This document shows positions 1-38,113 of a stretch of 38,113 nucleotides of DNA, piece after piece. This DNA is from Nemertoderma westbladi. Its lineage: Eukaryota > Animalia > Xenacoelomorpha. The stretch covers positions 1 through 38,113 of the forward strand of contig JAUCBJ010008768.1 of NCBI GenBank assembly GCA_032718475.1. The letters are read 5' to 3'. Below the pieces are notes generated by a model, which ran no database searches, was not told the origin of the DNA, and saw nothing but the letters and a program-made list of their open reading frames with translations. Positions within the stretch are counted from its first letter, which is position 1. The number at the start of each line of letters is the position of its first letter. The position numbers and the translations under genes were made by a program.

Positions 1-1047
1 TCTATATAAACAGAGTTATGACTTAAACTACTCACAACGATATGGCTTAATTATAATTCACATATATGGCGCATTCTTTAGGAATTGCTTCTTTAACAGA
101 CTCACTCATACACAATGCTGCACAATACTGCACACTAATCTGCCAATCTTCACTGATTTTAGTCACATATAAAAGGAACACAGACTGACTCATGTAGGGT
201 CTATCAAATAACATTAGATTCACTTCAAACCACTTTAACATAAGTCACAATCGTTATTGGTAACCTTTCTCTCTTACCTTCGGTATATCAAGAATATTGG
301 GTTTTCGGGGTTATTTCTCGTTATTCCAATATAATAATTCATCAACCAATATAATGAATAACCGACAACAAATAGCAGTATACAGTGTTGATTGAGCAGG
401 TAAATTTTAGCAGTTTCAGCAGTTATTAAAAGCCGTGTGTCAGCAGTGATTACGAAATTGCAGTTAAAGGATATATGTCCTTATAATTAAACCTACTAGT
501 GTTGAGCTAAAAAGCAGAAAGCACAAAACACTAAAAAGCCGTTCTTTCGTGGCTTTGAAAAACTCGTGACTACTACTCTATACGAGGATACCAACTACCC
601 TTATTCCACGAAGCTCCCGTTCAACACAGAGAAAGAGCAGTGAGATAGGAAAATTTCAGTTCAGTAGCTCTGTGATAGGTCAAAATCATGGCTAACTCAA
701 ATTCTATTGGGAGATACAAAAACAAGGCTATGACGCAACCTCCCTAGGCTGGTTGGCCGATTAAACAGAGCCCAGATACCTGCGTACAGCAAATCAGCCA
801 ATAAGCTGGTAGCTTGCACTATTTTTAGCTATAGATCCCTTTAGAGTATTCTAGCGACCGGGGGGGAACTGGCCAACAAGGCAAACGAATCAGTTATCCC
901 ACAAAAGCTTTTACAAGAACATTTTATTATTTTTTTTCAAATGTATTTCATGTTCTAGAACATTTCAAAAAAAAGAAATAGCAAAAACTAGCTAGTAATA
1001 AAAATTTGGAGGGGGGTGTAGCTATAACACACTAGTGCCAATACCAT

Positions 1048-1660
1048 GGTACTGGAGGTGGACCACCGGTTCCGCAACCCCCCGTTTATGTCATGAAGAT
1101 GTTCGAAATAATTCAACGTTCAAGTGGCGATGTAATTTTTGGTATAGGATCTGGGGCGGAGTGTGGTGGATCTAACACTACTGACTACTGGTAATGATAT
1201 TCGCGAAAAATAAAATATTCCGACCGATACCTCCAGCCCAGCACCAGTTAGTGCAGAAACCGATCCTGGTAGATCGATCATAGATCACACATCCGAATCT
1301 ATTGCGGCCAAACGCATTTGTGCCGCCGGGGTAAAATCGACGGAGACCGCTCTAGATCTTCAATTGGTTCAACAGAAGTTGTTAATGATAAAAGAAAACC
1401 GGTATTTAATTTACCTTAAGACGTTAAAGGCCAAAGAAGAGATGAGACGATTGAATCTTGTGATTCCAGATCCTCAAATGTTTACGTTGGATGCTTCAGC
1501 TGTTGAGACTTCAGGAGTTGGAGATGAAGATAACGGATGTAGGCCTATACTAGAGGATCCTCCAGTAATCTCAATTGGCGAGAATGCCGAGGTAATGTTT
1601 GTTGACAACAACCTGGCTCGAAACTTTCTTCATCAGATTACTTTGTTAAATGATAAATAA
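1048..1660 (+). pseudogene. C-terminal part of a Harbinger Myb/SANT-like DNA-binding protein (NAIF1/MSANTD-like), frameshifted
   Basis: GTGGGPP at 1048-1068, then in a shifted frame YVMKMFEII...VIFGIGSGAE. This is followed by a coiled-coil-like and acidic ORF (1364-1660). It lies tail-to-tail with the transposase. Confidence 0.6.
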
Positions 1661-2054
1661 ACTGAGGATTTTTTTTAATAATATGCAATTAAATAATATC
1701 AAAGCATTTACTATTCAAAGTAATGTTGTGTATATAATGTATCAAGATTAGGGATTTGAGTCAGGAAATGTAAGGAAATTTTCTAGACATTTTTCCCACA
1801 ATTTCGTATTTTATTAATTGTTGATGATATAAAATTAACTTTTAATAGTAATTATTTACAGAAATATCCTCATATTAATTGCATAAAATAGTAATAACGG
1901 TAATATGATTTGAATTGAACTTAATTTGTGATTGTGACTTTTGTTTGTGTTTTGTCAATTTCATTATTAGGCCTACTATGTTTTATATTGAACGCAATTT
2001 CTGAAATTAATACATTTTCAATTTTCACTCTTAAACTCTATAACTCTAGACCAA

Positions 2055-2385
2055 GCGGCAGCTTGGTCTATTGGTGACATTCCTGGGCTTCCAATTAGAA
2101 AGCCCTGGTTCAATCCCAAGATGGGGCAGCACTGTTTGGGCACAGTGCTTTAAATGCTGCAGCCAAGCCCAACCCTGGCTTTCATCCTTCAGTGGTCGAT
2201 AAATGGGAACCAAGGCAACTTGGGAAACAGAGTGGAAGGGTTTACTGTGGAAGATCACCCATGATAGTGGTGAACAGGCATTCCTTTAGGAAACAGAGTG
2301 GAAGGGTTTACTGTGGAAGATCACCTATGGTGGTGAACAGGCATTCCTTGGCTTAACGAGCCTAAAAAGATTCTCCCATTCATTT
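2055..2385 (+). mobile_element. tRNA-derived SINE inserted between the two Harbinger genes
   Basis: A-box-like TGGTCTATTGG (~2064) and B-box GGTTCAATCCC (2107-2117). Central GGCTTTCATCCTTCAGTGGTCGATAAATGGGAACC resembles a conserved metazoan SINE core. There is a ~62-65 bp internal tandem duplication at 2224-2349. Confidence 0.65.
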
Positions 2386-2479
2386 TAACTCTTTTCATAG
2401 TTTAATACTGTACCTCTTGCTATTTTGTCAGTTTATGAATACACGTTCTGAAAAACATAGGAAAACACAAGTAGAGTAA

Positions 2480-3773
2480 ACACTAGAAAGAAGTGATTCC
2501 TGCTTACTGGTGTTGTAGTGGTTCTGTGTCGTGGCTCTTGTGGTTGTAACTGCGGGTGAAGTATACTTTTAGGAAATTTCCTTGAATAAACATATTTCCG
2601 GAAAACTCACATCCCTAATCAAGTTGTGCAAAATCGCGCATTAAGCAATGATGCGACATACACGCTCAGGACTCATTCTCATTTTTCCACCAAGGCAATG
2701 GAATCTCCGCTTAAGTACACCAAAACTTCGTTCTATCACATTTCTAGTAGATTTATGTGATTTATTATATCGCTCTTTAGAAACGTTAGCGGGTACTAGC
2801 AGCAGCGGTGTCAGTAACCAACAGCGGTTCGCGTAACCACTGTCTCCTAGTAGAATACCTCTACGTCGGCCTGATTCAAAATCCATCCCAATCCTGCTGT
2901 TCTTCAAAATTCTAGAATCGTGTACGCTGCCGGGCCAGTCTGCCACTATATCTAAGAATTTACCATCTGCATCACAGATAGCCTGCACATTGATGCTATA
3001 TGTAGTAGCCATGCCTGTTGATGTAATAACTACTCTGATCTCCACATGGAGCTTGAATTTCTACATGGGTGCCATCGACTGCACCCACTACTCCTGGAAA
3101 TCCAGCGACTAAAAAAAAGTTTTCTTTGAGTTTCAGGAGACCTTCTTCGTTTCTTGGCATTTGGACAAATTCGTTTATGTGTTTAATTAAAACATTCGTC
3201 ACACGATAAATAGTTTTACTAATAAATTCTACATTGCGCAATCTTTAGGCTGGCTGTCAATCATCAAGTTGGCCAACCAATTATAATTAGTAACACTTCA
3301 ATATCTGCTATATCTAGTAGAGTGGCTCAAGTTGGTACCAAGTTAATAAAATATCTTCAGCACAAATTGGTCGCATTCGAAATCAGCATTGGTTTATTGT
3401 TTTGGTTAGAAAACACAGCCACTGTAACATGCCCCTCTCCTTCAATATTTTACATTCTTTTTTTAAACCTAATAAATACAAATTGTTTGTCTATTTATCT
3501 ATATATTTTTGCCGCGGGTTGTTCTAGAACATTAACATATATGTCAATATCTCCATAAAAATAGCTAGTAAAAAAATTCAAAATGAGGAGGAATATTCCA
3601 ATATTCCAGGAATATCCCAATATTTTACAGAGGATTTAAAATGCCCTGTAGTGGCTCCGTAGGTACCGCTCTTAAAATTCAGTATCGTTATATACTTGTA
3701 GTGGGTTGAGTTTGATGTTGTTTACTCTCGATTTTCGTCGATGCCTATTTATAACAACTGGAACAAAAGCCAT
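2480..3773 (-). pseudogene. HARBI1-like (DDE_Tnp_4) transposase pseudogene
   Basis: N-terminus MAFVPVVINRHRRKSRV..NPLQVYNDTEF*ERY from ATG at 3773. Core motifs GFPGVVGAVDGTHV, SINVQAICD, WPGSVHDSRIL, LLGDSGY, R-NVIERSFGVLKRRF, then IIA*CAILHN. It carries in-frame stops, a frameshift near 3000-3045, and unrelated sequence at ~3240-3660 in place of the HTH region. Confidence 0.9.
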
Positions 3774-4049
3774 AACATTACCGGTACAGAGCAAACTGCA
3801 TTTTGTTTATTTACTTAAGACTTAAGTAGCCAGATAAGGTACCTTCCAGGGTTACTTAAGTTTTCCCTTAAATGTGAAACTTTAAATGGCCATTTAACTT
3901 TTGAGAAACTGCAAATAAATTTAAGGGGGCACTTAGTAACAAAACACTTTAGTTTAAGTGCCCAATTTAAGTTAAGTGAGTTTTGAGAAACCGGGCCTTA
4001 ATTTAGTTGCAACTAGCTCTTAAAAAATATCGGTATTCATAAACTGTTA

Positions 4050-4245
4050 GGCCGCGTTCACACTACCGAGTCAAAGTCAAAGTCAAAAGAAAATAAATAT
4101 AGCTAGCTAGCAATGATAAATAATAATACATTATATAGGCCTAATATAATACATAATGGCATTCTAGAAAAAAATAAATTTCTTGTTATTTTTTTTACAT
4201 TTTGTCTTTTGACTTTGACTTTGACTCGGTAGTGTGAACGCGGCC
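4050..4245. mobile_element. Tourist-like PIF/Harbinger MITE, 196 bp
   Basis: 41-bp perfect TIRs GGCCGCGTTCACACTACCGAGTCAAAGTCAAAGTCAAAAGA, with TTA on both sides (4047-4049 and 4246-4248). Confidence 0.9.
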
Positions 4246-4439
4246 TTACTAAATTTAGTTCTAGCATGCCTATTAGTAGCAGTATTGGTACTATATCGAT
4301 GTCAAAAAAGCTTTCAGTTTCAACTAAAGACCGGTAGCTAGTCCTGCCTGTCTGAATGATTATTGCATTACTTTTATCGGTATGGCTTACATTATTAATT
4401 CCATCGATTTTATTGGCCACTAATGCAATATTATTAGTG

Positions 4440-4690
4440 GACGATGTGTGATGACCGCAGAATGTTATCAGATGTCGCAGGAACATCAGATGGGGTCTGG
4501 CGGCATGAAGCAGAAGTCTTCATAGGACACCTGGTGGAGACTCTTGTTGGCAACGGGACACAATGCGGGAGCGCGGTCTAGCAGCGTTACTCGGAGCCAT
4601 TAGAAGGAGGCTGCTATTCGCCCTCCTACTGTAAGGTCATCATCCCTTTGCCTTAGCCGGCGTTCTTGGAGTGGTCTGGGGTTCGGTGAC
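4440..4690 (+). mobile_element. Degenerate 3' fragment of a CRE-clade RLE non-LTR retrotransposon
   Basis: Translates across frameshifts as CDDRRML..GTSDGVWRHEAEVFIGHLVETLV..RERGLAALLGAIRRRLLFALL..SWSGLGFGD, which aligns with the ORF at 25469-25882. Confidence 0.75.
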
Positions 4691-5069
4691 TCACAACCCA
4701 ATACTAAGCAGACAATAATTATTGTATTATAAATGTTATAGTGGTCGGGTTTACCCTTATTATTATTGATTTTTATTCATATACTACTGTAATACTATAA
4801 TCAATAATAATTCTTTACTTCACTCATACAATTTCCTTTTCCACTAAATTGAATGTTTTTTTCCTCTAAATTAAATGTTTTGTAATAAATCTTCGTCATA
4901 ATAATATATATTTTTCTTCCACTAAAATAAATTTATTTTTTTTATCATCAAAAATAAAACTGTAATATAAAAAAAGTAATATTAAATCCAAAGATATAGA
5001 ATATTGATATTCCTTTAGTGTTTTGGTTAAAATAACTTAGTGACTTTTTTAATTTATTTTAGTGTTACA

Positions 5070-5623
5070 CCTTACACCTGCGCAGTGGATAGTGTGAAAG
5101 CCGCCTTACACCTGCGCAGTGGATGGTGTGAAATCCGCCTTACACCTGCGCAGTGGATAGTGTGAAAGCTGCCTTACACCTGCGAAGTGGATAGTGTGAA
5201 AGCCGCCTTACACCTGCGCAGTGGATAGTGTGAAAGCCGCCTTACACCTGCGCAGTGGATGGTGTGAAATCCGCCTTACACCTGCGCAGTGTATAGTGTG
5301 AAAGCTGCCTTACACCTGCGAAGTGGATAGTGTGAAAGCCGCCTTACACCTGCGAAGTGGATAGTGTGAAAGCCGCCTTACACCTGCGAAGTGGATAGTG
5401 TGAAAGCCGCCTTACACCTGCGCAGTGGATAGTGTGAAAGCCGCCTTACACCTGCGCAGTGGATGGTGTGAAATCCGCCTTACACCTGCGCAGTGTATAG
5501 TGTGAAAGCTGCCTTACACCTGCGAAGTGGATAGTGTGAAAGCCGCCTTACACCTGCGAAGTGGATAGTGTGAAAGCCGCCTTACACCTGCGAAGTGGAT
5601 AGTGTGAAAGCCGCCTTACACCT
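5070..5623. repeat. 34-bp minisatellite, 16 units, with higher-order structure
   Basis: Unit CCTTACACCTGCGCAGTGGATAGTGTGAAAGCCG; variant order A B C D / A B C' D D D / A B C' D D D. Confidence 0.95.
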
Positions 5624-5817
5624 TAAGTAATTTAAACAGGACTTAGGATGATCCAACTCTATAGCAAATGGAGTTGAAAAAATTAATTTGCCACCAGCGG
5701 GGATCGAACCCGCGTCTCCCGATAAACGTTCAAGTATGCTGACCACTGGTGGCAAAATTCATTTTTTCCGCTCCACTTGCTATAGAGTTGAATCAGCCTA
5801 AGTCCTGTTTAAATTAC
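5623..5817. mobile_element. tRNA-derived SINE-like element in foldback (inverted duplicate) arrangement
   Basis: The - strand carries AGTGGTCAGCATAC...GGTTCGATCCCCGCTGGTGG. Its 3' body is repeated on + at 5746-5817. The same family occurs at 15932-16460. Confidence 0.65.
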
Positions 5818-5849
5818 AAAAATACAACTGATCAATCATCAGGTAGTAA

Positions 5850-6420
5850 AATTATCGTTATATCCAGTGAACAAGTGAAGGATTCAATCATGGCTCTAAA
5901 CAAAAACAAGGCTGCCGACTATTTTAAGTTGAAGGCGGAACATCTAATTTATGGTCTGTCTGATACACTTTGAGACTACCTGGCATTTGCTTTCAATACC
6001 ATGAGAGCAACTGCAACATGTCCAAAAGCACCTGGTGAAAAATTGGTCATCCCAACCTTAAAAGATTTACATCGAAATAAATATCAACAAAAACCAGTTA
6101 TGACCAATATCTATTGTAATGCTGATTGCGAAGGTTTTGGAACTACTTGTGTCTTGGGAACTTCATTAACCCTGGATCTTAAAATTAATGACCTATAAAT
6201 GGGCTATAGGAAAAACATTAAGTACTGGACTGACATATGCTACGGTCAAGAGCCTGAGTGATTTGTTCAATAAAAAGGGTTCCGATATTTATATGTTAAC
6301 TTTAGATCTTACCGCAGCATTTTATACGGTGAGTTCTGTGAAACTCTTTCAAAAGCTAGGCCAATCGGGAGTAGAGACAAATCTCCTAAAATCACTCAAG
6401 AACTACTATATGGTCAAATG
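5850..6420 (+). pseudogene. Degenerate LINE reverse transcriptase fragment
   Basis: ISSEQVKDSIMALNKNKAAD..LKAEHLIYG (pre-RT domain 0) and IYMLTLDLTAAFYTV..KLFQKL (RT domain 3-like), broken by stops and frameshifts. Confidence 0.75.
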
Positions 6421-6451
6421 GTCATCTGAAAAACTATCAAGACATGACCAT

Positions 6452-6673
6452 AACATGTTAGCTATTTATTTTTTAAAAAAAATTATGTTCTAGAACAAAT
6501 ATTTTTTGTTCTATAACATTTTTTAGAAAAAAAATCTGGATTCTATTTAAAACGCATGGAATCGTTCTAAAACGTGTTTTAAATAGAATCCAGATTTTTT
6601 TCTAAAAATGTTCTAGAACAAAAAATATTTTTTCTAGAACATAATTTTTTTTAAAATAAATAGCTAACATGTT
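6452..6673. repeat. AT-rich hairpin/foldback (~100-bp arms) of the GTTCTAGAAC/TAGCTA dispersed family
   Basis: 6452-~6553 is nearly the reverse complement of ~6575-6673, with a loop of ~20 bp. Related arms lie at 28330-28450 and 28950-29075. Confidence 0.85.
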
Positions 6674-8129
6674 CTGGAACATTTTCTATACAAATAGTAA
6701 CAAGAACTAGCTACTACAAAATATTTATAGAGGGAGTAGGATGTCGGAATCAGTGTCGAAATTACTAGCTAAACCTATTTAAAACACTAGCTACCATAAA
6801 CTTTTTTATGTTACTTAACGAGGATACCTCAATTACGCCTATTGAGCAAATTGCAGCAAATGAAAATTTATAGAACTCTTCCCATATCAAAATATCAAAT
6901 TGTTGTAAAAAAATCTTGCCCCCAGTCACCGCCCCCAGTTAACTCGATGGCATGGCCTTGTATATAGTACGCCTTGGTTCAAACTGAAAAGTGCTGGTTA
7001 CTTGTTTTTTTTTTCATTTTCTGCCTAAGTACTGTAGAGTACTAACAGAGCCTTTTATAGTAATCAGATCATTTTTAAATATTTTCAAATGGATTTTGCG
7101 CCCCAGAAAACCTGTATTGGAAAACAATTAGCCGAAAATTATCACTTTCAAATTTTATGAAAATTGTTCACTCCCGGTACTTGTAATTTTGGTGCAGCAA
7201 AATAACCACCCCAGTATATTTTTTCAAAAATTTTTTATTCGGCCGGAATCGAACTAGCGAAATCTACGAACAAATTAAAAATCAGACGTCTTCGTTAAAA
7301 TTTGTATATTTTAGAGAGGGGGGGGGGGGGTCAATATGAATATGATGGGGTGGGGGGGGGGGGGGGGGGGGGTCAATATAATAGGGTTAAACTAGCTACT
7401 GGAGGAAATGTTCCTATTTACCAAATAAACATTTGAATACTAAATTTATTAATAATTACCATAGTAATTACTGATCTAGAGTAAATAATGCGAAACCAAC
7501 ACGTAATTTGAGTAAATTCCATTCACGCACTCAAAAGTTATTGCAACTTTACTATCTGCAAGGCGTAAACATATCTCAATATCCCATATTGGTTTATGTC
7601 GTCATCGACTCTCTAGTTACATAAACAATATTCGAGAACATTAAGGGGGGCTTAATGTAGCTGCTTCCAGCATTCCCATTATAGATAGATAATTGAAACC
7701 TGAAAAAGGTGGACAGTCCAATTACTAATAAATAACACTGCAATAAATAATTTAAAATTGATTAAAGTATCAGGAGTATTACATATATTCGAATGGCACT
7801 AACTATGGAAGCAGTCGAGAACAGTGAAAAAGATATACTTTTCCCAAGAAATAAATAATTATATTGTCCGCAAAGTAGGGACAATAGAGGTATAATTTTT
7901 AAAGAAACTCGATTAATTTACCACTACTGCTCCATTAGTGGAGCTGTAAATAAAATCTCGTTAACAAAAACTATATCGTTCGCATTTCCAATAATATCAG
8001 GTATTTTGATTTACTGGGTATATGGAGACATTGTGCTGTGCACGCACAATGCAAATAAATTATGGCAAACTTATTAATTAATATACACCATGACCCGTAA
8101 TATAGCGTCATTTTCTGATTACACGAACC

Positions 8130-8329
8130 CGATGTTAGGACAATTGCGACCCGGTCAATTGCGACCCGGTCAATTGCGACCCGGTCAATTGCGACCCGGT
8201 CAATTGCGACCCGGTCAATTGCGACCCGGTCAATTGCGACCCATGATTTTAGAAAAAATTTATGGGTCGCAATTGACCGGGTCGCAATTGTCCGGGTCGC
8301 AATTGTCCGGGTCGCAATTGTCCGGATCC
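8130..8329. mobile_element. Small foldback MITE built of 15-bp repeats
   Basis: 7 copies of CAATTGCGACCCGGT (8141-8242), a ~20-bp AT spacer, then 4 inverted copies (8264-8322). No clear TSD. Confidence 0.75.
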
Positions 8330-8628
8330 AGATAAAAAGATTTAATGTATATCATTGATAAAAATCATTGTATCATTGTGACTAATGTGAAGAATGGCAA
8401 CGATACGGAGGGTGCGATTTCCCAAAAGACACTTTTTTATAACGCTGATAAAAAAAAATTATAGGCAAAATAAAAAATTATGGCTTCATGCGGACATCGA
8501 CGGTGAGTTGAACAAGTTGTGATTCAAATTTCAAGCAATATAATAATAGCAATAATATATTCAAGTTTATAAGAAGTAATGTACATATGAAATAATGTAA
8601 AGATCTATACAGACACTAAATATACCTA

Positions 8629-10255
8629 ATGTGTATCAAACTTTCATCGAATAGTCGTTGTAACTTGGTTATTATCTGCTCAGTACTCTGTGGCCTGATT
8701 GGAGTATGGGCCATCGGTATGATTGTGTTCGGACTCTATGTCAACTTCAATGTTGTGCGAGGGACACACCTTATTCGCGATTACAATGCTCGTTCCTTTA
8801 TCGGGCTCATTCTATCCATAGGAGGTATTAACTGTATCACTACAATCATTGGATTCGTAAGTCTGTTTAGATACATCAATGAGAACAAAATTCGAGGGTT
8901 CACCAACGAATTACCCAGTCTTAAGTTGTTGAAGAGTTACCATATTAACCTTGTAATCATCACATTGTGGTTTCTCTACTTTGTGACTTGTTGGTTAACT
9001 TTAGCTGTCGCTATAACTTCATTAACTCATGTAGATGAGGTCGAGAGAGCTTTCAATATCGGCATAACGCACGCCATCACGGTATACATGAAGGACGTTG
9101 GGGCGAAAGTGGACATAGATGCGTTTGCAGGTAGATTTTGAGTGCTGCGGTAGCAATAATTACAGCGATTGGTTGGATATAGAGTGGGCAGATAAAGGAA
9201 ATTATATGATGCCATTCAGCTGTTGTAATTCGTCGGTTTTACGGCCATGTGTTTTAGAAGTAAACAATCAAACAACTAACTTGACGATTTTTTACCAAGA
9301 AGGGTGCATGCATAAACTTCGGGAATATTGGGAGCTACGGTTGGGCCCATTCGCTATTCTCGCATTCATAATGTTCATGACACAGGCGGGTCTCGCAACA
9401 TCGCTCCGATATCTCCAGACATCGATCCACAGCGCGTTGAAGCGAAGAAGTTGGAGAGAACCGTCCAGAGGTTATCTTCTTGCCACCCCTGGAGCCGAGG
9501 TATCTGTGCAGGTAAAGGCGACGAAAATCGAAGGGGAAGTAGTCGAATTGGAACTGTTGGTGAGCGGAGATCCATTGGTTGAAAATAGTGACATTAATAC
9601 TGGGGATGAAGATAAAGTGGCTGATTTTAAGCTGGAAGAGTGCGCGGCACCTAAACCATCCCCAACATCTACAAGTCATAAGGGCGCCCAACCAGCTCGT
9701 AACAACCCTACAACACCCCCTTTACCTAATAGCATCCCCGAATCACCCACTCAACCCATTAACATCCCAACACCAACCCCTTTACCCAATAGCATCCCCG
9801 AATCACCCAGTCAACCCATTAACAACCCGACACCACCACCTTTACCCAATGGCATCCTCCAAGCACTCCCTCCACCTGCAGACATCCCGCAACCACACCC
9901 ATCACCCACCAAACACCGGCTAACAGATCCTAACATTCCGCAATCACCTCGTGTATCCTCTAACAACAACCCTACATCGCCATTATTGTCTCACTACCAA
10001 AAAAAACCCGCTGCCATCGTTCCGGTATTGCCCCCTGCACCGCCTGTTGGTAAAATGCCCGGCACTCTTCGCACAGAGATCAAGGACATTAATAAAGATT
10101 TAAAACCAAAAGAGGAGCAGAAGAAAGAGTATGAACAATTGGACAATGAGCGAGACTCACTTCTTCACAAGACAATACAATCCCGGAGATACGCACATGG
10201 GGCATCCAGTGAGACATTACTTGATAATGATGAGGATGAGGTATCGTTTAGTTAA
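8629..10255 (+). CDS. PRPH2: Intronless peripherin-2/ROM1 (RDS)-family tetraspanin with a proline-rich, WCA-like C-terminal extension; one 1-nt frameshift at 9124-9126 (~541 aa if corrected)
   Basis: Three hydrophobic helices lie in ORF 8629-9141 and TM4 in ORF 9119-10255. Large-loop motifs ID.LQ.DFECCGSNNYSDWLDIEW, PFSCCN...RPC and GC are present, with the post-TM4 LRYLQTS...SRGYLL signature typical of PRPH2/ROM1. Deleting one T in GCG TTT GCAG joins the two ORFs. The symbol denotes the family, not proven orthology. Confidence 0.85.
9701..9890 (+). repeat. Coding 60-bp (20-aa) tandem repeat, 3 units plus a partial one
   Basis: NNPTTPPLPNSIPESPTQPI / NIPTPTPLPNSIPESPSQPI / NNPTPPPLPNGILQALPPPA starting at 9701, 9761 and 9821. 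Confidence 0.9.
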
Positions 10256-10432
10256 GTAAAAACAAACAATAATTATTGAACATTCATTAACAATTTATGC
10301 AACAGATATTCAATTTGTGGCGTTATTTTAATTAGTTAAAACGGTAAATTTCGACACTTCTTGCTAACATTTTACTATAGAATATCTAAACTGCAATAAT
10401 AACTATTTATTATATTGTGTATCAAGTAGGAC

Positions 10433-10527
10433 ATTTAATCTCACGTCGGCTCCGAGTGTTAATATTTAGAAGAACGAGCGGAGTGAGTGGGTTAAATATT
10501 GAAACGAGGGACTGAAGTGAGATAAAG
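10433..10527. repeat. Imperfect inverted repeat around an ACGAGCGGAGTGAGTG core (possible non-autonomous Crypton-like end)
   Basis: TTTAATCTCACGTCGGCTCCGAGTGTTAATATTTA pairs imperfectly with TTAAATATTGAAACGAGGGACTGAAGTGAGATAAA. The family assignment is from recollection only. Confidence 0.35.
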
Positions 10528-11599
10528 GTACATTATAAACAATACAATCTGTTGTTTTATTGTTAAATTTCTTGATTACGTAACAAGATGTATAATATAT
10601 AATATTGGCCATTTTTTATATTATTAGTATGTTTTGTTCATGATTCACGAACATTTTCGCTATTATATGTTCTCTATATGCTCTCTGTATATATATGTTT
10701 CTCTGTATCTATGTTCTCGATCTCTTAAAAAGGTTACAGAAAAAAATTCTGGAACATTTTTATAAACCAGCAAACATGTTCTAGAACAACAATTTAAAAA
10801 TAACAAAATCTAGCGAGTAAGTAAATTTTGGCTACGGTTCCATATGCCACTACATTATTTGTAAACATTATTAATTGTTACTATGGCAACAATAGTAGTT
10901 AGAACACCATATAAAAGTTATTTAACTATTCTAGAACATACCGGTAAATAATATAAAAAATATAATGTTCTAAAACATGTAGCTAGTTATTTTTTAAGAT
11001 TAAATTAGCAAGTAGTAATTAAAAAAAAAATCAGATTTCAAATAAATTTTTTCATAAATTTGTGGAAATATTTCACTATTAAATAGCTATTTGTACATTA
11101 GCTCTACGTAAAAAACTTTTAAAATTCGATATATTTGCCTTGCTTTCATAGTTTCGTTATAAATTCATATATTTACCATATCTAGTACATTTTGGCACGA
11201 GTTTACTACTTGGTCCAGTCGCGCGGTAAGTTAGCGCGTGCGCGAGGTCGTGCGTACGATAGGCCGAGGGTTCAAATCTCGGTTGGTGAATTGATATTTT
11301 TGTATAACTTTATTTCTGTTTCATTAACATTAGATAAGCGTACAATGATTGGCGACGTGCGTACAACAAATGAACTGATTAGTTTGGCCAATCATAGGTG
11401 CTTAATAATTTATTGGGCCAATGTGAGCTCATGGAATGTGGTAGAATGTTCTAGTGTGATTCCATGCCTTGAATTTACTATAAAAGGTACCGTTTAGTTG
11501 CGGTTGCCCTTTGGTTATCCCTTATTCTCACTAATTTATTTCTCATTTAACCGAATATTAATATTAAAATATCCATAGAGCACATTACACTATATTTAC

Positions 11600-14110
11600 A
11601 AATTAAAACTATACTAAAAAAGACAATAAAAGGAGAGGGTACAAGTTAATTTAAATTCGGCATCTCAGGTAACTATCGTATACCTGAGATCCGTTAAAAC
11701 ATATACAGCTAGTATTAATTAAAATATAATTTTGCGAGTTGGTAACACGATTAAATAAACTAAATAGTGAAAAGCGTCGGATATGTACAATTGATTTAAG
11801 GCCAAGAGAGACCAGCATACCACTAGCACTGTCATCGCGTTTAAAACCAAATAAACGTCGCACTGTGTTGTTATACGCTACATTTAATCGATTAAGGCCC
11901 CCCTCACACGGAGCAACTTGTTTCTGCAACTTGTTTCTGAAACTTGTTGCTGGACCCCCTCACACACAGAAACTTGTTGCTGCAACTTGTTTCCGAAACT
12001 TGTTTCTGTGTGTGAGGACTCCAGCAACAAGTTTCTGCAACTTGTTTCCGCAACTTATTTCTGTGTGTGAGGGGGTCCAGCAACAAGTTGCTGGAAGTTA
12101 TATTCCCAGCAACTTTTTGAAAAACTTTTATTACATTCCATTTTGATACTAGCTAATATTAGATAATTTGAGTGATTTGATATTATATACAAATGACTGG
12201 ACATGTTAGCTATTTATTTGGAAATAATTGTTATTTTCTTCAGCAACAAGTTTCTGTGTGTGAGGGGGTCCAGCAACAAGTTGCTGAAACAAGTTGCAGC
12301 AACAAGTTTCTGTGTGTGAGGGGGTCCAGCAACAAGTTGCTGAAACAAGTTTCGGAAACAAGTTACAGAAACAAGTTGCAGCAACTTGTTTCTGTGTGTG
12401 TGGGGGTCCAGCAACAAGTTGCTGAAACAAGTTTCGGAAACAAGTTGCTGAAACAAGTTGCAGCAACAAGTTTCTGTGTGTGAGGGGGTCCAGCAACAAG
12501 TTGCTGAAACAAGTTTCGGAAACAAGTTACAGAAACAAGTTGCAGCAACTTGTTTCTGTGTGTGAGGGGGTCCAGCAACAAGTTTCAGAAACAAGTTGCA
12601 GCAACTTGTTTCTGTGTGTGAGGGGGTCCAGCAACAAGTTTCAGAAACAAGTTGCAGCAACTTGTTTCTGTGTGTGAGGGGGTCCAGCAACAAGTTTCAG
12701 AAACAAGTTGCAGAAACAAGTTGCTCCGTGTGAGGGGGGCCTAAGAGTTGACTCACAAAAATAGCTGTCAGCCCAAAGAGCATTACAATAAACATTAGAG
12801 CAATAAGAAATAAACAATTGTAGCTTTACATGGGGAGAGCAGTGAAGTTCCTGAAGGTCCTAATAAGCAAATTAGCACGTGCGTAAAAAGATCTAGTTTG
12901 GTTCCTAATATCAGTATCATCCGAGAAATTAGATGTGATATAGTGACCGAGACATTTATATTTAGGAACACATTCAAGCACAACACTGTCCAATACGATC
13001 ATTGTATTAGAAATTGTTAAACGGTGAGAACTGTGTAAAAATTTACATTTAGATTTCTTAGCATTAAATGTAATGGAGTTGCAATACGCATAATCAGAAC
13101 AAATGTCAACAAGTGATTGTAAGGCACTAGGCGACGTAGATATAAGACATATATCATCCGCATAAAAATAATGATTGACAACTACATATCCAAGTCGTGC
13201 GCCGAGCACACAGCTAGATAATTGTACACTTAATTTATCATTATATAGATTGAAGAAGTAAGGAGCCAATATGCTTCCCTTTGGAGCAGCCATAGGGATA
13301 AAGGGACTAAAATAAATATTAAGACGATTAGATGAATATAAAATGTGCTCAGAATAAATAAAATCATGTTCTGCCGCCTTATTTAACTTTAGCTCATTGA
13401 TAGCGGTAGTAATTTCATTAGGAGACACAAGCATATCAATACTAAATTGCACATTGGAAACTGCAGCATATACCCGTTACGAGTCGGGTGACTGGTCCGG
13501 TTTAACTTAATTAAATATAGATTCATATTTGTTGGCCGACATTCCGCATACTTCAGCGGATCCAACTGCATCATCCGCCGTGTTAGGCGGTGTAGAACGT
13601 GTGGTTGACTGAGATTTAACATTATTCCAGAATTTCTTGCTGTCCCTGTCCTCGCTAGATAATGACTCAACTAGACGGTTGGATCGAGTCTGAGACTCTG
13701 CCTTTCTACACTGACGGAGTGCCAGCTTAAACTGCGCCTTCGCCTTGAGAACCTGTTGGTGCAGCAATCCAGACTTCGGACTTCCAAGTTGTCGCCACAG
13801 CAAAAACAGCTCCCTTGAATGAGAATACTTGGAACGAACCATCTCGTTCCAACCAGGAATGTGTTTGTGCAGCCTGAGTGGTTATCTCGAAGATTAATGG
13901 TTTGGGGAATTGTGTCACAGAGTCTGCAGACCGCATAGCATTCACAATATCATTGTAAAATTTATCAATGTTGGCAGTGTGTTGTGAACAGTTTGCAGTA
14001 GTGCAATTGATGGCAGACCATGGAACTGGTACTTTCCGCAGAAGTTCATCGCACTTATCAACATAGGCAAGTTTAACTTTATCAGTAGCCTTTGACCAAA
14101 TCTTACTGTT
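11600..14110 (-). mobile_element. 5'-truncated, internally deleted LINE (RTEX/L2-like ORF2 remnant) interrupted by a MITE
   Basis: PGWNEMVR..SRELFLLWRQLGSPKSG..FKLALRQC, LKLNKA..IYSEHI, KGSILAPYFFNLY, YADD, KYKCLG, FYARANLLIRTF and VAYNNTVRRLFG..SASGM. Multiple stops and frameshifts; RT domains 1-3 are missing. Confidence 0.9.
11896..12741. mobile_element. PIF/Harbinger MITE with internal TIR-derived tandem arrays
   Basis: Long perfect TIRs starting GGCCCCCCTCACACGGAGCAACTTGTTTCTGCAAC, with TAA at 11893-11895 and 12742-12744. The interior is made of CAGCAACAAGTT / TCTGTGTGTGAGGGGGTC modules. Confidence 0.92.
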
Positions 14111-15931
14111 GCTTATTCACTTCTGTATTAAAGTTTAAGTTTAGTTATTTGCAAACTTATGTCAGTTTAGTTTAAATTTGTTACATCATTTGGTTACTTA
14201 CTGTACGCTAAAATATACTGAAAACTCAGAACATGTCAGCTCATGCCCGAGGTAAGACTTTGTTCAATGCCTTTGGCCGCCGTAAGTCTGTAGATCAGGG
14301 TGAAGTGTGACAACATCCTGGGACGCTGTAAAATTTAGGAGTTAAATATCTCGGATCCAGACAGAAACCCCACGGTTGATCTGCACCGCTTAAAGGTGTG
14401 AGCTGGTGCTGTTTGCTAGTATGCGTAAGTTTACACTAGGTGCAAATAGCACGCTCTATAATTTGGTGGCTTTACCATACTAGCGGCTCAGTACCAATTA
14501 GCGCGAAAAAGGCTTTGCTATCAACTGATCTGTCTGGGTTTGACGTATTTACTCAGTCAAAGGGCAGCTTTCTGCTACCAGCACGCATTTAGGCTAAAGG
14601 GCGGTTACTACAGTACTAACATCCTACCGCACCCATGCCGCGTACTGCTAGGTATTTGCTGCATACCACCGCGGCAACAAGGTTTTAGAACAAATTTATA
14701 TACCAGATCAGCTAGTAGTACGGTAGCAAATTAACACCCTATTCTCTATTTCACAATCAGAGTCTGGTATCAGTGCTGATCACGGGCGTAGTTACTAACA
14801 CCGTAATTGCCCGATCAAGTTGTGAATATAGGAGAGAGCCCCCTTTGACGTCAGTTTGTAAGTATTACGCCTACAGAGAGCGACTAGCTTATTCAGTAGC
14901 TAGCACCCAGTATTATTATTTTGTTGAAAGTCACCAAAACCTAGTAAGGATCACATGAACAAACATTTCGTATTACCGTAACATACACACACACACACGC
15001 GCGCCTTAAGATTGTTATTCTACTGATATTATACCCTTTTGTCTGCTTTTTCTGTTGGCAGTATTGTTTTTATCAACCCACTGGCTCGTTATACCCATAT
15101 AAATCACACCGTGGCAAGTCTACAGTAGTTTAGGTCCATTTGTGGTAGTTAGGATTCGCTACGCGGGGATTGTTTTCTCGTGAGTTTGGTCTATATCTGT
15201 AGACTGTACTTCTGCCTCACTGGTTAGGGACCGGTCACCCTGATTGTCAAGTTAGCCCGGGCAATTGATTCGCCCAAGTTTAGGGGAAGACATCAGGCAC
15301 CGATCTCGCCAGTAGTAGTTTGTGTACTTTGATATCTAGGCCTACTGTATTATTTAGGCCCGATTATTGGGATTTTACAGTAGATAGTAGTTACTGGATT
15401 TTACAAAATTGATTCAACTAAATTGTCCGAATTTTTTTATTTTTTATTAGCTGTCACAAAAAATACTAGCTATCTTAAAAATTACTAGCTACCTGAAATT
15501 ATAACACTTATTACACTAAATTTAATAAAAATGTTTTCAATTTTTTTTAAATACTAGCTAATGTTCTAGAACATTATAATTTATTTAATTTATGTTCTAA
15601 TAGTTAAATACCATTTATATGGTGTTCTAAAACTCTCCAGATTCTCCTCGTGGCAAACGGAACCGTTACCTTAATTTTTAACTATTTTAAAAAATGTAAT
15701 AGCATTATAAAAATAGTAGCATAAAAACAATAATAAAAAAAGTAATTGTCTAACATGTTGACGAACATACTAGCTAGTACAAAACAGTACCTTATATTTG
15801 GTAATTTCCTATTTAAGGTGAATCCAACACGAAATATCTATAATACACTCTGTTAAATAGTAACCACGACAGCACAAGCGAGAAATAAATAGGTAGATTA
15901 TTTAACAATAAAATTGATAGGATGCTTGTAG

Positions 15932-16460
15932 AGTAGCAGTTATGACCTGTACTGCAAACGAATCTTTATTGTTTTATATGTTTTAACATCCATAGATTGT
16001 ATAAATGATTAAGTAATTTAAAAGGACTTAGGATGGATGATCCAACTCTATAGGAAATAGAGCGGAAAAAATGATTTCGCCACCAGCGGGGTTCGAACCC
16101 GCGTCTCCCAATAAACGCATCATCCTAAGTCCTGTTTAAATTACTTAATAATTTATACAATCTATGGATGTTAAAACATATAAACAATAATATTCGTTTG
16201 CATTACAGGTCATAACTGCTACTGTATTAGGATACAGATTAAATCCATAAGGTAGCTTACCCACCCAGCAAATCAATCGGAATGATGCAAGAGCCTCAGT
16301 GGTGTAGTGGTCAGCATACCTGAACGTTTATCGGGAGACGTGGATTCGATCCCCGCTGGTGGGGAATTCATTTTTTCCCCGTGTTATCAGCATAGCATAC
16401 CTTAACGTTTGTCGGGAGATGCGAGTTTGATCCCCGCTGGTGGATAATTAATTTTTTTTC
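15932..16460. mobile_element. Cluster of tRNA-derived SINE-like copies: an inverted pair plus two tandem heads
   Basis: 15932-~16035 is inverted relative to ~16121-16222. Head GCCTCAGTGGTGTAGTGGTCAGCATAC...GGATTCGATCCCCGCTGGTGG with A and B boxes at ~16293-16362; a partial second head at ~16394-16443. Confidence 0.7.
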
Positions 16461-17149
16461 CCTGTTGCCAACACTCCCTTCCTGCTCTGAAGTTGTGATA
16501 CTCAAGCCCCACCCATATAATGAATATGGATGTCACTTGCATGACACCCATGCCCCATCCAAGGGGTTGGTATGAGCCTTGCTGCCCCAGAATGATTCAG
16601 GAAGCGAGCCCTTACCCTTCCTCCATAGCATCCGGATCAAGAAGATCCTCCCACTGGAGATCCACAATTTCCACTTTCCTTCAGATACTATCTAATAAGT
16701 ACCTTTGCTCCCAGTCCATAACGCTGAATGCTTTGCGAAGCACGTAATTCATTCCCCAATTAATTGGTAGCCGGTCCATCGATTTATCTGGGAATATGTT
16801 GGAGAAGCTAAGTTTGCATCACCACTGGCCAAACCTCGGGATGAGTTGATTTATGCATAAGGGCTTTAAGCACTAGCTTTAGGCTTTAGGTACTGATCCA
16901 CTGTATCATACTGATGCAAACCGAATATGCAGGGGTTAAAACCAAAAATCCTGGTGCAGCAAGGGATAGACTCACACTGACAATGAGGAAGAATGATGTA
17001 CTGACACTGCAGGCCCGCAGGGGACAGAAAGAGACAAAGGGACCGATGAAATGGTGATAGCTGAGCTCACAGTATGGCAAAGGACAATGAGGGGTCAACC
17101 GAAGACTGGTACTGGTGAGGGGATACAATCATTTTAATTACTTAATTTG

Positions 17150-17900
17150 ATTTGGACAGTAGGAACTGGCAGATGAACAAGCGCAGGAAGTTGCCATGAA
17201 TTTATTTGAATTGAAACAAAAGGAAACTATTATTTTTGATACATATAGGGTCTGTATCATATAGGGTATGTATATAGGGTCGTATAGAGTTGATACGCGG
17301 TGTATAAAATTAGCCGAGAAAACCAGCTCAGATGATATTGCTCCCGAGGTTAATCCAGAGGATTCAATATCATCTGAAGGGAGGGGTTGGAAAGTCCATA
17401 AAAAATGGGCATCTATTGTAAACGTAAAAAAATCTTCCACATCATCTAAAATAGCAAGAAAGGTGGCAGAAGTAGATGCGACGTGTCAGTTAGATTTAAT
17501 CACATTAGATCAAAGGAACTGGAATAGAGGTTAGACGAGAAAAAAAGACATTAGATAGTGAAAGGGCAAGAAAAACGAAGAGTGGAGAAAAAGGCCGCCG
17601 TGGAAGAGAATGCAGAAACAGAGAGAGAGTTGATGGAGAAATAGAGTATTAATGAGCGAGAGTGCACAGGGAGAGATAGAAAGGGGTGAAATAGGAAAGC
17701 AATAGCAGCAATAGTGTATGCATGATCAACTCCGAGAATTATTGCAAAATCAAGCTGTACAGAAACATAGAAAGAACTAGCAAAATTGGGTTTATCAGAG
17801 AGTGAAGCTGGATCGGGTAGGTAGTGTGCATATAGAACAGTATCGGAAAGAAAGTTTAGGTATTATGGAAAAATTTGTTAATGCCCCACTGACCAGGATG
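17150..17900 (+). pseudogene. Possible decayed BEL/Pao gag N-terminal region
   Basis: VNPEDSISS followed by Ser/Lys-rich SSTSSKIARKVAE and a purine-rich, Glu/Lys-coding tract with many stops. This is a motif resemblance only. Confidence 0.3.
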
Positions 17901-18662
17901 GAATAAATAACAGATATAGTACTGGTTCGGACAGTGTCACGGTAGATGGCTGGGTCTTAGAGTAAATGGGCGGCTGGTTTCCGAGTGGGTGATAGAGTTT
18001 TTAGGGTAGAAGTTTGTGTTAACTGGGTCTGTAGGGACGGATGTCTCTGACCTGGACATTGGGGAAAACTAGCTTCTTGTTTCTGCTTTCATGTATAATA
18101 AAATATATCATAGGTAATAAACAGTTTATAAAAGCTTTTACACCCTCAAACTATTAGTTATAATTGTAAAAGACTGTGTCCTATACATCGCACGCCACAC
18201 CGTGGACGGGTGCAGTATACAGGTAGAATGTAGGATTGGCTTACTGGTTTCTTTGTCTCAGACTCACCACAGAGGAAAGTAAGCGCGCTGGCGTCTTCTC
18301 ATTGGACGCTTTAACAGATGCTAGATGAAAGGCCAATCCCATCGGAAGGAAGTCGGCCTGGACAAGGTGATGATGTCACGAATTCCTGGAATATTGCAAA
18401 ATCTGATATTATCTTCAGCCTACTTACTACCTACCGTTATTCTTCTTTGTGCTGAATGGAAAACTTACCGATGCTAATGCCATCGGCAGTCAGCTACAAG
18501 TCATAGTTAAATTACCTCGTCTAATCTCATTCTTCTTTCATCTCTCATCTATGCAACTGACCATCACGCACTGACTGCGGCTGCGGTACAAACTGTTTGG
18601 ACTGCCTGACTGTTGATTTAATTATTATTCTATATGCTGTATTTGGATATTTATTGTTATTG

Positions 18663-18870
18663 TGGGGCGAGCCACGAAGTGAGTGAGCCTTAGCGTAGGG
18701 GTACCATTAATCAACCTGTCGTTCTGTCGTTCTGTCGCGTTTTTTTTTCAGTATTTTATTTTAAACGTTAATAACTCGGCCAATCCTTGATGAAATCTAT
18801 CCAAACTTGGTACACATGTTGTTTGGCAAAAGTTTGAAAATTTTCCAAGTAGAATTTGCGTGGGGCCTTC
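18663..18870 (+). mobile_element. 5' end of a HINE/DINE-1-like (non-autonomous Helentron) element
   Basis: Sub-terminal motif TGGGGCGAGCCACGAAGT, then a CTGTCGTT microsatellite and an AATAACTC..AAACTTGGTACACATG core. The exact reverse complement of the 18-mer is at 35622-35639. Confidence 0.5.
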
Positions 18871-19158
18871 GTGCAGCATCAGTGTAACTGTTATTGTAGT
18901 TATAATATATTATTTATCCAAAATTAACATGCGTTAAATTATTATTACTGTAGGATAAATCAGCTGGTTTTCTGACAAATTTTGCAAAACATAGGGGCTG
19001 TCTGCCAATCTGCATGTACCATTTGTACCGGTACTTTCAGGCTGTACTCAATTCCTGAATCGAGAATTCTGCAATCAGTCAATACTGCAATACAGGTCAG
19101 CCGGTACCATACACTGCAGACATGCCATATCATGTAATCTAATTAAACATGGCCCCGG

Positions 19159-20308
19159 TGTAACAGCGGATTCTGTCCCCCCGCGGATATGGTCCGGGGG
19201 GACCGAATCCGCTAGCGGATTGAGTCCGGGGGGACCGAATCCGCTAGCGGATTCTGTCCCCCCTCCGCAGATTGAGTCCCCCCCTTAAATTATAATTTTA
19301 CAGTACAGTCAGACAGTGCTGAGTGCAGCAGTACTGGTACTGACATAGCAGCGTAGCTTATGCATTAAATTATAGACTGATTAAAACTGCAGTAGCTACC
19401 ACTACTGCGTTAAACTAAATTCCCACATACTGATATAGTCGCATCAGTACAGTAGGCTATTATGGCCAACTTCGATGAGACGCAGCTTTATCAAGCCGTC
19501 TATAATTATATTTCGGGAGATGACACATATCCAGTCAATTCAACAAAGTTGCAGAAGAGAACTTTACTCAGGAAAGCGGCTAATTTCAACATTATAGATT
19601 CATTATGGATGAGGGATGATTACATCATAAGGAGGAAGATATTGTACTGTCCCTATTACAGTAATAATCATACTGTAGTTCGAGTTGTCAGGTGTCTTTG
19701 GTTGGATTTGTCATTGGTCAGTTGGTGTCATTTCGTTTAATTAATAATTAAATGAATTAATTACCTAGGCCTAATATAAATGGTTTTACAGATAGTATTT
19801 TCTGGGGGGGGGGGGGGGGGGGGGTATATTCAGTTCTACTGTTACACCTAAACCCAACTGAGTAACAGTTATTCATATTCATTCATGTTCATTCATATTA
19901 TTAGTTTGCAGGTGGGGAGGATAAATTTTCTAATAATAAAAAGGCTAAAATAATATAACCTCATTACAATAAATTTATCGTACTACGAAATTGGAGAGGA
20001 GCAGGTTACACACAATGTTTTCTAACCAGAACAATAAACGATACATCTGAATAACCGGTCTGCCAGTATTGTATCCATTGACAATAAGGAAGGGAACGGA
20101 GCAGTCTGGCAGTGTATTTTGAATTTATTGCCGTAACCTGCCTGATAACATTGGGGGGACCAAATCCGCGAACGAGGACCCAATCCGCTAGCAGATTTGG
20201 TCCTAGGGAGACCAAATCTGCTAGCGGATTGGGTCCGGGGGGACTAATTCCGCTAGCAGATCTGGTCCGGGGGGACCGATTCTTCGGGGGACTGAATCCG
20301 CTGTTACA
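19159..20308 (+). mobile_element. Non-autonomous Ginger (Gypsy-integrase-related) DNA transposon
   Basis: TGT...ACA termini (TGTAACAGCGGATTC / GAATCCGCTGTTACA) with CCGG on both sides (19155-19158, 20309-20312). Subterminal AATCCGCTAGCGGATT repeats. Internal ORF at 19462, YNYISGDDTYP..STKLQKRTLLRKAANFNIID, resembles the GIN1/Ginger N-terminus. Confidence 0.8.
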
Positions 20309-20625
20309 CCGGAAACCCTTGCGGTGATTATAGTTTAGGCCTAATTAGCCTAGTACCGGTAATAATAATATAATAGTTTAGATAGTTCAGTAGTTACCGC
20401 TAATCATTCAGTCATTGGCACGGTACACCGTATTGCTGTACTGCCGTTGTAGTGCGCACCGTAGGTACCACCCATGCGTAGGCTGACTGTGCTGATTATG
20501 GTACTGTCAGACTGTGGTACCTAAGCTATATACTGTTAGGTATATTGCTGTATTGGGGTGGGGTTAGGAATAATCCATTTGTTTTAGCATTGGACTGTTG
20601 AATCCCCTTATTTATTATAAAACCA

Positions 20626-21264
20626 TTGGAAATATTCGCAAATGCCGCTCCATTACTGTCTGAAACGCTCCCGACAGTCCGATGTATCTGGACCCGAGCA
20701 GCCGAGTTGCTTCAAGAGGTGATTAACGAGGGAATACTACGGAATTGCTTGTTTGTCAGTACGATTCTATTTGGGTATTTACTACACTCAGACACTGGGA
20801 ATACGGCGGTCGTTCAGATCGTAATGCGGGCCACTGCCAAGTTCATCATGCCTCACTCCTCATGCCCCACTCACCCACCTTGGAGTGCGGTGGGAAGAGT
20901 CCCACTTACTGACTTACGTCGACGACTGGACGAATCGACGAGGATTGCGATCTGGGTTTAGCGGCGGCCCGGATCCTGGGATCGCCTGGGGGAAATGGTT
21001 GAACGTTGGGCAGACGTTATCGCACTGGATTACGTTCTCTGTGACGCGAAAGTGTGAAGCGAATTCGTTGTCGAATTGGGTCGGAAGCTGCGGGAATTCT
21101 ACTGTTCTACGGGAGTAAACCGCAGCGGTCCGGTGACTACGGACGGATACTACTGGGATAAGCAGGTATTTCGATCGAGTTTCTCGTATTCTCGATGCTC
21201 GAGGCGGATAGAGAGTTGGTTGTGTTGGGCGGTGTTATTCAATTCTATCAAACATATTAAATAA
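20626..21264 (+). pseudogene. GC-rich decayed reading frame of unknown product
   Basis: ORFs 20626-20961 and 21076-21264 share one frame, broken only by TAG (20959) and TGA (21055). The segment is GC- and CpG-rich compared with its flanks. Confidence 0.35.
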
Positions 21265-21989
21265 TTGGTAAAATAATAAAAACACACCAGATAAAGATAC
21301 TGAGCTTATGGTAAAGAGATAGGCCGAACTTACAATTTCCAAATAGATTGTTCATATAATAAATATATTTTTGGTATTTGATTTCAAGATAGGGGGGGGG
21401 GGGGGGGGACTGGACGCAATAAAAATTCATCCCACTCCAGGGGAAATTGGACGCAAATAACAACAGCTGATTATTCTCAAAAATAAAACTGTAACCTGTT
21501 CTATTGTGTTTACTTTATTGTTTTGGTTAAAATAACGTGCCACTGTAACCTGCTCCTTTCCCAAAATTTAGAAATTAATATTGAGGCGGGATATTAATTC
21601 GCCAAGATGGGATTTGCGTCCAGTCCCACCACCCCCCTCCTATCTCTTGATTTCACTAAAAAATAGAATACATTGCATTTTACTGTTATAATTAATGTAT
21701 TGAATAAAATAATTAATTGATTGTTTATTAAACCGTGCTAAGCACGTTGAACTGGAGCTCTAACAATTCCCCACTAGCGGCAGACAGGAACTGTAAAAGT
21801 CTCTGTAGAATTTCTAATTAAGCAATGCTCTTAGGTAACTACTACTAAATTTCAGATGAATCTGATCGTTGGTTCTATAATTACAGCTATTTTTACGTTT
21901 CTGTTAATTCGCCCCCTAGCGGCAGACCGGGGAACTATCATTAATGGGGAATACTCAAGTATATTGTTATTAAGTTAGTGATTACTTTT

Positions 21990-22640
21990 GATGCGTTACG
22001 AGAGTATTGTACATAAAAACACAAGGTAACAGTCTAAATGGCGGGTTTAAGTAAGCCCGGAAATACAATTTTGAAAATCGGCTGTAATTAGAACTACAGA
22101 TTTGACGTCACTACGCAGTGCTCTGATAATTTCTTATATTGCTTTCAATGGAGGGTGATTTTAGATCTTTTCTTAGATTCATTTATACACATTTAATATC
22201 AATCATTTGACACGTAGCTTGTATCAATTGAAAGTGAAGATTAATTAACAATTAATTAATTAAATGCATGATGATGATCGATGATGAAGATTGATAAAAT
22301 GCTGTATTGCTGCTGGAAATACTGTTGGAAACAGCATTTTATCAAAGTTCCTCGTCATTAATTTAGTCAATGTAGGTCATAAGACGCGCTAGATTCTCCA
22401 CTTTTAATAGATATAATAAGCCACATGTGAAATGATTGAGATTTAATATTTATTTGAATGGTTTGAAAATCACTGTCCATACAAACCAAGAAAATATATT
22501 ATCAGAGCACTTTGTAGTGACGTCAAACATGTAGCAGCCAATTACAGCCAGTTTTCAAAATTTGCTTCCCATGCTTACTTAAACCCCCAATTTCGACCGT
22601 TTCCTCGTGTTTACACAAAAAACACATCCCGTTACTCGAT
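21990..22640. mobile_element. Old, diverged foldback DNA element (~300-bp arms)
   Basis: TTTGACGTCACTACGCAGTGCTCTGATAAT (~22100) versus ATTATCAGAGCACTTTGTAGTGACGTCAAA (~22500), and GGGTTTAAGTAAGC versus GCTTACTTAAACCC. The centre is near 22320. Confidence 0.7.
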
Positions 22641-25379
22641 TCAGGGCACCTTGTTACCCCTTATTCAGTTGTTATATTGCTTTAAATTGCTCAAAGTCAC
22701 GAACTGATTGTTATTTGCATCCCTCTTGGTGAGTGCAGTAGGTTGAGTAACTGCCCCGGTTCAAACATAGTGGTTCGTGTGTGTCTATATATTGTTTTAT
22801 AGTACCAACCCAGACTGACCCGAAACATATACGTTATACATGAACCAAAATTGTCCTAAATCAGCAGTACAAGTCATTTGTGTATTTCAGATGCGAGTAC
22901 ACATACTATGTCCCTAAAGGACATCTATGACTTTTGCTCAATAACTTTGTAATTAGTGTCAGACATTGATCTGTTTGATGTCTGCAGCATTCCACTTTAA
23001 ACGGAACTTTTGATACAATTTTAGTAAGTTTACATTATTTTCAGGAATTACACAGCGAGAACCAATTCAGCCTATTTTTGAATTAATTCACTGCCATATA
23101 GATCAGACTCCTATTGGTTCATACGCCGCGATAGTCTGGTTTATATTTTGATGGAATTGGTGAAGAATCTGGAATTGTGAAATTCTAAATCTGTAAAATT
23201 ATTGTTTCGAAATTTGTATACTTCACCAAAGCGCGAACACAGTTACCAGTTTTAGCACAAGTCAGTAAGTCAGTAAGTTACCGTAATACAAATACAGAAA
23301 TACCGTTAAACTAAAGCAACTTCTCAAGTTTGAGAGGCCCATCCCCATGTACTGAGATATAGATTGTTATTACAGTGGTATAAGCTACTGTTAGTTCGAG
23401 ACGGGTTTGTTGTTGCTGCCCTGACCAATGGGGCATAGGGGCTGTTGCTTCACTATTGGCTAGTGCCATTTGATTAATCGGCGTATCTTTCCTAATTAAC
23501 CCCTCTCTCACTATCTATTGGTGACGGCGTAATGTTAGTATGCCGTTACCTAAGTAGATTGGTTATTAGCAAGTCGTTAGACTTGATTACTGTAAGAAAA
23601 TTGATGGCAGAAAAAACTAAGCTACTGACTACTGACTACTGACCTAGAGCAAAAATGACTAACGATTTTGATGAAATTTAGCATGAACCACGAAAAAAGA
23701 TTTCTATGGGTACTTGTGAAATCGCGGTTCAAATTAAAACATATCAACTTGTTTTATTTCGAAAAATATCCCCAAAACACGAAAATTGCCATAGGCGCAA
23801 TAATAAAAACACCAGCTGGCACTCATGAAAAATGTATAGAGATGGCCTGGTAATGCATTCAATAGGAAGGGCTAACTAACAAAGAAGTACTTTCTGTGCC
23901 AAACTCTACAACCCAGACAATGTTAATTGGCGCGTGTAAGCTAAATGACTGTTAGTTACACTGTGTGTTGGCTACTATTGATTGCACTGTCCTCTCATCT
24001 AATAATAATTATTTTATTTTGCAATCTTTGTGCCAACATTAATACTGTGGAGGCTGTATGCTTATACGGCTGAATGTTTACTCAGCCTCATAATGATTCT
24101 CCATAAGGCTAACATTATAGTTTGAAATAAAAAATCTGTTATAATAATAATACAATTGTTGTATTTAATTAATATCGTGGTTTACATTGAACAGTGTGTA
24201 AATTGTTAATCGCGGTTTACTTTGAAACATCTCAACTTGTTTTATTTATTACAAAAATAAGAACGGATTAGTCTTATCACTTCTTGTGCGCGATTGTATT
24301 GAATTCATGACAACAGCTGTTATTATTATTAATCAATTGACACCTCGACTCCTCTCTGACTACTCTATCCGATAACTCGTACTGTCTCCTACGACTTGCT
24401 TCACGGGCCGCTAGTAATGCACTGTACCAATAAATATACACGAAGACAATAACTGAACATTTACTTGCGCGGTCATCTGACATCCAATTTGGTTCTCTTG
24501 GCAAGGCTCCCTGGTTGTAAGTTGACCTTTGGGGTCCTTACAAACCGGAGTGCTAATAGATTTCAAATTTTGATGATGATTTGATTGATTTCCCTTTTTT
24601 GTGATGATTTTTTATTATCAAATTTGTGCTACTTGTATTTTTTTTCATGCCGCAATTGACACATATCCAAAATTGCCTTAATGTCAATAATGTACGATAC
24701 AGTTCAGTGTCATATTCGTGATCAGCATCCCAATAAACCTATGTGGTCACAACATTTTTTGATTTTGTGGTGATTTTCCATTATCATATTTGCACTGTTA
24801 CTTGTTTTTTTCGTGCCACAGGGGGCACATTCAAAATTACCAAAAGCTAAAATTACCAACCTCGAATGTTATATTTGTGTTCTATAATCGTGATGAGCAT
24901 CCAATTAAACCGCTATATACTGCAAATAAATTTATTTTAGCGAGCCATAAAAATTGTCACATCAATGGACCACATCACGAAAATTAATATAGCCATGTAA
25001 ATGGAATTTTCGCTGTTGGAAGCCCATTAAATTTTAGCAAAACTCACGAAATTTCTGGTTTCCCAACAAACCTAACTTAAGATACAGATGATTTACAAAA
25101 AAAATATAAAATGACAAAAACAACAAAAAATTAAGTCAATACAGTAGAACAGGTTACAATATTACTTTTATTTTTAGAGTAATCGGCTGTTATTTTGCGT
25201 CAAGCTAGAGTTTGATATAATAAATTTGCATAGTATCATCATTTACCCGATCTACATCGATCCTAATTAGTCTTAAAGCCTAGAGCCTACGTTTTATAAA
25301 TATATTATAAATATATATTTATATAAATATATATATTTATATAGAGAGAATACCATATAAATTTTAATTAATAATAATT

Positions 25380-26199
25380 GATTATTAATCAACACAAAAC
25401 AAAACAAAACAAAATTTACAAATAGAAAACCCACCACCACACAAAATTAATATGTAAAATATATCATCTCAGAACTGGTCTGCTAGCCCCACGCCACGCA
25501 GACCGGCCCCATCTCCGAACCCCAATCCCCGCCACAACCGTCGCCCACCCCGGAGGCAGAAAGAGCTGGACCGGAGGAGTGCGAACTGCAGTCGCCGTCG
25601 AACACCCCCGAGCACGCACGCGAGGCCCCTCTCTCGCATACCATCTCGCCTCGCCACGAGTGTCTCGGCGATATGGCCGATAAGGATCTGGGCCTCGGTG
25701 CTCCAGACACCATTGGTGGTGCCGACCAGAGGGGTGAAGGACATCCTCCGGTCTTCGCAGACGGTCCGGTAGTGCAGCTTCTTGAGCCGACACCGCTGCT
25801 CCAGGATGGACTCAGTCAAGCGGTTGGCCTGGGCGTAAGAGGTGGCGTCAGCGTTTACTACCGCGATATCGAACGACGCCACTCTCTGGTTTGCCCAGAC
25901 CCCCGAGCGACCAAGTCCGCCCGCACTCCCCCTACCTCCCGACCCTCTCTGTCGAGGTATCCCCGGGATAGGGTCACCTCACGTTCTACACTGGACGTCC
26001 CAAACGCCGACGCCAGCAGGTCCCCAAAAACGTCACGCACCTCGTCGTGACGTTTCACAATGAGGCCGCCGGACTTGCAGCTGAGTGCATGGGAGGTTGA
26101 GAACGGCCCCCCACAGCCCTCGCACTTGGACGGGAGTCCTGGCGGGACGAGGCCGTACCGGAGGTTCAGGCTGTCCCGGTACTCCTCCGCACTGAGGTT
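25380..26199 (-). mobile_element. 5'-truncated CRE/SLACS-clade non-LTR retrotransposon (zinc knuckle plus restriction-like endonuclease)
   Basis: LSAEEYRDSLNLRYG..LPSKCEGCG.PFSTSHALSCKSGG..KRHDEVRD..RADLVARG.W..QRVASFD..EQR..K..HY..C..FTPLV. One frameshift lies in a G-run near 25900-25904; the stop is at 25469. GC-rich, and flanked on both sides by TA-rich tracts. Confidence 0.88.
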
Positions 26200-26874
26200 A
26201 GCTTAATATATTTATATATAAATAAATATTTATTATAAATATATTTATAAATAGTTTGAATATTTAGTAGTAGTAATTAAAGGAATTATGGGAAATGCCA
26301 AGCCTAACAAACAAAAGTGTCACAAAGCATCGCAATGCCCTGCCTTTCTTCTTCAATTTGATTTATTGTATGATTAAATTTATTTTCGTGAGCTCAAGTA
26401 ATTTAACTTTTAAATAATGGTATTTAACGCTAAAGCAATAATGAAATTCAAAAAGTATGACTTCTTTATCTGCTGATCGAGGTATTCTGGAATGTAGTGA
26501 GCAAGCCTTGTATTACGATGGCCTTGCTTATGGAATTGGTTTCCGGAGCGGGATTCACCAACTGTTGATATTTTCATGAATAGGATATTAAATACAGACC
26601 TGTTAACATGTTGGAGTTTTAATAGATATATCAAACTAAACTTTAATTTACTAATTAACTAACTATTACTTAATAAATAGGCCTACTTATTATATTTTAA
26701 GTGCTTTTATGTTTTGATTAATCATTTATGGATTAACTTTTACTTTCGGTTTATTTTATTTGTAATTTAGCTTAATTACTATAACGAATATGGACATATC
26801 GAATATCGAATAGGGACCTCGTGTAAGCGCACAGCTTCGGTCAGGTCTTCCCTCTATATTTATTGTGTGTTAAG

Positions 26875-27080
26875 TATATCCGTATTTTTGTATATCCGTA
26901 TTTTTGTATATCCGTATTTTTGTATATCCGTATTTTTGTATATCCGTATTTTTGTATATCCGTATTTTTGTATATCCGTATTTTTGTATATCCGTATTTT
27001 TGTATATCCGTATTTTTGTATATCCGTATTTTTGTATATCCGTATTTTTGTATATCCGTATTTTTGTATATCCATATTTT
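26875..27080. repeat. 16-bp minisatellite, ~12.5 near-identical units
   Basis: Unit TATATCCGTATTTTTG. Confidence 0.95.
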
Positions 27081-28329
27081 ACTTTACTTTTGGGAAAAAC
27101 TTTAATAAAATACTCTCTACACCAACCATACGTGTGTCTATAAAGAAATATGTATGTATATTATAATATAGTTTAACAACGAGATTGCCACTATTAAAAT
27201 GGGAAGCAGTCAACAATTTAATTACTTAATCAAAATACAAGAACTCAAGACAAGACAAGTCACTACAAGAACAAAATGTAGCCACGGACGAAACTATATG
27301 AACAAAATGTCGACACGGGCGGAACTTCAACCTTTTATAGACTTTTATAGACAGTTACCATGTTATTTTAAACTTTCTAGAACACTTGTTAGCAGATACA
27401 GGAGTACAATTATTGGCGGGCGATATTAATCAATCTATTAAATTGAACAGTAGGCCTAAATAACCGGTGTTTAAATAGTAAAAAATGTGTAGCCAAGATT
27501 GATAAAAGACAAATACCCTTGAAATTAAAATCATACTTATTTACGAAAAAATGTTATTATAGCTGCATATAATTTAAAAAACCGGCACTGTTCGATAATG
27601 GTCACCCAATTTTGAAATTTTACTAAATGTCTTAAATACAATATTATCTTTTGTTCTAGAACTAATATTTGACCTTCTGACAGTAGGATGGTAGCTAGTA
27701 ATTTTGATTTTGTTTTAGCTACCGGCAGTATTTTTTATTAGCTAGTGAAAACAATTAAAATTTAAGATTTTTTTTTTTAAATAGTCCAATTTTTTCTAAT
27801 GAAAATGACTTTAATCATCATTTTTTGTTCTAGAACTAATATTTTACATTCTGACAATAAGATGGTAGCTAATAATTTTGATTTTGTGTTAGATAGAAAC
27901 ATGTATTGTGTCAAAAATAAGTCCCAGAACAAACATCGGTATTAGTATGGTATGTATAAGCAAAAATTGAAAATTTTAATATGACATTTATAGTATATTT
28001 AGGCCTATATTCTGGTCTCATATTTTGTTTATTGTTAATAGCTACTATGTGTATGTACTACTTAATCATTTTTATTAGCTAGTGTACTAATTTAATAGCT
28101 AATTTATCTACAGTAGGATATTCAATTATTAGCTAGTTACATTGCGTTTTTTCATTAGTTTGGTAGTTTATTTAGTTTATTTGATTTTCTATTTGGTGTC
28201 TTTGATGACATTTACAGTTACATGTCAAAGAAGATTGTGTCAGAGTTTATTTAATACCGGTAATTGTTTTAGCATTGTAACCACAATTGTCTCGGGCACT
28301 ACTACAGTATGTGTACCCATGACCATATT

Positions 28330-29075
28330 TTTTTACTATAGCTAGTTTTTGCTACTTTTTTTCTTAGAACTATTATATTTCATGTTAGCTATTGTTAGGT
28401 GAAAAAATTATGTTATAGAACAAATATTTTTTGTTCCAGAGTATTTTTATATAAAAAAAAAATTTATTAAAAATTAACTATTATGTGTAATAAATTGTTT
28501 ATTTGTCTATAAACATTAAAAAATACATATTATCAGGCTAGCTAGTGATTTTCCAAATTAGTTAATATTTTAAAAAAAATTGAAACTAAAATTTATGAAA
28601 AATTTGTAATTACGTGTGATAGGCCTAAATAGTTTATTTATCTATAAACATTTAAAATAAAAAAATAAAAAATAATCAGGCTAGCTAGTGATTTTCCAAG
28701 TTAGCTTATTATTAAAAAAATATTTTTTTTTTCAAAATTATAATTTTCATTTATACTATTCTTTGGATATCTCAATAATATTTGGATCTTTAGAGTACTT
28801 TTTGTTTTGGTGACATGGCATTTTATTTAATGAAAACAGTTAAAGTGAACCTACTACTGTAAACATTATAAAACATTCTAGAATAATATTTTGAAGTATT
28901 TAAAGGCAACAGATTAACATTTTAAGGTGTATTATTAGGAATTATAAATTTTTAAAAAAATGTTCTAGAACAAAAAATATTTGTTCTAGAACATATTTTT
29001 TAAACAAAAACTATAGCTAATATGACATAGAACATTCAAAAAAAGAAAAGTAGCAAAAACTAGCTACTACATAAA
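28330..29075. repeat. Foldback element of the GTTCTAGAAC family with internal direct repeats
   Basis: 28330-28450 is inverted relative to 28950-29075. Direct repeats of ~90 bp lie at ~28492 and ~28628. Confidence 0.6.
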
Positions 29076-29135
29076 AATCCCGATTGTCAAGGCTTTTACG
29101 GGAGGCTAACCCACGTTCGCCACTACGAGTCTGTC

Positions 29136-29690
29136 TGTAACTCTTACGAGTGTTATCAAGTGCCTTGGGGTACCTGCCGCATAGCAGGAACACTCACGAA
29201 AGTTTGTTTATATAATATATATATTATCAAATATATATATATCTAATCTGAATGTACAGTCAATCACTGTAAGTATATAGTTTCGGCGCTTATAAACTGC
29301 TTCAAGGGAGTAAAGTGACAGTTACGTGTAAACCGTTCCGTTATATTGTGTTGTTGGCGAGTAAATGTACGTGTGACTTATATATATTACAGGTAGGACA
29401 CTGTGTTGGACTTAGTGCGTGGTAAGCGCACAGTTCACTCGTGCTGCATACATTGTGTTAGTAGATTGTAGTTACTACTGTAGTTGGGGAATAATATTGC
29501 AGTACTATGGACGCACACACACGCACTAAAATTAACCGAATCTATTACAGACAGGGTGCAGTCAGCACTAACCGTTTGGAAATCGAGTTGGTTTGATCTC
29601 TGGTCTTGTATATTCATCAACAATAGTAAAGCAATAATAGTAAATAAGGTAATACACCAAAGTGAAATATCACGAGTCCTGCAAGTTACA
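29136..29690. mobile_element. Candidate solo LTR (555 bp)
   Basis: TGTAAC...GTTACA termini; flanks TGTC / TGAC (4-bp TSD with one mismatch). Confidence 0.35.
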
Positions 29691-29849
29691 TGACTCGTAA
29701 CAGGCTTAATATGATGTTAGGTTATGCCTGAGAGTAATGGGATGAACATCGACTATATAAACAAGCAATACTGCAAAAATAGGACAGCCAATAGGACGCA
29801 AGAATACCTGTACCGGTAGTTACCAATGAGAGTTCAGCACTACCACAAC

Positions 29850-30050
29850 TGCTGCTAGGCAACATATAAACAAGGTTCACGGTGGTATATAACATGAGTT
29901 AGGCATAAATATCATACGCACAGAAATTGAATGATTCTCTGATAAAAATATAAGATTTCGATATGCAGTTAGCGTGTGCAGCAAAACCGATCATGGGTAC
30001 ACATACTGTAGTAGAGCCATTGTCTCGTTTACAGGTAGATTTATTTGAGG
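29850..30050 (+). pseudogene. Remnant of a Ginger2/KRBA2-SCAND3-like integrase N-terminus
   Basis: QHINKVHGG..NIIRTEIE (HxxxxHGG zinc-finger-like) followed by KPIM....EPLSRLQVDL. Confidence 0.4.
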
Positions 30051-30325
30051 GTAACAGACCACAAGACTGTGCAAATTCGATCGCACGCTCCTGTTATTAA
30101 ATTTTCAGATAGATCTAAAAGGTTTAAATTATTATAATGTTTATCAAATACGTGGGGATTGTTTCTACCCCATATCTAAAGCCAATATGGAACAAAACTA
30201 CCTAAAACAATCTGAAAACAACTCAAAAGTGTTCTAGAATAATATTATTTATTTCAAATAATGTGGTATAAATACTCGAATATATTTATGGGGTCGCAGT
30301 ACTGCCCTTGGTTGCATTGGGTTGC

Positions 30326-30750
30326 ATTTTTGGATTTTTTAACTGTATTTTTATACTAGCTAGTGTTTTCACTTTTTGCAGTTTTAAATATTCTCGAACA
30401 TGTCAGTTATTGATTAAAATAAAAATTCATGTTCTAAAACAAACTAGAATAATTTTTATACAAGCTAGTTTTTGGAACAAATTTTTGTCTTATATTTTTG
30501 GATTTTTAACTGTACATTTATACTAGCTAGTGTTTTCACTTTTTGTAGTTTCAAATGTTCTAGAACATGTCAGTTATTGATTAAAATAAGAATTTATGTT
30601 CTAGAACAAATATTTTTTGTTCTAGAACAATTTTCATACAAGCTATTTTTTGGAACAAATTTTTGTTTTTTATTTTTAGATTTTTAACTGAATTTGTATA
30701 CTAGATAGTGTTTTTACATTTTGTTGTTTTCAATGTTCTAGAACATAATG
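30326..30750. repeat. ~170-bp AT-rich tandem repeat, ~2.5 units (GTTCTAGAAC family)
   Basis: TTTTTGGATTTTTAACTG...TACTAGCTAGTGTTTT recurs at ~30327, ~30495 and ~30673. Confidence 0.75.
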
Positions 30751-30959
30751 TATGTCTAGAACACAAAATATAATGTTTTTCTATGGTAGCTAGCATATTT
30801 AATCTAGCTAGTGTTTTAAAAAATGTACTACCTAGGCCTATATTTAAGCAGTTTATGACATATTAATGTTCTAAAACATCCCGCTGCAAAAAAATTATTA
30901 TTTTTTTTTTATTCCTCTATACACCTCCAACGAGGTAAAATAACGATATTATCACATAT

Positions 30960-33670
30960 AATTATAGCATAATACATATAGTCGCATAGTTACATACAAT
31001 CACATATAGTTAAATAATATGTTAATACAGCAAATAAGCACAGGGAATAGGAGCACAAATAGTATTTAGTTCGACATAAGTTATGTAATTGCAAGTATGG
31101 GTATTGGTGGGCATGCGGCACATTGTAGTACATGATATCGCTGTGGGCAAGGTAGTAAACAGTAGCTGCAGTAGCAGAGTGGTGAAAGTGTGTGGAAAGG
31201 CTTTTCGTTTGTACAGAGTTTATGGTAAAAACCGTGGTCGGTCGTCCTGACAATGATGTGTCGGTTTGTCTGTTTGGCCAGTTTCCATGTAGATGTAGTA
31301 AATGACGGTCCCATTTCGTAGAGTTCAGAAAGAAAATTATTTTCTCGGTCCTGTCTAAATTCATGGTATTTTTCAATTACACCAGTGTCAAAAATGGTTG
31401 GATATTTTAGTAAAATGTCAGCAATGAATGTTTTCTCCCTGAGTAGGTGCAGCGCCAACGTCGATGAAGCTGATATATATAGACATATATAGATATACAG
31501 CATTCTCTTTATGTGTGTTGTTTTAATTCGGTCTATTTCCTTTAGGTGTGAGAGCTTAAGAAAACGAGCGAATATGGGAAAGGCATATAGGGCAATGGGT
31601 GCAATTTTCATGTGAAATATTCTTAGACCTGTTTCAATGGAAACGAGCTGCAAGTTTGTTATTGATGCAATAATCCTATAGCACTTTTTCTTTTTCGATT
31701 TTATGTGTTCACTGAAGCTGAGTGAAGTTTGTACTGTTACCCCCAGATATTCATACTGGTTGCAGATTGGTACGGTTTGACCCCCGTAAGTAAAGTTATC
31801 AGTACAAGCTAGGTGGCCTCCTTTGCGAAATTTAATTATCTTTGTCTTGTCCATATTAACTTCCATATTATTGTTTATACACCAGGTGTGAGTTATTTCA
31901 AACAAGTCATTTCCTATCCTCTAGGTTAGCTGATTGTAAGGCTGTGGCTATGAATGTAAGTAAGATTTGTATGGCGTGGGAACAAGATCTGCTAGGTCTG
32001 AATCCGAACTGCTCGTCAGGAAAAAGTTGTGAAACAAACAAACGTGCACGAGTATTCATTATGGAAGTAAACGTTTTTAACAGAACTGAAATCCCCCTAA
32101 TAGATATTGGGGTTGTTTATTGCTCCCTTCCCTTTGTAAAGAATCATAATGAGGCTTTCTTTCCAAATAAGCGGTATCCGTCCTAAGTTGAGACACGCGT
32201 TGTATAAAGTCACCAGTATCGTTAGGATAAACGGAATTATTAATTTAAGATGCTCGTAGTAAATCCCGTCTAAACCATTGGATTTCCCATTTGCGGAATT
32301 GTTAATGCTGGCTGTAATTTCATCTTCTGTTATAGGCGAGTTAAACCATTGTTCATCTTGTCGTTCCTCAACAGAGGTTGAAGGAATGGTTGGCGGGTTT
32401 GGGGGGTCAATGGCGGCTCCGACTAAGTTTTGAAAGTGAACCGGGAGTGTGGCTGAGTCAATGGGCGCGACTGTCCGTTTATGCTTCTTGAAAATTAGCC
32501 ATGGCTTGGTCTCAGAACGATCTATCAGAGCCAGTAGCATTTCCTCGCTGTGTGCCTCGCGTTTTCCTTTTATTAACGATTTATATTGTTTGCGAGTATC
32601 CCAGTTGTAGTACTGCTTGTGGAGATCAGAGTTATTTCTAGAACGCATTGCAGAAACCAGTTGGCCTTTACGAGTCCTGCACTCTTGGTCGAACCAAGGT
32701 TTGCCAGAGCGAGAAGGTTTTTTAGCAGGTGTTGAGTCGGTTATTGTCTGAGTTAGTATGTCGGTTGCCCCATTGATATCTGAGCGGTTTAGTTGTTCCT
32801 GTACTGTATGTAGGTTTGGGTGAGTCCGAAACCTTTCTATATCAATTTTCCGAGATAATTGTGGTCTCTCAACAACAGTGCGTGGGTGGGGGAAGTGTAT
32901 ATTAGAGAGTTCTAAAACTGCAGAGACAGCCTGGTGCTTTCGTACTGGATTATTTACAACAGTTGCTTCGGGAAGTATCTGTGGGACTATGCCTGGGTAT
33001 TTAATAAAAATAAGGTCAATAGTGCTTTCCCCCTGGGGAGAAATGTATGTAGAAACATCCGGATTGTTTAAACAAAGGAAACCTGACATTGTGCAGTTCG
33101 TCGGATAGCTCCGTACCGCGAGTGCCGGAGTCCAACCGGCAGTTAAAATCCCCTGAGATAATATTGAAAGGCTGGGGTCCGTGTGAGAGAGGGTGTCATA
33201 TATTGTTAGAATAATTTCCTCCAGAGGGATGTCAGGCGGTAAATAGAGAACGATAAAATATGCGATTAATGTTTTGATAATGATGTATGTAGCAGCCTGC
33301 TTGATGCTGGAAGGATTTAAATGCGATTTGCATAAAACCATAAGACCCCCCGATGGACGTCCCCTAGTTGGTTTGACAGCTGCCTCTGAGAAGCAGTAGT
33401 AATTGGTGGCGTAATGTGAGACATCAGTGTATAGAGTTTCAGTCAGGAGCACTACATCTGCGTTGCTATAAAGTTCAGAGTCGGTCAGAGTGTCTGCTAA
33501 ATATCGAAGTCCCTCCACATTCCATAATCGAACACATACCTTTGTGCTCCGATCCTAGTCCCTGTTGCTAATCTCCGTATTCCTCTGTGTATTTCCTCCA
33601 TCCGTGTTACCGGAACTCTCGCGTTGTTGAAGACGCAACTCCTGTTGGTCTTGTTCACTGAGTCGATAGT
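30960..33670 (-). mobile_element. LINE (APE endonuclease + RT + C-terminal Cys/His domain) with the end of ORF1; defective
   Basis: WNVEGL, LLTET, GRPSGGL, YLPP, out-of-frame GDFN, STIDL, KPWFDQEC, GLDGIYYEHLK, LYKGKG..NP, EQFGFR, then a jump to WC..N.MEVNMDKTK..FRKGG, YEYLGV and HGFYHKLC..CYCSYC..HVLQC. The RT catalytic core is absent. Confidence 0.93.
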
Positions 33671-33733
33671 TGCGGATAGTGATAGTCCTCAATATTTATT
33701 ATATATTGTACACAAAATTATTATTTATGATAG

Positions 33734-34113
33734 CTAGTGGGGAGGAGTACGGAACTAGTGGGGAGGAGTACGGAACTAGTGGAGAGGAGTACGGAACTAG
33801 TGGGGAGGAGTACGGAACTAGTGGGGAGGAGTACGGAACTAGTGGGGAGGAGTACGGCACTAGTGGGGAGGAGTACGGAACTAGTGGGGAGGAGTACGGA
33901 ACTAGTGGGGAGGAGTACGGAACTAGTGGGGAGGAGTACGGAACTAGTGGGGAGGAGTACGGAACTAGTGGGGAGGAGTACGGAACTAGTGGATAGGAGT
34001 ACGGAACTAGTGGGGAGGAGTACGGAACTAGTGGGGAGGATAACAGAACTAGTGGGGAGGAGTACGGAACTAGTGGGGAGGAGTACGGAACTAGTAGGGA
34101 GGAGTACGTAACT
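33734..34113. repeat. 21-bp G-rich minisatellite, ~18 units
   Basis: Unit CTAGTGGGGAGGAGTACGGAA. Confidence 0.95.
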
Positions 34114-34234
34114 ATTTTTAGATACTATTTTTTTTAAATGTAGCTAGCAGATATAGCTAATATTCTAAAAAAATATTTTCAGTGTTGCTTAAACATTAAC
34201 ATCAATAACATAATACCAAAAAATAAAAATTAAA

Positions 34235-35261
34235 ACAAAATGTAGCCACGGGCGGAACTATAAGAACAAAATGTAGCCACGGGCGGAACTATAAGTACAA
34301 AATGTAGCCACGCGCGGAACTATAAAAACAAACAAAATGTAGCCACGGGTCGAACTATATGAACAAAATGTAGCCACGGGCGGAACTATAAGAACAAAAT
34401 GTAGCCACGGGCGGAACTATAAGTACAAAATGTAGCCACGCGCGGAACTATAAAAACAAACAAAATGTAGCCACGGGCGGAACTATAAAAACAAACAAAA
34501 TGTAGCCACGGGTCGAACTATATGAACAAAATGTAGCCACGGGCGGAACTATAAGAACAAAATGTAGCCACGGGCGGAACTATAAGTACAAAATGTAGCC
34601 ACGCGCGGAACTATAAAAACAAACAAAATGTAGCCACGCGCGGAACTATAAAAACAAACAAAATGTAGCCACGGGTCGAACTATATGAACAAAATGTAGC
34701 CACGGGCGGAACTATAAGAACAAAATGTAGCCACGGGCGGAACTATAAGTACAAAATGTAGCCACGCGCGGAACTATAAAAACAAACAAAATGTAGCCAC
34801 GGGTCGAACTATATGAACAAAATGTAGCCACGGGCGGAACTATAAGAACAAAATGTAGCCACGGGCGGAACTATAAGTACAAAATGTAGCCACGCGCGGA
34901 ACTATAAAAACAAACAAAATGTAGCCACGGGCGGAACTATAAGTACAAAATGTAGCCACGCGCGGAACTATAAAAACAAACAAAATGTAGCCACGGGTCG
35001 TACTATATGAACAAAATGTAGCCACGGGCGGAACTATAAGAACAAAATGTAGCCACGGGCGGAACTATAAGTACAAAATGTAGCCACGCGCGGAACTATA
35101 AAAACAAACAAAATGTAGCCACGGGCGGAACTATAAGTACAAAATGTAGCCACGCGCGGAACTATAAAAACAAACAAAATGTAGCCACGGGTCGAACTAT
35201 AAGAACAAAATGTAGCCACGGGCTGAACTATAAGTACAAAATGTAGCCATGGGCGGAACTC
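34235..35261. repeat. 31/35-bp minisatellite, ~32 units, with a 128-bp higher-order repeat
   Basis: Unit ACAAAATGTAGCCACGGGCGGAACTATAAG(A/T). Four variants (31+31+35+31 bp) recur in order. A degenerate two-unit copy is at ~27265-27326. Confidence 0.95.
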
Positions 35262-35779
35262 CAACCAAATTTATTAAAATGAATCCAACAAATTTTCAAT
35301 TTTTGCTTATACATACAATACTAATGCGGGTCCTAGTAAACTTCCAAAAGAACCCAAAAAACCCATAAGCATAAGCATCTAAATCTGAAAATAACCGATC
35401 AGTGTATGAGTAATCGGAAAGTATTATTCAATAAAAAAGGAATTCAGACATTCATGCCATCTAGCTAGAGACTGTTTAAAAGATGGTTTCTAAAGTTTCT
35501 CAAAAATCTAATCTTTTGCTCTTATTGATGCCTTTAAATTTTCAATTCGACAGCTTTAAATCCTACAAAGTTGGATCCCCCGCCACCCCACTAACAGTGT
35601 CAGTTCGCAGAGGCTCTGCAAACTTCGTGGCTCGCCCCAAACCCACATAAGATAAGAGTGAAAACAAATCACTCAAATTAAACAGTAGGCTACCTTATAC
35701 TAAATCAGTCGCAGTCTAGAGAAATGCGAGATTATGGTTGAGATACATATTGATAGTTGGCTTAGGCCTACTGTAGATT

Positions 35780-36230
35780 TTCCAACCAAAAACAATAAAC
35801 GTTTTCCTTAGCAATAGAGGGAAAGGAGCAGGTTACAGACGCGGTATTTTCTAACCAAAACAAAAAACGTTTTCTTTACAGAGGCGGGTTTTTCTAACGA
35901 AAACAATAAACGTGTTCTTTAGTAATAGGCCTACAGGGAAAGGAGCAGGATACAGTGGCGGGGCTTTTCTACCGAAAACAATAAACGTTTTCTTTAGCAA
36001 TACAGGGAAAGAAGCAGGTTACAGACGCGGATTTTTCTAGCCAAAACAAAAAACGATTTCTTTACTGAGGCGGGTTTTTCTAACGAAAACAATAAACGTG
36101 TTCTTTAGCAATACAGAGAAAGAAGCAGGTTACAGAGGCGGGCTTTTCTAACCAAATCAATCAACTATTCCGGTAAGATACAGGGAAAGGAACAAGTATC
36201 AAGTGTTAGTATTTTAACCTAAACAAAAAA
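35780..36230 (+). repeat. Diverged ~60-bp tandem repeat; single units are dispersed elsewhere in the window
   Basis: GGGAAAGGAGCAGGTTACAG...TTTTCTAACCAAAACAATAAACG units; single units at ~3392-3441 (-), ~19993-20040 (+) and ~21515-21563 (-). Confidence 0.8.
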
Positions 36231-36774
36231 ACTACAGTATCTCACATTCCCAATTGAGACAAAAGAGTAGGTTATCTAAAATAGACCACAGTACTAAAAT
36301 TCTGAAATAATTAGTAAATTATTTTTAAGTAAATAGTGATATAGCAAATTTCACAGTATCAGTAAGCCTACGTGTATTGCAGTTCCGCAATATTATTCTT
36401 TCTAGGGTTTAGGCAATACCTTTACACCACTCTTTCATTATACGGTAGGCCTACTGATACAGGTAATGATGGCCTAAGAGAACAGAAGTAGTACCGGAGA
36501 GGTTAAATCGGAAGAATAAAACTAAAAACATGACCAAAAGTCAAAATAAACGGACATAATAAGTGTTTTATAAAGAAAATAAAATTTATTCTTTAAAAAA
36601 AATCCCCTAGGCACCTATGAATCTAACAAAATATGGCCTTTCCAATACACCCATCCACCCACCTCCCAATGGTAGGCGAAATGCCATAAGGGTGTGAAGA
36701 CAAATTCTCAACATCACATGCGCTGTGCTGGAATTCGGAATTCGGGCAAGGGGGGGGGGGGGGGGGGGGGGGGG

Positions 36775-37095
36775 GAGCGACATGATGACGGTTACGAGAT
36801 ATTAGTGGACCTACTCGAATCCATGGTGGGAACCCTTTCAGGTCAAATGGAAATAAGTAAAACTGATCCGCGGCTGTTTATTAGACAGTGCAAGAATCGA
36901 AGTCATTAGCGTTCATCAAGTCTGCCGTCGCTATAGATCTAAAGGATATGGAGAGGGGCATTGAAAGAGTTGTGGTAGGAGTGAGGCGGCGTCTGCAGTT
37001 TGTGTGCTTTGTTTGTTTGTCCACTTCAATGTGCTTTTGTGGCGGCCGGCGATCAAGGCACGCACACCCTGGGTTTCGTCGATGGTGCTCACTTA
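36775..37095 (+). mobile_element. Highly diverged, internally deleted CRE-clade RLE 3' fragment
   Basis: ERHDDGYEILVDLL, MVGTLSG, ERGIERVVVGVRRRLQF..SMCFCGGRR and, in a shifted frame, LGFVDGA. These match the ORFs at 25469-26058. Confidence 0.65.
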
Positions 37096-37386
37096 TTGGC
37101 TTACAATTGTTTGATTCATTTGTATTGTGCTATATTCAGTGATTTTATGCTATGCGATTATTGAATACAGTCGAGTTAAATAAATCTTCAAAACAAATTG
37201 CATTATACAGTACACGCCTATTTCGTTCTTTTCGGTTCTTTTGGGTGTTTTGGGGTTCTTTTGGGTAGTTATTTTTGGTTCTATTGGGTTCTTTTTGGTT
37301 CTATTGGGTTATTTTGGGTTTTTTTTTAAACCATGTGACATCCATAACTCCTACGCATGCCACTACCTTAAACAATTTATAACGTA

Positions 37387-37859
37387 CGGTGGCTGATTAT
37401 TTCAATTTTTTCAATGTTTTTCACCCGGGTGAAAAACCTTTGTCATCCCGGTAAACCCGGGTATTATATTTATAACTGTTATTAATATAAATGAAGTTTG
37501 ATTGATCGTTTTGTGTAGCCTCATCCAATTTAAATATTCATTCATTCATTCCACACCCCCCCCCCCCCCCCCCCCCCCCCCTGCCATATATGTCCAGTAA
37601 TGGAAATAATCTAAGTATTATGCTTAAATATTATTCTTAAGTTTGTAATATTTTGTTGCTTGATTCATAAATAATAAGTACTGTGACTGTGACTAGTGAC
37701 TTAATTATATGGATCTAATACCCTTCCTCCCTCCCGCCATGAACGAGTGAAAAGGATTTTCACAGGGGTGAAAAGGGATTTTCCTCCGGGTAATAAATGT
37801 ATTTCACCCGGGTGAAAAAAATTAAAAAGGTGAAAATAATTAGCCGCAATCAGCCACCG
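37387..37859. mobile_element. Tc1/mariner-type MITE (473 bp)
   Basis: TIR CGGTGGCTGATT / AATCAGCCACCG flanked by TA on both sides. Subterminal palindromes TTTCACCCGGGTGAAA lie at both ends, and there is an internal poly-C tract. Confidence 0.7.
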
Positions 37860-37937
37860 TAATAACGACATATTCAGGCCAACAGTACAATACATAACAT
37901 GAAATAATCTAAATTAACAAAAAAAAACAACTACAGT

Positions 37938-38113
37938 ATGTATCTATTACGTTTCAATTTAACTTCAAAGAGTCGTTTGAAGTTAGTTACCTTGTGCAAG
38001 GTATTATGCGGCAATATTGGGGTATGGGCAATCGGTACGATTGTGTTTGGACTCCATGTAATGTTCGGCAATGGGCGAGCCAAAGATATGACCACAACCG
38101 ATTATGATGATGG
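37938..38113 (+). CDS. 5' end of a second peripherin-2/ROM1-like tetraspanin (runs off the window)
   Basis: Open frame MYLLRFNLTSKSRLKLVTLCKVLCGNIGVWAIGTIVFGLHVMF..., with 26 of 40 residues identical to the N-terminus/TM1 region of the 8629 gene. Confidence 0.85.
   Translation, partial: MYLLRFNLTSKSRLKLVTLCKVLCGNIGVWAIGTIVFGLHVMFGNGRAKDMTTTDYDD

Follow-up and report, generated by a model that had tools for sequence, protein, structure and literature searches.

The window, by which we mean the whole 38,113-nucleotide stretch of Nemertoderma westbladi DNA that was analysed, most likely carries on its forward strand one intronless RDS/peripherin-type tetraspanin gene, a single frame of about 541 amino acids at 8629-10255. 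The portion that encodes the membrane-spanning core comprises the following features.

8629-9123, + strand: N-terminal half, with the likely start ATG at 8629, TM1-3 and the start of EC2, without an intron (translation, hydropathy, collinear alignment to RDS-like proteins)
About 8650-8757, 8794-8868 and 8941-9027, + strand: TM1, TM2 and TM3 (hydropathy, translation)
9124-9125, + strand: a single surplus base in the window, causing a frameshift and left out in sequencing runs X1, X2 and X3
9126-9340, + strand: EC2 loop with CCG, PFSCC, RPC and GC, six Cys in all (Pfam Tetraspanin, PRPH2 match, alignment)
9341-9487, + strand: TM4 and the LRYLQTS and GYLL juxtamembrane motifs, an RDS-like hallmark (PDB match, hydropathy, alignment)

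The frame encoding TM1-3 and that encoding EC2, TM4 and the tail differ in the window, and the two overlap over 9119-9141. An intron at this place is ruled out, since both halves align gap-free and the reads are simply one base shorter. The surplus base is missing from all three runs that cover the site (X1, X2 and X3, from two samples and two studies), cover being listed there for three of the four runs and not for X4. Because the X1-X3 contigs each lack one base at 9124-9125, we infer a single intact frame, and the frameshift in the window likely stems from misassembly or from a rare allele. Farther downstream, one X4 DNA contig covers 9392-10466 with one difference from the window and none within 9392-10330, and because this single contig spans both the end of the TM4 core and the tail, the two are physically joined in real DNA. 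The first-pass annotation had described a frame running about 275 amino acids past LRYLQTS, and translation bears this out, with 276 codons after the motif and a stop at 10253-10255. Such an open frame is more than a product of chance.

In the rest of the window we found mobile-element remains alone, including DDE transposase and LINE-like reverse transcriptase/endonuclease frames at 2641-3060, 6170-6493, 12826-13476 and 32097-33554; the transposase remains we take to be of Harbinger type. Several minisatellites are also visible (5070-5623 and 33734-35260 among them). A palindromic high-copy element, in which a 15-bp unit is arrayed twice in opposite orientations, lies at 8141-8325, roughly 300 bp ahead of the ATG, and high-copy DNA extends from it to near 8600.

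Family placement of the tetraspanin core

Hydropathy yields three plus one TM segments over the two frames, and with the CCG-bearing EC2 loop these give the four-TM architecture of a tetraspanin. The C-terminal half matches Pfam Tetraspanin (PF00335) at E 1.9e-14 and 54 bits (cut-off 32), and the N-terminal half matches it weakly (E 0.33). In a PDB search with the C-terminal half, peripherin-2 (E 4.3e-12) and ROM1 (E 6e-7) both came ahead of CD63, with 7zw1_A and 7zw1_B as the best chains. The alignment also places the six EC2 Cys in the RDS-lineage register (CCG/PxSCC/PC/GC), followed after TM4 by RYLQTS..G(Y/W)L. These best matches, cysteines and post-TM4 motif support the earlier assignment to the peripherin-2/ROM1 family. 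A quick tree of 33 rows, for which the 32 relatives were picked by hand, sets the protein on the RDS side with an SH-aLRT of 100 and on a long basal branch, and an AU test (p 0.517) leaves room for placing it among the 14 other tetraspanins instead.

The protein is no more than 28% identical to any relative in the trees, and its EC2 is about 20 amino acids shorter than that of most relatives. The insert that bears C150, a residue described in PMC7140794 as required for higher-order PRPH2 complexes, is absent from the window protein and from all five invertebrate-type rows of the alignment. A search of 1.84 billion representative proteins gave 91 matches with E values up to 0.001, none of which reached 1e-10; it yielded no close relative, and no best stretch extended past query residue 211. 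A word-based search with the whole C-terminal half found none among 3227 candidates at E 0.001 (lengths 207-662 only). An RDS lineage in invertebrates has already been reported (PMC2965184). By its sequence, the gene is most likely a strongly diverged new member of a known RDS/peripherin subfamily.

The tail compared with WASP-family activators

It had been proposed that the tail has the Pro-rich-W-C-A layout of a class I nucleation-promoting factor (NPF), with segments resembling WH2, the WASP/WAVE central helix and an acidic A. All of the motifs quoted in support of this proposal lie in one frame (LRYLQTS at 9404-9424, PPLP at 9716, PPPLP at 9833 and LPPAPP at 10028), and the three segments are located as claimed, the last at 10205-10252.

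9647-10054, + strand: low-complexity tract rich in Pro (30%), Ser and Thr, with no Pro run above PPP and with 10 SP/TP sites (composition count)
10055-10111, + strand: proposed WH2, a predicted amphipathic helix plus LKPK (pattern score, single-sequence AlphaFold2)
10109-10195, + strand: predicted continuous charged helix, residues 331-359, including YEQL and the C-like segment (single-sequence AlphaFold2, pTM 0.27)
10151-10198, + strand: C-like segment, with two of three helix hydrophobes, an RR doublet and a terminal Tyr (pattern score, WAVE3 comparison)
10205-10255, + strand: acidic end with Phe at -2, then the stop (sequence)

Single-sequence AlphaFold2 places helices at residues 317-327 and 331-359 and coil elsewhere, at low confidence (pTM 0.27). 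That the W and C segments are predicted to be helical is what a degenerate but true WCA module would lead one to expect, and yet the predicted helices cannot tell the readings of this tail apart.

The proposed WH2 agrees with six of the ten positions of the WASP-family pattern published in PMC3298513, against ten of ten for WAVE3, and 289 of 300 locally shuffled tails score 6/10 or more somewhere. Among the positions it misses are the helix's second hydrophobe and, in LKKT, the third and fourth places with the final T/V/A, and some of the missed positions are ones that PMC3298513 ranks as most conserved. Read contigs carry T319K and K322T inside the segment; residue changes within it are found in two of three samples, and K322T, which loses one more pattern position, is in all X1-X3 contigs examined. 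Proline at the third LKKT place is known in some WH2s outside the published pattern, but the Lys at the fourth place is a miss regardless. Pfam WH2 was not found in the tail fragments, whereas three of three WAVE3 controls matched it (E 6e-8 to 4e-6). The WH2 likeness is at chance level, and the identification of this segment as a WH2 is not borne out. In another RDS-like tail, the last 85 amino acids of P0029 score 8/10 on the same pattern, above the window tail, and contain neither C nor A.

The C-like segment fares better. Of the five features sought there, hydrophobes at i, i+4 and i+8, a basic doublet and a terminal hydrophobe, it has four and WAVE3 all five. It shares TI.SRR.A with WAVE3, six of eight positions being identical, and carries Arg at the first hydrophobe position. 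The likeness to the WASP/WAVE central helix is partial, and together with that of the acidic end it beats shuffled sequences only mildly. Counted by hand, the spacing from LK to SRR to the aromatic residue is 27 and 22, compared to 25 and 21 in WAVE3. As for the acidic end, at least five acids in the last 16 residues and the penultimate Phe are present as described; this feature is of low specificity, since two of 40 RDS-like tails also have an acidic end with W or F in their last four residues, and the Phe is preceded by Val-Ser rather than by acids. Phe in place of Trp does have precedent, in invertebrate WHAMM and acoelomate WASP (PMC3298513).

When W, C and A were scored in order, the tail reached 12 of 17, a value that shuffled tails reach at p 0.001-0.019 and that is matched by none of 90 other tetraspanin C-termini and none of 930 overlapping windows from 23 RDS-like tails; the scoring windows were chosen after the sequence had been seen. 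C and A alone give 6 of 7 features (p 0.002-0.027), equalled by 4 of the 930 windows, all in one protein. Smith-Waterman alignment of the tail to the WAVE3 VCA returned p 0.003 with full shuffling and 0.015-0.027 with local shuffling, and all of these W-C-A and alignment p-values ignore that the case was picked for its likeness from a very large scan. Against an HMM of 44 fish WAVE3 ends the tail scores 3.6 bits, which 1.1% and 4.8% of shuffles reach and which one of 91 unrelated natural C-termini exceeds, and the HMM aligns just the linker and C. We conclude that the C and A likeness appears modest and mildly above chance.

Other searches gave no link to WH2 or VCA sequences, although the WAVE3 controls were found. 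With the tail as query, the PDB yielded no WASP-family chain, those returned all being unrelated with E values from 0.8 upwards, whereas the control found WAVE1, WAVE2 and N-WASP. BLASTP of the tail against the WAVE3 VCA gave nothing at E 100; a word-based protein search with residues 306-378 found none among 18 candidates at E 10 (lengths 207-662 only); and no homologue that keeps the C-A segment appeared in either the 1.84-billion-representative or the word-based searches. The ESM Atlas offered no usable match to the tail, while the WAVE3 control retrieved WH2 clusters at 0.88; a blank in this resource means neither absence nor novelty. The WAVE seed search gave 1596 matches, and nearly all of the 120 listed were fish WAVE3; the VCA profile contained fish WAVE3 alone, so that a match to a divergent invertebrate WASP or WHAMM tail could be missed.

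The proline-rich tract is present as had been described, with its 30% Pro, but it owes much of its length to a 60-bp unit repeated 2.6 times in tandem at 9700-9857 and has no polyproline runs. Compared with 85 WAVE3 proteins, its longest Pro run is 3 (median 6) and its SP/TP sites number 10 (median 2); runs of four or more are absent from the window tail, against a median of three such runs in WAVE3.

One reading of these data is that the tail is a degenerate true WCA that binds G-actin and weakly activates Arp2/3, making the protein a membrane-anchored NPF, possibly through capture of a WAVE-like 3' end. The NPF idea stays as a rival because the C and A likeness beats shuffles and the Phe-for-Trp exchange has precedent; the order and spacing of W, C and A are right, and clustering would be provided by tetraspanin oligomers. 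Against it stand the deficient W and C segments, the Val-Ser before the Phe, the near-background HMM score and the post hoc selection of this case from a large scan. WHIMP, which is the weakest NPF of mammals and likewise lacks polyproline, still has a WH2 that BLAST detects and a Trp at -3 (PMC7112243). Overall, with a chance-level W, no profile match, no polyproline and a changeable tail, the class I NPF layout is unsupported at the level originally claimed; what resemblance there is to activators of actin branching is incomplete and probably coincidental for the most part, and we regard this reading as unlikely.

A more modest version places function in C and A only. The tail would then bind Arp2/3 or actin without delivering monomers, and would recruit or damp branching at the membrane in the manner of HPO-30. 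That the above-chance signal lies in C and A, and that the WAVE3 HMM aligns only linker and C, agree with such a role, but the equal scores in one RDS-like protein and the failure of any homologue to keep the segment do not, and we likewise hold out little expectation for it.

Actin genes themselves gave a separate observation. Those designated L013, L022, L036, L024, L028 and L043 share 82-90% identity with animal actin over their aligned parts, and L038 is more divergent and was left out of the alignment; all seven lie on long contigs labelled Cyanobacteria/Microcoleus, Myxococcota or other bacteria. L012, L014, L015 and L019, on short contigs, resemble animal contaminants in assemblies of bacteria.

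Variation, repeats and the tails of relatives

Variants in the reads distinguish core from tail. Synonymous changes make up 14 of 22 in the core and 2 of 11 in the tail (Fisher p 0.026), or p 1.4e-4 and p 1.0, respectively, against an expectation of 25%; the numbers are small, sites in shared codons were counted separately, alleles and the duplicate copy may be mixed, and the counts cover listed variants only, with 35 further rows outside them and 7 paralogue-contig rows dropped. Among the listed variants, then, the core is under purifying selection. Those in the tail are mostly amino-acid-changing and sit in the Pro tract, W and linker. None of those listed changes an amino acid in C or A, which speaks for function in these two segments alone, tempered by the 35 rows outside the count. 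Neither a stop nor a frameshift is among the variants listed for the tail.

The read contigs also reveal a repeat of a whole block of the tail.

9861-10248, + strand: in-frame tandem block of 405 bp, 135 codons, comprising the whole Pro-W-C-A (X1-X3 contig joints)

In X1, X2 and X3 contigs, position 10248 is followed by 17 new letters and then by 9861, an arrangement that neither the window nor X4 shows, X4 having a single copy. The block belongs either to some haplotypes or to a paralogue. Read by hand, the upstream copy has Leu at the place of the window's terminal Phe, which counts against a conserved A segment; on the other side, a 135-codon repeat recalls the tandem Pro-VC repeats of Trichomonas WASP (PMC3298513), as a degenerate WCA might. 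Another tail variant departs after 9900. Loose read-contig ends at 8694, 8829, 9225 and 9441 have patchy matches of about 80-90% identity, and indicate that the species has further, more distant RDS-like paralogues, likewise without introns.

Such changeability raises the alternative that the tail is near-neutral filler grown by in-frame repeat expansion, or that the gene is a decaying retrocopy whose frameshift is real in the assembled individual, as the tail's neutral proportion of synonymous variants, its repeat origin, the varying copy number of the block, the setting of an intronless gene amid mobile-element debris and the lack of listed X4 cover at the frameshift (X4 being identical to the window over 9392-10330) would allow, but the constrained core, the three of three covering runs without the frameshift, the intact tail frame among listed variants and the divisibility by three of both repeat units (60 and 405 bp) make it improbable.

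A motif filter for RDS-likeness passed 40 of the 91 database matches, one of which (P0047) was probably included falsely, judging by the tree. The named members come from molluscs (scallop), amphioxus, echinoderms (sea urchin, crinoid), a hemichordate, leech, arthropods (cockroach, scorpion, insects) and a horsehair worm. Among these 40, the tail is at least 100 amino acids long in 21 and at least 200 in 10; PPP or longer occurs in 7, YxxPhi in 20 and an acidic end with W or F in 2. Because 21 of 40 tails reach at least 100 amino acids and Pro, acidic and Tyr motifs recur among them, a long Pro-rich acidic tail is ordinary in this subfamily. In many invertebrate peripherin-like tails (P0002, P0007, P0013, P0020, P0026, P0035 and P0080) there are repeated tyrosine motifs of the EPIYENI/EPIYANI type in an acidic context, which we take to resemble phosphotyrosine docking sites. 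Phosphotyrosine docking is possibly the real shared function of such tails.

Proposed function and comparison with known systems

Taken together, the family motifs, the repeat origin and variation of the tail, the chance-level WH2 and the missing profile matches favour the interpretation that an RDS-type core clusters in a membrane and shapes or organises it while the tail serves as a fast-changing docking and phosphorylation platform, not as a self-contained Arp2/3 activator. We consider this likely. From what is known of the family, the core would oligomerise through EC2, without the C150 disulfide link, and organise or shape membrane. The repeat-built, disordered cytoplasmic tail would dock partners, a role predicted from motifs alone. 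PPLP and LPPAP are candidate sites for SH3-, WW- or EVH1-type partners, the 10 SP/TP sites are putative targets of proline-directed kinases, and YEQL, a YxxPhi-type motif at 10130-10141, may serve an adaptor or SH2 partner; all of these motifs are short and frequent by chance. Judged by eye, the tail C-terminus matches neither WIRS nor PDZ motifs. Any actin link of a docking tail would be indirect.

Most likely, therefore, the window adds one more divergent invertebrate peripherin-like gene to a subfamily that, outside vertebrates, commonly bears long variable tails. The bolder proposal is that a degenerate WAVE-like WCA, single or doubled in tandem, was gained by a peripherin-type tetraspanin, which became an integral-membrane Arp2/3 activator joining rim shaping to branched-actin pushing. 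We doubt this strongly. If it were true, one protein would do jobs that in vertebrate photoreceptors are split between PRPH2 and PCARE/WASF3, and a tetraspanin with a built-in nucleation-promoting module would serve as a model in which a single protein couples the curvature of a membrane to actin pushing. The vertebrate side of that parallel holds up in the literature, where PCARE and WASF3 are described as driving photoreceptor disc formation (PMC7211956, PMC10041111). Neither a tetraspanin with a WCA nor a functional study of long invertebrate peripherin-like tails was found in the literature searched, which left most subscription journals outside.

With PRPH2 and ROM1 the window protein shares four TM segments, six EC2 Cys and the LRYLQTS and GYLL motifs, but it differs in its shorter EC2, in the missing C150 insert and in its tail, which measures 283 amino acids from LRYLQTS as opposed to about 80 in two vertebrate-type matches. 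The invertebrate 'peripherin-2-like' proteins resemble it in the core and also in having long tails of low complexity that carry acidic, Pro-rich and Tyr motifs, although these tails cannot be aligned to that of the window and its W-C-A score sets it apart from the other tetraspanin C-termini.

The WAVE/WASP class I NPFs present the same order of elements at similar spacing (Pro-rich tract, helix plus LK, charged linker, TI.SRR.A, acidic aromatic end), but WAVE3 differs in its complete WH2 and C, its polyproline and its ready detection by profiles. Finally, the claudin-like four-pass protein HPO-30 of C. elegans has a disordered tail that binds the WAVE complex and F-actin (PMC10411975). By description it is likewise a four-pass protein with a disordered tail that acts on actin, but it belongs to another family, and its role is to recruit an NPF, not to act as one.

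Follow-up and report, generated by a model that had tools for sequence, protein, structure and literature searches.

A probable diverged paralogue of an intronless peripherin-2-like tetraspanin gene at the edge of a 38-kb genomic window

Introduction

Is the short reading frame that is cut off by the end of this stretch of DNA the beginning of a second gene, and if so, how old is that gene, how did it arise, and how large is its family? We analyzed the whole stretch of 38,113 nucleotides (the window). It is animal-type genomic DNA with LINE reverse-transcriptase fragments, a Harbinger-type DDE_Tnp_4 fragment and many tandem arrays, and its only recognizable host gene, the frame at the edge aside, lies at 8629-10255 (copy 1). 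The initial annotation proposed that the window ends in an RDS-like paralogue of that gene (copy 2), formed by tandem duplication at the DNA level and possibly part of a local expansion. With a probability of roughly 0.68, we read copy 2 as the 5′ end of an old, diverged paralogue of 8629-10255 that is likely intact, likely arose by local DNA duplication and is likely one of at least three family members.

Results

Reading frame and family of copy 1

Copy 1 is an intronless RDS/peripherin-2-like gene (8629-10255, + strand) of 541 codons if a one-base break is not real. In the window, the gene is split into ORFs of 170 and 378 residues, and the break falls in a run of three T at 9124-9126 (+ strand), just before the LQ..F.CCG segment. 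We compared the window with public contigs from runs X1, X2, X3 and X4, of which X1 and X2 are the same sample. Contigs of X1, X2 and X3 have one letter fewer at 9124-9126 (three of three covering runs; X4 has no cover there), and hence the frame of copy 1 is open in those runs. We conclude that the break is most likely an assembly error in the T run or a private allele. A programmed frameshift is unnecessary, since the frame is open in all three covering runs.

Read through the break, the 268-residue core of copy 1 scored 77 bits on the Pfam Tetraspanin profile (PF00335; gathering cutoff, 32.1). Peripherin-2 (E, 5.6e-12) and ROM1 (E, 4.7e-9) were at the top of its nine matches among PDB sequences. 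For the AlphaFold model (mean pLDDT, 81.7; pTM, 0.78), a fold search ranked PRPH2-ROM1 chains first, and these were the only two of 449 matches at an E of ≤0.001. Sequence and predicted model together give four TM helices, a short EC1 and a long EC2. The cysteines and landmarks of EC2 (C172 C173 G174, D180 W181, P195-C199, C207, and G225 C226) fit the RDS pattern CCG--[DN][WY]--PXXCC--C--GC, given as 6-cys-a in Table 1 of PMC2965184.

Among named proteins, those nearest to copy 1 are peripherin-2-like and come from molluscs, a brachiopod, echinoderms, hemichordates, amphioxus and vertebrates, with identities of 22 to 33%. The core of copy 1 aligns to its relatives without any gap that would require an intron. 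No close relative of copy 1 was found by HMMER with the C-terminal ORF over 1.84 billion representatives (91 matches; best, 55.5 bits), and a word-seeded search with the core left 0 of 292 candidates at an E of 0.001.

Copy 2 at the right edge of the window

The last 176 bases of the window (37938-38113, + strand) are the 5′ start of copy 2. As initially described, an ATG at 37938 begins a frame that stays open to the window edge; its 58 codons cover the cytosolic N-terminus, TM1 and EC1 of an RDS/peripherin-2-like tetraspanin, with TM1 the only TM helix of copy 2 inside the window. Copy 2 is indeed missing from the ORF track, which lists ORFs of at least 80 aa, for the trivial reason that the edge cuts it after 58 codons. 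It lies on the same strand as copy 1, and the distance between the two starts (37938 − 8629 = 29,309) agrees with the reported spacing of 29.3 kb.

The best ungapped 40-residue window between the two proteins has 26 of 40 identities, exactly as claimed. Ungapped over the whole piece, 28 of 58 residues are identical, and blastp against copy 1 read from 8620 gave 30/57 identities (E, 1e-16), which upholds the homology of the two copies. Self-blastn of the window gave a single match between the two loci, 8647-8741 against 37965-38059 (95 nt, 74.7%; E, 6e-11). Copy 2 has no stop or indel across the first 47 aligned codons, at a dS of 0.7. At 8620, copy 1 reads ATA in place of the ATG of copy 2, and its own start lies three codons further on. 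The Met of copy 2 is in register with the family start, and copy 2 keeps the invariant Arg, the sole invariant column of that region. Judged from this alignment, the family start ATG is kept in copy 2 and lost in copy 1.

Family membership and constraint of copy 2

We scored both copies on an N-terminal profile made from the first 66 columns of 20 relatives and built without either copy. Copy 2 scored 13.7 bits, a value as high as which was reached by none of 1,000 shuffles (965 scored; best, 8.0), and copy 1 scored 33.7 bits. Similarly, hhalign placed residues 1-43 of copy 2 on profile positions 2-44 (E, 5e-4). The 58-aa piece alone had no Pfam match. In a quick tree of 50 rows, in which copy 2 fills 17% of the columns, copies 1 and 2 are sisters (SH-aLRT, 95) on their own long branch. 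In this same tree, which has long branches, both fall within a 37-row RDS-like group (SH-aLRT, 97). A search for metagenome contigs with copy 2 gave 511 pattern matches, none of which was confirmed.

Identity between the copies is 33/44, 37/44 and 21/44 at the first, second and third codon positions. The initial annotation had suggested computing dN/dS; over four ranges, dS was 0.69 to 0.82 and dN was 0.26 to 0.35, for a ratio of 0.38 to 0.50. The bootstrap interval of pN/pS was 0.37 to 1.08, and 4.2% of resamples reached 1. By these measures, copy 2 is an old paralogue whose divergence is biased to silent sites. Of the 26 columns in which the copies differ, 18 place copy 1 closer to the relatives, 6 place copy 2 closer and 2 are ties (P = 0.023), a comparison that may be slightly biased since the relatives were found using copy 1. 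On this count, copy 2 has drifted further from the family than copy 1. The hydrophobicity of TM1 is 1.74 in copy 2 versus 2.55 in copy 1, and TM1 of copy 2 contains polar residues. Given divergence biased to third positions together with the 18-to-6 drift, we consider constraint on copy 2 likely and weaker than that on copy 1; the 44 codons would be compatible with recent decay, too.

Upstream motif and flanks of the two copies

The initial annotation noted a shared motif upstream of both starts. We found it at 8582-8601 for copy 1 and at 37891-37913 for copy 2 (both + strand), with 19 matches, 1 mismatch and one 3-nt gap. It is an AT-rich sequence of 20 to 23 nt that lies 30 to 47 nt before the start codon. 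Its score was equalled by 28 of 5,000 dinucleotide shuffles, 10 of 2,163 window tiles and 9 of 401 AT-rich tiles. The motif is probably homologous and modestly above chance, and weak when taken alone. The 9-mer ATGAAATAA occurs in just these two places in the window, both strands having been checked. Each motif contains ATG-AAA-TAA (start-Lys-stop), at 8587-8595 in copy 1 and at 37899-37907 in copy 2, and as a minimal upstream ORF this occurs in the window at 8587 and 37899 only. It is in frame with the main ORF at both loci, and because of its stop, neither main ORF reaches further upstream.

Self-blastn of the window left no further flank homology between the two loci. A high-copy MITE-like element at 37385-37861 (no strand assigned) ends 76 nt before the ATG of copy 2 and is not common to copy 1. 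It has 14-nt perfect terminal inverted repeats, beginning and ending in TA, and long imperfect inverted arms, over both of which the summed contig depth is in the thousands. Copy 1 is preceded by a high-copy repeat of another kind, which ends near 8546. A short unique stretch is thus all that remains before each start, and for this reason the motif common to both is a candidate for a core promoter or 5′UTR signal. At 8141-8325, also upstream of copy 1, there are 15-nt tandem arrays in inverted orientation (6.8 and 4.1 copies), followed by the high-copy repeat.

Other sequences in the window

Fragments of a Harbinger/PIF-type DDE_Tnp_4 transposase lie at 2641-3241 (− strand) and 1364-1660 (+ strand) (E, 8e-25), and a convergent 98-aa ORF beside them may be the partner gene. 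Broken LINE elements, with endonuclease and reverse-transcriptase fragments, are found at 31081-33518 (− strand), 12826-13842 and 6188-6493. A 137-aa ORF at 25469-25882 (− strand) has no Pfam match; we take it to resemble the C-terminal, restriction-like endonuclease end of CRE/SLACS-type retrotransposons. Minisatellite arrays occupy 33734-35260, 5070-5623, 11899-12738 and 26874-27080, with periods of 21, 31, 34, 56/82 and 16, and the 31-nt unit recurs at 27262-27330.

Public contigs run beyond the window edge and indicate a third paralogue

The part of copy 2 inside the window is covered by one contig each of X1 (1,634 letters; depth, 39.8) and X2 (1,630 letters; depth, 24.9). Both contigs cover 37834-38113 with no listed coding difference from the window, and they differ from each other in the upstream A-run. 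They run 1,352 letters past 38113, or 1,528 letters from the ATG in both, with room for about 700 letters after TM4. X3 and X4 have no cover of the 5′ part of copy 2. In both X1 and X2 the copy 2 contig is unbranched, at about half the depth of the merged contigs of copy 1. A hint of presence/absence variation, or of a single dose of copy 2, might be read from this; holes and contig depth are no proof here.

An X2 contig with a mean depth of 24.9 matches copy 1 at ≥85% in three ordered patches: 8829-8886 (TM2), 8980-9047 (TM3/helix A) and 9391-9441 (the RYLQTS segment after TM4). Exactly these three patches reproduce the depth-bin means of copy 1, and the contig has no 85% match in the copy 1 tail. 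X3 has a low-depth contig with a second joint identical to that of the 24.9 contig. This contig is likely the continuation of copy 2, a link made through the equal depth figure. The copy 2 contig of X1 (depth, 39.8) gives no match at those copy 1 patches, which counts against the link. An X1 contig of depth 60.2 is likewise without an X2 counterpart, so such dropout does occur. In the contigs, within the limits of this comparison, there is no sign of the frame collapse just past 38113 by which the initial annotation would have been refuted.

Contigs of depth 50.8 (X1) and 31.4 (X2) match copy 1 at about 8692-8788 and 8973-9017 (≥85%). They cannot be copy 2, because copy 2 is only 52/69 identical over 8692-8760 and falls further after that; they are closer to copy 1 than copy 2 is. 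The 60.2 contig matches 9009-9055, the CCG loop (9128-9174) and 9470-9497 of copy 1 at ≥85%; it could continue the third locus or mark a fourth one. Since these contigs are distinct from copies 1 and 2, we conclude that there are at least three family loci, and the proposed expansion beyond two members is borne out by the third paralogue in the public contigs. Between copies 1 and 2 we found no family remnants with the profile on 1,234 six-frame peptides; only the three known pieces were below an E of 2.7.

The tail of copy 1

The proline-rich tail of copy 1 includes a 60-nt tandem repeat of 2.6 copies (9700-9857, + strand). It is followed by a module at 9861-10248 (+ strand) that consists of a proline-rich stretch, a predicted helical segment and an acidic end and that is in tandem in some contigs. 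X1, X2 and X3 each have a contig passing from 10248 back to 9861 with 17 letters between. The repeated unit is therefore 388 + 17 = 405 letters, or 135 codons, in frame, and the junction has no stop (by hand). The single-unit form is found in X4 (one 1,075-nt contig) and in part of X1, as in the window. We conclude that the module is repeated in some alleles or near-identical copies. That the unit spans exactly the proline-rich/acidic module lends mild support to its being a functional unit.

The initial annotation had called this tail “WCA,” a label that we could not establish. The last 70 residues, viewed by eye, presumably resemble WH2 and C segments. Pfam WH2, a short motif of a kind often missed, was not matched in the tail at E values of up to 10, and none of the five weak PDB matches of the tail was a WASP-family chain. 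The C-terminus has 5 acidic residues in its last 12 and a Phe second from the end. The last 266 residues of copy 1 contain no tryptophan; WASP-family members, as described in PMC7112243, have a Trp third from the C-terminus.

Tails of this kind are common in the subfamily. With the query itself excluded and some near-duplicate rows retained, 74 relatives had a delimitable tail; it is at least 150 residues long in 25 of them, and in 11 a stretch of 60 tail residues holds 15 or more prolines. In five invertebrate peripherin-2-like proteins (P0108, P0110, P0114, P0122 and P0026), long tails combine runs of polyproline with repeats of an acidic Tyr motif (PIYENI type), which suggests that such tails serve in signaling within the subfamily. 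Proline-rich tails could dock SH3/EVH1/profilin-type partners.

Discussion

The claim that copy 2 arose by tandem duplication at the DNA level holds in part. The shared strand and the 29.3-kb linkage favor it; the upstream motif, put forward as its evidence, is weak, being short and within 5′UTR distance. Since the motif lies 30 to 47 nt before the start and possibly in the 5′UTR, retroposition would copy it as well, and it is not decisive. Linkage and orientation are the better argument for local DNA duplication. A recent segmental duplication is ruled out by the absent flank homology and a dS of 0.7. The copies might instead have become adjacent through independent retroposition or transposon-mediated capture: the core of copy 1 has no intron, while RDS/ROM genes carry introns as described in PMC2650405, the shared motif is within 5′UTR distance, no flank is common to both copies, and each copy lies directly behind an unrelated repeat. 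We regard this as quite improbable. Two independent insertions 29 kb apart on one strand would be unlikely, inspection by eye shows no poly-A tract after the copy 1 stop, at a dS of 0.7 one would expect any flank homology to be gone, and a single ancestral intron loss followed by tandem duplication accounts for the same facts. Less probable by far is an assembly artefact, in which copy 2 would be an uncollapsed haplotype or a false duplication of copy 1. The window does contain at least one likely error, in copy 1, and long homopolymer runs. However, the copies differ at about 25% of nucleotides with a bias to third positions, they are on separate contigs within the same runs X1 and X2, and contigs matching copy 1 deviate by only a few letters in 100; the divergence pattern and the separate contigs refute an artefact. 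The likely origin is local DNA duplication of an already intronless gene.

The most serious competitor of a functional copy 2 is a relaxed or decaying duplicate, whose apparent constraint would be left over from the copy 1 branch and from its own earlier life. The 18-to-6 excess of departures from the family, the polar residues and lower hydrophobicity of TM1, the profile score of 13.7 versus 33.7 bits, a pN/pS interval that reaches 1, and a transposon-like insert ending 76 nt before the ATG all speak for it. We nevertheless consider it unlikely, because the first 47 aligned codons have no stop or indel at a dS of 0.7, the family ATG, lost from copy 1, is still present in copy 2, the contigs of X1 and X2 show no coding difference from the window even though they differ in the A-run upstream, and the likely continuation keeps 85% patches at conserved segments. 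A further alternative, to which we give distinctly less credence, makes the family, copy 2 included, a set of tetraspanins with a true WH2-C-A module as a fusion part, through which they would activate Arp2/3 or bind G-actin on the membrane that they themselves shape. The order of the copy 1 tail (proline-rich, a presumed WH2-like segment, a second helical segment, an acidic end), its in-frame tandem repetition in some contigs, and the roughly 700 letters left after TM4 in the copy 2 contigs would suit such a fusion, as would the need of vertebrate disc formation for WAVE-driven Arp2/3 described in PMC10041111. Against it stand the absence of Pfam WH2 at E values of up to 10, five weak PDB matches without a WASP-family chain, 266 terminal residues without the Trp that PMC7112243 places third from the end in the WASP family, proline-rich tails in 11 of 74 relatives, and a 24.9 contig without an 85% match in the tail. 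A related picture, doubtful on the same scale, is a lineage-specific, fast-evolving, intronless peripherin-2-like family in which at least one member has a built-in actin module (proline-rich, WH2-like, acidic) with a unit number that differs among individuals, and copy 2 is a ROM1-like partner. Equally speculative is the analogy by which one polypeptide would unite PRPH2 (membrane rim) and PCARE/WAVE (actin push), which are split in vertebrate photoreceptors. Any such tetraspanin with an actin module concerns copy 1 more than copy 2.

We conclude that copy 2 most likely belongs to a small expansion of invertebrate peripherin-2-like genes, as a paralogue that has diverged and is functional. 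Its frame would then be open through TM2-TM4 and the CCG loop. By analogy with PRPH2 and ROM1, the products would be four-pass membrane proteins that pair non-covalently via the large extracellular loop. Non-covalent dimerization would follow from the lack of a C150 loop, whose role in PRPH2 is described in PMC9645710. The paired products may act as scaffolds of curved membrane in ciliated cells, either photoreceptors or sperm, with copy 2 as the putative faster-evolving partner. The cytosolic tail of copy 1, which is proline-rich and varies in length, may be disordered and serve for docking, and we do not regard it as a proven activator of Arp2/3.

Copy 2 is mostly a case of ordinary gene duplication within a known family, and the paralogue is unannotated. 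The annotation is worth correcting, both for copy 2 and for the likely false frameshift in copy 1. The invertebrate peripherin-2-like proteins are known as database entries, and no paper on their function was among the matches listed; similarly, no paper was found that combines “tetraspanin,” “WH2 domain” and “peripherin.” Should the tail module bind actin, the family would offer a direct test of tetraspanin/branched-actin coupling before or outside vertebrate discs, and the one-unit and multi-unit forms that occur naturally could serve directly as a dosage series.

Comparison with known systems

Like PRPH2/ROM1/RDS2 (the RDS subfamily of PF00335; PDB 7zw1), copy 1 has four TM helices, six EC2 cysteines and the DW..W, PFSCC..RPC and RYLQTS segments, and copy 2 has its N-terminus and TM1 in register with the invariant Arg kept. 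Identity to PRPH2/ROM1 is about 24%. According to PMC9645710, C150 of PRPH2 is a free cysteine in the AB loop that serves disulfide-linked oligomers. Copy 1, like 19 of the 20 aligned relatives, has a gap in place of this five-residue loop. The vertebrate extended EC2 with h1/h2 turns is also absent from copy 1, in which the insertion from DW..W to PFSCC is about 20 residues shorter; there are 8 residues between W186 and P195, and most relatives have at least 25. In contrast to vertebrate RDS/ROM genes, which have introns, the core of copy 1 is intronless, and copy 1 differs from PRPH2/ROM1 in its 270-residue proline-rich tail. Copies 1 and 2 are linked, unlike vertebrate PRPH2 and ROM1, and are not whole-genome ohnologs.

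The invertebrate proteins listed as “peripherin-2-like” or “photoreceptor outer segment membrane glycoprotein 2-like” (from Lingula, Mizuhopecten, Argopecten, Saccoglossus, Ptychodera, Patiria, Diadema, Lytechinus, Branchiostoma and Owenia) have the same core and the same absence of the C150 loop, and often long low-complexity or proline-rich tails, as copy 1 does. They are only 22 to 33% identical, copies 1 and 2 being on their own long branch, and they lack the His-rich stretch that follows RPC.

The tail of copy 1 resembles WASP-family WCA factors (WAVE/WASF3, WASP, WASH, WHAMM, JMY and WHIMP) in being proline-rich, with a putative helical segment and an acidic C-terminus; it differs from them in having neither a WH2 profile match nor a terminal Trp and in being carried by a four-pass membrane protein. 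In vertebrates, membrane scaffolding is paired with WAVE-driven Arp2/3 actin at the cilium, as described in PMC10041111 (see also PMC7211956). In Caenorhabditis elegans, PMC10411975 describes the claudin-like membrane protein HPO-30, which binds the WAVE complex and F-actin through a disordered tail. HPO-30 belongs to a different family, with no homology claimed, and sets a precedent for the steering of actin by the disordered tail of a multi-pass membrane protein.
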